64,000 nt of DNA, taken from assembly GCA_964508365.1 (NCBI GenBank), contig CAZDTP010000002.1, positions 1 to 64,000 of the forward strand, given 5' to 3'. This stretch comes from an uncultured archaeon (lineage in GTDB: Archaea; Asgardarchaeota; Lokiarchaeia; Sigyniarchaeales; SOKP01). Shown here in pieces: positions 1-64,000 of this stretch. How positions within the stretch are numbered: position 1 is the first letter of the stretch; each line of letters begins with the position of its first letter. A program made the position numbers and the translations under genes. Under the pieces are notes generated by a model. The model did no database searches. It worked only from the letters and a program-made list of their open reading frames with translations, and had not been told where the DNA came from.

Positions 1-181
1 ATGTGTCCATTGCTAAGCTAGATTTACCACTACCACTAATTCCAGTTATTACAACGAGTTTATTTCTTGGAATTATAACATCAATATTTTTTAAATTATT
101 TTGTCTTGCTCCTTTAATAATAATAGAATTATGATTCATAATGACCCTTGTTAACCATTAATTTATGTGTAATGAAAACAT

Positions 182-2188
182 TCATGTTTTTATATTATAT
201 TCTTTCTTAATTTCCTTAATCTTATCTCTTAAATAGGCAGCATGTTCGAATCTTAGCTCTTTGGCTGCAAGAAACATTTTATTCTCAAGGTACTCAATTA
301 CAAAAGTTTTATCTCCTTGTTTTTCTAAATCTTCAATCTTATCATTAACACTTCTTTTTAATTTCTTTGTTTCTCTTTCCTTAAACTCTTGTTCGTCAGA
401 AAGCGAATCTAAGATGTTTTTCTTAATTGTTTGAGGCGTAATATTGAATTTCTTGTTGTGAACTATCTGTTTTGTTCTTCTTCTATTTGTTTCTTCAATT
501 GCTTCTTTCATAGCTCGAGTTATCTTATCGGCATATAATATCGCTCTGCCTTCTATGTTACGAGAAGCCCTACCAATGGTTTGTATAAGCGATCGCGTGT
601 CGCGTAAGAATCCCATTTTATCTGCGTCTAAAATTGCTACTAGTTGAACTTCTGGTAGATCTAATCCCTCTCTAAGAAGATTAATTCCCACTAAAACATC
701 GTGAGTCCCATCTCTTAAACGTCTTAATATTTCAAATCGCTCAACAGTTCCTACTTCTGAGTGTAAGTAAGCAACCTTTAAACCTAATTCCGAATAATAC
801 TCCGCGATATCTTCTGACATTCGTTTTGTTAGAGTGGTTATCAATACTCTTCCTTTGTTGGTTATAACTTGCCTTATTTCGTCTAGCAAGTCATCAATCT
901 GATTTTTAGCAGGACGAATTTCCACATAAGGATCAACTAAACCTGTCGGTCTAATTATTTGTTCAGCGGATATTCCACCACTTTTTTTCAATTCCCATTC
1001 TCCGGGAGTCGCGCTCATAAAAACTATATAATTTATTTTCGATTCCCATTCTTCAAAAGTTAGAGGTCTATTATCATATGCAGAAGGAAGTCTCCACCCA
1101 AAATCAATGAGGTTCTTTTTTCTTGATCTATCTCCCCCAATCATTCCATGGATTTGAGGAATCGTTATATGACTCTCATCAACAACTATTAAAAAATCTT
1201 TTGGAAAATAATCAATTAAACACATCGGTGGACTACCGGGTGGTCTGCCATCAAGGTGTCTAGAATAATTTTCCACTCCCTTACACCACCCCATTTCCCT
1301 CATCATCTCAAGATCAAATTTTGTTCTTTTCTCAATCCACTGTGCTTCTGCGTATTTTTTTTCTTTCGAAAATTTTGCTACCTGAACTTCTAACTCTTCT
1401 TCTATCGATACTAAAGCCTTTTCCTTGTTTTCTTCAGGTATGATAAAATGAGTAGCAGGAAAAATCCTGCAATTTGAGATCTCTTTTATTATGTTATTGG
1501 TAATATGATGAATTTCTTGAATTGACTCAATAACGTCTCCAAATAAGGATATGCGAATAGCAGTGTTTAAATAAGCTGGAAAGATATCTATAATATCTCC
1601 TCTAACCCTTACTACGCCCGGCTTAAATTCTACTTCCTTCCTTTCATAATTCATTAAAATTAATTGTTTTATTATTGCTTTTCTTTTAATAATTTGACCA
1701 ACATCAAGGCTCAAAGAAATTGCTGTCCAAATTTTAGGATCGCCAATCCCATAAATGCAAGAAACAGTTGCTACTATTATAACATCGTTCCTGGTTCTAA
1801 TCGCATGGGTTGCAGCTAATCTAAGTCTTTCAATTTCTTCGTTTACGCTGAAATCCTTCTCAATGTATAACCCTGTTATAGGCATATAACTTTCGGGCTG
1901 ATAATAATCGTAATAACTAACAAAGTAATGTACCGCATTTTCAGGAAACAATTCTTTAAGCTCGTTATATAATTGTGCTGCAAGCGTTTTATTTGGCGCC
2001 ATAACTAAAGTAGGTTTTTGAATTTCTTGAATTATGTTCGCAACACTGAATGTTTTCCCCGTGCCGGTAGCACCTAATAAAGTTTGAAACTGAATTCCTT
2101 TTTTTATGTTATCGCTGAGAGTCTTGATTGCTTCTGGCTGATCTCCGCTAGGTTTGAAACTAGATTCAATTTTAAAATTAGATATCAC
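182..2188 (-). CDS. uvrB: Excinuclease ABC subunit B
   Basis: GDQPEAI, Walker A GATGTGKT, YYDYYQPE beta-hairpin, DESH, GINLLREGLDLPEV, C-terminal UVR coil. Confidence 0.97.
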   Translation of the reverse strand: MISNFKIESSFKPSGDQPEAIKTLSDNIKKGIQFQTLLGATGTGKTFSVANIIQEIQKPTLVMAPNKTLAAQLYNELKELFPENAVHYFVSYYDYYQPESYMPITGLYIEKDFSVNEEIERLRLAATHAIRTRNDVIIVATVSCIYGIGDPKIWTAISLSLDVGQIIKRKAIIKQLILMNYERKEVEFKPGVVRVRGDIIDIFPAYLNTAIRISLFGDVIESIQEIHHITNNIIKEISNCRIFPATHFIIPEENKEKALVSIEEELEVQVAKFSKEKKYAEAQWIEKRTKFDLEMMREMGWCKGVENYSRHLDGRPPGSPPMCLIDYFPKDFLIVVDESHITIPQIHGMIGGDRSRKKNLIDFGWRLPSAYDNRPLTFEEWESKINYIVFMSATPGEWELKKSGGISAEQIIRPTGLVDPYVEIRPAKNQIDDLLDEIRQVITNKGRVLITTLTKRMSEDIAEYYSELGLKVAYLHSEVGTVERFEILRRLRDGTHDVLVGINLLREGLDLPEVQLVAILDADKMGFLRDTRSLIQTIGRASRNIEGRAILYADKITRAMKEAIEETNRRRTKQIVHNKKFNITPQTIKKNILDSLSDEQEFKERETKKLKRSVNDKIEDLEKQGDKTFVIEYLENKMFLAAKELRFEHAAYLRDKIKEIKKEYNIKT

Positions 2189-2316
2189 AATTTAAACACT
2201 AAAATTTAATGATTAACTAAAGATGAAGTTAAACTTAATTTATAGACGATATGTCTATAGATTTTTTAATGTAATACAGTTTATGTTTTTTATTATTATA
2301 AATAAAAAGTAAGGAT

Positions 2317-5300
2317 TTAAGAGGCAAGGATTTCTACATGAATATCCTCTGCACCTTCCTTGGTTCGAACTAAAATATTTAGAAATTCGCCGACATCTAC
2401 GGATCCAAATATACTATTGAGAAGATCTATTACATCGATGATGGTAAATTGGATTGAGTCTCCTGCTCCAATTTCGTAAAAATTTTCCTCGAAATTGCTA
2501 AATGAAATAAGTGTACTATTGAAATAAACAGAATCTATTGTAAGATTACACAATCCCACATTGTCGATTTTTATTACAAGGTTACCCGTAATAGATATAA
2601 ATGTATTTGTTCCAGTATCATCGATATTTATTTCGTATAAGTTTGAATCGACAAATACGGAGAAGTCCATGTTATATTGTGCAGAAGTGTTTGTAGTGAT
2701 GTGTACATTTACAATATTAGAGGCATTTAATTTAAATCCAGTAATATTGAAGGATACTAAAGCACACTCTTGTATATCGAGGGTTATATCTCCATATTCA
2801 AAATTTACATCGCTTGTAAAGGATAAGCTAGTTGAACTATTCAGATATAATTTATCTAAAGTAATCATTTCATCTCCCGTGTTTTTGATTAAAATTTTGC
2901 CTGTTTCGTTAGCAGCTATATAAGAAGCAGTATATCCTTCTACGACATCAATGATTTCAATATCTGGTTTATCTACAATCGTGTGAATGAATCCAATGTC
3001 TGAAGCTTTTGTAGTGCCGTCGAAATTTGCAGTCACTATAATTCCTATCTCATCGTTTACCTTAATCCCTGTTAAATAATCTGAGGCAGTAATTGTAAGA
3101 CTTCTTTCTGCGCCAGGAATTAAATTAAAGGGAGAAAAACCCAATATGGACGTCCAACTTGAAGAAGACGTGAGATATATAGAATCAAGTCCTAGTATGA
3201 TATCTCCAGTGTTTTTAACCATTATGTTTACGCGAGTTGTACCATTATCATAAGTATACGCATATGTTTTTTCGAGATTAATTGGAATATGCTTTCGAAA
3301 ATCAGTTTGAGTGGTGATTTGTGCTTCTGGTGAGGCTATTCTGCTTTCATCTAGAATAGAAATTTTAAAGGGATTATAGTTTGAAGTAAATAGTACCTCA
3401 TCCTTTATACTGTTGGGAGTAATTACACCAATTTTGTGCTCGGTTCTTATTGGATCAAATTGATAGAGAGTATTTGTGATTTTAACACGCGCTTTTTGAC
3501 CAGGTTCCAAAATTGGAGATCCAGAAACATACTTAGTATTGTTGAGTGTATTTGTTTCATTATCGATGTAGAAATCTTTCAATATTACTGTAGTTAACCC
3601 TGTATTTTCAATTTCTAGATTTATTTCACTAGTTGAGTCATTAACTTGAACGACTTTACTGTTTATTTTATTAATCATAATTTCTCCTTCCTTAGCTTCT
3701 TGTACAAATAGATTACTCGTGTTGTTTGTGAAAGTGAAAGATGATGAATCAATCGCAGTTGATTGAGCCTCCACTTCAATGTTTACTACATCGTTTTTTT
3801 CAAAAGAATTTCCACTAGATTTAATATTTACCCAAACTAAATCATCATCAGTTGCATTTAGAGCATTAGTTTCAAAAGCTTTGCCCATATTAAAATCGTA
3901 GCTCTCTCCGTTAATTTTTACATCACTAATCGTTAAATCTTTTGAACCTGTGTTTTTCAACTTGAAACTAGCATAACCAGTATCAAATACTTCCGGATTT
4001 TGTATTCGAAAGCTCGATTCTAAAGCAGTGTAATCAAGTTTAAACAATTTCACCATTCCATTTGTTGAAATATATTCTGACTTAAAGACCTTAAATTGAT
4101 AATCACCATCGACAGGTATGTGTGCGACATATAGGTTCCCAAGATCATCTGTCAATGAATTTATTTGATTTTGGTAATATTCAATAAATGTTCTGAGGTT
4201 ATTTGGATTAGCTGGGGGACTTGTTGGATTTCCATAGAACATCAATCTAATTAACTGACTTTCGAACCATTTTGCAGTGGGCTGGTTTGTAGTAGTGTTG
4301 TAATATTCACTTTCAACGAATACAGAATTCGAAGCCCAATTATCTTCTTCCATTCCAAAATTCTTATAAGATTGGTAGTTATCGTTACAAATCCTTACCA
4401 TCCAAGGCCATTTACCTTCATCACCTCCTAAAGCAGAATACAGCATTCCAAAATAGACTAAGACATAATCTGCTTTTAATGCTTTGAAAGCTTTAGCACT
4501 ATATATCTCGTTTGTTTGCATCATTGCCATACCCGTCAGCCCTATTCGAGTTTCGTTGATTGTTCCGTTATCGTTAACCGTTGTCATGTTTCCGATCGGA
4601 GTTATCCAATAACCGTAATCCCACCACGAGACAACAACGGATGTACCAGGCAGATTTGTTTTCATCCAAATTAGTGTTTCTTCCCAATCGTGTATATCTC
4701 CTCCTGGTGCTAATTGACTCTGCGATAGTTGAGTTATCGCGATGTTAGAAGCGTGCATAACTTGGGCGATACACATTATCCCAACAATGAAATAAACAGC
4801 ACCAATTTCGGATTTTCCAACCATCCGTTTGACTTGGCGCTTTCGCTTTCTACTAACACCCAATCTCTTTTCTCCGTAAAAACTACCAAAAATTTTTAAA
4901 ACATTAACTAATCCATACGCACCCACTAAGCATGCTGCGGGGGCAAATAATAATATTATTCGAATCATGCTACCAGTAAAATAAAAAATTAAAATTAGAA
5001 AAGCGAGTAGCAGAATATCAGCGGTATTAGCTCGTTTAAATAAGAAAAACAATCCAAGAGGTAAAAGGGTCAGAGGAATCAAAGTATTATAGTAAAATAC
5101 ACTCCATGAACTTGGCATATGTTCAGCTACGGAAGCTACAATGCTCAAAGAATCTCTAATTAAAGGACTCAATACACTTAATAATCTTTGACCAAATCCG
5201 AAAGGAATTATATTAGGAGCAACCCAAATTATTACGCCAACTATGACTACGGCTGGTATCAATCCCCATTTAATGGTATTTATTAAGCCATTATAAAAAC

Positions 5301-6201
5301 GAGAAAAATCGTCTTTTTTAGTGTAAATTATGTGGAAAATAACAAGGAAGATCGAAAAATAAAACACACCTCCCAGTTCTAGACTAGTGAAGAAATGTTG
5401 ATAAGCAAATCTAACATTTAAGGCATGTACAAATAAACCTACTCCTTCGATGCCAACGTACGCAATTAAGAGGTTAGCATCATATTTTTTTAATAAAATC
5501 ATAATTCCACATACTATAGGAAGTATTAATGACACAAAATTAAATCCACCCCAACTAAGTGCTAAATACCCTAAGAAGACTCCACCTAATAAAGAATGAA
5601 CAATCTTACCCGTTCTTATCGTTTTAATGAAAAAATAGAATGTAATTAGAGTTGAAAATACACCTATGGTCTCATTATCGAAAAAACCAGCGGTAGTTCG
5701 TTGCATAAAACCAGGATTAAAAGCTAAAAAAAATGCAGCGACTAAACCGCATCTTCTATCGAGTGCTTCTTTACCTACAAGATATATAGCAAAAACAGAC
5801 GCACCTCCCATGATCGCTGGGAAGAAATAACAAATATCATATAAAGATATTGGAATACCTAAAAAATTCACAATTTGATAGATTGCTACTACGGTGAAAG
5901 TCAGTCCAGGTCTAAGGTTCCCACGGTTATATCCTTCAGGAAACCAACTTTTGAAGTCGTGCCAATTAAAGTATTCGAAAACAGAGTGTGTAGATAAATA
6001 TTCCGCATTATAGTATTGTATCCAAGGATCAAAAGCTTTTATAAGGTAGTTCCCAGTCGATATAGGTGAGAGTCTTATTAAAATGGCTAAAAGTATAACT
6101 AAAAAGAGAGCAAAGAAAAACACGATGTTAAATGTTTTTATTGTTACGCTTGCTCTTGCGCGATCTCTAAGATTTTTTAAAGATGAGTAAATAAAGGACA
6201 T
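2317..6201 (-). CDS. aglB: Oligosaccharyltransferase AglB/STT3 with long C-terminal beta-rich repeat extension
   Basis: FDPW, multiple TM helices, GFFDNE, SVAEH, WWDYG and DNGT motifs; about 570 extra residues after the STT3 core. Confidence 0.95.
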   Translation of the reverse strand: MSFIYSSLKNLRDRARASVTIKTFNIVFFFALFLVILLAILIRLSPISTGNYLIKAFDPWIQYYNAEYLSTHSVFEYFNWHDFKSWFPEGYNRGNLRPGLTFTVVAIYQIVNFLGIPISLYDICYFFPAIMGGASVFAIYLVGKEALDRRCGLVAAFFLAFNPGFMQRTTAGFFDNETIGVFSTLITFYFFIKTIRTGKIVHSLLGGVFLGYLALSWGGFNFVSLILPIVCGIMILLKKYDANLLIAYVGIEGVGLFVHALNVRFAYQHFFTSLELGGVFYFSIFLVIFHIIYTKKDDFSRFYNGLINTIKWGLIPAVVIVGVIIWVAPNIIPFGFGQRLLSVLSPLIRDSLSIVASVAEHMPSSWSVFYYNTLIPLTLLPLGLFFLFKRANTADILLLAFLILIFYFTGSMIRIILLFAPAACLVGAYGLVNVLKIFGSFYGEKRLGVSRKRKRQVKRMVGKSEIGAVYFIVGIMCIAQVMHASNIAITQLSQSQLAPGGDIHDWEETLIWMKTNLPGTSVVVSWWDYGYWITPIGNMTTVNDNGTINETRIGLTGMAMMQTNEIYSAKAFKALKADYVLVYFGMLYSALGGDEGKWPWMVRICNDNYQSYKNFGMEEDNWASNSVFVESEYYNTTTNQPTAKWFESQLIRLMFYGNPTSPPANPNNLRTFIEYYQNQINSLTDDLGNLYVAHIPVDGDYQFKVFKSEYISTNGMVKLFKLDYTALESSFRIQNPEVFDTGYASFKLKNTGSKDLTISDVKINGESYDFNMGKAFETNALNATDDDLVWVNIKSSGNSFEKNDVVNIEVEAQSTAIDSSSFTFTNNTSNLFVQEAKEGEIMINKINSKVVQVNDSTSEINLEIENTGLTTVILKDFYIDNETNTLNNTKYVSGSPILEPGQKARVKITNTLYQFDPIRTEHKIGVITPNSIKDEVLFTSNYNPFKISILDESRIASPEAQITTQTDFRKHIPINLEKTYAYTYDNGTTRVNIMVKNTGDIILGLDSIYLTSSSSWTSILGFSPFNLIPGAERSLTITASDYLTGIKVNDEIGIIVTANFDGTTKASDIGFIHTIVDKPDIEIIDVVEGYTASYIAANETGKILIKNTGDEMITLDKLYLNSSTSLSFTSDVNFEYGDITLDIQECALVSFNITGFKLNASNIVNVHITTNTSAQYNMDFSVFVDSNLYEINIDDTGTNTFISITGNLVIKIDNVGLCNLTIDSVYFNSTLISFSNFEENFYEIGAGDSIQFTIIDVIDLLNSIFGSVDVGEFLNILVRTKEGAEDIHVEILAS

Positions 6202-6385
6202 ATTTTTTCTTCTATATTATTGTTAAAAGGTATAATCGTTATGAAATTTAAAAGATTTTAAACCATTAAAAGATTGTTTTTTAACAAATTAATTGGTCTA
6301 GATATTATAACACGAAATTCAATTATTATAAAAATCCTATTTCATACATAAAATTATTGAAATTTTAATATTGTAATTAATAGGA

Positions 6386-7243
6386 ATGGAAAAAACGAGA
6401 TATATCTTTAAATTCTATTACATTGGGTCAAAAAAATATTTTGGTTCTCAACGCCAACCCGATTATTTAACTGTTGAAGAATGTCTATTGAGCGCTTTAA
6501 AGGAGAGAAAATATATAAACGATGATAAGAATTCGGGTTTCGAAGTAGCAAGCAGAACCGATAAGTACGTGTCAGCCCGAGGATCCATTTTTTCTTTTAT
6601 TACTGAAAAAAGACCTATTTTAATGGAGATCAATACAGCTCTCCCAAAAAATATTGGAATCTGGGGGTATTCCGAAGTACCAAGAGATTTTTTATCAAGA
6701 TACAATGCTCTCTATAGACATTACAAGTATATTGTTCCCTATTCATTTATCTTTCGTAGAAAAAAAACCTTAAATAATCTAAACGAAATGATTAGAGCGT
6801 GTAAAACATTTGAGGGAAGACATGATTTTAGTAACTTTGCCAAACAAGAGAAAGAAGATGAAAAAACTATCAGAGACATTATATTAGCATCCCTAAGATT
6901 AGACGGTGATTTCCTAATTTTCGATTTCAAGAGTAGAGCTTTTTTAAGACAACAGATTAGAAGAATGGTTGCTAAGATCCTTGAACTTGGTTTAGGAATA
7001 ATTAGCTATGAACAGTTCTTAAATTTATTTAATCCCTCTAAAACCTACTCCTATCAACCCGCTGATCCCTTAGGATTAATATTGTGGGATATTAATTATG
7101 GAAAAAATCTACAATTCACAATTGATGCCAAATCAAAAGAGAGAATGACTAATTTCTTTCTGAAACAGGAGATAAAATTTTCAACCAAACAGAAATTATT
7201 CAATCTCATGCAGCATAACGATATTAGCGAGAAGGGCCTGTAA
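6386..7243 (+). CDS. truA: tRNA pseudouridine(38-40) synthase
   Basis: YxGxxYFGSQRQP, catalytic SRTD, GRHDFSNF, FLRQQIRRMV. Confidence 0.92.
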   Translation: MEKTRYIFKFYYIGSKKYFGSQRQPDYLTVEECLLSALKERKYINDDKNSGFEVASRTDKYVSARGSIFSFITEKRPILMEINTALPKNIGIWGYSEVPRDFLSRYNALYRHYKYIVPYSFIFRRKKTLNNLNEMIRACKTFEGRHDFSNFAKQEKEDEKTIRDIILASLRLDGDFLIFDFKSRAFLRQQIRRMVAKILELGLGIISYEQFLNLFNPSKTYSYQPADPLGLILWDINYGKNLQFTIDAKSKERMTNFFLKQEIKFSTKQKLFNLMQHNDISEKGL

Positions 7244-8167
7244 TTGAATTTCTTCAGTACCTCCTTGACTTAATCGGTATTCAAACTCCGCAAGTAATTT
7301 CGTTAGCTCTATTTTTATATCTTCCGACACATCCAAGTCGTAAATTTCTCGATGTATATTCTTAATAATATTTATGCCTGACAATCCATACTCTCTTGTT
7401 ATATCATTTAACAATTTTAAGGAAAGTTGTAATTGTCCCCTAAGAGCCCCTTCAAGAACTTCTCTAATCCGCTCTTGTGGGACTTCTCCAGCTACCCGGA
7501 ATACCAAATCTTGATCAATATTTTTTGAGATTGTTCCGCATGATTGCAGATAATTTATAGCTCTGCGACAATCTCCCTTAGCCACCTCAACTAAAGCGTT
7601 TAAACCATTGGGGTTGACACTTATATTTTCTTTGTTTGCAACGAAATTGATACGACTTTTAATATCTTCTTTACTCAAAGAGGAAAAGCGGAAAACTACA
7701 CATCTAGATTGAATAGGTGGAATAATCTTATTAGAATAATTGCAAATTAATATCATCCTACAGTTGCGTGTATATTTTTCCATTGTTCGCCTTAAAGCTT
7801 GTTGGGCAGGTGCAGTCATATTATCTGCTTCATCTAAAATTAGAATTTTAAATGATATATTGGAAGGAGGTTTAGCTTTAGCAAAATCCTTAATATAAGT
7901 TCTTATTACATCTATACCTCTGGCATCACTTGCGTTCAGTTCGAGAAAAGTAGTATTAATCGCCTTTTTACTACCGTATAATTCTTTGACCATAGCTAAC
8001 GCAGAAGTTGTTTTACCAGTACCGGCGGGACCTGCGAATATAAGGTGTGGCATCGATTTATCCTTTACGAATTGCTTCAGTCGTTTAATAATTCCTTCTT
8101 GGTTAACCACATCATCTAATAAACGAGGTCTGTATTTTTCCACCCATGGTTTGTTTTCAGCAGACAA
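7196..8167 (-). CDS. rfcS: Replication factor C small subunit
   Basis: PWVEKYRP, GPAGTGKT, ELNASDARG, ILDEAD, SRC motif. Confidence 0.96.
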   Translation of the reverse strand: MSAENKPWVEKYRPRLLDDVVNQEGIIKRLKQFVKDKSMPHLIFAGPAGTGKTTSALAMVKELYGSKKAINTTFLELNASDARGIDVIRTYIKDFAKAKPPSNISFKILILDEADNMTAPAQQALRRTMEKYTRNCRMILICNYSNKIIPPIQSRCVVFRFSSLSKEDIKSRINFVANKENISVNPNGLNALVEVAKGDCRRAINYLQSCGTISKNIDQDLVFRVAGEVPQERIREVLEGALRGQLQLSLKLLNDITREYGLSGINIIKNIHREIYDLDVSEDIKIELTKLLAEFEYRLSQGGTEEIQLQALLANIVMLHEIE

Positions 8168-8285
8168 TGTAACACCTAATACAAATAGATTTACTAATTA
8201 TAAATAAAAAAATACTATTAAGAATTAAAGTTTCTTTATTTATTATTATTATACAACTATAAAAATAAGACAAAGAAACGATACA

Positions 8286-9590
8286 ATGACAGAATATAAA
8301 ATCACAAAAATTAAATCTCGATGGATTTTAGATTCACGAGGAAACCCTACTGTCGAGTCTGACGTGTTTGCGGGAAAAGTATATGCAAGAGCTGCAGTTC
8401 CTTCAGGAGCATCAACTGGAATTATGGAAGCTTTAGAATTACGAGACGGAGGAGACGCTTTCTTAGGTAAGCATGTTACTAAAGCAGTATCAAATGTAAA
8501 CACCGTTATAAGCAATAAACTAAAAAATTTTGATGTACGAGAACAAACTAACATCGACGAGGAGATGATTGCAATTGATGGTACGGAAAACAAAAGCAAC
8601 TTAGGTGCCAATGCAATACTTTCAGTATCTTTAGCTGTTTCAAAGTTAGCTGCGCTTCTATCTGAGAAACCATTATATCAATACCTCTACGAATTAGCAT
8701 ATGGAAAATCAAGGGAAGACTTCTTATTACCTATACCATCATGTAATATAATTAACGGGGGAGAACACGCTGGTAATGACCTAGCTATACAAGAATTTAT
8801 GGTATTACCTATAGGTGCTGATTCATTCTCAAACGCAATACAAAATGTTGCGGAAGTTTATCAAACCTTAAAGAAGCTACTGAAACAAAATTATGGTCCT
8901 TCCGCAATTAATGTAGGAGATGAAGGGGGATTCGCTCCAAATTTATCAACAACTATGGAAGCGGTAGATATAATCATAGAAGCCATCGAAGCGGCGGGTT
9001 TTTTGATGGGTACCGATTTCGTACTTGGAATGGACGCAGCAGCAAGTGAATTTTACGAAGATGGAATTTATAATATTGACGGGAAAAAGCTCACAAATGA
9101 GGAACTAATGGAGTATTACTTGAATTTATTGCACGAGTATCCATTTAAATCCATTGAAGATCCATTTGATGAGAAAGATTTCAGATCTTTTTCAAATTTA
9201 ACAGCTAAGGTTGATAGATCGATTCAAATTGTCGACGACGATCTCACTGTTACGAATATAAAAATATTGAAAAAAGCGATAGATGAAAAAGCAGGTAGTG
9301 CGTTATTACTTAAAGTTAATCAAATAGGATCTCTAACAGAAGCAATAAAAGCGGCTAAAATGGCATTTAATAATGGGTTCAATGTAATGGTATCGCACCG
9401 TTCTGGGGAAACTGAAGATAGTTTTATTGCAGACTTAGCTACAGGTCTTTGTACGGGACAAATTAAATCAGGTGCCACATGTAGGAGCGATAGAACTTGT
9501 AAATTTAATCAACTACTCCGAATAGAAGAATCATTAGGTCTTAAAGCAAAATACCCCAAAAGTTTTGATTCTTGGAAGAATTACATATAA
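8286..9590 (+). CDS. eno: Enolase
   Basis: ILDSRGNPTVE, VPSGASTG, GDEGGFAP, SHRSGETED, KFNQLLRIEE. Confidence 0.98.
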   Translation: MTEYKITKIKSRWILDSRGNPTVESDVFAGKVYARAAVPSGASTGIMEALELRDGGDAFLGKHVTKAVSNVNTVISNKLKNFDVREQTNIDEEMIAIDGTENKSNLGANAILSVSLAVSKLAALLSEKPLYQYLYELAYGKSREDFLLPIPSCNIINGGEHAGNDLAIQEFMVLPIGADSFSNAIQNVAEVYQTLKKLLKQNYGPSAINVGDEGGFAPNLSTTMEAVDIIIEAIEAAGFLMGTDFVLGMDAAASEFYEDGIYNIDGKKLTNEELMEYYLNLLHEYPFKSIEDPFDEKDFRSFSNLTAKVDRSIQIVDDDLTVTNIKILKKAIDEKAGSALLLKVNQIGSLTEAIKAAKMAFNNGFNVMVSHRSGETEDSFIADLATGLCTGQIKSGATCRSDRTCKFNQLLRIEESLGLKAKYPKSFDSWKNYI

Positions 9591-9596
9591 TTATTT

Positions 9597-10229
9597 TTAA
9601 CTCTCCATTTTTCTTTTAAATCTATAAATATTTACATTTATTGATTTAGTTTTTTGTTTGTGAAATTCGTATGTCTTATTAAGCTTCAAGTGATAAGGAA
9701 ACACATAATCGATCGCCCATTTATATTTTTTTATATATGTTGAGATAAATTGGTGTACGTTTGGATTTGCGAGATGTATCGAATATACAACGTGTGAGAT
9801 GCTAAACGCTTTTGCTAAAAAATAACGATCAGCAGTTTTTTTTTGGACTCCAAAAGGAGGATTCATAATAGTAGTGATATAGAAATTCTCTGGATTTGCA
9901 TTTCGAAAAAGTTCAAAATGATTTATATCGGAACAAATGGGGGAGATAATAGACTCTAGACCATATTTATTGATATTATTTTTTAATATTTTTAAAGCAC
10001 TGAAATCTATATCTACACTTAATACATTATTTGCTTGGAGATACGCACACGCTATGGATAATCTTCCGGTTCCAGCCCCTAAATCCAAAATTAATCGGTT
10101 TTTAATATCGCTATTTTCGACTCCTGCGAAATAAACAATATCGACAGCACTCTTTGCATCTATGCAATATTGTTCTAACTTAATATTAGGATTCGAAAAT
10201 CCTTCAGTTTGCTGAAGTAACGATATCAA
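9597..10229 (-). CDS. METTL5-family RNA N6-adenine methyltransferase
   Basis: LEQY, DLGAGTGRL SAM motif, NPPFG. Confidence 0.88.
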   Translation of the reverse strand: MISLLQQTEGFSNPNIKLEQYCIDAKSAVDIVYFAGVENSDIKNRLILDLGAGTGRLSIACAYLQANNVLSVDIDFSALKILKNNINKYGLESIISPICSDINHFELFRNANPENFYITTIMNPPFGVQKKTADRYFLAKAFSISHVVYSIHLANPNVHQFISTYIKKYKWAIDYVFPYHLKLNKTYEFHKQKTKSINVNIYRFKRKMES

Positions 10230-10348
10230 ATCTCTCTTGTTTATCGTAATCGCCTAAAATCTGTTCTCCATAATTTTTTTTATGAAAAATTATGAAAAAA
10301 CTTAATTATTTTAATTAATAATAATTAAATAGAGAAATTAAAAGATTT

Positions 10349-10957
10349 TTGTTCAAATTTATGAAAGAATCTGCGAAAAATAATGAAATAGTTCTTACGG
10401 GTCAATATTTAGGCGTTGTGGAAGAATATTTACCTGATAAAAGGTCGACCTACATAAGAGATGGTCAAATTTTTGCCACTAAATCAGGAATAGTCAGTAT
10501 CGATGAAGGACGAAGAGCTATAGAGATTAAAGGTCACCAAGACGAAGATAGAAAAACGATAAAAATTAACGATACAATAATAGGAACGATTCAATTTCTA
10601 AGACTTTATTCTGTTGGTATTAGTTTTGCTACAATCAATAATAAAATTCATTTTAATAGTTCTTATTTTGGCAATATTCATGTATCTCATATCTCCCAAA
10701 AATTTATTGAAAAAATCGCCGATGCATTCCAAATTACTGATATTGTCAGAGCTAAAGTTATTAAGCAAGAACAAAATGAATACAGCTTAAGTACCGTAGG
10801 TAATGATTTAGGTGTTGTCCATGCTGATTGTAGCATCTGTGGAACACCTCTTGATAGAATAGGACAAAATAAGTTAAAGTGTTCACGATGTGGAAATGAT
10901 GAAAATAGGAAATTAGCTAGCGATTATGGAAGCGTTTCTGAAAGTCTAAGATACTGA
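10349..10957 (+). CDS. csl4: Exosome RNA-binding subunit Csl4
   Basis: N-terminal G-x-x-LG..EEY, S1 domain (IHVSHIS, DIVRAKV), C-terminal CSIC/CSRC Zn ribbon followed by RKLA. Confidence 0.92.
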   Translation: MFKFMKESAKNNEIVLTGQYLGVVEEYLPDKRSTYIRDGQIFATKSGIVSIDEGRRAIEIKGHQDEDRKTIKINDTIIGTIQFLRLYSVGISFATINNKIHFNSSYFGNIHVSHISQKFIEKIADAFQITDIVRAKVIKQEQNEYSLSTVGNDLGVVHADCSICGTPLDRIGQNKLKCSRCGNDENRKLASDYGSVSESLRY

Positions 10958-11020
10958 ATCGGTTAACTGTTTTATAACACATGTTTAGCTTAATAGTAAT
11001 AACTAAAAAGAGGATTTATT

Positions 11021-11242
11021 TTGGGTAGCCGTGGAGGAAGAAAAGTTATTAATTTCTATAATTCAAGCGGAGAGTTAGCGAATATTGTTAAATTTCTTGA
11101 AGAAGTTCAAAAAAAAATAAATTATCTTAATCTAAATTGTAAAGTCGAAGGAAAAGAAATAAAAATCACATTATTTGGACCAAGAGATCTTCAATATTTA
11201 GCAAGTGAAAGATTAAGGGAGCTAGCTAACCAATATTTATAA
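11021..11242 (+). CDS. Small hypothetical protein (possibly a DUF2067-like alpha/beta domain)
   Basis: 73 aa ORF inside the csl4-rpo11 operon with a GAGG SD-like motif upstream; the family resemblance is weak. Confidence 0.6.
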   Translation: MGSRGGRKVINFYNSSGELANIVKFLEEVQKKINYLNLNCKVEGKEIKITLFGPRDLQYLASERLRELANQYL

Positions 11243-11324
11243 AGATGCTTATCTTGTTATTGTTTTAAAACCAAAAAACATTTATTTAATTAAAGATTAA
11301 AGGACTTAGTTTTGGTGGATTATT

Positions 11325-11816
11325 GTGGCAAAAAAAAAAGCTGAACCGAAAGAAGAAGATTTAGATATTGATGATGAAGACCTATTTGATGAAGAAGAGA
11401 TAGAAAGCCACTATCCAGATTTATCAGATGATTCAAAAACAAAAAAAGAATCAATCTCTATAGATGTAGTTGATGATGACGAGGAAGAAGAAGAAGAAGA
11501 TTTTGAAATTGAACCCGAACCAGAACTACCAGATTATAAATATCTAAAATTAGCCATGAAGAAAGGTGCTAGAGACGATGATTATACATTATCTGTAGAA
11601 GGTCAATCGCACGGATTTTGTAACATTTTTGTACAACTCCTATTAGAAACGGAAGGTGTAAATTCAGCAGCGTATAAAATTACTATAATTGATCCTCCAG
11701 AAATATTCATTAGGTTGGAAGATGGCTATGAGATAAAAAAAATTCTTTACAATGCGATAGAAACCTTGAGAGCAGAAGTCGGAAAAGTCGAAAAATTGTT
11801 TAAAAAACTCATGTAA
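11325..11816 (+). CDS. rpoL: RNA polymerase subunit Rpo11 (RpoL) with acidic N-terminal extension
   Basis: C-terminal half GQSHGFCN...AAYK fits the Rpb11 fold; position after csl4 is typical of archaea. Confidence 0.8.
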   Translation: MAKKKAEPKEEDLDIDDEDLFDEEEIESHYPDLSDDSKTKKESISIDVVDDDEEEEEEDFEIEPEPELPDYKYLKLAMKKGARDDDYTLSVEGQSHGFCNIFVQLLLETEGVNSAAYKITIIDPPEIFIRLEDGYEIKKILYNAIETLRAEVGKVEKLFKKLM

Positions 11817-11876
11817 ACCTCTCTTTTTTGTATTTGTATGAAAACTTTATAAGAAATTACTGATCTTCTATTCTTA

Positions 11877-12329
11877 ATGCCATTTGATTTTTTGTTAAAG
11901 GATATAAATTCCAGTCTAACTTGTAAGTCGATAGGGACTGATAAAGGGTTAGCAAAAATAGGAGATGGTGTAGTTAATCTTACTTACTCAATAGCAAAAT
12001 CTATTTTTCTAACTAAAGGTAACAAAAACAATAAGAACATACGAACGGGATTAAAAGTAAGTAAAAAAATTTTGGCAGAAGCTTTAAAAAAGGCAGATAT
12101 GAAAAAATTTGCAAAAAGTAGGGCAGACGCGCACGACCTCGCTGACACCGTTGAGGCACTTATTGCTTACGTATGGTTTTGTGATAAAATGACAATAGAG
12201 GATTTAGTTAACATTCTCGTCGATTCTTTAAGTGGTGACCTAAACAATAGAAGCGAGGAAATTCAAAACGCAACGAATGCATTCACTAAACTCCTGTTTC
12301 ACATTAAAAAATTTCTACCCGAGAGCTGA
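11877..12329 (+). CDS. Archaeal ribonuclease III-like (stand-alone RNase III domain) protein
   Basis: DKGLAKIGD.VVN and AHDLADTVEALIAY resemble the RNase III signature and metal-ligand helices. Confidence 0.75.
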   Translation: MPFDFLLKDINSSLTCKSIGTDKGLAKIGDGVVNLTYSIAKSIFLTKGNKNNKNIRTGLKVSKKILAEALKKADMKKFAKSRADAHDLADTVEALIAYVWFCDKMTIEDLVNILVDSLSGDLNNRSEEIQNATNAFTKLLFHIKKFLPES

Positions 12330-12331
12330 GC

Positions 12332-12892
12332 ATGAAAGATTTCCCAATAACAATTGGATTTGACGATGCGAATTTTAAGTTTTTTTCTGAATCACACACA
12401 ACAGATTTAATTGGAATAGTGTGTCAAGGCACGAGAATGGTTAGCATGGTCAAAAAAGAAATTACTATTGATGGAGATGATGCAACGGAAGTTTTAATCG
12501 AGCTTATAAAGCAAAATGAAAAACATGTGCAATTCGTACTTACTGATACTATTACTTTTGGTGGTTTTAACATAATTGATTTAGAAGAAATACACTACGC
12601 TACGAATAAACCAATTATTGCTGTAACTGAAAAAGAGGTGGATCTTGATGCAGTAAAGAAAGCGATTTTAAAAAAATTCCCTCAAAAGAACATAACTAAA
12701 TTACGAAAAATTGTAAACGCAGGTAATTTATATGAAACTGTCATTGAAACAGCGGGAGGTCTTTCCAAAGTGTTTTTTCATTCTAAAGGAATTTCATATA
12801 CAGATGTTAATTCTTTATTTCAAAAAGTTTGCATCGATTCCAAAATCCCAGAACCAGTACGCTTGGCACACATAATAGGTAAAGCGTTATAA
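12332..12892 (+). CDS. DUF99 family / endonuclease V-like (endonuclease dU) protein
   Basis: IGFDDA, DGDDAT, TFGGFNIID, KIPEPVRLAH. Confidence 0.88.
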   Translation: MKDFPITIGFDDANFKFFSESHTTDLIGIVCQGTRMVSMVKKEITIDGDDATEVLIELIKQNEKHVQFVLTDTITFGGFNIIDLEEIHYATNKPIIAVTEKEVDLDAVKKAILKKFPQKNITKLRKIVNAGNLYETVIETAGGLSKVFFHSKGISYTDVNSLFQKVCIDSKIPEPVRLAHIIGKAL

Positions 12893-12911
12893 ATATATTA
12901 ATAAAAGAGTT

Positions 12912-13388
12912 TTAGTTGGTATTAATCTCATACTCTAATATTTCTCTCATCCTTTGTTGTAACTCCGGTCTAATAGCTGACATTCCATAGGTTTTAAGAC
13001 CGCCTAATTTTTTCTGGATTTCTTTAGCACTTAAAGCACCTGGCAAATCCTGCTTATTTGCGATTGCTATGATTTTAGTTCCTAAACTACGTTCAAATCT
13101 ATCATAGATTTCCTTTGTCTGCTTTACATTTTTTTTAGTAGAATCACATACAATCACTGCTAAACCGGCTCCCCTGAGAAAATCCTGCCACATAAACTTA
13201 AACCTATTCTGACCTCCCAAATCCCAAACTGAACAATTCTGACCGTTCAATACGGAGTCTTCTACTTCTAAACCTACAGTAGGAGTTCTTTCTGTGGAGA
13301 CCTCTCTCCCCTGCAACAAAGACAAAAGTGAAGATTTCCCTACAGATTGTTCCCCTATCAAACATATCTTCTTCTTAGTTGTTAACAA
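12912..13388 (-). CDS. Arf-like small GTPase
   Basis: GEQSVGKS (G1), PTVG (G2), WDLGGQ (G3), NKQDL (G4), SA (G5). Confidence 0.9.
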   Translation of the reverse strand: MLTTKKKICLIGEQSVGKSSLLSLLQGREVSTERTPTVGLEVEDSVLNGQNCSVWDLGGQNRFKFMWQDFLRGAGLAVIVCDSTKKNVKQTKEIYDRFERSLGTKIIAIANKQDLPGALSAKEIQKKLGGLKTYGMSAIRPELQQRMREILEYEINTN

Positions 13389-13574
13389 AATTAACCCTTT
13401 CTAACCACTACTTATGATAATTAGAAAAGGCAAGTTATCTTACAAAAATGAAAATAATATTCACATAATATGAAATTATAAAACTAAACGAAATTAGATG
13501 AGCAGAAAATACCAAATAAAAATAAATTAAAATTAAGTATTAATTAAAAAAATCAAAAAAAGATTATATCTTTA

Positions 13575-14876
13575 TTATTCTCCTGTTTCCAAATCTTTCA
13601 CAATCCCAACACATGCAGTTCTACCCATGTCGCGTACGGCAAATCGTCCGAGTTCGGGAAATTCTGAATAGCGTTCTAGGCAAAGTTTTTTGATTGGCTG
13701 TAGTTTGATAATCGCTGATTCGTTCTTCTTAAGAAATTTCGGATTGTCCTCGATTACGGCACCAGTCTTCTGGTCTAACTTTTTGCTTAACTCGATAAAT
13801 TTAGCAGCTACTTGAGCGGTATGAGCGTGAACTACAGGGGTGTATCCTTGAGCAATAGCTGTTGGATGCCATATAACAATTATTTGTCCAGTCCAATTCC
13901 CCTTTGGAGTAACTACAGTTGGAATATTGGTCGGATGGCCCATGACATCGCCACGACTAACATCCGCCATAGTAATTCCTCTGATGCTAAAACCGATGTT
14001 ATCACCAGGTTCGGCACTTGGTTGTTCCTCGTGGTGCATTTCGATGCTTCTTATTTCGCCTCGAAAACCAGTTGGCATTATAACAATTTTATCATTCTTC
14101 TTCAATACACCTGTTTCAACTCTTCCAACAGGGACAACTCCAGTACCTTTAATATTATATGCGTCTTGAATAGGAACTCGTAGTGGTTTGCCAGTAGGTT
14201 TTGGAGGGAGTTCAAATGCATCAATCGCTTCAATTAAGGTTGGACCGTTGTACCATGGAAGGTTAGCACTTTTTTCCGTTAAATTCTCTGCTTTAAGTCC
14301 ACTTACAGGTACAAATGGAATTTTTTTGACTGGAAACCCTATATTTTTTAGGAGATCAGAGACTGCTTCTTTTACTTCATTATAACGCTCTTCGCTGTAT
14401 TCATAGTTATCTGCTTTATTGACTGCAACGACTAATTGCTTAACACCTAAAGTTTGGGCTAAATAAGCGTGTTCTCGAGTTTGACCATTTGCTGCAATAC
14501 CGACTTCCATTTCGCCTTTTTTTCCAGAAACGACTAAAATTGCTGCGTCAGCTTGAGAGGCACCAGTGATCATGTTCTTTACGAAGTCAGCATGACCCGG
14601 AGCATCAATAATGGTAAAATATTTTGAATTAGTTTCGAATTTTCGGAACGCTAAATCAATAGTAATACCACGTTGTCGCTCTTCTTTGAGTCGATCGAAG
14701 ACATAAGCATATGACCAAGATTCTCTATCGTATTCTTTTGCTAACTTCTCGAGCTCTCGTGCTTCTCTATCGGTTACGGCTCCAGTTTTGACGAGCATTG
14801 CGCCCATCATAGTAGACTTGCCGTGATCTATATGACCTATTATTACCAGGTTTAAATGTTGTTTATCAGTTGGCAT
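13575..14876 (-). CDS. tuf: Translation elongation factor EF-1alpha
   Basis: GHIDHGKST, RGITID, DAPGH, NKAD, LGRFAVRDMG. Confidence 0.98.
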   Translation of the reverse strand: MPTDKQHLNLVIIGHIDHGKSTMMGAMLVKTGAVTDREARELEKLAKEYDRESWSYAYVFDRLKEERQRGITIDLAFRKFETNSKYFTIIDAPGHADFVKNMITGASQADAAILVVSGKKGEMEVGIAANGQTREHAYLAQTLGVKQLVVAVNKADNYEYSEERYNEVKEAVSDLLKNIGFPVKKIPFVPVSGLKAENLTEKSANLPWYNGPTLIEAIDAFELPPKPTGKPLRVPIQDAYNIKGTGVVPVGRVETGVLKKNDKIVIMPTGFRGEIRSIEMHHEEQPSAEPGDNIGFSIRGITMADVSRGDVMGHPTNIPTVVTPKGNWTGQIIVIWHPTAIAQGYTPVVHAHTAQVAAKFIELSKKLDQKTGAVIEDNPKFLKKNESAIIKLQPIKKLCLERYSEFPELGRFAVRDMGRTACVGIVKDLETGE

Positions 14877-15260
14877 TTTAAATCAATTTCCTCTACTTAT
14901 TATTAGGTTAGATAATTTAATATGAAATTATAAAATATAATTTTAGATTAAATGATAACTACCTTAATGATATCAAATATATATTTTTTACTATAATTTC
15001 TAGCATTAGTTCGAAAGAAAACATTAGATAAATTTGTTGAGTAAGAGTTGATTTATCTTTTCTAAAATTCTAATTAGTAAAATATCCCCCTTTACGATCT
15101 GAGTATAATTCTTCTTTATTTTTTCTTAGAAAGTCGAAAATTTGATGAATTTTAGGATTGATAATTTTTAGAAAAGATAGATTTGATTTAAATAAGAAAT
15201 ATAAATGAGATGAAATTTTACTAAATAACAATTAAAATTATTAAAATGTAAGGGATTTGC

Positions 15261-17126
15261 ATGGTAAATGGATATACTGGAAAGATTCTTAGAGTGGATT
15301 TAACAAATGAGAAGATTATAATAGAAAATCCTGAGGAAATTTTCTACCGTCGATATATTGGAGGTGAGGGATTTGTAGCCTATTTCCTCTTAAAAGAATT
15401 AAAAGCGGGGATTGATCCATTAGGTGCTGAAAATAAATTAATATTTGCTACGGGCTCACTAACGGGATTTGCGATTCCTGGAACAGGTAGAAATAGTGTT
15501 GGTGCTAAATCTCCTTTAACGGAGGGTTTTGGTGAAGCTGAAGTTGGAGGCCATTGGGGTGCTGAATTGAAGCACGCCGGATTTGACGCTATAATCATAG
15601 AAGGCAAAGCAAAAAAACCTGTATATTTATGGATAAAAGATGGAGGTGCAGAAATAAAAAATGCAATTCATCTTTGGGGTAAAGTTACAGGTGAGGCAGA
15701 GGCAATTATAAAAAAAGAGTTGAGTGATCAATTTATCCGTGTAGCTCAAATTGGACCTGGAGGAGAAAACCTTGTACGTTACGCTTGTATTATAAATGAT
15801 TTAAGAAACGCTGCTGGTCGTACTGGAATGGGTGCTGTTATGGGTTCGAAGAATTTAAAAGCTATTGCTGTAAGAGGGCATAAAAAACTTGAGGTGAATA
15901 ATAAAGAGAAATTAAGAGCGAAAATTAGAGAATTTAATGAAGTTGCTTATAAAACTGTTTCGGGTTATTTTGAGTATGGTACGGGATCTGGTATAATGGA
16001 ACAATTTGCTAAATCCGGAAATCTTCCAACACGAAATTTTAGAGACGGCAATTTTAAGAGTGCTAAGGTTTTAGATCCCGGTATCATGAAACAAGAAATA
16101 GGGCTTAAAATGGAAAGTTGTTATGCTTGTTCAATTCGGTGCAAAAAAGTTGTAGAAATTAGAGAGCCTTGGAATGTTGATCCACTTTATGGTGGTCCCG
16201 AATATGAGACAATAGGAGCGTTTGGTTCAAATTGCGGTGTGAGTGATTTAAAAGCAGTTTGCAAAGCAAATGAACTTTGTAATAAATATTCATTAGATAC
16301 CATATCTACGGGAGTTTCTATTAGTTTTGCGATGGAATGTTATGAAAAGGGAATATTATCTGATAATGACACAAATGGAATAAAATTGAATTTTGGAAAT
16401 GCTGAAGCAGTTGTTCAACTGGTTGAAATGATTGCTAAACGTGAAGGGTTAGGAGATATTTTAGCAGAAGGTGTTAAAAGAGCTGCTGAAAAGATAAAAA
16501 ATGGAGCAGATAAGTTTGCTATGCATGTTAAAGGTCAGGAGATCCCGATGCATGAACCTCGTTTAAAGCAAGGACTAGGGGTTGGGTATACAGTTTCTCC
16601 TACAGGAGCAGAACATATGGCCAATATGCACGACACTGCAATTGCTAGTGAAGGCTCAATAGCTGTTCATAGTGCTATAGGGATTTTGGAACCACTTGAG
16701 ATTGATGATTTAGGAATTAAGAAGGTTCGAGCATTGGTTTATTATACTAATTGGCGGAACTTGTTGAATGCTTTATTAATGTGCTATTTCGTGCCATGGG
16801 ATTATATTGATATACCTGAAATTGTAAGAGCAGTAACTGGATGGAATACTTCATCTTGGGAATTAATGAAAGTAGGAGAGAGGATTACAACTATGGCTAG
16901 AGCTTTTAATGTCAGAGAAGGACTTACAAAAAAGGATGACTGGTTACCTGAAAGATTTTTTCAACCTCATACCTCAGGAGCCCTCGCAGAAACAGCCATT
17001 AAACAAGATGAACTTAAAAATGCGATAATCACTTATTATAAAATGATGGGCTGGAATGAAGATGGAATCCCAACAAAATCAAAATTGGAAGAATTAGAGT
17101 TAGATTGGATTTGTCAATATCTTTAG
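15261..17126 (+). CDS. aor: Aldehyde:ferredoxin oxidoreductase (W-pterin family)
   Basis: KILRVDLT, KSPLT, AGRTGMGAVMGSKNLKA, CYAC..C, GPEYET, YYKMMGW. Confidence 0.93.
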   Translation: MVNGYTGKILRVDLTNEKIIIENPEEIFYRRYIGGEGFVAYFLLKELKAGIDPLGAENKLIFATGSLTGFAIPGTGRNSVGAKSPLTEGFGEAEVGGHWGAELKHAGFDAIIIEGKAKKPVYLWIKDGGAEIKNAIHLWGKVTGEAEAIIKKELSDQFIRVAQIGPGGENLVRYACIINDLRNAAGRTGMGAVMGSKNLKAIAVRGHKKLEVNNKEKLRAKIREFNEVAYKTVSGYFEYGTGSGIMEQFAKSGNLPTRNFRDGNFKSAKVLDPGIMKQEIGLKMESCYACSIRCKKVVEIREPWNVDPLYGGPEYETIGAFGSNCGVSDLKAVCKANELCNKYSLDTISTGVSISFAMECYEKGILSDNDTNGIKLNFGNAEAVVQLVEMIAKREGLGDILAEGVKRAAEKIKNGADKFAMHVKGQEIPMHEPRLKQGLGVGYTVSPTGAEHMANMHDTAIASEGSIAVHSAIGILEPLEIDDLGIKKVRALVYYTNWRNLLNALLMCYFVPWDYIDIPEIVRAVTGWNTSSWELMKVGERITTMARAFNVREGLTKKDDWLPERFFQPHTSGALAETAIKQDELKNAIITYYKMMGWNEDGIPTKSKLEELELDWICQYL

Positions 17127-17153
17127 AGTTCATTATTTTTAGATTTTAGCATT

Positions 17154-17573
17154 CTATGAATCAACCAAATATTCTCCTTTTAAATCCTTATACAATTCAT
17201 TTTTATTATCTTTTAATAATTTGAAAACTTCTTCAATAACTTTTTGAAAATTAACTTTGTTACCTTCATTATTTATAGTTTCAGTTTCAATTTTTTCTTT
17301 TAAAAATTGATCGAAAACGGAATTAATCTCATATATGTTTATTCGAGTTTCTTTAAAGTAATCTAATAAGTGATGCAAGTAATATGCTTTAACGTGTGAA
17401 TTGTGGTCATAATCTTCTTCTAAATCTTTCTGATGAAAAAAATTCAACTGCTTGGCTATAGCACTTTCGTATTCCTCTGCGGAAAAATCATTTTCGCTCT
17501 CGTTATATGCCCAAGAAGTTCCATAATCGATGTTTCTATTTACAAAATCAACGATAAATTTGTCAATTCCCAT
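17154..17573 (-). CDS. Hypothetical protein
   Basis: 139 aa ORF filling the gap between aor and eif2a; no recognisable motif. Confidence 0.6.
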   Translation of the reverse strand: MGIDKFIVDFVNRNIDYGTSWAYNESENDFSAEEYESAIAKQLNFFHQKDLEEDYDHNSHVKAYYLHHLLDYFKETRINIYEINSVFDQFLKEKIETETINNEGNKVNFQKVIEEVFKLLKDNKNELYKDLKGEYLVDS

Positions 17574-17763
17574 CTTTTTTGCCCATTTACTGTGTATAAT
17601 CCAGTTTGGTATTTTTAGATCACTTTATATTTGGTTCTATACTTTAAATTTGATAGAGATTAGTAAAAAAAAAAGCTTTTTCTAATATTTGTATAATAAA
17701 AGTAAAAAGTTATAGTTCGTTAAATTACATAGTAATATTAAAAAAAAAAAGCTTGTAGTTATC

Positions 17764-18588
17764 ATGGTCAAGAATAGAGATCCGTTTCCTAATGAAGGCG
17801 CATTTATTATGGGGCGCGTTGTCGATATCCAAAACCAATATATTTATGTGGACTTGCCAGATTATGATGGCCTCCCATCAGAAGAAACTGCAAGAGGGAT
17901 GATTCATATAAGTGAAATATCAAGTAGATGGGTTAAGAATATTAGAAGTATCGTGAGGGTTGGTCAGAGATTAGTATTGAGAGTGGTGAAAGTTGTTCCC
18001 GATAAAGGACAAATTGACCTCTCTTTAAGACGCGTCAATTCTGCCCAAAAAGATTTAATAGCAAAAGAACATAAATATGCAAATAAATTTGAGAATCTCC
18101 TGCAGTTTTTAACTGAAACGGAAGGAATTGATCTAACCTTAGATCAAGCTTATGAGTTAATAGGTTGGCCTATAAAAGAACAATTTGATTTTTATCAAGA
18201 AGCTATTGAAATACTTAAAGAAGAGGGGGAAGATATTTTAAATGAACTTAAAGATGTTCCAGATCATATTAAAGATGCTTTTTTGAAAATAGTAAAAGAA
18301 AACGTTGAGATTTCTACAGTAAGAATAAGCGGTAAAATAAAAATAATCAATAGAACCGGAGATGGAATTAATATAATAAAAGAAACATTGAATAAAGTTG
18401 CGAAGGTAATCGATAAGCCAAAAGAAACTCGAAAATTAAGTTTATTATATTTGGGTGCGCCTTATTACAGATTAGAAATTGTTTCTAAAGATTATCTCGA
18501 TGCAGAAAGTATTCTTTCAGATGCCCTTGAAGTTCTTGAATCTTCCACTCAAAAAACTGATGGTTTATATGAATTTATTAGGAAGTAA
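17764..18588 (+). CDS. eif2a: Translation initiation factor aIF-2 alpha
   Basis: S1 domain (MIHISEISSRWVKNIR, KGQIDLSLRRV), C-terminal GAPYYR. Confidence 0.95.
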   Translation: MVKNRDPFPNEGAFIMGRVVDIQNQYIYVDLPDYDGLPSEETARGMIHISEISSRWVKNIRSIVRVGQRLVLRVVKVVPDKGQIDLSLRRVNSAQKDLIAKEHKYANKFENLLQFLTETEGIDLTLDQAYELIGWPIKEQFDFYQEAIEILKEEGEDILNELKDVPDHIKDAFLKIVKENVEISTVRISGKIKIINRTGDGINIIKETLNKVAKVIDKPKETRKLSLLYLGAPYYRLEIVSKDYLDAESILSDALEVLESSTQKTDGLYEFIRK

Positions 18589-18617
18589 AACTTAATAATT
18601 TTTTTATAGCTAGAGCG

Positions 18618-18809
18618 ATGACGAAATACCTTCAAAAATGTAGTAAATGTGGAGAATATGGATTGATCAATGCAAAATCTGTGTGTAAACAATGCGGAGG
18701 TACTTTAATTAACCCATTTCCTCCAAAATACTCTCCTATCGATAAATATTCAAAATATCGAATCGTCTACTTTAAAGAGGAATTTAAAAAAAAGTTTAAA
18801 GATAATTAA
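18618..18809 (+). CDS. nop10: H/ACA RNP protein Nop10
   Basis: CxxC...CxxCGG, PPKYSPIDKYSKYR; follows aIF2alpha. Confidence 0.92.
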   Translation: MTKYLQKCSKCGEYGLINAKSVCKQCGGTLINPFPPKYSPIDKYSKYRIVYFKEEFKKKFKDN

Positions 18810-19507
18810 GATAATTCGATCTTTTCTGCTATTTTTTCGTAGATGAGGATTTTAGCGTTCTTATATGGCATGTTAGCGATGTCATTTACCTGAAAGGGCC
18901 CATAATTAATAAAGTCAATCCCTACTAAAGGTGGAGAAGGATCGTTAAATCGTATAAGTGTATAATTGTATTCTACCTCCTGGTAAGGTTGATCATTCTT
19001 AACTTTTTCAAGTTGAGAGTTATTATCTGTTTCATTTGAAGAATCTTTGGTGGATTCCTCTAAAGGGCGAATGTTAGCAGGTTTTTCTTCTTCCTGTTGT
19101 AAAATCTCTTCTAGCTCAATTAGTTTCTGATCGTCGTAGAGCGCGAGCTTTTTAAGTTTTTTATACCCTTTAATCGCACTAACTAAATTTTGAAAGAATA
19201 ATTTCTCTGCCTCTATTACATCATTTAGATCAATGTCTTTAAGAGATAAAGCATAATTAAGTATTTTTACTTCCCGAATTTTTAAGAAATCGTTAAATAA
19301 ATAAGTAAAACCCTTTTTGTATGAAGTAAACAATGACAATTCAACTTTGGGTTTTTCTTCCATCTGATATTGAGTTATATAATTAAAATTTTTTTTATAA
19401 TTATCAAATATTTTTTGGGTTAATTGAGTCAACTTAGGTTGCTCAAATTCTTTAAGCCAATGTTGATAAAGTTTATCGTAATCCTTTTTTAAATCCATAA
19501 GTCTCAA
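18806..19507 (-). CDS. GINS subunit (Gins51 type, A domain then B domain)
   Basis: Helical N-terminal domain, C-terminal B domain (LIRF..PLVGIDF..YGPF..NDIANMP..NAKIL); downstream of priS. Confidence 0.85.
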   Translation of the reverse strand: MRLMDLKKDYDKLYQHWLKEFEQPKLTQLTQKIFDNYKKNFNYITQYQMEEKPKVELSLFTSYKKGFTYLFNDFLKIREVKILNYALSLKDIDLNDVIEAEKLFFQNLVSAIKGYKKLKKLALYDDQKLIELEEILQQEEEKPANIRPLEESTKDSSNETDNNSQLEKVKNDQPYQEVEYNYTLIRFNDPSPPLVGIDFINYGPFQVNDIANMPYKNAKILIYEKIAEKIELS

Positions 19508-19559
19508 ACAATTGAAATATGTTATAATAATAAAGGATAGGGCGGAATTTTATTTTATC

Positions 19560-20843
19560 CTAAATCGTTTTAGCAACTTCTTTACACAATAAAAAAACTG
19601 CAAAGTGGTGAGGTACTTCTATTTTTTCACCTTTGACATAGGGACCAAACGATTCCCCCTTGATTTTAGTAATTGGTAATTTATTTTCCACTATTTCTAA
19701 TTTTTGGGTCAGATTCTTTTTACTTTTAAACACGATAGGATCTAATTTCTCATCAGATTCATCTAAAGGCTTAAAATCTTCAAGTTCATTTAATTCAATT
19801 TCTTGAACTTTAAATCCTGTTTTTCCATGCAACGATCCAGGATATCGTATGAGTCGATGTATGTCTATTGATACTGGCTCGTCTATTTCAACTCCTACTT
19901 GTTTAACTATTCCTCTTAGGAATTTTTTCCAATTAATTAACCCAAAACCTTCAATAGCCCAAACATTTCTTTCTCCTTTAGTGATTAGCTCTAAAAAATC
20001 ATTTTTATATTTTAAAAAACTTGTAACTACATTAGGATTAAAACCAAAGTGATTTTTGTCTAGTAGCAAAGTTTCTATTACATTTTCTGGACGATTCAAA
20101 ACTTCGATAATTTTTTTCATTATTTTTTGAGACCATCCAATATTTTCCGTTAGCAATCCGTAGATTATGGTAGATCTTTCATTTAATCCTAAAATTTCAA
20201 AATTTAAATTTTCTCCAGTGATGTAATCTACAATTTCTCTCCTTTCCTCACTACTGAGTTTTCTAAGCTCTTCACTTTCAATTTTAAGGTGATATCCTCT
20301 GTGACCTGAAAACGCAATTTTCATGTCTTTTTCTTCAATTCCAAAATCAGGAATAAGAAAATCAAAAACTAACTTAGTGATCTCGTTTTTAGCAGCATCT
20401 AAGCATTGATCACACACCCAACTGACTTTAGTAAACTTTGACCCCCTACAGTTTGGGCAGGTTTTAGGCATACCAGTTCCCTCCTCTCCACAATCTTTAC
20501 AAATCCACAGATCGTGTTGATCTTTACATGGAGTATAGAAGTGATCAACGTCTATATCAATAATGAAATCACACCCCTGGTACTCTTTACTATTCATGTC
20601 TTGTGCATCAGGTTTTAGATAAAGAGAACCACTGGAATATAAGTGTCTTGGAGCATCCTTTATCAGATACTTTCTTAAATAATCTGGGTTATCAAAACTC
20701 ATATGTCTCTTCATAAAAACTTTTTTTTCCCAGGGGATCAAACCAAATTCTCGTAAGTTGAAAGAGCTTACTTTAGGAAGATCAGATTGTTTCTCTTGGT
20801 AATATGCTTGGAATAACCTTTTTAAGTAAGTAACCTCACTCAT
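19560..20843 (-). CDS. priS: DNA primase catalytic subunit
   Basis: REFG, DIDVD, FSGHRGYH, DIHRLIRYPGSLHGKTG; Cys-rich Zn insertion. Confidence 0.95.
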   Translation of the reverse strand: MSEVTYLKRLFQAYYQEKQSDLPKVSSFNLREFGLIPWEKKVFMKRHMSFDNPDYLRKYLIKDAPRHLYSSGSLYLKPDAQDMNSKEYQGCDFIIDIDVDHFYTPCKDQHDLWICKDCGEEGTGMPKTCPNCRGSKFTKVSWVCDQCLDAAKNEITKLVFDFLIPDFGIEEKDMKIAFSGHRGYHLKIESEELRKLSSEERREIVDYITGENLNFEILGLNERSTIIYGLLTENIGWSQKIMKKIIEVLNRPENVIETLLLDKNHFGFNPNVVTSFLKYKNDFLELITKGERNVWAIEGFGLINWKKFLRGIVKQVGVEIDEPVSIDIHRLIRYPGSLHGKTGFKVQEIELNELEDFKPLDESDEKLDPIVFKSKKNLTQKLEIVENKLPITKIKGESFGPYVKGEKIEVPHHFAVFLLCKEVAKTI

Positions 20844-22046
20844 TTATTGCTCGGCTCCCTCCAGCTTTTTATCTTCTTTTTTTTTAATATTGTTTCCTTT
20901 TTTATCTCTGTATTGTTTAATCCTGACGTACGCTAAAGGATGTTTTAATTTTTTTTTCTCTGATGGTTTACCATAGCCATATCCTTCTAAACACAGCATA
21001 TCTTTATATTTCTCTTTCATACAAAGAGTAATTGATTGTAAAGTAGAACACTGATATGGAGTGTATTTTTTTTTTTTTGCATATTCTACCTGATAAATTG
21101 TTTTTTCTCGATCGAAATCTGGTAAAGTGGAAAAAACATCTACAACCTTTTCAACTGGATATTCTAATGCGAGTAAAAACCAAACTATAAAAAGTCGTTC
21201 ATGATGTACTAAATTTTGTCCTTCCTCAGCTTTTTTTAAGATTTCTATTACACACGGAGGATAAAGCTTCAGAATATCTGTTTTCCCAGTGATATCGATT
21301 TTAAATGTAAAATCAAAATCTTCTTTTCTCTTTGTCCAAATACTATTGATTTTTTCATATAGCTCTTTAAATTCTTGATTTTTAAGTACTTCTTCAAGAA
21401 ATGATTTTAAAGAAGCTTTATCTTCCGTCTCTTCAATAATGATTTTATTTCTAACATACTCTTGTATCAAACGCATTAAATTTCTATTCTGAATATATAC
21501 ATAGCCATTTTGCAATGGATTATGGGCTAATTTTCTATATTCGTCCCTTAAATTTGAAGCAAGTTTAAGATAATCAATATAATAAATAGCAAAGTTAGTT
21601 ACTTGTTTTTCACGATTATCTTTTAACATTTTATTCCCAAATTGAATAGGAGGATTATAAAAATTAACTCTCAATTCCAAATCTAGACATATATAGTAAA
21701 GATCCGATTCGCTGTTATCTTTTTCCATCTTGCTATAAGCATTCTTTGAATACAAATTAGCGATTCTATTTGTTATTAACTTATTATTTAGGGCATAAAC
21801 TAAAATATTAAGTAAAATGTAAACATAGACAGTTAAATTATCCTCCTTCATTTTAGGGATATCTTCCAAATTATTAAAAGCAGATTCAAAGATTGTAAAA
21901 ACCCGTTCGGAGATTTGCTTACTATCGCTTTTTGAAAAAATATCAGTAATAAATTCAGAAGGTAGTTTATCAGCAATATCAGAATAATGAAGTTTTAAAG
22001 AAGGAAGCCAAGGATAACGGTTAATTAAATCATTTGGTATGCTCAA
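20844..22046 (-). CDS. priL: DNA primase large subunit
   Basis: RYPW, PPCV, HHERL, YxC..C..C Fe-S ligands; adjacent to priS. Confidence 0.92.
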   Translation of the reverse strand: MSIPNDLINRYPWLPSLKLHYSDIADKLPSEFITDIFSKSDSKQISERVFTIFESAFNNLEDIPKMKEDNLTVYVYILLNILVYALNNKLITNRIANLYSKNAYSKMEKDNSESDLYYICLDLELRVNFYNPPIQFGNKMLKDNREKQVTNFAIYYIDYLKLASNLRDEYRKLAHNPLQNGYVYIQNRNLMRLIQEYVRNKIIIEETEDKASLKSFLEEVLKNQEFKELYEKINSIWTKRKEDFDFTFKIDITGKTDILKLYPPCVIEILKKAEEGQNLVHHERLFIVWFLLALEYPVEKVVDVFSTLPDFDREKTIYQVEYAKKKKYTPYQCSTLQSITLCMKEKYKDMLCLEGYGYGKPSEKKKLKHPLAYVRIKQYRDKKGNNIKKKEDKKLEGAEQ

Positions 22047-22170
22047 AGCTTCTCTTACCCTACCTTTTAAATTGAAAATAAGTACATATAATTGATATTG
22101 GAGTTTTTTCGATTTAACCGCTATGAGTTAACTGGTTTATTATAGTTATGAAAAAATGGGATGAAAAATC

Positions 22171-22974
22171 TTAGAATTCATCCATATCGTCGTTTTCGTC
22201 AAATTCAGCTTCTTCAACCCGAGGAGCTAAAAAGTAGTTTAATTCACCGCCCTCTAATAGGTTGAATATCATTTTAAGAGGATGATCCGTTTTTAATGAA
22301 ATCTCTAACTTTTCGGTGATGGAAGCGATTTTTAATATTGCTTTTAGAAATGTTAGACTATAGGCACCTGTACTTGTTTCCTTAATATCGCTTTCTATCA
22401 GATCATCGACGCTTAAGTCGTATTGCATCTCTCCAATTTGTCCCGTAGAACTAAAGACTAATCCTTCGTTAGCAACCGCCTTCATGTTCAAAATTTCAGA
22501 ATATATTTCCGCGTCTTTAATGGCCTCTACTAGAAAGTCGGAATCGATCACCCAATTTGAAGGATATTCAATTTTTAACAGATTATCCATTGGAATTTCT
22601 TCTCTATCCAGATCGATCAATGCTAAACTAAATGTCCGTTTACGAGTGTTTCCTTCTCTTTGCATTGTGATTTTGATTTTTTGTTCTGATTCTTTAAAGT
22701 CAATCTCAATATTGTCATTCGTGGCACTTCTTTTGAGTATTTTATCCAAATCGTCCAAGTTTAAACCGATCTTTGATTCTTTACTACACTTGTAATCGTC
22801 AAAATTCTCTTTTTTAATCGACAATTTTAACAAGCAGATTCGACTTGGGTCCATTGCAGTAATGACAAATTCTTTAGGAGATACTTTGAATTCAGTCTCA
22901 TCGATGATGCTTGAAAGAGTTTCGACTATACCCTTTAATATCCTACTATTATCCAGCTTAAGTGTAAAGCTCAT
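22171..22974 (-). CDS. pcn: PCNA sliding clamp
   Basis: AMDPSRICL, KTDHPLKM.F, YFLAPRVE; acidic tail. Confidence 0.96.
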   Translation of the reverse strand: MSFTLKLDNSRILKGIVETLSSIIDETEFKVSPKEFVITAMDPSRICLLKLSIKKENFDDYKCSKESKIGLNLDDLDKILKRSATNDNIEIDFKESEQKIKITMQREGNTRKRTFSLALIDLDREEIPMDNLLKIEYPSNWVIDSDFLVEAIKDAEIYSEILNMKAVANEGLVFSSTGQIGEMQYDLSVDDLIESDIKETSTGAYSLTFLKAILKIASITEKLEISLKTDHPLKMIFNLLEGGELNYFLAPRVEEAEFDENDDMDEF

Positions 22975-23133
22975 TATTTATCAGCACTTTAATTGATTAC
23001 TAATTTATATTAATATAGTGTTATTGGCAATATTTATAAAATTCAGTATTATAGGTTTAATAAAACCTATTTGTAATTTTTGAATTAATTATTTATAGTC
23101 ACCTTAAATTTTTTAAACTATATAAATAAAAAA

Positions 23134-23469
23134 ATGCTTATAACTATGTCTCGTGAACCCGCAGTCCAGAGAATTATTCAAGAAATAAAAAGTTCCGATA
23201 GTCGTGTCCAAATAACCGGTTATATCAAGGACATCGTTGATAGTGACCATATAATTCTCAAAGATCAATCTGATGATATAAAAATTGACATTAGAAAAGT
23301 TGATTTTACTTTTTTAAAAGATGATTTAGTCAATGTTATTGGCGAATTAAACATCAACATGGAAGGTGAAAAGGAGATAGAAGCAGAAATTATACAGGAT
23401 AAAAAAAATCTGAACTTTGATTATTACTTGAAGTTGTACGAGATTAAAAAAGAACTGAAGTTAGTTTAA
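23134..23469 (+). CDS. Single OB-fold protein, RPA3/Rpa14-like
   Basis: REPAVQRIIQEI..D.RV.ITG, V.VIG, AEIIQD pattern resembles archaeal RPA small subunits. Confidence 0.78.
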   Translation: MLITMSREPAVQRIIQEIKSSDSRVQITGYIKDIVDSDHIILKDQSDDIKIDIRKVDFTFLKDDLVNVIGELNINMEGEKEIEAEIIQDKKNLNFDYYLKLYEIKKELKLV

Positions 23470-23650
23470 AGGCAAAAACAAACTTATTATCTTAAACGTA
23501 CTATAATCTTAATCCCTTAACTTAATCTGATTTAGTAGTTTATGCTATTTCTTGAAATGTTGATATGGATATTAAACTTAACGAAAAAGTTTATTAGATA
23601 CGCTTATTTTTAACTTTTAAGGAAAATTACTATATTCTAAAAATTTAAAA

Positions 23651-23989
23651 ATGGTTGAATTTTGCCCAGAATGCTCAAATCTTCTACGGAGACAAATTAT
23701 TAACGGAAACAAAACATTAGTCTGTAGATGCGGCTTTCAAAAGGAAATATCCCTAAATGCTCAAAAAATTAAAAAAGAAGCTAGATTGAAAAAAGAGGCT
23801 TTAGAAAATAATTTAATCATAGTTTCTCAAGAAGATAAAATTTCTGTTCACCCGATCGTAAAAAAATATTGTCCTAAATGCACCAGCAAAGAGGCTGAAG
23901 CTTGGCAAGAACAAACTCGAAGTGCTGACGAACCAAGTACTTCTTTTTTTAGGTGCATAGAGTGTAAACATACTTGGAGAGAATATTAA
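23651..23989 (+). CDS. tfs: Transcript cleavage factor TFS
   Basis: FCPEC Zn ribbon and C-terminal CPKC...QTRSADEP...RC..C..TWREY. Confidence 0.93.
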   Translation: MVEFCPECSNLLRRQIINGNKTLVCRCGFQKEISLNAQKIKKEARLKKEALENNLIIVSQEDKISVHPIVKKYCPKCTSKEAEAWQEQTRSADEPSTSFFRCIECKHTWREY

Positions 23990-24045
23990 AGTATTTGCTT
24001 ATTTTTTGCTTTTTCAATGAAAATTGGATGTGAACATTCTAATCT

Positions 24046-24067
24046 TCGTGAAAGAGTGGTTTCACGA
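24046..24067. terminator. Perfect 8-bp hairpin between convergent tfs and rps27e
   Basis: TCGTGAAA-gagtgg-TTTCACGA; T-tracts follow tfs at 24002-24014. Confidence 0.35.
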
Positions 24068-24105
24068 TCTGAAATATCTCTAGAAATTTAGCGCGTAGCT
24101 ATTTT

Positions 24106-24312
24106 TTAAGAAAGAACTTCTAAAATTTTGGTTAAAATTCGCGCTTTACCACCAGTAGATTGAAGCAGAGTCTTTCCACATACTAAACATTCTACATCTG
24201 TGGCAGAACAACCGAAAATTATTTGCTGGTTTCCACAATTTAAGCACTTAACTCTTAAAAACCTACTTTGGGGTTGGGGGATTAATTCACTATTTTTTTT
24301 TTTTTTTGGTAT
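24106..24312 (-). CDS. rps27e: 30S ribosomal protein S27e (missed by the ORF track; no in-frame ATG/GTG/TTG)
   Basis: Hand translation (I)[67 protein letters not shown]; directly after rpl44e. Confidence 0.92.
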
Positions 24313-24324
24313 GATATGACACCT

Positions 24325-24606
24325 TTAAACTTCTTGAAGTTCGAACTTTTTAACTCTATATGATTTAGCATACTGCTTTTTATTACACTCTGAGCATTCT
24401 AATATGGGTAATGATCGTTTATTGACCTTGGCATTCTTGTGAAAGATTTCTTTTGGAAAAGACCCGTAACCCCTTTTTTTTCTTTCTAATCTTCTTCTTC
24501 CGTGATTGAGCATTCGTTCTTTTCCTTTCTTATAAAGTGAAACATTGTGCTGAGTATGAGATCTGCATTTTGGACAATAACGATTTATTGTGCGAGGGTA
24601 TTTCAT
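24325..24606 (-). CDS. rpl44e: 50S ribosomal protein L44e (eL42)
   Basis: RYCPKC..HT.H.V, GYGSFPK, LECSEC. Confidence 0.95.
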   Translation of the reverse strand: MKYPRTINRYCPKCRSHTQHNVSLYKKGKERMLNHGRRRLERKKRGYGSFPKEIFHKNAKVNKRSLPILECSECNKKQYAKSYRVKKFELQEV

Positions 24607-24763
24607 TTTTCAAACAACTTCAATTTAGAGTTTAATTTAATAAGTTATTTATAAATTTTAAATTTTATTAGTACTCCTTTATTCTTAATTGGAATAGCAA
24701 AATTTAATAAAAAATAATTTAAATGGTATTTACATAATTTTATTAAAACTTTCATTTAGAATT

Positions 24764-25687
24764 ATGTCTTTTAAAGAGAAATTTAGAGAGGGTATCATAT
24801 CCGCAAAAGACTTTTCGCGAGAGGATATAGATTATATCTTAAGAAAAGCTAAGGGTATGATACATAACAAAAAGGACTCAGAAATCCTAAAGGGTAAGAT
24901 TTTAGCTGCTCTATTTTTTGAACCATCCACTCGAACTCGCTTGAGTTTTGAATCTGCGATGTATCGCTTAGGTGGAAATGTTATAGGATTTCATACTAGT
25001 GATGTTTCATCTATAAAAAAAGGAGAAAGTATAGCTGACACAATTCGTACTGTAGAAAATTACAGCGATGGTATCGTAATGAGACATAATTTAGAGGGAG
25101 CAGCCAGGTTGGCAGCAAAATTCGCAAAAATACCCGTCATAAATGCCGGTTCGGGAAGTGGCGAGCATCCGACTCAAGCACTATTAGATTTATTAACAAT
25201 TACTGAAGAGGGTCATAATTTAGACGATTTAAATATCGGAATAATGGGGGATCTGAAATATGGAAGGACGGTACATTCATTGTCCATAATGCTTTCAAAT
25301 TACGACGCAAATATCTATTTTATTAGCCCTAGAGACTTGATGTTGCGTAAAAGAGACAAGGACTTCTTACAACAACGACACGTAAAATACAAAGAAATAG
25401 AAAAATATAGAGATATATTACATATTTTAGATATTCTCTATGTCACGAGAATTCAGAAAGAAAGGTTTTCTGATATCGAAGAGTATGAAAGAGTTAAAGA
25501 TTTCTATGTATTCACGAAAAAGGATTTGGAAGAAACAAAAGACGTTTTCAAAATTATGCATCCTTTACCAAGGATTACAGAAATTTCACCTGAAATCGAT
25601 GGTTCTCCTAAATCGATTTATTTCAAACAAACTTATTATGGAATACCTATGAGAAAGGCGATCTTAGCAGAATTATTATCGGACTAA
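24764..25687 (+). CDS. pyrB: Aspartate carbamoyltransferase catalytic chain
   Basis: FEPSTRTRLSF, HPTQALLD, GDLKYGRTVHS, MHPLPR. Confidence 0.97.
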   Translation: MSFKEKFREGIISAKDFSREDIDYILRKAKGMIHNKKDSEILKGKILAALFFEPSTRTRLSFESAMYRLGGNVIGFHTSDVSSIKKGESIADTIRTVENYSDGIVMRHNLEGAARLAAKFAKIPVINAGSGSGEHPTQALLDLLTITEEGHNLDDLNIGIMGDLKYGRTVHSLSIMLSNYDANIYFISPRDLMLRKRDKDFLQQRHVKYKEIEKYRDILHILDILYVTRIQKERFSDIEEYERVKDFYVFTKKDLEETKDVFKIMHPLPRITEISPEIDGSPKSIYFKQTYYGIPMRKAILAELLSD

Positions 25688-25694
25688 TCTTACA

Positions 25695-27692
25695 TTATTC
25701 TATTTTTAATTGAAACATGTTTACTTTTGAAGAAGATAATTGTGCCATTAATTCTTCTATAGGATTGTTATTTACATTACATGTAAAAACACTACCTCCA
25801 TCAACAATACCTTCAAAATTTTTATATATTTGAACTTTTTTTTTTAATGATAATTTTGAATCCCTTCGTATCATATTTATACAATATTTGTTAGTGCCAT
25901 TGCCCATATGATCAATACTTCTACACCAATGTTTAGAGAGATAATCACCGTTATGAGGTTGAGTAAGGATATAGTTTTCGTTGTGGTCTCTATTAATTTC
26001 GTTAATTATATCTTTCATAAAAATTAATAAATTATAAGCAAACGATTCGCTGTTTTCTATCCTATCGATCTCCATACCGCAATGAGTTTTTATGGCTTCA
26101 TTTAATCCGAAAAAGCTAACCGATTTTAATGAGTTATCTATCCAACTAAGGGCATCTGGTTTAATGAAATCAGATATAATTCTATTCCATTGCTTTGAAG
26201 TAGATAACTTTTTATTTATTAACTCTTTTTTATGAGCAAAAAGTTCAAATACGGAACTAAGCTTATCTTGAACATTTTCAAAAAAAAGAGAATCATTCTG
26301 TTTAGAATTATCGGCAATTTTATGTAAATTTATTAAAATTTTATCTAAAACAACATTACTTTTGAGTTCTCCTTTAGTATTTTTCTTATTCACATTTATT
26401 AAAGTAGAATTTAGCAAGTTTAGTTTATTATTTAAAGAGAATATTATATCGTTAGAATGAGGTGAGTATATGGTTTTCCTTAAGAATTCATATCCAGACT
26501 TATTATTGAGCAGTGATGAGTAATCAAATAAAATCAGAGGACATGTAGGTCCATCATTCTGATCAATCTGATCAAATAATTTACCCAAAAAGTAAGGGAT
26601 AAATGGAATTTGAAAATTCAAGTTATTAAAATCTTTAAATTCATCTGAAGAAGAGATTTCTAAAGAGAGATGAGGCTTTTGGTCATAGATTCTATTTGAA
26701 TGATCCAAAACCTCTGAGTTAAGGAAATTAATAAGGGCTTCTGAACTCTCGTTGGAACTTATGCTCTTTAATAAAAAGTCTGAAAAATTACCTAGTAGAA
26801 TATCTTCAGACACATATGGCTTTATCTTACCCACCACATCAAAGAAGTTAGAACATAGTTTAATCAATTCAATTGAATTGTCTAATTTATTAATGTCCAC
26901 TAATTTCCGTTTTGAAAGATAAGATACGATTGAATTTGAGTCTAGATAGAAGCCCAATGGTCTTAAACTCCAGTAGTTTAAGTTCAGTAAAACTAATTCT
27001 CCAGACAAATACATGTCCGCTAAATTCTTTGGAAGCAAGTTTAGTAATAAATATTGCTCTGACACCTCTGATCCGAGTTTAAAAAGAAGCTGTTCGGGAT
27101 TAATTCTGTTATTATCAAAATATCTAGAAACCTCATAAGGAGGAGTACCTAATCGAGTCAACCTATGTCTTATCTCTTCTTGACCATTTTCCAATAGAAT
27201 TCCGTTTATATATTCCCTCATTAAAGGAGCTGTTAAATATTCTATATTCGTTTTAGATAAGCGTTCTTCCACTTCTTTTGAAATCTGTTTTGCTAAATGC
27301 GAATCCACTTGACCTTCCTTAATTAGATAATTTTCGATTTTACTCGAATCAAATGGTTCTTTTGAATATCTAGAGGTTCTTATCATTATTGTTTTGTTTT
27401 TATCATTTAGAATCTTTTCAATAGAGATAATATTCTTGAGAATCTGCCCACCCAAGGCACTCAAAACATATCCATCATCGGTGGTAGACATTAAATTGCT
27501 GTTTTTCAGCGCTTTTAAATGAAATGAAAAATTGACGGAATTTGGATTACTTCCTAAAACTTCTTTTTGAAGGATAGAATAGGGTAAAGGATTACTACTA
27601 AGACTTAATTTCTTTAAAATATCAATTCTTATCTTTTGACCTAATGTTTTAAGCTGCTTTTCTAAAACATCGTGATTTTTGTCGGAATTCAA
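25695..27692 (-). CDS. ArsR-type winged HTH + ATP-cone + degenerate class III RNR (NrdD)-like domain fusion
   Basis: N-terminal HTH (RIDIL...FSFHLKAL...Y.LS..G); ATP cone (IRTS...EPFD.SKI...LTAPLMRE); NrdD-like blocks; lacks MGCR and the C-terminal glycyl-radical domain. Confidence 0.82.
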   Translation of the reverse strand: MNSDKNHDVLEKQLKTLGQKIRIDILKKLSLSSNPLPYSILQKEVLGSNPNSVNFSFHLKALKNSNLMSTTDDGYVLSALGGQILKNIISIEKILNDKNKTIMIRTSRYSKEPFDSSKIENYLIKEGQVDSHLAKQISKEVEERLSKTNIEYLTAPLMREYINGILLENGQEEIRHRLTRLGTPPYEVSRYFDNNRINPEQLLFKLGSEVSEQYLLLNLLPKNLADMYLSGELVLLNLNYWSLRPLGFYLDSNSIVSYLSKRKLVDINKLDNSIELIKLCSNFFDVVGKIKPYVSEDILLGNFSDFLLKSISSNESSEALINFLNSEVLDHSNRIYDQKPHLSLEISSSDEFKDFNNLNFQIPFIPYFLGKLFDQIDQNDGPTCPLILFDYSSLLNNKSGYEFLRKTIYSPHSNDIIFSLNNKLNLLNSTLINVNKKNTKGELKSNVVLDKILINLHKIADNSKQNDSLFFENVQDKLSSVFELFAHKKELINKKLSTSKQWNRIISDFIKPDALSWIDNSLKSVSFFGLNEAIKTHCGMEIDRIENSESFAYNLLIFMKDIINEINRDHNENYILTQPHNGDYLSKHWCRSIDHMGNGTNKYCINMIRRDSKLSLKKKVQIYKNFEGIVDGGSVFTCNVNNNPIEELMAQLSSSKVNMFQLKIE

Positions 27693-28101
27693 TTTAAGTT
27701 TAAGTCGTCATAAAGAACATTAATTCTACTTAACTAAATAATATACTTAAGAGCTATATAATAATTAGGAATTTTGTTAACCCAAAGTAAGATTTGATAT
27801 ATGTGGGTGATATCGCACGATTTACTTCTTAGTTTTTTAAAAGTTCTTTTTTAATATTTTAAGTTATAAAGCGTATTCAATTAAATTAATTTCCTTTCAA
27901 AGATTTGAGTTCACATTTAATATATTGTTCCATTAGCTTAAAATAATTTAATCTAATTCTTTATTACATGAATTACCGATAAACTAAAATGAGATGGATT
28001 AAATTCATTATCTAGTCCAGTCAGTTTAATAACTAAAGTAGTTTAAGTAAACAAGAAAATTTATAGCGAGATTTGAATTAGGGTTCTAAATTAGATTTCC
28101 C

Positions 28102-28335
28102 TTAACGAGCAGAAACTGCTATTCTTTCAATTTCTTCCTTTCTTTTTATAGCCCTTGATTCTTGACTATCATCTGCTGCTAATATTAGTTCTTGAGCCAA
28201 ATTAGTTGCAAATTGTTTCTCGTTTGAATGTGATCTTGCGCCAATAGTTTGGATTAAATACTTAATCGCTAAATCTACTCGACGTTGTGGACATATATCT
28301 ACAGCGGATGCATAGCATATACCACCCATCGCTAT
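28102..28335 (-). pseudogene. Diverged duplicate of the 3' third of rps7 (75-codon open frame)
   Basis: 54/75 aa identical to the C-terminus of the rps7 at 28795-29022 (counted by hand). Confidence 0.9.
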
Positions 28336-28382
28336 TTTCCAAAAATATAAATATCAGTAATAACATAAATAGAGTAGTTTTT

Positions 28383-28780
28383 ATGAATTCAAAGAAAATC
28401 CGTAAAGTCATATTGAAAACTCTTTGGTCGCTTCGACTAAGTTTGAATTTAAGAACTCTTTTAAAGTTAGCTGTAAAAGAAGAATTAAGTAGGTTATATG
28501 ACCTTGGACTGAAGAAGGAATGGAATACGCTCTACCATCGATTTCATAAGTCTACTTTAGAATGTGGCATGGGGGCTGGTTGCGTTTCATTTCAAGAATT
28601 AAAAAAACAAGGATTCGATCCTCAAGATCGTCCAATCCCTCAGGATCTTGTCTGGTACCTTGGCTGGAAAAATGGTATTGCGAAAACTGTTTTGAAGTAA
28701 GTAAATTAGCTGAAATAACTCATAAGGATTTTGATGATCCTGTAACTAGAGAGTGGGTTAAAAAAGAGTTTGGAATTTAA
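28383..28780 (+). pseudogene. Frameshifted small Cys-motif protein (about 132 aa if one G is restored at about 28655)
   Basis: ORFs 28287..28700 and 28562..28780 join as ...PQDLVW/VPWLEKWYCENCF... if GTCTGGTACC was GTCTGGGTACC. Confidence 0.6.
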
Positions 28781-28794
28781 TTAGTAATAATAAT

Positions 28795-29412
28795 TTATCT
28801 AGCCGAAACGGAGATTCTTTCTATCTCGTCTTTTCGCTTTATCGCTTTAGATTCTTGAGAGTCTTGAGAAGCTAATGCTACCTCCTTAGAGATATTTTCA
28901 GCAAACGCTCTTTCGTTTGAGTGAGAATTTGAACCAATTGCTTGGACTAAATATTTGATTGCTAAATCTATTCGACGCTGTGGCGATACATCTACAGCAG
29001 ACGCGTAACTTATTCCACCCATAGCAATACGTGTCGTTTCTTCTCTAGGCGCGGAGTTACATATTGCGTCAATTAATACTTGAATTGGGTTTTCACCTGT
29101 GTTTAACTCCAATAAAGTAAATGCATTTTCTAGGTTTCTTAAAAGTTTACTTTTTTTGCCAGAACTATATGAACTTTTATGTCCTTTAATTTTACTACCT
29201 ATAAAACCGGGTGCTAATAATCTGTTTACAAAACGCTCAATAATAGATATTTTAGAAGTTTTCCAAAAGCGTTTATGCTCGTGTCTTCCTGCAGTATGAG
29301 GAATTATAACTGGTCTCAGATTAATATAGCTTTCCAAAGTCCAATCTTTAACTTCAATATTATCAAATGACCACTTGTTGAAGAGTTTAATATCTTTTTT
29401 CGCTTTGCTCAT
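28795..29412 (-). CDS. rps7: 30S ribosomal protein S7 (uS7)
   Basis: KLFNKW, PHTAGR, IIERFVN, ENPIQVL, APREE, AVDVSPQRR. Confidence 0.97.
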   Translation of the reverse strand: MSKAKKDIKLFNKWSFDNIEVKDWTLESYINLRPVIIPHTAGRHEHKRFWKTSKISIIERFVNRLLAPGFIGSKIKGHKSSYSSGKKSKLLRNLENAFTLLELNTGENPIQVLIDAICNSAPREETTRIAMGGISYASAVDVSPQRRIDLAIKYLVQAIGSNSHSNERAFAENISKEVALASQDSQESKAIKRKDEIERISVSAR

Positions 29413-29421
29413 AATTTAAAC

Positions 29422-29856
29422 CTATCTCATTGGTTTTTCTTTTCTGCCTGAGAGTAACGCTTGTAAGCTTACACCATTTACCATAACTACTCGCCATCGT
29501 ACACCAGGTAGATCACCTACTGCTCGGCCTTTAGCTCCCCCAATTCCTTCCACAATTACTCTATCATGTTCTTCGATGAAATTAAGGGCACCGTCTCCCG
29601 GAAGAAAAGCAGTGATACTTTTTCCATTCTTTTTTAGCTGAACCCTGACGCACTTTCGAATAGCAGAGTTAGGTTGTTTACTTTCTCTCCCTACTTTTTG
29701 AAGTACGATACCCAATGCTTGAGGAGATCCTTCCATAGGGTCAACTTTCTGTTTCAACTTAAGTTTCTTCCTTTTGTATTTAGTTTTACTCCATCTAAGC
29801 TTCTTTCTGTTATTTCTTAGTTTTCTAGCCGAATAGAGCCCTTTTGGCTTTGACAT
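29422..29856 (-). CDS. rps12: 30S ribosomal protein S12 (uS12)
   Basis: [24 protein letters not shown]. Confidence 0.98.
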
Positions 29857-29944
29857 AATAAAAATTTTTAAAATATTCCTTATTGAGATATACCTTAATA
29901 TCTTCCTTGAAACTTAAAATTTTTGAAATTAGTAAAATAGTGAC

Positions 29945-30433
29945 CTAATTTTTTGTGTTAATTATTACATTATCAACCTCAAAATGACGTAAAACGAGTT
30001 CTTTTACCTTTCTTATCATTGAACCCTCTTTACCGATGGCTTTTCCACGATCTTGAGGTCGTACAGAAATAATCACGGTTTTTTTTTCGTTTCTACTTTC
30101 TTTTACTTCTATGTTTTGAACTATGATTGAATTCTTAGTAGTATTTAATATGAATTGAATGAATTGTCTGAGATTTTCTGACCAGGGAATCACATCAATC
30201 TTCTTTTGAAGCTTAGTCATAAGATCTTTCACATGTTCCCCAGCTTTACCAATTGCTTTCCCTATGTCTTCTTTTTTAACTAAGAATATAATTATTTCTG
30301 AGTTATTTTCGGGAGATTCAAATATAAAACAGTCTTTAATAATAGCGCCAGAAATGTTATTGAAAAGCGATATTAATTCCATCGATTTTCTGTCGAGTTT
30401 GATATTTCTACGTAACATCTTAAAACATTCCAT
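29945..30433 (-). CDS. nusA: Archaeal NusA (two KH domains)
   Basis: GKAIGKAG and GKAIGKEG KH loops; canonical position between L30e and S12. Confidence 0.93.
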   Translation of the reverse strand: MECFKMLRRNIKLDRKSMELISLFNNISGAIIKDCFIFESPENNSEIIIFLVKKEDIGKAIGKAGEHVKDLMTKLQKKIDVIPWSENLRQFIQFILNTTKNSIIVQNIEVKESRNEKKTVIISVRPQDRGKAIGKEGSMIRKVKELVLRHFEVDNVIINTKN

Positions 30434-30440
30434 TTAGTCT

Positions 30441-30821
30441 TTAATTATTTTTAGCCTTTAAAGTCATTAAGTCTGAATCTCCAAAATCGTTGATTCCAAT
30501 AACGGAGATCATGTATGGTTTGCCCATTGCTAACCCTAGATCCCACGAAGAACCTTTATACTTGTGTATAAATATATTGTTATTTATAAGAGAATTATAA
30601 TAACTTAATTGGGCTTCCAATTCGGCTGGACAATTATTTGCGATAATGATCATCTTAAAAGGATTTTGTCTTAGTTGCCTTAGGACTTGGGTTTTACCAA
30701 AAATCATTTTACCGGTCTTATAAGCAACTTTTATATTAGTATCAATATCAAATTCTTTTACTTTCTTTCGGGATAAATCGATTGTATCGCTTATCTTTAT
30801 GTTTTTCCTTGCCATCGTCAT
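30441..30821 (-). CDS. rpl30e: 50S ribosomal protein L30e
   Basis: KTGKMIFG, IIIANNCP, YKGSSWDLGLAMGKPY, G.SD. Confidence 0.93.
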   Translation of the reverse strand: MTMARKNIKISDTIDLSRKKVKEFDIDTNIKVAYKTGKMIFGKTQVLRQLRQNPFKMIIIANNCPAELEAQLSYYNSLINNNIFIHKYKGSSWDLGLAMGKPYMISVIGINDFGDSDLMTLKAKNN

Positions 30822-31029
30822 AACTAGCTGTATCAGTTTTAAAAATCAAAAATAACGTAATTAAAAAAATACACAATAACTTAAAATTTTATCGCATATT
30901 CTCCTATTTCTTGCTTTCAAGAGTTAGCTTTTAAATTTAACTTTAACATTTATTCTCTTATTATTGTTTTAAGAAGCGTTAAAACCGTTGATTAGGACTA
31001 TAATTCGTGCTGTATAGGTGTTTTTTATA

Positions 31030-32232
31030 TTATTGTTTTTTTCCTAACTGTTCTAATATTTTGAGGTTAGCGTCTAAGTCGAACATAACATTTACTCGAC
31101 CCGTACCAATCGGGGATATCTGACCAATAATTACATTTTCGGGAATTCCAAGTAATTTCTCTTCTTCACCATACAATCCTGCATCTAGTAACTGATTTAC
31201 TGTGACTTCAAACGCAGCTCTAGCAAATACACTTGATTTAGAACCTGAAATTCCGTGCCTTCCAATTGATTGAATTGAGCCTTCTACGCACATTAAATCT
31301 GATAAAATAATGAGGTGCCTTTTATCAACATCTAAACCTTGTTGCTCTAAAACTTTTTGAGCCTCTCTAATTATCATTTTTCGAGCTGCCTCGATTCCAT
31401 AGAGTTTTTCGATTTCATGGATATGATTTGATACCGTTCTAGTAGTATCTACACCTTCGATTTGAACGACGCCGTGCATATTTGTTCCTTCGGTTTTAAT
31501 AACCCACTCCTTTTTATCGTCGGTTGGGGTTAATAACCCTCTTTTAATGCCACGTACACCTTTAACTACTTTTTTAAGTATCTTTTCTCTTAATTTTTGC
31601 AGATTCTGAATATCTTCTATTTGAGGATCGATTATTATAGAATTACCTTCACGTTTAATTGTTCCCTTCTTTTTGTATCTTTTTAATATTTCTGGAACAG
31701 ATTCTATATCGATACCACGTTTCTCACAAATTTCGGGTATTAAGTTGATAACGATGTTCCAGTTAATAAAATCTAAGTCAACATCATGAGTGATTTGTTC
31801 AATGCGAACTTGTTCTATTCTTTTGTGAACTTCAATTGCTTTCTCTTCGCTTTGATTATACGGTTCTTCTAAATAAATTGTTTGTTGAGGCGTACTTGGA
31901 AAGCGTCGAGCATCTACTATTTCTATGAGTCTAGGAAGACCTTGGGTTACTGAGAATTCTTCTACACCCGCGTAGTGAAATGTTCTTAAAGTCATTTGTG
32001 TTCCTGGTTCTCCAATACTTTGAGCGGCGACTGTTCCAACAGGTTCATGAGTTTCGACAATAGCGTTATTAAAATTAATATAAATCTTGTTTAAAAGGTA
32101 TTCCAGCTGTTCTTCTTCAAGATCTTCATCTTTAATACGATTTCTGATTTTTTCTATGAGATCAACAGGAATACCATCTTCTTTGAGTACTTTTAAATTT
32201 TTCTCTAAAATTACTTGAGTTACTTTTCCCAT
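31030..32232 (-). CDS. rpoA2: RNA polymerase subunit A''
   Basis: [35 protein letters not shown]. Confidence 0.97.
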
Positions 32233-32261
32233 TTCATTTGACCTTTAAAAAATTTAATATA

Positions 32262-35219
32262 TTATCCTAATCTTTCTTTTTTCCAGTCTAAATATCCTTT
32301 TGTGAGTTTCCCTCTCCATTCTGCGTTTTTACTCGTCTCCATGTTATACAATTCCCTCAATTCTTCTTCACTGAGCGCTTGGTCTTTTTTATCTGCTTTT
32401 TCTTGTTTTTCAGGTTCATCTTTGGCAGTTTTTTTGGGCGTAGATTTTTTAGCGGGAGGTTTTTTAGTTGTTTCTTTTTTAGCTGTAGTTTTAGGTTTTG
32501 GAGTTTTTTTGATTTCCTCGCGAATTTCGTTTAAATCAAGTGTTTTAGCTTTGAGCAGAAGAACTTCAAGATTTACGGCTTCTGAATGATCGGTATGCAT
32601 AGGATCTATACCGTCGTCACCATAACGGAATTGGATAATATTTTTATCACTATTCCTTACAGTCCCATCATTTTCGATGATCATGTCTTGTAAAGCGTTT
32701 ACCAACCGTCTTTGCATATATCCACTAGTAGAGGTACGAACTGCAGTATCTACTAGACCTTCTCGACCACCCATGGCATGAAAAAAGAATTCCTCTGGAT
32801 TTAGTCCTTTTCGGTAAGAACTTTCGACAAAGCCTCTTGCTCGAGGTGTTAAATCCTCTTGTTTAAAATGTGGAAGAGTTCTTGAACTATATCCTCTATT
32901 GATTCTTTCACCTCTTATCGCCTGTTGACCCACTACAGCGGACATTTGGCCCAAATTTAAAATATTTCCTCTAGCTCCCGATTTTGTCATAATGACTGAA
33001 TGAGCTTCATCTCCAATATGGTGAGCTGCGGTTTCTTCAGCCATTTTTCTCGCTTCTGCTAACACTTGTCGAATTCTAAGTTCAAGTGTTTCGCGCATAG
33101 AACGTCCGGGGGCTCTTTTCAAAACCGTCGTGTCATTTTCGTTAAGCGCTTTGATTAATTTATCTGCTTCATCATCAGCATCTTTTAGGATTTTCTGAAT
33201 TTTGTCATAAGCTTTACCAGAGACAAAAACTTCATCCAATCCCATTGTCATTCCATTCTGACGGATAACGTACAATAGCATTTTTGTGGCGCTGTCTAAG
33301 AATAGTCTCCCTCGTGCGTTTCCATGGTCTTTAATTACGCGCTGTAATATACTATTAGATTGCATAGCACCGAATGAGTTTTCGTCAATAGTTCCCGTTA
33401 TGAGAACCCCGTTTTTAATTACTACATAAGCATCATATTCACAACCTTCTTCCTTACAAATTTCACACTTCTTACAAAATTTCGATTTTACTTTTATATT
33501 CAAATCGTCCGGAAAAAGAGTACTAAAAATTTGCTTTCCCGAATATAACTTCTCAGGATCAGTTTTAACAGGAATAATATCATCTAAACTAAATTCTGGT
33601 TTAGATTCAAAGACATCTCCCAAATAGAGCAATTTCAACGTGTCTTTTCTGTTATAAACTGAGTCTACACTAGTAAATTGAAAAACAGAGGAAATAAAGT
33701 CTTGAATTCCTCCTAGAATTGGACCTCCAAATCTCGGAGATAATATGTGTTCTTGCACTTTCAGTAGCAGTTCGGCTTCAGTTCGAGCCTCTTCGCTTTG
33801 TGGGACATGCAAGTTCATTTCATCACCATCAAAATCGGCGTTATAAGGTGGACAAACGGTTAAATTTAACCTAAAAGTCCGACCATCCATTATTTTAACC
33901 TCGTGAGCCATAATAGACATTCTATGAAGGGAAGGTTGTCGATTGAACAAAACTAAATCACCATTAGCTAAATGTCGTTCAACTGTATATCCTGGAGCAA
34001 GCATTTCTGCAATAATTTTACGATTCTTGACATATCGTAAATCTATCCTTCTACGATCGCTTCTAATTATATAATTTGCTCCTGGATGATTAAAAGGTCC
34101 ATTAAGAACGAGTTGTTTCATTTCTTCGATGTTCCAATCGTTTATATTTGTAGGTATGGTTAAAATTTTAGCAATTTCCATTGGTACACCTACATCATTA
34201 ATACTAATGAAAGGGTTTGGAGAAATTACGGAGCGTGCGGAAAAATCGACTCTTTTTCCACTTAAGTTGCTTCTAAACCTTCCTTCTTTCCCTTTTAATC
34301 TTTGTGTAAGAGTTCTTAACGCCCTCCCTGAGCGATGTCTCGCTGGTGGAATTCCAGAAACTTGATTATCGAAATAAGTTGTAATATGATACTGAAGTAA
34401 TTCCCATAAATCTTCTACAATTAGATGAGGTGCACCTGCATCAATATTCTCTCTAAGTCTTTGGTTAATGCGAATAACATCAACTAATTTGTGGGTTAAA
34501 TCATCTTCAGATCTAATTCCACTATCTAACGTAATAGATGGTCGAGCACATACAGGTGGAATTGGTAATACTGTAAATATTACCCATTCAAGTCTCGCAT
34601 TTTCAGGAGCTACTCCTAAAATCCTAAGATCATTATCCGTCATTTTTATAAGACGTTCTAGTATTTCAATAGGAGTAATCCTTCGGGAGCCCTTAATTTC
34701 TTCTTCTTCATAAAAAGTAGTAGGTTTTTCAATTACAATTTTTTTCTTTTTTGCGCCGCAATACGGGCAAACTTTACTTTTTCTTGCACGCTTAAACACG
34801 ATCTTCGTAGCATCTTCATCACTTTCAAAGAAAATTCTACGGTGCTTTAATTGTTCTGTCCTGAATAAATCCATTTCTTCTTCTGTTAACATTAACCTTG
34901 AGCATTCAGGACAGATGCTTCTTAGGACTTTGAGGACTTTTTTCGCATAGCCGACATGGATAACGGGCCTAGCTAATTCAATATGACCAAAGTGCCCCAT
35001 ACAATTACTTACAAGGTTTCCACAAGTTTGACATCTCTGTCCCGGCTCAATAGTCCCTAATCGTTGGTCCATAAGCCCACTAGGAATAGGTAAACCATCT
35101 TCATCATAAGTATCTGCCGTAATTATTCTGGCAGCAGACATTTTTCTAATTTCGTCCGGACTTAGCAATCCGAATTTTATTTTTTCAATTAATTTAGTAC
35201 GACTGAATGAATAACTCAT
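32262..35219 (-). CDS. rpoA1: RNA polymerase subunit A' with Lys-rich C-terminal extension
   Basis: Catalytic NADFDGD, GKRVDFSARSV, GREGLVDTAVRT. Confidence 0.98.
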   Translation of the reverse strand: MSYSFSRTKLIEKIKFGLLSPDEIRKMSAARIITADTYDEDGLPIPSGLMDQRLGTIEPGQRCQTCGNLVSNCMGHFGHIELARPVIHVGYAKKVLKVLRSICPECSRLMLTEEEMDLFRTEQLKHRRIFFESDEDATKIVFKRARKSKVCPYCGAKKKKIVIEKPTTFYEEEEIKGSRRITPIEILERLIKMTDNDLRILGVAPENARLEWVIFTVLPIPPVCARPSITLDSGIRSEDDLTHKLVDVIRINQRLRENIDAGAPHLIVEDLWELLQYHITTYFDNQVSGIPPARHRSGRALRTLTQRLKGKEGRFRSNLSGKRVDFSARSVISPNPFISINDVGVPMEIAKILTIPTNINDWNIEEMKQLVLNGPFNHPGANYIIRSDRRRIDLRYVKNRKIIAEMLAPGYTVERHLANGDLVLFNRQPSLHRMSIMAHEVKIMDGRTFRLNLTVCPPYNADFDGDEMNLHVPQSEEARTEAELLLKVQEHILSPRFGGPILGGIQDFISSVFQFTSVDSVYNRKDTLKLLYLGDVFESKPEFSLDDIIPVKTDPEKLYSGKQIFSTLFPDDLNIKVKSKFCKKCEICKEEGCEYDAYVVIKNGVLITGTIDENSFGAMQSNSILQRVIKDHGNARGRLFLDSATKMLLYVIRQNGMTMGLDEVFVSGKAYDKIQKILKDADDEADKLIKALNENDTTVLKRAPGRSMRETLELRIRQVLAEARKMAEETAAHHIGDEAHSVIMTKSGARGNILNLGQMSAVVGQQAIRGERINRGYSSRTLPHFKQEDLTPRARGFVESSYRKGLNPEEFFFHAMGGREGLVDTAVRTSTSGYMQRRLVNALQDMIIENDGTVRNSDKNIIQFRYGDDGIDPMHTDHSEAVNLEVLLLKAKTLDLNEIREEIKKTPKPKTTAKKETTKKPPAKKSTPKKTAKDEPEKQEKADKKDQALSEEELRELYNMETSKNAEWRGKLTKGYLDWKKERLG

Positions 35220-35405
35220 AAATCCAAAATAACCTCAATTTTTGAATTAATACAATAAAACAATAAAGAATAAGTTAACAAGTTCTGCACTATAAAGGAA
35301 TTAAGCAAGCAAATATTAAAAATTTTTCGGATTAGGCATTTTTTTATCTATTCTTTTATTACTTTATATCAAGTAGTATATTTTATAGATGTATTCACTC
35401 AAGTA

Positions 35406-36008
35406 ATGATGAAGATAGAGACGTTATTTAAAAGTAAATTAATGGTGTTCTGCATTCAAATATTAATTTTACTGATATTTAGCGTGATATTTAATTATCG
35501 GATTCAAATTGATTTTGATTTGAGTACTGACCCTCGAGCAGGGGAACAACATTTTATTATCCAATTTCTTGCAAATATAATTTTATATAACACAACTTTT
35601 GGTTTTTTATACATAAGCATTACATGGGTAATTATATCGTTATTACCTATTCTAATTTTTAACAATTACAGAAAAGCTTATTCAATGAATTTAACAACTT
35701 TTTTTTTCCCTAATTTCTTTTTTTATGTTTTCTATTGGAGGTATTCAATAACATCATTTAGCTCTGTTTTACCAACTTTTTTAGTCGAAACTATCACGCT
35801 AGCAATTACTATCCTAATCATTTCCATAGGGTTATCATTACTCTTTAAATTAATTAAAAATTTTGAAAATGACGAGGATAAAGTAAATATGACAAAAATA
35901 GAATTAAAAAATAGATCAGAATGCCCTCAATGTGGAGCTAAATTCGATTCAAAACCTAAATATTGCTATAACTGTAATAGTCGTTTAATAGAAGAATTAG
36001 GTGAATAA
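35406..36008 (+). CDS. Membrane protein with C-terminal Zn ribbon
   Basis: About 4 hydrophobic segments, then CPQCG...YCYNC. Confidence 0.72.
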   Translation: MMKIETLFKSKLMVFCIQILILLIFSVIFNYRIQIDFDLSTDPRAGEQHFIIQFLANIILYNTTFGFLYISITWVIISLLPILIFNNYRKAYSMNLTTFFFPNFFFYVFYWRYSITSFSSVLPTFLVETITLAITILIISIGLSLLFKLIKNFENDEDKVNMTKIELKNRSECPQCGAKFDSKPKYCYNCNSRLIEELGE

Positions 36009-37467
36009 ATTGGAAGATTTTGATAAGATAGCCTTCTTAGATTTATTGTTTAAACCAAAAAATGTACTTATATACGATGCAAAGCCCAAGATTTCTTTTT
36101 TTATAGATGGATTTATTAGACAAGGATACAATTTAGAAAATCTCTATCTAGTTTCTACTAAAGTTGAAGAACTTTTAGGCATTAAATGTTTAAAATCTGT
36201 TGATAGTGTCCCTGTTAATTCGATTGATCTCGTTATTTTGTCCGTTAGAAGAGACGATTTAGTTAAAGAATTATCAGACCTTTTATCTCGTAAGATAGTT
36301 AAGTTTATTCACATTTTTACAGCGGGTACTGGAGAATTTGATGAAAAAGGTGTTAAAATTGAAAGGGAAATTAAAGAAATTCTGAATGCCTATCCCTCTA
36401 CGAGATGCATAGGTCCAAATTGTATGGGTTTGTATTGCCCACGAGGAAAAATAGCATATTACTCCTCTTTTCCTACTGAAAATGGGACGGTAGGATTAAT
36501 ATTTCAATCTGGAGATTTACATTCTAAGATGGTAAAGTTTAGTGCTCGAAGATATAATTTAAGATTTTCGAAAGGGGTAAGTATAGGAAATTGTATTGAT
36601 ATTCAAGTTTCTGAACTCTTACAATACTTAGATGATGACAATGAAACGCAAGTTATTTGCGTTTATTTCGAAGGTTTACCTGCTTTATATAAAAATGAGG
36701 GAAGAAGGCTCTTAAAAGTATTAAAAAATATGAAGAAACCCGTGCTCTTTATGCGCGGAGGTAGGACTGAGAGAGGTCAAGCAGCAGTATTAACCCATAC
36801 GGGATCCTTGGCTTCAAAAGGTGATATTTGGAAAGCAATTTTTAAACAGACGCCAATTATTGAAGTTCCACCATCTTTAGATGAGTTAATCGATTATACC
36901 TACCTATTTTCCACACACACACACAATTATAAGGAAAGAAAGAAAGAGGTAGAGTATCCCAAATCCAAAAATGTTTTAGTAGTTTTGTGGTCTGGAGGTT
37001 TTGGAATTTTAGCTACAGATATTATAACGGAATTAGGTTTGAACCTACCGATTATATCAGGAAAAAAGTTAGACGCTCTAAAACAAATATACCCTATTAA
37101 GATTGGTAGTTTATCTAATCCTTTGGATATGCCTTGGATCATTTCAAGTAAGGTTTATTTGGAGGTTTGTAAGGCAGCAGTAGATGATACTATCGATTTA
37201 GTATTAGTAGTAACTGATGCTTGGAAGGATTTGGATGATGAAAGATTCAAAAATTTTTACAGTAATTTACTTGGAATTAAAAAACATGTAGAATCTTTAG
37301 AAAAAATCTTTGTGATTATATTACCCCAGTATCCTAGCGAGTCACGGAAATTAATATCCAACAAACTAAAAAACGACGGATTTTTTGTATATAACTCAAT
37401 AGAGAGCGCAGCAAAGTCATTTTTGAAGCTATACGAATATGGGAAAAAGAGGAATATAGCTTTATGA
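36001..37467 (+). CDS. CoA-binding acyl-CoA synthetase (ADP-forming) alpha-like subunit
   Basis: IGPNCMG, QSG, SIGN..D, phospho-His motif THTGSLA, NPLD. Confidence 0.85.
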   Translation: MNKLEDFDKIAFLDLLFKPKNVLIYDAKPKISFFIDGFIRQGYNLENLYLVSTKVEELLGIKCLKSVDSVPVNSIDLVILSVRRDDLVKELSDLLSRKIVKFIHIFTAGTGEFDEKGVKIEREIKEILNAYPSTRCIGPNCMGLYCPRGKIAYYSSFPTENGTVGLIFQSGDLHSKMVKFSARRYNLRFSKGVSIGNCIDIQVSELLQYLDDDNETQVICVYFEGLPALYKNEGRRLLKVLKNMKKPVLFMRGGRTERGQAAVLTHTGSLASKGDIWKAIFKQTPIIEVPPSLDELIDYTYLFSTHTHNYKERKKEVEYPKSKNVLVVLWSGGFGILATDIITELGLNLPIISGKKLDALKQIYPIKIGSLSNPLDMPWIISSKVYLEVCKAAVDDTIDLVLVVTDAWKDLDDERFKNFYSNLLGIKKHVESLEKIFVIILPQYPSESRKLISNKLKNDGFFVYNSIESAAKSFLKLYEYGKKRNIAL

Positions 37468-38420
37468 CTGGAGAATTAATCGCAATTTTAGCAGTCTTAA
37501 CTTTTGTAGTATCAAATGTGCTCTTTCGAAAAACTGAGCGTGATGCTAGCCCTGCATTCATTAACTTTTTTCGCACTGCAATTGGAACTATAACATTTAT
37601 AGTGCTCGCTGTTGTTTTAGGTATTTTTACATATATATTCTTATTACCATGGTATTTGTGGATAATAACATTCCTAAGTTTTCTTTTTGGACAAGTAATT
37701 GGAGACACAGCATATTTTAAAGCGCAACAAGATCTTGGTACTACGATTACTTTAGCGATTTCCATGACATTTCCTTTATTTACCATTATTCTTTCATTAA
37801 TTTTTCTAAACCGTGCTTTTGAATATAAGATAATTCTATCGATTGTTCTTATTGGGGCAGGGATCATAGTAATAGGGAAATCTAAAATAAATGCTGAAAA
37901 CAAAAACTCACAAGATTCGGAAATTCACCCTCAAAAATTAATTTCTTATACGCCTTTAAAGTCAATTGTTTACGCTTTAATCGCTTCGCTTGGATGGGCT
38001 ATTGGTCTTGTTATAATAGATTATGTGACGAATTTAATTGATCAAATCTTAATTACAAATGGAATAAGTTCTATTATTAGTAATGTAATTCGCTTTCCAT
38101 TTGCTCTTTCAATTTTGTTGGTAATGGTTTGGAGAGAAAGCAGATTTGGGAATAGTAACCAAAAAAAATGCTCATTCAGAAAACCTTCTCAAACATGGCT
38201 AATTCTGCTTATAGCATCTATTATAGGTACTTCTCTAGGAGCATATTTATACACTGAAGCGGCTCACACAGCGGGAGCCATTGTTATGTCATTAATAGCG
38301 AGTGCAAGCCCGTTATTTTCGCTTCCACTTACCTATTGGTTAAATAAAGAGCGGATTACTAAATATGGTTTTTTGGGAGTAATTTCTACAACTTTAGGAG
38401 TAATTGTGGTTATAGTATAA
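37464..38420 (+). CDS. DMT/EamA family transporter
   Basis: Two EamA-like halves of about 5 TM each. Confidence 0.85.
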   Translation: MTGELIAILAVLTFVVSNVLFRKTERDASPAFINFFRTAIGTITFIVLAVVLGIFTYIFLLPWYLWIITFLSFLFGQVIGDTAYFKAQQDLGTTITLAISMTFPLFTIILSLIFLNRAFEYKIILSIVLIGAGIIVIGKSKINAENKNSQDSEIHPQKLISYTPLKSIVYALIASLGWAIGLVIIDYVTNLIDQILITNGISSIISNVIRFPFALSILLVMVWRESRFGNSNQKKCSFRKPSQTWLILLIASIIGTSLGAYLYTEAAHTAGAIVMSLIASASPLFSLPLTYWLNKERITKYGFLGVISTTLGVIVVIV

Positions 38421-38424
38421 AAAT

Positions 38425-39504
38425 TTACTCATAATATTGCTCAAATAATTTCAATTCATCTGAAATCGCTTTTAATTTAGCCATTTCTTCATTAGTTGGA
38501 GAATCCTCGTCGTAGATATCGTAAAGGTTTAAATTGAGATTTTTTCTTACTTGCCTCTCTATTTTATTTATCTTCTGTTTTGTAGCAAAGAATTTAATAG
38601 TTTTAAATTTTAATTTTGTTAATTTTTTTGACCATTCTTTAGTAAAATCTCCTTCTTGGATTTCTTTCAATATTTCTTTCATCATAGGCTTTAATGGTAG
38701 TTTTCTAAATCGAATACCCTTGCTCATAGCACCATATTGACTCGTTTGGGAGTGAAATTCAACCTGTTTAATTAAGCCAATATCAGCCATTTTTTTATAT
38801 GTGTAGGACATTTCATTACTCATATACATTTCGATTAACACGGCTTCAGGAGGGTAACCCGCATCGATCAAAGTGTATATTGAAGACAACAAAACCCTCC
38901 CGAACGCAGGACCAAACGCTTGTTCGTTAAACAAGTCAAGTTCCGCTTCTTGTTTAAAGCTGAGCATAATAGCTCCCTTTTTCAAAGTTCCTATCCCTTT
39001 AGCTAAAGCAAGTAATATCTCTCTTGCATTGCCAGTGAAATCTTGTTCGATGGCCACAAAGCTAAAAAATCCTTGATTGTTTAGAAAATTTTCTCTGACA
39101 CCCACCCCAATCATCCTCGGAGCTAATAACAGAACATCAACATTATCTGGAGGTAATAGTAAATTAAAACCAATGTTATACCCACTTGCAAACACTATGG
39201 CAGAATTTGGTTTAAGAGAGGGGCATATTTCCTCTTTAAATATGGTATCCATCAATTCATCAGGAACGAGAATAAAGGAAATATCAGATTTCGATACGGC
39301 ATCCTTAATATAATAAACACTAAATCCGTCATTTTTTGCGACTTCTTTATATTTATCTTCTATATTTCCGATTATCACATTTAGTCCTGAATCCCTTAAA
39401 TTAAAAGCTTGAGCACGACCTTGGTTTCCATATCCTATAATGGATATAACTTTTGAGCTTATAAAACTTAAATTTCCGTCAGATTCGTTAAAAATTTCGA
39501 TCAT
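38425..39504 (-). CDS. ilvC: Ketol-acid reductoisomerase
   Basis: IIGYGNQGRAQAFNLRDSG, LVPDE, APRMIG, ELDLFNEQ, S.T.QYG. Confidence 0.88.
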   Translation of the reverse strand: MIEIFNESDGNLSFISSKVISIIGYGNQGRAQAFNLRDSGLNVIIGNIEDKYKEVAKNDGFSVYYIKDAVSKSDISFILVPDELMDTIFKEEICPSLKPNSAIVFASGYNIGFNLLLPPDNVDVLLLAPRMIGVGVRENFLNNQGFFSFVAIEQDFTGNAREILLALAKGIGTLKKGAIMLSFKQEAELDLFNEQAFGPAFGRVLLSSIYTLIDAGYPPEAVLIEMYMSNEMSYTYKKMADIGLIKQVEFHSQTSQYGAMSKGIRFRKLPLKPMMKEILKEIQEGDFTKEWSKKLTKLKFKTIKFFATKQKINKIERQVRKNLNLNLYDIYDEDSPTNEEMAKLKAISDELKLFEQYYE

Positions 39505-39584
39505 CTTATTATCCTTTTTAGTTTTTGAATTAGGATATCAAACTAAATTAGAATTTTTAGTTTAAATAAGGTATAGAGAGTTCT

Positions 39585-40163
39585 TTAAAGCAGTTTATCG
39601 TACGTAAAACCATGAGTATCCAAGATTTTCCTAGTCATCTCTACGAAAATTGCTCTTATGTTATAGTTTTTCTTTGCAGAAGTCTTAAAGAATTCAACAT
39701 TATTATGCTTTTTCGTAAAACTTTCTATAACTAACTCGTCAACTTTTTCTGTTTTTTTTACTAAATCACTTTTACATCCGATTAATAGCTTTAGCGTTTT
39801 GCTTTGATTCTGTTTTGTTAGATGTTCATACCACCAGTCCAAACCAAGCAATGTGCTATTTAAGTTGAACAAGCTGAATACCATAAATATTCCATTTGCG
39901 CCATTAATATAGTAGCTAAACATTTGTTTAAATTGTTCTTGACCACCAAAATCCCAAAGAGAGAGCCTAACAAATGTTTCATTTCCGTTTACAATAATCG
40001 GAATGTCATATGTGTAGAAATCGATACCAATGGTTAACCGCGTATTCGCATCGAAAGTATCAAAGCACAACCTTCTCGCTATACAAGTTTTTCCTACACC
40101 TCCTTGACCCAGCAGGCATATTTTAAAAATATAGTAGGGTTGTTCTTCACGCTCAAATGACAT
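39585..40163 (-). CDS. Rab-like small GTPase
   Basis: GQGGVGKT, LTIGIDF, WDFGGQEQF, GCKSD, TSAK; no C-terminal Cys. Confidence 0.92.
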   Translation of the reverse strand: MSFEREEQPYYIFKICLLGQGGVGKTCIARRLCFDTFDANTRLTIGIDFYTYDIPIIVNGNETFVRLSLWDFGGQEQFKQMFSYYINGANGIFMVFSLFNLNSTLLGLDWWYEHLTKQNQSKTLKLLIGCKSDLVKKTEKVDELVIESFTKKHNNVEFFKTSAKKNYNIRAIFVEMTRKILDTHGFTYDKLL

Positions 40164-40288
40164 TAATTTTCAACTACTATTTAAATTGCTTTATAAAACT
40201 ATTAGGTTATAGAATAAACATCATTATAGGTTTTAAATCTTTATGTAATAGAGAGAAATTTTTATTATCGAATTGAAATATAGGAATT

Positions 40289-40750
40289 ATGAACGAAAAA
40301 AATATGTTTCCCGATTATCAACCAAAGATCACACCTGATACTATTGAAGATTATCTAAAAAAGCCAAGTAATGTTTATAGTATCCTTGGAGAAATCAGAG
40401 AACCTAGCATCAATAATCTAAAAACTATTATCACTTATTTCTTAAAATATAAAAAAGCCGCTGAGAAAAATCCTGGAGGTACCCAGAAGGGAAATATTGC
40501 GCTTGGAGCAGATGAGGATCAATACTATCCTTCGGAAGATGAAATGTTAGCTTCAGAATTAGGAAAATTAATATTACAAGTTACTAATTCTTACTCCAAA
40601 CTGCAAATGAAGACTTTAAAATTAAAACATCAAATTGAGACTCAGCGATTTAGCTACCACGAAATAACTTTTAGACATGTGGATGTAATGGGATCAGGTC
40701 GATTCTTTTATGCAGAAAAAGCTACTAAGGAAACAAAAATTGAATTGTAA
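40289..40750 (+). CDS. Hypothetical protein
   Basis: 153 aa ORF divergent from the Rab gene; no recognised motif. Confidence 0.7.
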   Translation: MNEKNMFPDYQPKITPDTIEDYLKKPSNVYSILGEIREPSINNLKTIITYFLKYKKAAEKNPGGTQKGNIALGADEDQYYPSEDEMLASELGKLILQVTNSYSKLQMKTLKLKHQIETQRFSYHEITFRHVDVMGSGRFFYAEKATKETKIEL

Positions 40751-40802
40751 GACATTGGAAAGGATTTCAGAGCAAAAATTCTTAGGATAACATGATTTAC
40801 TT

Positions 40803-41618
40803 ATGAATGAAGATGGAAAGTTAAACGATAAAAACAAAACAATAGAAAGGATTTGGAAGATTAGAGATTATATTAAAGAACTCGAAGATATAAAAGATGG
40901 TATCTTACATTTTTTAAACTCCCGTAAGAAATTGGACGAGGTAACTAAAAATTTATGGATTTCAGATGTAAAAGATTTTTACTATAATACCATGTCCGCT
41001 TGGGAAATGCTAAATAGCGCTTCAAAAGGAAAATTAAAGTATTTAGAGAATTCTAAAAATTTTTTACACCTCGCAAGAGGTCGATTAGCTAAATCCATAA
41101 GCGAATTAAAATTCTATAAAGAAGAGATAGTATTTAATCTTATAAAAGAAGTTGAAATTAGTTTTGAGAAATGCTGGAACGCTTTTCATTTTGAATTCGA
41201 AAGATTAAAACCAAATAAGAAAATAATTAAGCCTATCCCTAGAATTATTAAGGTATCTAATTCAGAATATCATCTGCCTTGTTCAGTCTGCGGTAGAATT
41301 TCCGTCGAATATAAAATAGGTTTTGGTCGGTTCGATGAAATTGAATCGCTTGTTTACAGTGGCATTACGCATAGTAGATCATTAAGAAAGGATCTTGCGA
41401 ACGAGCTGTTTGGAATTCTGAAAAAAGAAAATTTTCTAGGAGTTCATCAATTCATGCAAAAGCATCACTCTTTCGAAGGATTGGATGCCTATTGTCCTCA
41501 GTGTGATAAAATATATTGTTGGGAGCATTATAGCGCAAGAGAAGAATATGACGACGGTTTCTACGATTGTACTTACGGTGAATGCCCAAATGGACATCGA
41601 AGGATGATTGATGATTAA
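40803..41618 (+). CDS. Hypothetical protein: helical N-terminus plus C-terminal Cys/His Zn-binding domain
   Basis: CSVC...CPQC-x4-C-x2-H...CPNGH. Confidence 0.78.
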   Translation: MNEDGKLNDKNKTIERIWKIRDYIKELEDIKDGILHFLNSRKKLDEVTKNLWISDVKDFYYNTMSAWEMLNSASKGKLKYLENSKNFLHLARGRLAKSISELKFYKEEIVFNLIKEVEISFEKCWNAFHFEFERLKPNKKIIKPIPRIIKVSNSEYHLPCSVCGRISVEYKIGFGRFDEIESLVYSGITHSRSLRKDLANELFGILKKENFLGVHQFMQKHHSFEGLDAYCPQCDKIYCWEHYSAREEYDDGFYDCTYGECPNGHRRMIDD

Positions 41619-41718
41619 AATAATCTTCTTTTACCCTTTTTTGATAATTCATAAAATAAAGATTTAAATCTATTATCTTGATTTTGAGGTTAGGGATAAT
41701 TGAAAATTAGGAATACTT

Positions 41719-42209
41719 TTGATACAGAATATATTTATCTTTAAATCAGGAGTCGTATTAGTAAACCATAATTTTGGCCAATGTCATACCTAGGGTAGGG
41801 ATATTAATTTGGTTTCAAGTTATCTTTACGCATTTCAACAACTATCGGTAGAAATAACTGGTACTTCTATAAAATCTCTGAACTTTGAAAAAATTGCCTT
41901 CCACTTTTATAAGGATCCCTACGACTCTAATGTGTTCTATGTTATTGTAACTGATGTTGACGACGATCTAGAAGAGATAAATTTTAAAATTCATCTAATT
42001 GCTGAAATTTTTGATCAAAACTATAAAGAAAACCTGCAGGAATTCCACGGAAATGTCGGTACTTTTAGAAATTTTGGAGATATCCTAATTAGTATGGCCT
42101 TAGCAGAAAAAGGATTGTGGAGGGGGGATTAGAGTGCGAAAACTATGCTCACAACGAAGTTTTTAGCGAAATTGGTAAAATGATTGAAGTTAAGGAGAGA
42201 AAACTTTAA
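41719..42209 (+). pseudogene. Disrupted longin-like domain gene
   Basis: TTG at 41719, in-frame TAG at 41791, frame continues into ORF 41809..42132; a probable shifted tail (CGGGLEC...KERKL) ends at 42209. Confidence 0.6.
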
Positions 42210-42331
42210 ATATGGATCGTCCAATATATTTAAATCAATCAAGTATAATTTAATCCAATATAAAAAAAAGAAATTAAACTCAAGATATTGAAACAAAATA
42301 TACTGTTATATCGAATTATTTTAAAAAGAGG

Positions 42332-42538
42332 TTGAATAGTATGAATGTACTAAGATTAATTGCATCTATAATTTTGACGAGCATTAGTTTTTTTATAGTA
42401 TTTCTAGGTGTGTTTCTTGGAATTAGTATGGGGTATGCATTTACAACACCAATAATGGGGATTGTTCTGGGCCTTTTGTGCCTTAGTTTGGGAACGGTAG
42501 GAATCCTATTCATGATAGATGCAATCAAAGAGAATTAA
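42332..42538 (+). CDS. Small two-TM membrane protein
   Basis: 68 aa, two hydrophobic segments. Confidence 0.55.
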   Translation: MNSMNVLRLIASIILTSISFFIVFLGVFLGISMGYAFTTPIMGIVLGLLCLSLGTVGILFMIDAIKEN

Positions 42539-42861
42539 TAGTAAGAAGCGCTTACGATGATATAGAGTGTTAGTAAAAAGATCTTATCTGAAACGAAATA
42601 ATAACTAAAACTTTTTTTCCTTCTTATTTTATTGAGGGGAGATTGAAGCAACTCATCATTTTTCCTTTAAATTCGGAATTTTTAATTCTATCAGAATTAA
42701 ATATTATTAATAATTCTTAGAAAAAAAAATCTTAAATACTAATAGATTTAATCTTAAAATTCAAATAAATGAAATTAGAATTTAAACTAAAAATATAACA
42801 AAAACAAAAAAAAGAAAATAAAGAAATTTTAATAGTTTTGAGCTTTCTGGAAATCGCTGAT

Positions 42862-43068
42862 TTAGATTAAATTAATAGCGATTTTCATATCAGCTTGAGT
42901 TACTTTCTTACGACCAGAGTGTTTAGCGATATCTAAAGCACAGCCAGTTAAAGTTTTGGCATATTCTTCTAAATAATCCATTAACTTATCTACTGCGGCT
43001 CTACTTACGATTTCTGCTCCAGCCTTTTTCATTAAAGCCCGTAAAGGACTCCATGCAAATGCAGCCAT
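42862..43068 (-). CDS. Archaeal histone (HMf-like)
   Basis: Histone fold: P.RALMKKAGAEIVS..AV...AKHSGRKKV...DM. Confidence 0.93.
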   Translation of the reverse strand: MAAFAWSPLRALMKKAGAEIVSRAAVDKLMDYLEEYAKTLTGCALDIAKHSGRKKVTQADMKIAINLI

Positions 43069-43077
43069 TTTTTTATT

Positions 43078-43082
43078 CCTCC
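43078..43082 (-). promoter_or_regulatory. Shine-Dalgarno GGAGG of the histone gene
   Basis: Reverse complement GGAGG 9 nt upstream of the ATG at 43068. Confidence 0.7.
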
Positions 43083-43854
43083 ACTAATTCTAAAATTTTT
43101 AAAATTTTGTTTTAAATTTATATTGGTAATTATATTTAAATTGGAATTTCTTATATTTAAATGTGTTGGTTGATCATAGATTATTCGATTAATTATATCT
43201 CCCAATTCTGGTCGACAAAAAAAAATCTTATTGATAAAAAATAATTTTTTTACTAGCAATATCAGATCACTAGATCTGATCAAATATTGAGTTCAGATGA
43301 TACGGTTGATCAGTTAATCAATATTAATATAAGACTGTTTGGTAAAATAATTTAACCAATGAATTAATAATCATTATGTAAATAAGATTCTATCATATCG
43401 AAATTTCTTTTTCTTGACTTTTCCTCATTTAAAGGGAATCTATTCAATTTTCCCAATAAATTGGGTCATTTAAAAGAATAGATTCAAGAACTGAAGTTCA
43501 TATTCCTCTTATCAGTTACGTTTTTTAGAAATTATTCCTAATTTAAAAAAAAAATCTCAAGAGGTAAGGTTTATAAAAAAAAGGTATTCTAATAATATCC
43601 AACGTAGAAATTATGAGTGGAATTTCCAAACTCATGATGTAGTTATTCACGATGTCACTTCTAATGAGTGTGTAAAGAAAATGCATTACAAAATACTTGA
43701 AACGCTCGTACTTAAGGATGGTTTTAATGGACCTTCTATTATTTAAAATTTAAAAGAAAAAAATCTACGTGTAATAAATTCCAATCAGTACAAAATGTTT
43801 CTAATCTTAACATTATTTAATTTTGGCGAAACTGATTTAAATTGTTTTGAATGA

Positions 43855-44781
43855 CTAATTTTGGAAGGATTTATTGATCTTTCCCCTCTCTACTTGTCCA
43901 AGTTTAGTTTGGCGTCTGTAGAGTAAAAAAGAGCTACTAATAATGAAAATTAATCCAATTATCAAATAGAATACTGAAAGAATATTTGGGGGCATCGATA
44001 TAAATATAATAAAAAAAGCTATTACTGGTATTACCTGAATCGGAACGCTCGTTAAAGGTACTAAAATATTAGCTTGGCCATATTTAAGCGAAATTTGTCC
44101 TATAGTAATTCCAATTGTAACAATCAGGAGAAGGATTATACCAATTATAATTCCAAAAATAATTTCATGTTCTATTATAATTCCATCAACTACATGAGTT
44201 ACAACTGTAGTTCCAGGACTCGCCCAAACCGTATTCAGAGAGAGAATTAACCCCGCTTCGATTGCCATTATTAAGCCTTTAGACTTCTCGTGTTTTCTAC
44301 GTAATATTTCAAAAAGAAATGCTAAAGAAAGAATAACAATCGTAAACACAATTATTCTTAAAATAAAACCAGAATCAAGGATATTGAATGTAAAAACATC
44401 AATTGATAAATTACTTAGACCAAGTAAAGTAACCCCAACAATCATTAACAAGATACCAAAAATTTCTTCTTTCCCTAATTTTTCTCTTAAAATTTTAACG
44501 GAACCCATAGCAAGAATTATTAATCCTACAGACATTAGACCTGGAACAAGGGCAGGTCCTATAAAAATAATTGCTATAAAGTAAAAAACAAGTCCACCAA
44601 TAACAATTTGCAATAGAAGCCCCATGAACCATAATGGGCTTTTAACAAGACTTCTGATAAATTTTGGGTCATTGGAGTGTTTATTAATAACAGACTTTTG
44701 AATAAGAGCTCCGATATATACTACAATCCCCGCTAAGAGTGCGAAAATAATTCCGATAAAATAAGTTACATCAGACGTATT
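43855..44781 (-). CDS. DMT-superfamily (NIPA/EamA-like) membrane transporter; reading frame extends 52 codons beyond the ORF-track start
   Basis: About 9 TM segments; the upstream frame encodes YFIGIIFALLAGIVVYIGALIQK, with no canonical start in frame. Confidence 0.75.
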   Translation of the reverse strand, partial: NTSDVTYFIGIIFALLAGIVVYIGALIQKSVINKHSNDPKFIRSLVKSPLWFMGLLLQIVIGGLVFYFIAIIFIGPALVPGLMSVGLIILAMGSVKILREKLGKEEIFGILLMIVGVTLLGLSNLSIDVFTFNILDSGFILRIIVFTIVILSLAFLFEILRRKHEKSKGLIMAIEAGLILSLNTVWASPGTTVVTHVVDGIIIEHEIIFGIIIGIILLLIVTIGITIGQISLKYGQANILVPLTSVPIQVIPVIAFFIIFISMPPNILSVFYLIIGLIFIISSSFLLYRRQTKLGQVERGKINKSFQN

Positions 44782-44876
44782 TTATTTTCACTTTATTGGA
44801 TTGAATAATTAAAATATTTTATTTTCTATTCTTAATTATTTTTTCTATATTTTTTTAAAATAATCGATTTTTAAAG

Positions 44877-46853
44877 ATGACTTATAACATGAATAAACGT
44901 CCTTTTAACAAGCTCAAACCAATCTCGTTTGAAAATGTTAACATTAACGATGAATTTTGGTCAAGAAGACAACAGATCAATAGAGAATTATCAATTCACC
45001 ATCAGCATCAAATGTTAGAAGCAGATTCTCACATAGATAATTTTAGAGTTGCTTCAGGAATTAAAAAGGGAGTTCAGATCGGTGAGTTTTACTTTGATTC
45101 CGATTTATATAAATGGCTCGAAGCAGCTAGCAATATCTTACTCACACACAATGACGCTGATTTAGAAAAAAAAGTTAATGAGATCGTTGATTTAATTAAA
45201 AATTCTCAGACTCAAGATGGATATGTTAATACTTTTTATTCTACTAGGTTTTTACATAAAAGATTTACGAATATTTATCTTATGCATGAATTATATTGCG
45301 CGGGTCATCTTATCCAAGCTGCAATTGCCCATCAAAATGCAAGTGGAAGCAAAGACTTAATAAAAGTAGCCATTAAATTCGCTGATTTACTTGTAAGACT
45401 ATTTTTAGACGGAAAAAGAAAAGGTGTCCCTGGTCATGAAGAAATCGAAATGGCTTTAATCGAGTTATATAGAATAACAGAAAATTCAAAATACTTGAGT
45501 TTAGCTGAAGAGTTTATCAATCGAAGGGGAAACATTTCTAATTTTAAAACTTATGTTATAAATCAATATTTAGACATGATTTCTACCATTAATTCAGCAG
45601 AGAAAAAGAATCAAGAGTATCAGAAAGCAATGAAATCAACGCTTTCTATCACCGTGAAAGAAAGTGAGGTAGCTGAATGGGTTTCGAAACTTACTCTAAA
45701 AGGTCAATTAATACTCTTCAAAGAAAACTTGAACGGGAACTATATTCAATCAAATATTCCAGTAAGAGAAATTTTCGAACCAGTTGGGCACGCTGTTAGG
45801 GCAATGTATTTATTTTGTGGAATTGCCGATCTTTATTCTGAAATAGGAGACAAAACATTATTAAAAGCCCTTCGTAGAGTATGGTTGAAAATGGTTAAAG
45901 CCAGAATGTATATTACTGGTGGAATTGGATCTGAAAGAGGCACAGAAGGTTTTAAAAAAGATTTTGCTTTAAAAAATGAAGATTCTTATTCTGAAACTTG
46001 TGCTGCTATCGGGAACATGATGTGGAATCTAAGAATGCTCCAAATAACAAACAACTGCAAGTATGCAGATTTAATAGAGTTAATAATATATAACGCGATG
46101 TTGGTTGGACAATCAACTAATGGTATTAAATACACATACGACAATCCTTTAGTTTCACATGGTAAAGATATAAGATTTGAATGGTTTCGTTGTGCGTGTT
46201 GTCCTCCTAATGTTGCTCGAACTATTAGTTCTATAGGTAAATATATTTATAGCACATCAGAGAAAGGTATCTGGATTCATCAATATATTGGGAATAATGC
46301 TAATATTGACTTCGGTTCAAACACGATTAAAGTAAGTCAAAAAACTGGATTTCCATGGATGGGTGATGTAAATATTAAACTTAATTTAAGTAAGAGTCAA
46401 AAATTCTCGATATTCCTTAGAATTCCGAGGTGGAGTATCGAAACCGAGCTAAAAATTAATGGTGAACGATATTATAATAACTTATCTAGCGGGAAATATG
46501 TGGAAATTATAAGAAACTGGTTAGATAACGATAATTTGGACATAACTTTCAAAATGAGAGCAAAATTTGTCGAAAGTGACCAAAGAATCAAGAACAATAG
46601 GGGTAGAGTAGTGATATCTAATGGCCCCTTAATTTACTGCTTAGAACAAAATGACAATAAGAATTTCGATATATTTACGGCAATTATTAAAAAGGATCAG
46701 GATTTAAGTGTTATGTTCGAAACAGATTTGTTAGGAGGTGTCAATATCATTACTGGGACAACTAACGATGGCAGTAAATTTACTGCAATTCCGTATTTTG
46801 CATGGAATAATAGAGGGGCAGATAATATGCAAGTTTGGTGTCTAGCAAGTTGA
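44877..46853 (+). CDS. Glycoside hydrolase family 127 (beta-L-arabinofuranosidase-like)
   Basis: HELYCAGH, GHEEIEMAL, GHAVRAMYL, TGGIGS, ETCAAIG, CACCPPN. Confidence 0.93.
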   Translation: MTYNMNKRPFNKLKPISFENVNINDEFWSRRQQINRELSIHHQHQMLEADSHIDNFRVASGIKKGVQIGEFYFDSDLYKWLEAASNILLTHNDADLEKKVNEIVDLIKNSQTQDGYVNTFYSTRFLHKRFTNIYLMHELYCAGHLIQAAIAHQNASGSKDLIKVAIKFADLLVRLFLDGKRKGVPGHEEIEMALIELYRITENSKYLSLAEEFINRRGNISNFKTYVINQYLDMISTINSAEKKNQEYQKAMKSTLSITVKESEVAEWVSKLTLKGQLILFKENLNGNYIQSNIPVREIFEPVGHAVRAMYLFCGIADLYSEIGDKTLLKALRRVWLKMVKARMYITGGIGSERGTEGFKKDFALKNEDSYSETCAAIGNMMWNLRMLQITNNCKYADLIELIIYNAMLVGQSTNGIKYTYDNPLVSHGKDIRFEWFRCACCPPNVARTISSIGKYIYSTSEKGIWIHQYIGNNANIDFGSNTIKVSQKTGFPWMGDVNIKLNLSKSQKFSIFLRIPRWSIETELKINGERYYNNLSSGKYVEIIRNWLDNDNLDITFKMRAKFVESDQRIKNNRGRVVISNGPLIYCLEQNDNKNFDIFTAIIKKDQDLSVMFETDLLGGVNIITGTTNDGSKFTAIPYFAWNNRGADNMQVWCLAS

Positions 46854-46913
46854 TTAGTCTAAATTCATCTCTTCAAGAAAAAAAAATAACAATTTTATAA
46901 AAAATTCAGTTTA

Positions 46914-47441
46914 TTAATTAGGTTTATATCTTTCAAAAAGAGTTTCAGTTATAACATCAAATGACCTCTCAACATTTTCACCCGTTTTAGAAGATAATTC
47001 TATAAATGAAGATAAATTATATTTTTTAGCAGCTAAAATCCCTTCCTCCCTTGTAACAGCTCGGAATTCCTTTAAATCCACTTTAGAACCAATTAACATA
47101 ATTGGAATATCTCCAGCATGTTCTCGTATGATTTGAGTCCAATCAGGTAAATGGTCTAAAGACAAGCGATTAGTAATGTCATATAAGAAGAAGGCAGCGT
47201 TTGCTCCTTTGCAATATTGATGTAGGAGAAATCTAAATCTTTCTTCCCCGCCAAAATCCCAAATTTGCAATTTTACTTTTTTCTTATTAAAATTAGTTGT
47301 TTTTGAATAAAAATCTACTCCAATGGTTAATTTAAGGTCATCTAGGAAGAAACCAGAGATATATCTAATAGTAAGAGATGTTTTCCCAACAGCCGCGTCC
47401 CCTAGCATCATTATTTTCCAAGTAAAATCGTAGCTTGCCAA
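46914..47441 (-). CDS. Rab-like small GTPase
   Basis: GDAAVGKT, LTIGVDF, WDFGGEERF, GSKVD, LSSKTG. Confidence 0.93.
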   Translation of the reverse strand: MASYDFTWKIMMLGDAAVGKTSLTIRYISGFFLDDLKLTIGVDFYSKTTNFNKKKVKLQIWDFGGEERFRFLLHQYCKGANAAFFLYDITNRLSLDHLPDWTQIIREHAGDIPIMLIGSKVDLKEFRAVTREEGILAAKKYNLSSFIELSSKTGENVERSFDVITETLFERYKPN

Positions 47442-47609
47442 ATTTCTTAACCCATATTTATAAATGGTTATTAATATTTTTCTGAACTCAAATATTTAAT
47501 ATTGATAGGTTTGACCTAATTATATTTATCTTTCTAAGATTTTTTAAATGTTTGTTTTTATTTATTTTTCAATACTTTTAAACCTTTTAGCGCAATGAAC
47601 CTCTTCTAC

Positions 47610-48263
47610 TCAAAATATTAGAAGTAAAATATTTAAACTGGAATGAGCGATAGAGCTTGGGAGTAGAGAGCCTTTAAATGCGACGAAAACTAATGATAAC
47701 AGAATACCAAAAGTGAAATAATAACCAAAAAAAGTTATGATTGTAGTTAAAGGTACGAGGAAAGGAGGAACGTGATATATTGCGAACAAAAATGAAGAAA
47801 GAATGATAGAGTAGATTAACTTTACTTTATATTTGCTTTTGTTGATGACAAATCCTCTAAAAAACGCCTCTTCACAGGGACCAATAATGATGATCTGAAT
47901 TGTTATAAGAAGTGATAATTGAAGAAAATTAGGATTTATCGGTTGGGTAGAAATCGCGTTACCTATACCATCTTCAATAAATTGTGCTCCAAAAAGATTT
48001 TGAATTATAAATCTCATATAAAAAGTCATTAATAAATCACTAATGAAGAAGAAAAAGATTCCGATTAATGTCCCAGTAAAAATTTTTAATATTATATTTT
48101 TAATTTTTGGACTTTTTACATAAAAACCAAGTTCTTTAACTTCTACTATGAAAGGGATTTTTTCTATTTTTGCGGCAATTAATGAAGGAAAAAGAATGAA
48201 TAAAATTTCAGCAAACGAGATTAAGAACAATATATTCGGATCTGTTCCTAAATTAATTGCCAT
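47610..48263 (-). CDS. CPBP (Abi/Rce1-like) intramembrane metalloprotease, motifs intact
   Basis: EEAFFRG, FAIYH, HSSLN. Confidence 0.9.
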   Translation of the reverse strand: MAINLGTDPNILFLISFAEILFILFPSLIAAKIEKIPFIVEVKELGFYVKSPKIKNIILKIFTGTLIGIFFFFISDLLMTFYMRFIIQNLFGAQFIEDGIGNAISTQPINPNFLQLSLLITIQIIIIGPCEEAFFRGFVINKSKYKVKLIYSIILSSFLFAIYHVPPFLVPLTTIITFFGYYFTFGILLSLVFVAFKGSLLPSSIAHSSLNILLLIF

Positions 48264-48354
48264 TTTTAAAGTGATTATCTACTAATTCTAATCATAAAAA
48301 TTATTAATTTTAATCTCTCTTCATTTATTTAATTACCTCTCTTCATTTTAAATC

Positions 48355-49638
48355 TTGATGACAGTTAGAAATAATGCATTAAATCAGAGGAATATAGACT
48401 TTAATTCTAATTCTTTTGACTCAACTAGCTCTGTTGACTTCGGTTTTACCAAAGAACATATTTTGCTAATAAATTTAAAAAATATTGCCCAAGAATATAT
48501 TGAAATCGAACGAATAAAGAAAAAATTTGTAGAAATACTATTAACTAATCTTGAAAATCTGAATTTTGAAGAATTGTTGAAATATCCAAGTTATGATATT
48601 AAAGAAGATTTTATTAGAAAACCAATTTCGGCATCTAACATAAGAGGACTAAATGTAATAAGTGTCGATGGGAGCTCTGTTGTAAAAAAATTCATGAATG
48701 TAGATTTTTCTTTCTTAAAAGCTATTGCTGTGAAGTACTATTTTTATGAAAATCAATCATCTCGAATAGAATACTTTCCTGATTTAACAGGGTTTAATAA
48801 TTATAATGTCCAAGGAAATTATTTGAATAGGGAGGAAAATGCAGTAGAAGCCAAAATTTCAATGGAAATGACTTTTATGGAAATTAATCTTTTAAATAAA
48901 TTAATTGAAAAGAAGAGCGAAGTTGACATAATTATTTTAGATGGTTCAATCGTAATAATGCCCATCAATCTGATATTTACTAAGGATTCCGAAATTTCTA
49001 AGAGATATGATAAATTATTAAGGGAATATCAAAAACTTTATTCTAATTGCATTGAGAAGGGAATAATTTTGATCGGTTCGATAAAAGATACACGTACATC
49101 AGCATTAACTAATCTATTAAGAAGCACCATACAGATGTTAAAACCTAATGCTACGAATCTATCTGATTTCACAAAAATTAATTATCGTCAGATTTTAGAT
49201 TACTTTTCTGATTTGGATCTATACAATAGAGTATTGCGGAAAACAGAGAGAAGTTGCATTTTCAATTGTAAAAAAGAAGTAGATAAAATAAGGGATACGG
49301 GGATAAAAAAAGAAATCCCATACTATTTCCCTTTTAATTTTTATGCGTTCTACTTGAAAACTGCGGCTTATGATACTCCATGTAGAATTGAGTTTTTTAT
49401 GGATGAACTATGCAATTTAGAAGAAGCATCAGAAAAAGCTGATTTAATATCTTCAATTCTCCTACCGATCTCAAGCTTAAATGAATTTTATGGACTACCA
49501 ATACCTCAAATCGAAGCACATAAAAGAGCTGTATTCAAACCCCAAGAAATCGATCTATTGTTTAATAGTTTATCTAGAACATTGAATGTTCATGGAGTAT
49601 CTTTGTTAGAAAAACGTAGAACGAGGAGACCCTTTTAA
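48355..49638 (+). CDS. nurA: NurA-family 5'-3' nuclease
   Basis: SVDGS, MEI, ILDGS, IGSIKD, YGLP.PQIEAH. Confidence 0.85.
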   Translation: MMTVRNNALNQRNIDFNSNSFDSTSSVDFGFTKEHILLINLKNIAQEYIEIERIKKKFVEILLTNLENLNFEELLKYPSYDIKEDFIRKPISASNIRGLNVISVDGSSVVKKFMNVDFSFLKAIAVKYYFYENQSSRIEYFPDLTGFNNYNVQGNYLNREENAVEAKISMEMTFMEINLLNKLIEKKSEVDIIILDGSIVIMPINLIFTKDSEISKRYDKLLREYQKLYSNCIEKGIILIGSIKDTRTSALTNLLRSTIQMLKPNATNLSDFTKINYRQILDYFSDLDLYNRVLRKTERSCIFNCKKEVDKIRDTGIKKEIPYYFPFNFYAFYLKTAAYDTPCRIEFFMDELCNLEEASEKADLISSILLPISSLNEFYGLPIPQIEAHKRAVFKPQEIDLLFNSLSRTLNVHGVSLLEKRRTRRPF

Positions 49639-49645
49639 TAAAACT

Positions 49646-50338
49646 TTAAAGTCCTTCCAATCGGTTCAATATTATATCTTCAAAAAACATATGCTTTTTA
49701 TTTAAAATTCTATTCCGAAACCCTCGAATTTCCAACTCATCATTTAATTGACTTAAATCTGCTAAACTTGAACTAATATAATAAATATAATATTTTTGAT
49801 CTGAATTTAAAAAATTTTTCACTTGTCTTATAAATTCAAGGAATACATCAAAACCATGCTCTCCTCCATCCCAATTAGAATCACTACGCCTACGAATAAT
49901 ACCGTCTTCTTTATAGCTAATAGATGGTAAATAAGGGGGATTAAAAACAATAATATCGAACGAGCGTTGAAGACTCGGCGGAAATTTTCTAAATAAATCA
50001 GATTTGATAAAAGTAATGCTATCCTTGTAATTTTTTGTTCCCTCGTTTAATGTTGCACATCTGATAGCAGCATCTGATATATCCGATGCATATATTTTAG
50101 ATGTGAATTTCGATAAATATTTTTTAAATTCTTGAAGGAATAAAGCAATTATTCCAGTACCAGTTCCCATATCTAAAATCTTTCTAATTGACTTGATTGG
50201 TAAGCCATCAAAGAAATTTTCGTTAACTTTTTTTTTTAAATAATCAATAATTAAATAAGTATCATCGGAAGGAGGATATACATTTTTAAAAGTGTAAGGA
50301 ATAATTGGATCTGGAAAGAGATTAATATTTTTCACCAT
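49646..50338 (-). CDS. HemK2/N6AMT1-like methyltransferase
   Basis: VYPPSDDT, LDMGTGTG, NPPYLP, WDGG. Confidence 0.9.
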   Translation of the reverse strand: MVKNINLFPDPIIPYTFKNVYPPSDDTYLIIDYLKKKVNENFFDGLPIKSIRKILDMGTGTGIIALFLQEFKKYLSKFTSKIYASDISDAAIRCATLNEGTKNYKDSITFIKSDLFRKFPPSLQRSFDIIVFNPPYLPSISYKEDGIIRRRSDSNWDGGEHGFDVFLEFIRQVKNFLNSDQKYYIYYISSSLADLSQLNDELEIRGFRNRILNKKHMFFEDIILNRLEGL

Positions 50339-50347
50339 CTGAAGAGA

Positions 50348-51205
50348 TTAGTTGTTTAAGAATATAAAAAATTTCTTACTTAATTCAATGATTTCATCCA
50401 CACTAAAACGAGCCAGTTTATCGTTTTTTATTTGATTATCGTGAAAAAAAATTTCGATATGTTGCCTTGAGTAGTTAAAATTTTTATCATTTTTCAAAAA
50501 ATAGTATATAGCATTTACCATATTCTTATTTTTGTAAGGCATTATTCCAGCAACAAACTTTAAGAAGAAAGTCCTCCCATTGTCTGATAATAACATTTCA
50601 TCGATCGCTTTTCTAGGCTCGACAATAACTAAAGATAATTCAATTTTAGGTGTGGGAAAAAAATTAAATCTAGAAACCTTAAATTTCCTCACAGGTATCA
50701 TGAAAGCATTAAAGGTAACAGTTATTCTTGAGAATGATTTATAATTATTTCTGTTAAAAAGTCTCTCGGCAATATTATTTTCAATTATTAAAGCACCCCG
50801 AGGAGGTTGTGGGTTATAAAAAACCTTTTCAAATATTGGCCCTGTAATAGAATAAGGTATATTTGAAATTATAATATCATGCGAAGGAATTTTAGCTTTT
50901 AGAATATCTTCATTATATAGTTTTAAATTTTCATAGTTGGAAAATTTATTTGAAAGATAAGAAAACAAAACAGAATTTATTTCATAAGCATAGATTTGAT
51001 TTGAATATTTAACCAAATCTTCAGTTAGTGCTCCTAAACCTGGTCCTATTTCTAAGATTGATTGTTCTTTTTTAATTCTTGATTCTAAGATTATTTTAGC
51101 AACGGTATTTTTATCGATGAGAAAGTTTTGACCTAGATTTTTGTTTGGTCTAATTCCTAATTGTTTTAAGGTATATAGAACTTCGCTCTTATTCATATTA
51201 TTCAT
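50348..51205 (-). CDS. rsmA: 16S rRNA dimethyladenosine transferase KsgA/Dim1
   Basis: LGQNFLID, LEIGPGLGALT, SNIPYSIT. Confidence 0.95.
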   Translation of the reverse strand: MNNMNKSEVLYTLKQLGIRPNKNLGQNFLIDKNTVAKIILESRIKKEQSILEIGPGLGALTEDLVKYSNQIYAYEINSVLFSYLSNKFSNYENLKLYNEDILKAKIPSHDIIISNIPYSITGPIFEKVFYNPQPPRGALIIENNIAERLFNRNNYKSFSRITVTFNAFMIPVRKFKVSRFNFFPTPKIELSLVIVEPRKAIDEMLLSDNGRTFFLKFVAGIMPYKNKNMVNAIYYFLKNDKNFNYSRQHIEIFFHDNQIKNDKLARFSVDEIIELSKKFFIFLNN

Positions 51206-51861
51206 TCGTATTTATGAGTCTTCGAGAATAAGTAGTACTTTATTCCCTCACGTTGCAGTTCTTTTATGATTCTTAAAGCAAGTTGTTTTGCTGGATTTGA
51301 TAAGCTTGTTCGATCAGATATGTCTTGAAAGGTAGTGAATTTTTGTCTGTTTCTAGCATCTAGTATATCCCACATATGTTTCTGTCCTACTCCAGGCAAT
51401 AATTTAAGAGAATGCATTCTGGGAGTTATGGAAGTTGAGTTATTAAAGAAGTTTATAAATTCCTCCTCGTAATTTAATATTTCTTTTTCAAGTATAGGCT
51501 GAATTAGGGCTTTTGAAGTATTTGTTAGTTCTTGATAATCAATTTTTTTTAAAACTTCCCTCAATTTGTTTTGTTGCAGAAAGCTCTCATATAACCCTTT
51601 TTCTTGTATCTTTATATCTGATTCTCTGTTGCATTTAACTTCATATAATACAAAATCTGGAAAAGTAAGCACTTGAGCAACTGGTGTTTTTGACCAGCTT
51701 GGTTTATCTTCTTCAGGATGACCATGGAGTAATAAATCTAAGACGACAAGTTCTCGAAACTTCTTGATGAATTGTTTCTTTATTCTTGGCTCTCTTCTTT
51801 GATATCTGGGTTTTTGAGGAGGCCTTCTGTATCGATCCCGATTCCTTTCCATACCAACCAT
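51202..51861 (-). CDS. DUF655 family putative RNA-binding protein
   Basis: VLDLL.HG, ITPRMHSLKLLPGVG helix-hairpin-helix; conserved position between rpo4 and ksgA. Confidence 0.88.
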   Translation of the reverse strand: MVGMERNRDRYRRPPQKPRYQRREPRIKKQFIKKFRELVVLDLLLHGHPEEDKPSWSKTPVAQVLTFPDFVLYEVKCNRESDIKIQEKGLYESFLQQNKLREVLKKIDYQELTNTSKALIQPILEKEILNYEEEFINFFNNSTSITPRMHSLKLLPGVGQKHMWDILDARNRQKFTTFQDISDRTSLSNPAKQLALRIIKELQREGIKYYLFSKTHKYE

Positions 51862-52016
51862 TCTTATAATTGTTTACTATCCCGAAGTGCATAATTTATT
51901 ATTTTTTATATATTCCTTATTTAACAAGGATTGCTCATTAAAATTTAAAACAATTAGAATTTATAAATTCTTCGTTGTTTAATACATTATGGAAAAAATA
52001 TACGCTATTTTTATTT

Positions 52017-52382
52017 TTAGGAAGATTTAAGTTCTTCTATTTGCGCAAGAAGATCTTGTAATTGTTCGTCACTTAATGATTTTCCTGCAAAACTCTTCTC
52101 TAAAATCATTCTAATTTCCGGTACAGTGTGAGGATCAATGTTTACAATGGTAATTGCGTATGATTCTTCAATTTCGTATTTTTCGATTAACAATTTCTGA
52201 ACTTTTATCGCATCTTTTTCACTCATTTTAGCAAATTTATTAACATAATTATAAGTAATTTCTTGAAAGTGAGATAGACCTTCTTCACTGTCAATTTCTT
52301 CCATTTTCTCCTTGACAACTTCCATAATTTTTTTTACTTCTGGTATAGAAACAGTTTTTTCACTAATTTTTCGTCCAGACAT
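52017..52382 (-). CDS. rpoF: RNA polymerase subunit Rpo4 (RpoF)
   Basis: Y..KFAK, AITIVNIDP.T..EIR; position after L21e. Confidence 0.88.
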   Translation of the reverse strand: MSGRKISEKTVSIPEVKKIMEVVKEKMEEIDSEEGLSHFQEITYNYVNKFAKMSEKDAIKVQKLLIEKYEIEESYAITIVNIDPHTVPEIRMILEKSFAGKSLSDEQLQDLLAQIEELKSS

Positions 52383-52414
52383 ATATTTTTTCTCCCCTTT
52401 AATTGATAAATGTG

Positions 52415-52720
52415 TTATTTGGCTGAACCTTTATTAATTCGTAAATGTTCTTTGCCAATGATAAGAAGTTTCTTTGAATTACCTAATTTAACTTCAACTT
52501 CGTAGCATCTTCCTCTTACACCCTTAACCGTTCCAGTTAATCCATGATATCTTCTATGAGGGAATCCTCTTTTGTGTTGAGAAGGATCAGTAATAATGTC
52601 TACTTTGTCATTTATTTCATAATCAATTAGATATTTCTCAATGGAACCTAAACCTCGGTCTCTTACCTTTTTTCGGTGTACTTGGCGAGACTTATTTCGG
52701 TAACCTTTATGTAAAGTCAA
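52415..52720 (-). CDS. rpl21e: 50S ribosomal protein L21e
   Basis: GYR.KSR, PHRRYHGLTGTV, EHLR. Confidence 0.95.
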   Translation of the reverse strand: MTLHKGYRNKSRQVHRKKVRDRGLGSIEKYLIDYEINDKVDIITDPSQHKRGFPHRRYHGLTGTVKGVRGRCYEVEVKLGNSKKLLIIGKEHLRINKGSAK

Positions 52721-52828
52721 ATTAATTCCCTAAACTATTTTGAATTGTATTGATAAATATAATCAATTTTTGAAATTATATGAAGCATAATTTATTTATT
52801 TTTTGATTTCACTTCTTTAACAAGAGAA

Positions 52829-54184
52829 TTAATATATTTTAAGAACATCTAATTTTTTACATTCTAAAGAGAATCCATATATATCAGAGAAAGAGGGTGT
52901 TGTTCTTCCATTATCACCACTTATTAGTTCTTTAATGTACGTTCCGCCTTGAGCTTCTACGATGAATTCTGAAACATCGGGTTTAATGAATTTTCCTTCT
53001 ACTCGAAAAATCTTTTTTTCTCTTATTTTATCTGCGCGACGATGAGATACCCTTAATGGTGTTCTTTGTTGAAGATTTTGTTTTTCGTAAACACCCTTCA
53101 ATTTTTTTAATAGATCATCGAAGTTACCTTTTGAAATCTTCTCTTTAGAGATTACTAGGGCTTTGTAAACTTTTTTTGTGTTTTCAGCATTAAGTTTCAG
53201 ATTTTTAACTTGTTCCTTACTACTATATTGTAAATCTGTTACTTTGATTTTTTTCTTATTACTTTTATTTACTTTATTTTGAATTTTTTTCAAATCTAAA
53301 GTTCTGATTTTAGGGTTTTTTAATTCGAGGATAAAGGGTCTTCCATTACCTAGCATCTTCACATCAATATCTTCTCTTCCAGCGCCATGAAACTTTGAAT
53401 CGTCTGCTTTAGCTTCAATAACAAATTTTGGGCTAATTAATTCTTCTACACTAGTTTTATATTGCTTTCCTGTAAATTTACAAGATTCACACCCTTTTCC
53501 CCTGCATAATCTACAATCCCAATGAGTTTGGGGGATCCCTCTAATAAATTTGTTATATCTACCGTAAATAAAAATAGATCTTAAGAGCAAAGTAATATCG
53601 AAGGATTCAAATTTTATTGAATAAATAATAGTTATATCCGGCATCCCGAACTCTGCGGGTTTACCCAATATTAGAGAAAGCTCTTTACCCACTTCTCGGT
53701 TAAAATGATTTTTAAACGATTCAGCTTCCAAAAGATTATGACTGGCTTTAAAATTATCCTCCTTATTAATAATTTGCGCGTTGAGGGCGGTACCTATCAG
53801 GAAATTAGTGAATTCAATATTTTCTAAGTATTTTTCTGCTCTTTTAGCAAAAACAGCTATTTCGTTAAAAATATTGTTGCACAAATAACATTTTTCGGTA
53901 AAATCAGGTTTACTATATTCAATACCCTCCTTTTCTAATACGCTTTGAGCAGGGGTAAACTTTGCTTTTTCTGCTAATAATTTTAATATTTGACTAGCAT
54001 TATCATGGTTGTCTTGTTGGGATAAATACGCACGGTGTTTATCCATGGTGATTGCGAGTAAAAGAGATTTCCCCCTATCGTGATTGGTAGTGTCTGTACC
54101 TAATAAGGAAAACATCCTACCTAAACAATGAAAACACACATACTTATCTCGGTAAATCTCTATAACTTTTTCAAAAATAGTCAT
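52829..54184 (-). CDS. pus10: tRNA pseudouridine(54/55) synthase Pus10
   Basis: C.HCLGR, GIPQT.W.C..C.G.GC..C, HGAGREDIDV, QRTPLRVSHRR, GGTYIKELISGD. Confidence 0.95.
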   Translation of the reverse strand: MTIFEKVIEIYRDKYVCFHCLGRMFSLLGTDTTNHDRGKSLLLAITMDKHRAYLSQQDNHDNASQILKLLAEKAKFTPAQSVLEKEGIEYSKPDFTEKCYLCNNIFNEIAVFAKRAEKYLENIEFTNFLIGTALNAQIINKEDNFKASHNLLEAESFKNHFNREVGKELSLILGKPAEFGMPDITIIYSIKFESFDITLLLRSIFIYGRYNKFIRGIPQTHWDCRLCRGKGCESCKFTGKQYKTSVEELISPKFVIEAKADDSKFHGAGREDIDVKMLGNGRPFILELKNPKIRTLDLKKIQNKVNKSNKKKIKVTDLQYSSKEQVKNLKLNAENTKKVYKALVISKEKISKGNFDDLLKKLKGVYEKQNLQQRTPLRVSHRRADKIREKKIFRVEGKFIKPDVSEFIVEAQGGTYIKELISGDNGRTTPSFSDIYGFSLECKKLDVLKIY

Positions 54185-54270
54185 ATTCTAATTAAATAAT
54201 TAGGTATTCCTTTTGTTTTTAATGATCCTTCAATAATAAAAAAAAAGAAATATAGATTTTAAGTAATAGA

Positions 54271-55623
54271 TTATTCTTTTTCCCAGTCAAAATCGAGTTG
54301 TATGTACTTGTTCGTGAAGAAATATGCTACAATAAGTATTAAAGAACATATTGGTCCCCATAAAACTAAACCAAAAGAATAGGTTAAAGCTCCAATTGTA
54401 ATCATTGGTAATGATAAAACTATTCCAATAACCATAGGTCCAAAGGCTTGAAATATATTTAAAATTATACTTGGGAATCCATCATATAATCCTGCTTTTA
54501 ATTCTCCTGTACGCTTCTCTTCGTCTTCAGCTATATCCGCTTTATATATGTATGGGAAGAGTGCCCATCCTGATAGAGATACTGCTATTATAAGAATAAA
54601 GATAATCCCAAAGACTATATTCGTTGCAAAAGGAATTAACCCGATTAAAGAAGTTGGCAAGAGTATTATTGCAAAAAGAAACAATAACAAAAGCGATTTC
54701 TTCTTACCTTTTTTTTGAATCTGTTTTCTCCAAATAGATAAAGAAACGATAAAACCTAATACTAGAATTATTGCTACAATATAATACTCTAATGTACTTA
54801 ATCCTAATACAGAATCTATGAATGTTAACATCACAGTAGTGATTATTGACCAAGCAAAACTTGCAAACCCTTGCATAAATATAACCTTCATATAATTTTT
54901 GTCATGAATTATTTTCTTTAGATTTTCTAAGAGTCTCGAATCCATCTTAAAATGTGGCTCAGTAGGCATTATAAATACGAGAGCTACATAAAAAAGTATA
55001 ACTAAGATACCAAATATTAAAACTGGGAGTAATACTGTAATGGGAGTTACCTCAGGAGTAATAGATATAACATCAAATGCGGGTGTCAAGATTAATAGAG
55101 TAAAAATAAGCATTATAGCGTTTCCAATATAATTCATCGTATTCTGAAATTGAGAAACCTTAGGACGTTCACCCACAGGGAATTGTTCTACCATCCATGC
55201 TTGGTATGGTGTCGTTCCAGCATAACACGCTCTAAAAATGATATCCCAAATCAATAACCATAGAAATAACGCATTTTTATCGTTCAAATCGGGTAAAAAT
55301 AAACCGGGCAGCAAAAGAAAAATAAAAGAAATTCCAAGCAATGGAACTAGAATAATGATATAAGGTTTTCTTCGACCCCATTTTGTATATTTTGCATCAC
55401 TAATCCATCCAAAAAAAAACTGAGAAGCAGCAATCGAAAGAAACCCCATCGCTTGAGCAAATCCAACCAGAATTGATGGGACTCCGTAACCAAGATAATA
55501 AAGCGCAAACAAGGCAAAACCTTCAATTCCAAGAACGATAGCGGTTGAAACTCTTGGTACACTATAAGTTAATTTTCTCAGATTAGAAGTTTCAGGTCTT
55601 TGGATTCCTTCTGTTTCATTCAA
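54271..55623 (-). CDS. MFS transporter, GPH (MelB/glucuronide)-like
   Basis: About 12 TM, GWISD...KWGRRKPY, ADIAE.DE.RTG. Confidence 0.88.
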   Translation of the reverse strand: MNETEGIQRPETSNLRKLTYSVPRVSTAIVLGIEGFALFALYYLGYGVPSILVGFAQAMGFLSIAASQFFFGWISDAKYTKWGRRKPYIIILVPLLGISFIFLLLPGLFLPDLNDKNALFLWLLIWDIIFRACYAGTTPYQAWMVEQFPVGERPKVSQFQNTMNYIGNAIMLIFTLLILTPAFDVISITPEVTPITVLLPVLIFGILVILFYVALVFIMPTEPHFKMDSRLLENLKKIIHDKNYMKVIFMQGFASFAWSIITTVMLTFIDSVLGLSTLEYYIVAIILVLGFIVSLSIWRKQIQKKGKKKSLLLLFLFAIILLPTSLIGLIPFATNIVFGIIFILIIAVSLSGWALFPYIYKADIAEDEEKRTGELKAGLYDGFPSIILNIFQAFGPMVIGIVLSLPMITIGALTYSFGLVLWGPICSLILIVAYFFTNKYIQLDFDWEKE

Positions 55624-55795
55624 ATTTTAACACATCCTATATATTGATTTTTTGTATAAAAATTAATTTAAATTAAGATTAGATGAAACTCTATTTAATG
55701 TTTATTAAAAATGTAGGAATAAAATATCGATTAAAGGAGCAAATATTTTAATTAGTGAAAGGTTGAAGTTATCAACTTTGCTTGAATTTCGTAGT

Positions 55796-56770
55796 TTAAT
55801 CTTCTTCTTCGTCCCACCCTAAATCTTTTAGAACGGATTCAAAAGCTTCTGATTCCTTATTAAGTACAAATTCTGTATCATACTCGGAAGCGGTCTTTCC
55901 AAAATCAGCATTAAAATCAGGGAGAGGAAGATCCTCGAGCGAAGGGATAGACTCCTGTAAAGGTTGTTCCTGGACAATTTGAGGCTCATGGATGCTCTCA
56001 TCTTCCTCGATCTCCATTGGTGTATAATCCGCAAGCGGAACGGGAGGTATTTCGTCCTCATATACTTTAAAACGCGAATCAATAACCTGGGACGGCTCTT
56101 CTGACCTCAATGAAGTTTCTGAGCTCTTAACACCCTTCTCCATTTGTTTTTCGTATTCTAAGCCAACAGATTTTGGTATAGATACAATGTTATTTTGTAC
56201 TTCCGTTTCGATATCTTCTAAATCACTACCATCTTTTTCCCAATCGTCTAAAAAACCTAGCAAATCGTCTAGGGCGGCTTTATCTTCTTCGATGCTAGGT
56301 TTTATAATTCCACTCACTTCCTCTTCTTCAATTTTTAGTTTAGCTTTTTCAGAATCTTCTAAAGAAAGAGTCATGTTAGTGATTTCATCTCCTGAAATTA
56401 ATCGATTCAATTTTTTAGCTAATTCTCGTATATACCCAAGGTAGTATCCAATTCGATATACATTTTTTAACCCACCAAACACCAGATATTCGTCATTGAT
56501 AGCTAAAATTATACTATAACCAGAAGTATTGTGAAGAATTATCTCTGTTAGGGCCCCATGTGCAGTTGCTTCGCTTAATCTTAATCCTAAATCAATCAAC
56601 GCAGTACTTGAAGCGGATGTTGCATCAGCATCGAGCTCAGAAGAAGAAGAAGACGCAACTTTCATACCAACTCGAGAAAGTACTGCTAGATTTTCTAAAT
56701 CTGTTTTATCTTCTTCGAATTTTAAAATCTTCATCATATTATCGCGAATATCTTGCACTAGAGACGACAT
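55796..56770 (-). CDS. Roadblock/LC7 (MglB-like) domain protein with long acidic tail
   Basis: N-terminal LAVLSRVG..VAS, long helix, IILHN..GY.IILAI, LGY fold pattern; Glu/Asp-rich C-terminal ~190 aa. Confidence 0.82.
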   Translation of the reverse strand: MSSLVQDIRDNMMKILKFEEDKTDLENLAVLSRVGMKVASSSSSELDADATSASSTALIDLGLRLSEATAHGALTEIILHNTSGYSIILAINDEYLVFGGLKNVYRIGYYLGYIRELAKKLNRLISGDEITNMTLSLEDSEKAKLKIEEEEVSGIIKPSIEEDKAALDDLLGFLDDWEKDGSDLEDIETEVQNNIVSIPKSVGLEYEKQMEKGVKSSETSLRSEEPSQVIDSRFKVYEDEIPPVPLADYTPMEIEEDESIHEPQIVQEQPLQESIPSLEDLPLPDFNADFGKTASEYDTEFVLNKESEAFESVLKDLGWDEEED

Positions 56771-56876
56771 TTCACACCAAAATCTTTTTTAAATTAAAAT
56801 TAATTGGAATCTATATATTATAAATTCTCTTAATGTATATCATAAAATTTACATTAATATATTTTATCATAATTTC

Positions 56877-57608
56877 TTACATAAATTCATTTAATTTCTT
56901 CTGCGTAGAAGAAGAATTATCATATTTATTGAAAGAGTATCCAGATAAGTCAGTAACTATGTTTTTAATCTCCTCTATCACATTTTCAGCCGTTAAAATA
57001 TTAGTATCGATTGTGAATACTTTTTTAGTTTGAGTTTTTGAAAACAAAAATTGATTATAATAGGAAAGAATTTCTAATAGGTATTTCTTGTCATCTTCAT
57101 TCCAATTATTCCTGGTATTATCAATTGAACCTCGTTGAAGTATTCTTTTTAATATTGTATCTGTTTCAGCAGTAAGGTAAATAATGCAATCTTCTTTCCA
57201 CTTAACTGACTTATACATATCATAGATAAGATTATAATCTTTTTCTTTAAGGTAAAGACTTTTAGAGTAAACTAGCACGCAGATTGGTGTACGATCCAGA
57301 AAAATAACTCTACCATTGTAAATATTATCAAAATTAGTGATATTTTTGTTTCTCCGAATGAGCTGTTGTAGAAAGTGAATTTCGCTTCGAAAGGCGATTT
57401 GTTTGTTGTCAGAACCGAATGGAAAAGGAGGAATTTTCCTATATCTCTCGGGAAAAAACTTAAACTTATTATTATCTCCAAATTTTTTTTTTAAAAGATT
57501 GAAGATTGTGGTTTTCCCAATTCCGTGTACCCCCGCAATAGAAATAATTATATTATCCTTGCTACCCTTGTTTGTATAATATTTTTTACCCAATCTCTCT
57601 TTCTCCAC
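56877..57608 (-). CDS. Deoxynucleoside/thymidylate kinase family P-loop protein
   Basis: IAGVHGIGKTT, PER, FLDRT, IYLTA...ILKRI..RG. Confidence 0.8.
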   Translation of the reverse strand: MEKERLGKKYYTNKGSKDNIIISIAGVHGIGKTTIFNLLKKKFGDNNKFKFFPERYRKIPPFPFGSDNKQIAFRSEIHFLQQLIRRNKNITNFDNIYNGRVIFLDRTPICVLVYSKSLYLKEKDYNLIYDMYKSVKWKEDCIIYLTAETDTILKRILQRGSIDNTRNNWNEDDKKYLLEILSYYNQFLFSKTQTKKVFTIDTNILTAENVIEEIKNIVTDLSGYSFNKYDNSSSTQKKLNEFM

Positions 57609-57726
57609 GTTATAGACTCTTATCGTATTTTAAAAGAAATAAGTTACTAATAATAACACTAGAGATATTTGATTTTTCTTATTATTAAATTTATATATTA
57701 AAGGATAATGGAGATTTATGTTTAAA

Positions 57727-58854
57727 TTAGAAATAGATAATTATGATTATAAGAGTAATATTGTAAATCAAATTAGCTATTATTGTACTAAATAAATTCT
57801 TATTAATTTCATAGATCACCCCCAAAAATATATTTACCATAAAGTTTACAAAAAAGAAATATATCCCAATGGGTAATGTAAAAAATAGAAACAGAATTGA
57901 GTAAATCAAGGCTACAATTACAATTACTGTAACTTTTCCAAGAAAATTGTTATCAAAATGCGCTTTTAAAGTTTTGTGTAATACACCTCTAAATACTAGT
58001 TCAGTTGAAATTACTGTTACACTTAGAAGTAAAATAAGTAGTATTATCAGAATTAAACTAGAGTTTTGAAGGACGAGATATTCTTCGTCTAAATAAGCAA
58101 AGATATCGTAGAAATTTATCCCCGCGTCGTAAATAAAACGGATTATTAGGGACGAAAAATTATCAATTAAAACTAATCCAATACTTCCGGCGATGCCAAC
58201 TAAAGTAGCGATTACCAGCGATTTTTTATTAAAGATCAAGCTTAATTTCTTGAGGTTATGTTTTTTTGAATAAATATAATACAGGGGATAGACTCCAAAA
58301 ATAATATCAGGAGCTTGACTCAAGAGAATTGTTGTCATGTTTAAATCTAATGTTTCAGACGGACCCATTTGTAAAGTTAATAACATAGTAATCACTAGTC
58401 GAATGATAATATATGCCATAAGAGCATTACCAAATACGCTAATCCCCTCTCTAAAATTCCATTCGCTTTTTTTCAATACAAATTTTTGTTCTGGTACTAA
58501 TTTTTTATTTGTGAATACATAACCTTGTCTACTTTGATTTTTTTTGGTTTGGGTTGCGATTTCTTGCTCTGGAATTTTTTCTAATCTTGAATCACATATA
58601 GGACACTGTTCTAATATAGTAGAAGTTATTATCGAACCGCAATTCGAACATTTGCGCGATATTGGTTCTTTTTTAAATGGTTTTGGGATTGCCTTCGCTT
58701 GATCAGTAATATCCTCACTTGGTTTAATATTCACTACTAATTTCCCACATTCAGGATTTGGACAATAAGCTGTGTGTTTTTGGATTGCAGTACCACAGTA
58801 CACGCAAAATTTTGTAACTTGATGTTCTTCATTTTCTTTTGACATTACTCTCAA
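57727..58854 (-). CDS. Double Zn-ribbon + CPBP-like membrane protein with degenerate catalytic motifs
   Basis: CVYC/CPNPEC and CSNC/CPIC; TELVFRG, YSILF, ANLIYN. Confidence 0.8.
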   Translation of the reverse strand: MRVMSKENEEHQVTKFCVYCGTAIQKHTAYCPNPECGKLVVNIKPSEDITDQAKAIPKPFKKEPISRKCSNCGSIITSTILEQCPICDSRLEKIPEQEIATQTKKNQSRQGYVFTNKKLVPEQKFVLKKSEWNFREGISVFGNALMAYIIIRLVITMLLTLQMGPSETLDLNMTTILLSQAPDIIFGVYPLYYIYSKKHNLKKLSLIFNKKSLVIATLVGIAGSIGLVLIDNFSSLIIRFIYDAGINFYDIFAYLDEEYLVLQNSSLILIILLILLLSVTVISTELVFRGVLHKTLKAHFDNNFLGKVTVIVIVALIYSILFLFFTLPIGIYFFFVNFMVNIFLGVIYEINKNLFSTIIANLIYNITLIIIIIYF

Positions 58855-59015
58855 TAAAATAAGAAATTTAATTGTGCTAAAGCGTACTTATGTAATAAAT
58901 TAAATTTAAAATTATATATTTTATTATTATTTTCTACAACTAAAACAATATTTTGACAACAGAGAAACTCTAAATGTGCTTTATTATTAGTTTTATTGAT
59001 TACACTTGCTTCTTT

Positions 59016-60272
59016 TTACTTTTTTCTTCTTATAAGTTCTTTAGTCTTTGAATAAAGTTCCATGAGCAAAAGATTATGATAAAAAGAAATAGAATCAAAG
59101 TAGCCCTCTCCTATATCGGACTGATTAGCATGTACTAACGCAAGTTGGGCGTTTAGGGCAGATTTCATAAGTAACTCTATCCCTTTATAAATTAAATTTG
59201 GACTCCAAGTCCCTCGATTAGGGTTCCCCCACCATGTTGTATCGGAACATATCCCTCTATCATAAAACCATCGAGAAGTATTGTAGTGTCTCTCTGCATC
59301 CCAATTTTGATTCAAATCTAAATTATCTATTAAATTCATGAGGTTGTTTAAACTTCTCACAATTTTCCAATATAACATATGAACTCTATTATCAGGATGA
59401 TCCCACAAAGGATACGGGATGTTTGCCTTCATATCATCGTAAGTAGTGCTCCAACTCGAATCTTTAGGGATTATCTTTTCTTTACTAATCGGAAAAAATT
59501 TGGATAAATTGGAAATGAATTCCATTTTTATTTCTCTTTGATCGTTAATAAGTTCTAAAGCCTTACTTAGAAAAATTCTTTCAAATTTTTTAATATGATG
59601 ACCAAAAGTTTCTGAATCCAGTGCTGTTATGATAAATTTATCTTTTTGCTTTTGGTCCTTATTTTGCTTGACATTGCCTTTAATTTCTTCAACAAATTCT
59701 TTCGCAGTGATATTGTTAAATGCGATTTTATTACTTAAAATATCGTCTCTAAAAAATAACATTAAGCCATTAGGAGAAGTATATATTTGATCAGTAGACC
59801 AATCAACAGGACAGGCTATACCGCTCATAATTACCCATTTATACCCTAATTCTCGAATGTACTTTGCAACTTGAGAACTAATTGACATTTCAGGAGGGAA
59901 AAATCCTGCTCGTTCCCACCGTTTAAATTCTTTTTTTATAATTTCTTCATTAATCTTAATTTGATTTTCAGATTCCTTTTGTGGAATTAATGGAAGGATT
60001 GGATGGAATTTTGCGGTACCAGTGATTTCAATTTTATTACTAGATTCCAAATTTTGGAGAATTTCTATGGTATCAATTAGATCAAATTCATAAAACATCT
60101 CTATTAAAACCGCATTAATATTAAGACTAATTTTAACATTATCATGCTCCTCTAACATTCTCAATAAAGGTTTATAGCACTCTTTATCAATTTGTCGCAA
60201 TACCCTACTATCTTGAAAAGTAGGTTGATACATATGTAATAATGGAGCCCAATATATCATTTTAACAATCAA
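59016..60272 (-). CDS. Glycoside hydrolase family 57
   Basis: HMYQP, HPILPLI, FFPPEM (nucleophile Glu), ALDSETFGHH. Confidence 0.88.
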   Translation of the reverse strand: MIVKMIYWAPLLHMYQPTFQDSRVLRQIDKECYKPLLRMLEEHDNVKISLNINAVLIEMFYEFDLIDTIEILQNLESSNKIEITGTAKFHPILPLIPQKESENQIKINEEIIKKEFKRWERAGFFPPEMSISSQVAKYIRELGYKWVIMSGIACPVDWSTDQIYTSPNGLMLFFRDDILSNKIAFNNITAKEFVEEIKGNVKQNKDQKQKDKFIITALDSETFGHHIKKFERIFLSKALELINDQREIKMEFISNLSKFFPISKEKIIPKDSSWSTTYDDMKANIPYPLWDHPDNRVHMLYWKIVRSLNNLMNLIDNLDLNQNWDAERHYNTSRWFYDRGICSDTTWWGNPNRGTWSPNLIYKGIELLMKSALNAQLALVHANQSDIGEGYFDSISFYHNLLLMELYSKTKELIRRKK

Positions 60273-60331
60273 CCTTTAATATTTCTATTATATTTACTAT
60301 TTATATAATGGAATAGAAAAATGGGAGAGTT

Positions 60332-61429
60332 CTATCTTTCAATTATGTTTTCTTTAATTTTTATACCAAAGTGAGTTGCTTCGGGACCAATATGAACCAA
60401 AACTTTGTCTCCAACCTTAATATCTACTATAGATACAGGGATTCCAACTGAGTTAACTAATCGAATTGTTTCTGCATTTTGACCAATGTAATTAATTCTG
60501 ATCTTCTTACCTCGATTATCAATTTCTAATTCTAATCTTAACATAGGGCGCGTTTCAATTTTCACTCTACCCACTGTAACCCTTTTCGCTCCACCATTTG
60601 AATTTACCACTAGAACTTGATCTCCCCCTTTCAATTCACTTAAATATTTCGTCTGATATTTCTTATCGGTGTCATCACTCGGAACTAGAATATATGCTGA
60701 AACATCACCAGCGTTTACTCTGAAGGGCCTTGAGGAAACAAATTGAGTTTCAAAAACTTCAGCGTGTACTAACACAAATCCTTTTGCAGTGCTTCCAACA
60801 AGCATCCCCTCCCCTGATTTCAATAAGGATGTAGTATCGACGCACACTCTTTCGCTCTCTGGGACATTTTGTAAAGCTATAACTTCTGCTTCAATGAGAT
60901 CAATTTTAAATTCGGTAACTAATAATTTTTTCAATTCTATGATGTCATTAACTTCTCTAGGAGTAATTAAAACTCCATCTGTCCCGATTTCAAGGGTTTT
61001 AAACATCAATTCTGCTTCATTTACATTCTCGACCGAAGCAATTAATTCTGTATCATTTTTGTGCATTTCTGCGATTAGGTTTTCAAAGGGGATGATTTTC
61101 CAGTCCTGTGCTTTGACTATAATGAAGTTAAAGTTACCTCTTTCTTCTTTAATAAATTCTTCGTCCTGTTTTGAGTTTAGTTCGTAATAGAGCCCAATCT
61201 TGACTCCTTTATCAATTCCAATTGGTTTCTCACTTGCTTCATTTACAATTAAATTTTGCGTGTTAATACTCAAATCTCTACTATACGTGGTTATACGTTC
61301 AATATTCTCGAATTCCAAAAATGTGTCTCTCGAAACTAAAAAATCAAGGAAATTCATATTCAAGGCTTCTTGCACTAGTGCTTTAAAATTATCCGTTTTT
61401 TTCTCGAAATCTAAAATTATTTTTTTCAT
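60332..61429 (-). CDS. aroB': 3-dehydroquinate synthase II
   Basis: DWKIIPFENLIA, RVCVDT, RPFRVNAG, RVKIETRP, QNAETIRL. Confidence 0.93.
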   Translation of the reverse strand: MKKIILDFEKKTDNFKALVQEALNMNFLDFLVSRDTFLEFENIERITTYSRDLSINTQNLIVNEASEKPIGIDKGVKIGLYYELNSKQDEEFIKEERGNFNFIIVKAQDWKIIPFENLIAEMHKNDTELIASVENVNEAELMFKTLEIGTDGVLITPREVNDIIELKKLLVTEFKIDLIEAEVIALQNVPESERVCVDTTSLLKSGEGMLVGSTAKGFVLVHAEVFETQFVSSRPFRVNAGDVSAYILVPSDDTDKKYQTKYLSELKGGDQVLVVNSNGGAKRVTVGRVKIETRPMLRLELEIDNRGKKIRINYIGQNAETIRLVNSVGIPVSIVDIKVGDKVLVHIGPEATHFGIKIKENIIER

Positions 61430-61555
61430 TTAAGAATCATCAAAGTTTGGACTCTGAAAGTAATTTATTGATAAGAATCATCGTACTAAATTAAATTCTA
61501 TCAAATTTTTAAGTAAATAAAATCATATTAATTATAAAAGAGATTCTAGTATATT

Positions 61556-62209
61556 ATGGCGCTGAAGAAAAAACTTTTTCCCAGAAAAGGTAAAGAAAAG
61601 GAAGAGCTTGTTCTTAAAGCTAAAGCACATATCAGAAAAATTGCACTATCAAATAAAACCTACAACAAAAGAGCAGAAATAGCAAGAAAGAACGCTAAAA
61701 TTGCGATAAAGAGAGGAGAGAGAAACCGGGCTAAAAATTATCTGATTCAACATAAACAGTATCAAATGAAGGTAGATCGCCAGAACAATATTCGGGCAAA
61801 AATAGAACGCCAAATAGAAGCTATATCCGAGGGACGTATGATTTCAATGACAGGCGATTTAATGGGGGGAATTAGAGACGAACTACAAGGTATTGCATCT
61901 AAAGTGGCCCCCGAAAAGATTGCTGAAATCGCAGAGGACTCTGAATTATACGTATCAGAAATAGAAGAATCTGCAGAAATCCTTGCTGGCGATCCTGAAA
62001 TTGATTTAGCAATTGATATAACTGACGAATTAAATCAACTTGAAACAGAAATGCTTTTAGAACAAGGGGGTCAAATGCCAGAAGTCCCTGATGATGAACT
62101 TGCTTATATTTCAGAGTTTGAAGAAATAGAAGAAGAACCTGAAATAAAAACAAAGGTAAAATTGGAGGACGAAATTGACAAGCTTAGGAAGGAATTAGAA
62201 GGTAGTTAA
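61556..62209 (+). CDS. ESCRT-III (Snf7-family) protein, probably Vps20/32/60-like
   Basis: Basic helical hairpin (A+..++.G....AK.YL), acidic C-terminal half, MPEVP and terminal EIDKLRKEL motifs. Confidence 0.88.
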   Translation: MALKKKLFPRKGKEKEELVLKAKAHIRKIALSNKTYNKRAEIARKNAKIAIKRGERNRAKNYLIQHKQYQMKVDRQNNIRAKIERQIEAISEGRMISMTGDLMGGIRDELQGIASKVAPEKIAEIAEDSELYVSEIEESAEILAGDPEIDLAIDITDELNQLETEMLLEQGGQMPEVPDDELAYISEFEEIEEEPEIKTKVKLEDEIDKLRKELEGS

Positions 62210-62249
62210 TTGATTTAATGACTTTCTTAAGCCAAATGAAAATTATTAT

Positions 62250-64000
62250 CTAAGTGTAATATCTTTTTCTATCAATTTCCTTTGAACTGTTCCTTAAAAA
62301 CTCTTCGTCTTCCATGTTGTCATCTAAAACCTCAATATTTTTCTCGATTATATAAATTTCCTTTTGTAAATTCTTAAAGTTTTTAAAGAAATCTATTTCT
62401 GAGATATCTCCTGATTCAAATTTAGAATCTAATGCTTTTAACGTTTCCTCGAGGCTGAATTTCTCTTTTTGTAGGTCAAACATTTTTTTACGTCTTGTTT
62501 TACTATCCTTTCTAGAGTGATGTTTTGACCCTTCGTTTGGATAATTTGAAATAGAATCATGATTGAATAACTCGGAGAGGTGATTCTTTGAATACTCGTG
62601 ATATTGGGGCATACATCTACCTTTTTCTGTTGATTCATAGTATGTGGGATCATTTTTCAAACCATCAAAGATATGTGAGTCGTTGGGTGATGCACTAGGG
62701 AAAATTTTACCATATTTTTGTAATTGTTCTAATTTTCTCATTAATAAATTTTTTTCTTCCGCGTTTGTAATAGGATTTCCGAATCCATTGTTAAAACTTG
62801 TAGGTTTGTAATTTTGTATCCTGTTGTTATCGAATAGGTTTTGTAAGAAAAAATCGTTCTGATTATAAATCGGTGGGCCATTATTCGGTATGTTATTGTA
62901 ATAATAATTTAAGTCTTCAGGGTTCTTAATATTCCTATGATAGAATAATGGATTTTCGGGTATATTTTTATAATTAGGATTAGGATAATAGGGAAAGCTA
63001 GGATTATTGATATTATTATTTTGATAAGGATTATAAAAAGGCTGGTTTGGTGAGATATTACGCATATAATTCGAGTTTTGATTAAATGCCTGCGGTACTT
63101 GACCGTAATTAGCCAATCCATTATTTGGTTTGACATTATTATATTGACATTTCAAACTGAAGAAGGTATTGATTGCTTCTTCAATAAACTTTGCTATATC
63201 ACTCAAATCAACCTCAATGTTAAAGAGTTTTTTAGCAGCTTCCTTATCATAAATTATTGTCTCGTCAAAACTTCTCGCGAGCAAAATATAATCTAATACT
63301 CTAGAAACAGAGTTAGGAGGAAGAGAGAATTCGTATCTACCGTAGGGAAACTCAATATAAAGTTTCTTGAAGATTTTTCCTCTGATTTGAATTTTGGTTA
63401 AATCCTTTACGGGAGCTTTAAAAATACCCTCTTGTTTTTTCTTTCGCTTCCCATATTCATGGACAAATGAAAGGTCAAAATTAGTAACAAAAAGAATTCC
63501 TTTCTTTTTTTTATATTTATCTTGAGTATTAAGGCCGTTAGATAATTTTGCATATATTGCATAAACAGGTTTTTCTTTATCGGCTAGATTCAGAAACTTT
63601 AGATAATTTGTGAAATAAAAATTTATCTTATCAATAAAATTAAGATTATTTGAAAGAGTCTCGATGCTCGAACTAATTGTTTTGACATTATTGTCTATAA
63701 AAGAAATTATTAAATTATAGCTTCTAGTTAAATTTTCTAAAATATCTTCAATAATCTTTATATTCGAATTTTGTTGCGTGTAAATATCAAAAAAATATTC
63801 TTTATTAATTGATAGATGTTGAATAAAATTACGAATCTTTTCTATAAGATTTTCTTTCGCATATATAAATAACTTGAAGAGAGCCAATAAATCTAATTCC
63901 ATGGTAGGGTAATGAAAACACCTAATAGGGGGAACTCTTGCATCTATGACCTTTTGTTTTAATTGGTACAAAGAACCTAATAAATCTCTTAAGGGAGTTA
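62250..64000 (-). CDS. Large protein (start lies beyond the window): helical region, PH-like domain, N/P/Y/Q-rich linker, C-terminal steadiness-box-like (Vps23/TSG101 core) motif
   Basis: Frame is open to the window edge (TPLRDLLGSLYQ...); G.LFVTNFDL.F..beta-rich segment; LEETLKALDSKFESGDISEIDFFKNFKNLQKEIYII. Confidence 0.72.
   Translation of the reverse strand, partial: TPLRDLLGSLYQLKQKVIDARVPPIRCFHYPTMELDLLALFKLFIYAKENLIEKIRNFIQHLSINKEYFFDIYTQQNSNIKIIEDILENLTRSYNLIISFIDNNVKTISSSIETLSNNLNFIDKINFYFTNYLKFLNLADKEKPVYAIYAKLSNGLNTQDKYKKKKGILFVTNFDLSFVHEYGKRKKKQEGIFKAPVKDLTKIQIRGKIFKKLYIEFPYGRYEFSLPPNSVSRVLDYILLARSFDETIIYDKEAAKKLFNIEVDLSDIAKFIEEAINTFFSLKCQYNNVKPNNGLANYGQVPQAFNQNSNYMRNISPNQPFYNPYQNNNINNPSFPYYPNPNYKNIPENPLFYHRNIKNPEDLNYYYNNIPNNGPPIYNQNDFFLQNLFDNNRIQNYKPTSFNNGFGNPITNAEEKNLLMRKLEQLQKYGKIFPSASPNDSHIFDGLKNDPTYYESTEKGRCMPQYHEYSKNHLSELFNHDSISNYPNEGSKHHSRKDSKTRRKKMFDLQKEKFSLEETLKALDSKFESGDISEIDFFKNFKNLQKEIYIIEKNIEVLDDNMEDEEFLRNSSKEIDRKRYYT

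Follow-up and report, generated by a model that had tools for sequence, protein, structure and literature searches.

On the basis of domain matches, structural models and a comparison of orthologous loci, we consider it reasonably likely that one gene of the window (the whole stretch of 64,000 nucleotides that was analysed) encodes a transcription factor made from a retired enzyme, a candidate regulator of the ribonucleotide reductase (RNR) genes and of its own gene through a short DNA box. As this Lokiarchaeial gene carries the same short, conserved DNA signal as the two working reductase genes of the genome, the protein is probably a nucleotide-sensing switch for the supply of DNA precursors, of an archaeal kind not described before. 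The gene and the three parts of its product are as follows.

25695..27692, minus strand: whole coding sequence, 665 aa, TTG start; winged helix-turn-helix (wHTH), ATP-cone and catalytically dead NrdD barrel
27399..27671, minus strand: ArsR/SmtB-type wHTH, aa 8-98, with a long C-terminal helix (Pfam DUF7347 and domain model)
27159..27395, minus strand: ATP-cone, aa 100-178, with the highest conservation among the domains of the family (Pfam and per-domain identity)
25698..27125, minus strand: NrdD-like alpha/beta barrel, aa 190-665, lacking both the Zn ribbon and the glycyl-radical domain (AF2 model and Foldseek)

The initial annotation had placed an ArsR-like wHTH at aa ~8-95 and an ATP cone at aa ~100-190, and both domains were recovered. 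DUF7347 matched aa 14-87 (E 1.7e-9, 38.2 bits against a gathering threshold of 27.6), and the domain model (pLDDT 93.1) had its best fold matches in ArsR, NolR-DNA, HlyU, CzrA, SmtB and CadC, with TM 0.6-0.73. However, the score of 17.5 bits was below the ArsR family cut-off of 55 (NF033788). The wHTH contains the classic ArsR recognition-helix pattern N-x-S-F/Y-H-L, and its fold over aa 1-98, including the final long helix, is that of the ArsR/SmtB proteins (ArsR 6J05, NolR 4OMY, CzrA 1R1U, SmtB 1R22), whereas the sensor proposed here is the fused ATP-cone and barrel and not a metal site in the wHTH. The ATP-cone (PF03477) was matched at aa 103-174, just above the cut-off (26.3 against 25.8 bits). 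In per-domain comparison its identity was 0.65 in tier 1, the subfamily of 630-667 aa that includes the protein of the window, and 0.47 in tier 2. The cone presumably binds ATP/dATP; its residues RTS depart from the consensus KRDG, which we counted against a nucleotide-sensing regulator, and the genome's own NrdD has RT as well. Every motif string quoted in the initial annotation is present in the translation.

The third part of the protein resembles NrdD. The Pfam NRDD profile matched aa 452-644 (profile positions 282-480 of 562, E 6e-14, 52 bits), and the AF2 model (pLDDT 85.8) showed an ATP-cone and a ten-stranded alpha/beta barrel fold. The best 36 Foldseek matches were all NrdD structures, with those of P. 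copri (8P2C), S. thermophilus (9DCA), T. maritima (4CON) and T4 (1H79), which share the cone and the ten-stranded barrel, at E 1e-17 to 1e-10. Compared with the genome's own NrdD, the cone together with the N-terminal barrel was 31% identical and the C-terminal half 23%. The barrel and the N-terminal helices from which NrdD builds its dimer and specificity-site region are both retained, with moderate conservation. Unlike NrdD, the protein has gained the N-terminal wHTH, has an NxN-flap region 7 aa shorter than that of the genome's own NrdD, and lacks the Zn ribbon, the glycyl loop and both active-site cysteines, whose places are taken as follows.

26952..26954, minus strand: G247 codon; this residue replaces the active-site Cys, RPLG here against RPFC in the genome's own NrdD (alignment)
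26400..26417, minus strand: finger-loop remnant LLNSTL, aa 426-431, with T430 in place of the thiyl-radical Cys (alignments)

The RPFC cysteine position, which follows the first barrel strand, is occupied by Gly, Ser, Ala, Asn or Glu in nearly all 60 members displayed, and by Cys in one. T430 aligns with the thiyl Cys of the genome's own NrdD and of the distant relative P0234, and no Cys occurs between aa 385 and 537, in agreement with the earlier observation that the finger loop has none. It had also been noted that the protein stops about 30 aa after GGSVF without a glycyl loop; the C-terminal end lies 29 aa after this motif and the tail is absent. Almost all tier-1 members end there, and one that is ~40 aa longer likewise has neither Zn ribbon nor glycyl loop. 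By HMM and structure alignment, suggested earlier as a check, the catalytic Cys and Gly are missing both in the alignment and in the model. Judged from its sequence, the NrdD barrel has lost all radical chemistry, with both active-site cysteines, the Zn ribbon and the glycyl-radical tail gone. Databases name the protein anaerobic ribonucleoside-triphosphate reductase and the barrel fold is kept, so that it might still be an RNR, or another radical enzyme with unrecognised chemistry. We regard this as very improbable, because the catalytic parts are missing throughout the subfamily, the former active-site region evolves fastest, and the NrdD equivalog TIGR02487 (NCBIfam) gave 45.2 bits against a cut-off of 326.35, which was not reached. 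A frameshifted Zn/Gly tail 3' of the gene was rejected, as tblastn with three NrdD-type tails found no remnant near the gene and the end of pyrB, 7 bp away, leaves no room for one.

The gene was found as a single intact copy in 23 of 24 genomes of the genus and in 64 of the 68 sampled genomes of the family. Its reading frame is open and full-length in dozens of species, down to 44% identity, with position and length fixed. The initial annotation had allowed that the homologues might prove patchy and non-conserved; instead they are full-length, single-copy and conserved. The ATP-cone ranks first in conservation and the wHTH second, with the former active-site region lowest. The barrel is very divergent, as a decaying paralogue without function would be, but near-universal, single-copy, full-length homologues argue so strongly against decay that we give this explanation next to no weight.

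An intact NrdD or NrdJ elsewhere in the genome had been proposed as worth looking for, and the same genome does contain a working NrdD (contig C18) and a class II NrdJ (contig C4). To our knowledge, the control of RNR genes in archaea is largely unknown. NrdR, the RNR-specific repressor of bacteria (Zn ribbon and ATP-cone), was not detected in this genome, and it is rare in archaea (PMC9110341). The NrdR model TIGR00244 did not match the wHTH-NrdD protein, whose N-terminus is the wHTH, with neither a Cys cluster nor an NrdR-type Zn ribbon. NrdR itself occupies boxes at the promoters of RNR genes, and often at that of its own gene, in a way that depends on nucleotides. The two proteins are alike in that an ATP-cone is joined to a DNA-binding domain and in that the predicted targets are RNR genes and the own gene. 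They differ in that the protein here, which as a whole is not homologous to NrdR, has an ArsR-type wHTH in place of the Zn ribbon and a dead NrdD barrel of 470 aa in addition, and in that its candidate box, unrelated to those of NrdR, is found downstream of the start site and not over the promoter. Alternatively, the protein could partner the working NrdD or NrdJ without being catalytic itself. As a pseudo-subunit it would form heterodimers or buffer (d)NTPs, and its winged helix would serve for protein contacts in place of specific DNA binding. Eukaryotes are known to have pseudo-enzymes as partners of RNR subunits, and the retained barrel and N-terminal helices would fit such a role. We consider it improbable, since the wHTH comes second among the domains in conservation and shows the recognition-helix pattern of ArsR, and since several genomes of the next family of the same order (f2), of which two are closed, keep the homologue although searches found no NrdD in them (with P0121 at E<=1e-30, and in five of them with Pfam NRDD).

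A regulator of the RNR genes is suggested independently by a 9-nt box, CCGA(C/T)AAAA, which is common to nrdD, nrdJ and the own gene and is a new finding of this analysis. In the own gene it follows the predicted promoter as listed here.

27755..27771, minus strand: predicted BRE/TATA-like promoter (ttcctaattattatata), ~70 nt 5' of the start codon, conserved in all orthologous upstream regions
27729..27738, minus strand: tttagttaag element close to the predicted transcription start, conserved in orthologous upstream regions
27677..27685, minus strand: CCGACAAAA box within codons 3-6, invariant in 23/23 orthologues, found also in the nrdD and nrdJ leaders

The box was located 71 nt past the TATA (TTTATAT) in 19/19 nrdD loci and in 11 nrdJ loci, and 76-78 nt past the TATA of the own gene in 23/23 loci. 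In all three genes it lies ~40-45 nt 3' of the predicted transcription start. In the nrdD leader it forms an island of conservation. Its codons in the own gene run against the bias, as elsewhere in these genes GAC makes up 22% of Asp, TCC 9% of Ser and GCC 13% of Ala codons; however, as this copy lies inside the coding sequence, protein constraint on S-D-K-N accounts for part of its conservation. CCGACAAAA was intergenic at 12 of 20 sites, against 9% for 19 control words of the same composition (p about 2e-8), and among the box statistics this enrichment of the C form alone was significant. A genome-wide excess of the box was rejected (20 sites against ~24 expected for CCGACAAAA, 70 against 51 for the C/T form). 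An RNA element in place of a DNA box was rejected as well: there was no Rfam match in the nrdD or own leaders, RNAalifold predicted no consensus pair across 14 nrdD leaders, and the left arms with which the box appeared to pair in certain species were not conserved. The common promoter-relative position in both RNR genes and the own gene is most simply explained by one regulon that includes its regulator, and the shared box fits an autoregulated RNR regulon like that of NrdR. The archaeal NrdR analogue put forward in the initial annotation is thereby supported, at the level of sequence.

We infer that the wHTH-NrdD protein may itself bind CCGA(C/T)AAAA. ArsR-type dimers usually bind palindromes, whereas the box of this genus occurs singly, with no clear inverted partner, which we counted against it as the target. 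In three f2 genomes the nrdJ leaders contain a CCGA-N6-TCGG palindrome 55-68 nt 5' of the ATG, and in one of these an identical palindrome is present upstream of the wHTH-NrdD homologue. A site at +40/+45 is unusual for an archaeal repressor, which also counts against a regulator. The box was further found ~200 nt 5' of orc1/cdc6 in 11/18 loci, with 5 variants, and between convergent genes, and it could thus belong to another factor. Genes beside other box sites (C16, C5, C50) had no Pfam or NCBIfam match.

The neighbourhood of the gene offers a second set of possible targets.

24764-25687, plus strand: pyrB, convergent with the wHTH-NrdD gene, 7-bp gap

This tail-to-tail arrangement, described already in the initial annotation, was observed in 23/23 loci of the genus, and in f2 the homologue directly follows pyrB, in the same orientation. 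Within the order, synteny around pyrB is conserved, and beyond the order the linkage is lost. The protein could accordingly be a nucleotide-sensing DNA-binding regulator of pyrB or orc1/cdc6, with CCGACAAAA read by another factor. Both the conserved pyrB linkage and the box near orc1/cdc6 speak for such targets, but the region upstream of pyrB contains no CCGA(C/T)AAAA box, the linkage does not extend beyond the order, and the placement of the box relative to the promoter is common to both RNR genes and the own gene; we therefore think targets other than RNR genes rather unlikely. The pyrI gene as a missing partner was rejected, as it is located elsewhere in the genome (contig C45). An operator had also been suspected in the 409-bp AT-rich leader. 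The gap before the wHTH-NrdD start codon is indeed 409 bp (27693-28101) with 24% G+C, but it is mostly an insertion of an S7 fragment specific to this genome, and the conserved candidate operator was found at codons 3-6, ~45 nt past the predicted transcription start.

In the regulator that we favour, the ArsR-type winged helix would bind DNA, the ATP-cone would sense the ATP/dATP state, and the dead NrdD barrel would serve as a scaffold for dimerisation and signal transmission that possibly still binds dNTP effectors. The target would be the CCGA(C/T)AAAA box at nrdD, nrdJ and the own gene, and nucleotide-dependent occupancy of this box, acting by repression or by activation, would tune RNR expression and the protein's own level, which is the job of NrdR in bacteria. 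A more far-reaching version, for which we see a slim chance, is a master switch of an Asgard DNA-synthesis regulon, in which ATP/dATP is read by the retired RNR and both reductases, the switch itself and Orc1/Cdc6 are co-ordinated via CCGACAAAA. If true, this would parallel the eukaryotic G1/S programme, where winged-helix factors (E2F/DP, MBF) co-regulate RNR and CDC6. The shared box is a concrete sequence that can be tested by EMSA.

Fusions of an HTH with an NrdD-like part, annotated as RNRs in other Asgard/TACK genomes, had been mentioned earlier and were found. The superfamily with wHTH, ATP-cone and dead NrdD occurs in Loki-, Jord-/Frey-, Thor- and Nitrososphaerota-labelled archaea (MAGs) in forms of 700-890 aa, and its members are annotated either as NrdD or as ArsR regulator. 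The family is large and conserved in Asgard as well as other archaea. Its members are candidates for the archaeal RNR regulator that has been missing, and they clearly illustrate the recycling of an enzyme into a proposed sensor. The naming of many members as anaerobic ribonucleoside-triphosphate reductase is a systematic annotation error, by which a class III RNR, and with it an anaerobic supply of dNTPs, can be credited to a genome that lacks it. A literature search for this architecture and for DUF7347 returned no paper on either. The thiyl Cys is lost in every wHTH-bearing (DUF7347-region) form inspected. Two hits had no detectable wHTH, of which P0234 is a true NrdD with an MGCR loop and P0193 has a loop Cys. 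In most of the wider superfamily a CxxC...CxxC Zn ribbon is retained, together with a degenerate glycyl-loop region, and the full NRDD profile is matched (113-278 bits), whereas in the subfamily of the window the whole tail is deleted and the profile is matched only in part (52 bits). Six of the seven distant relatives checked do not adjoin RNR genes, which we counted against an RNR regulator. A Nitrososphaerota-labelled relative is followed 237 bp further on, in the same orientation, by a class II RNR gene.

The candidate regulator protein is encoded by a single frame that converges with pyrB. An intact RNR is present elsewhere in the genome, in the form of both NrdD and NrdJ.

25695-27692, minus strand: candidate regulator gene, 665 aa, TTG start
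aa 14-87 of its product: DUF7347 winged helix (Pfam)
aa 103-174: ATP-cone (Pfam)
aa 452-644: part of the NRDD profile, positions 282-480 of 562 (Pfam)
24764-25687, plus strand: pyrB, convergent with the regulator gene, its end 7 bp from the regulator stop codon
contig C18: nrdD, followed by a MazG-like gene
contig C4: class II NrdJ, 744 aa, with ATP-cone, RNR_Alpha, RNR-II insertion and barrel

The tail-to-tail arrangement with pyrB was thus as the initial annotation described it, and all the motif strings it quoted were found in the translation. The absence of a finger-loop Cys was confirmed by a Cys-free stretch from aa 385 to 537, and the early C-terminal end by a terminus 29 aa past GGSVF. 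Against the curated NrdD equivalog the protein scored 45 bits, compared to a cut-off of 326. Informational genes surround the pair, with L44e, TFS, PCNA and PriL on one side and an S7 fragment, S7, S12 and Rpo subunits on the other.

One alternative is that the regulator protein keeps residual catalysis. We aligned it with the NrdD of the same genome, a 712-aa protein with RPFC, a QCCRKF finger loop, CPHC...CPQC and RITGY, and with a second true NrdD, the cluster representative P0234. The first active-site Cys aligned with G247 (RPLG) and the thiyl Cys with T430 (LLNSTL), while the Zn ribbon and the glycyl-radical domain were missing, which argues against catalysis and upholds the proposed loss of Cys and Gly. 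In BLASTP the own NrdD shared 31% of its residues with the regulator protein across the cone plus N-terminal barrel, and 23% in the C-terminal half; a 7-residue gap in the regulator protein faces NENAN of the NxN flap region (described in PMC11226230). A frameshifted tail was looked for by tblastn with three NrdD-type tails, and zero remnants were found near the regulator gene.

Alternatively, the gene could be a decay product, for which patchy homologues had been named as a sign. However, whole genomes held exactly one full-length copy in 23 of 24 species of the genus and in 64 of 68 genomes of the family, with frames open almost throughout at identities down to 44%, which speaks against decay. 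A single in-frame TAA was seen in three of the listed matches, from another genus. Of 300 sampled genomes of the phylum, 86 gave a match to the regulator, which was, with this query, nearly universal in some families and not found in others. A word-indexed protein search gave 477 proteins, of which the best 120 had 59-92% identity and were nearly all full length, with few shorter partial ones; the named sources among these 120 were mostly Promethearchaeota or Lokiarchaeota MAGs and one labelled bacterial (Nanopelagicaceae), and the annotations were NrdD, hypothetical protein or DUF7347 protein. Compared to the cluster representatives of its own 630-667 aa subfamily, identity was 0.65 in the ATP-cone, 0.53 in the wHTH, 0.40-0.45 in the outer barrel and only 0.21 in aa 301-445, the region of the former finger loop. 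In a working RNR the finger-loop region is the most constrained part. Thus, with cone and wHTH best kept and the former finger-loop region worst, the pattern is that expected of a sensor and DNA binder.

The AlphaFold2 model (99-sequence alignment as input) had a mean pLDDT of 85.8 and a pTM of 0.78. In Foldseek against the PDB the first 36 matches were all class III RNRs (E 1e-17 to 1e-10), from P. copri, S. thermophilus, T. maritima and T4, and class I RNRs appeared only from E 1e-6. A further alternative is that the protein acts as an RNR pseudo-subunit. Modelled separately, aa 1-100 (pLDDT 93.1) resembled ArsR, DNA-bound NolR, HlyU, CzrA, BigR, SmtB and CadC with TM 0.6-0.73.

The upstream regions of 23 regulator orthologues share a predicted BRE/TATA-like promoter at a distance of approximately 70 nt from the start codon. 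That codon (27690-27692 in the window; loci L004-L026) is TTG or GTG in 21 of the 23 and never ATG, two loci having no start codon at that position. Codons 3-6 are occupied in 23/23 loci by CGAC(A/G)AAA, mostly as (T/G)CCGACAAAA; its Asp codon is always GAC, although these genes encode only 22% of their Asp residues that way, and the preceding codon is TCC or GCC (TCC being 9% of the Ser codons, GCC 13% of those for Ala). All 19 nrdD loci have this box string in the leader, 69-77 nt ahead of the ATG and at a constant 71 nt past TTTATAT. For nrdJ, 13 of 18 genus loci carry GCCGATAAAATT in the leader; wherever the TATA pattern matched (11 loci), it again stands exactly 71 nt from the TATA box, compared to 76-78 nt for the regulator gene. 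Conservation along the nrdD leader, aligned for 14 species, is confined to two islands, the box and the AACGATAA block at the predicted start site. The sequence AACG(A/T)TAA was invariant in 18 nrdD loci (L046-L063), approximately 25 nt beyond the TATA box, where transcription is predicted to start. RNAalifold gave zero pairs for this leader (14 species) and Rfam zero matches.

The simplest account of a box common to the RNR genes and the regulator gene is an autoregulated RNR regulon under the wHTH and ATP-cone protein, which would be an NrdR analogue in function, with a dead NrdD as its scaffold. We infer the binding of the box by the regulator protein, the binding of ATP/dATP by the cone and the sign of regulation. 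NrdR is rare in archaea (PMC9110341) and was not detected in this genome. Our literature search turned up no paper on either DUF7347 or a regulator of wHTH-ATP-cone-NrdD type, and a survey of RNR insertions and extensions leaves HTH fusions unmentioned.

Genome-wide, CCGACAAAA occurred at 20 sites versus approximately 24 expected, and 12 of the 20 were intergenic, compared to 9.2% for 19 control words of the same composition (binomial tail 2e-8). Several sites fall between convergent genes, and a CCGACAAAAAA box approximately 200 nt upstream of orc1/cdc6 (C49:9080, L078/L132) was exact in 11 of 18 genus loci, with 5 near variants. Alternatively, the regulator may act on targets other than the RNR genes. 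A separate, strongly conserved ACTCTGTATT element lies beside a TATA-like box approximately 60 nt before the orc1/cdc6 start. On contig C16 two outward-facing CCGACAAAA boxes (9444 and 9656; L076) share one intergenic region, flanked by ORFs of 93 aa and 342 aa, neither with a Pfam or NCBIfam match.

As to the proposed autoregulated RNR regulon, three genomes of the sister family f2, which stands next to this family within the order, have the palindrome CCGA-N6-TCGG in their nrdJ leader, 55-68 nt ahead of the ATG and with differing spacers; they hold only 8, 35 and 26 such sites in total. In one of them the palindrome also occurs approximately 160 nt upstream of its own wHTH homologue; TGTCG-aata-CGACAAAAAT and CCGACAAAAAT stand upstream of the homologue in another f2 genome. 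True NrdD was unmatched in several f2 genomes, two of them closed (protein P0121 at E<=1e-30; Pfam NRDD in five of them), which still carry NrdJ and the wHTH homologue.

The gene order S7, regulator, convergent pyrB was found in 23/23 loci of the genus. In f2 the homologue lies directly 3' of pyrB on the same strand, and outside the order the pyrB linkage is absent; 237 bp separate the homologue of one Nitrososphaerota-labelled relative from a class II RNR gene downstream on the same strand, the one case of RNR adjacency among seven distant relatives checked. As rps7 directly precedes the regulator gene in 22/22 other genus loci, the 409-bp length of the leader is peculiar to this genome. Inserted between intact rps7 and the regulator gene are a second, diverged copy of the last 75 rps7 codons (28102-28329, minus strand; Pfam Ribosomal_S7, E 1e-16) and, on the opposite strand, a 137-aa ORF with no Pfam match (window 28102-28700). 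The gene for the ATCase regulatory chain, pyrI, lies away from pyrB at C45:15871-16146.

Among 1.84 billion cluster representatives, a profile search matched 834 at E<=1e-3 and 202 at E<=1e-30. They include, in addition to the 630-667 aa subfamily, longer proteins of 700-890 aa in which wHTH, ATP-cone and NrdD follow in identical order; most of these retain CxxC...CxxC and align with the NRDD profile in full (113-278 bits). The finger-loop Cys was missing from every inspected form bearing the wHTH (DUF7347 region), and among these the representative P0186 alone kept an RxxGY-like motif. In P0234, with MGCR and RITGY, and in P0193, which retains a Cys in the loop, the wHTH was not detectable. 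HTH-NrdD-like fusions named as RNRs in other genomes thus exist, as the initial annotation had it: the sources were Lokiarchaeota, Jord-/Freyarchaeota, Thorarchaeota and Nitrososphaerota-labelled MAGs, annotated as anaerobic ribonucleoside-triphosphate reductase, ArsR family regulator or helix-turn-helix regulator. In the genome of the window a DUF7347 winged helix (C2:102390-102602, L040) also opens a second long protein, an 852-aa open frame that gave no match from the regulator query.

Immediately after nrdD lies a 104-aa MazG-type nucleotide pyrophosphohydrolase (C18, L001:1122-1436, minus strand). An extra NrdD paralogue (frames of approximately 600-636 aa) occurs in a subset of the genus (relatives G007, G013, G016, G018-G020, G022-G024) and was not found in the genome of the window; its identity to NrdD was 51-55% over aa 20-385 and 35-42% over aa 413-650. 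Open frames of 931-1251 aa with the RNR match in two blocks, namely nrdD of G014/G015 and nrdJ of G005, G009, G017, G021 and G023, probably contain inteins. A 306-aa 2-phosphoglycerate kinase-like protein (NF003259, 316 bits; C60:9917-10837, L164:1459-2379) accounts for the fourth ATP-cone in the genome.
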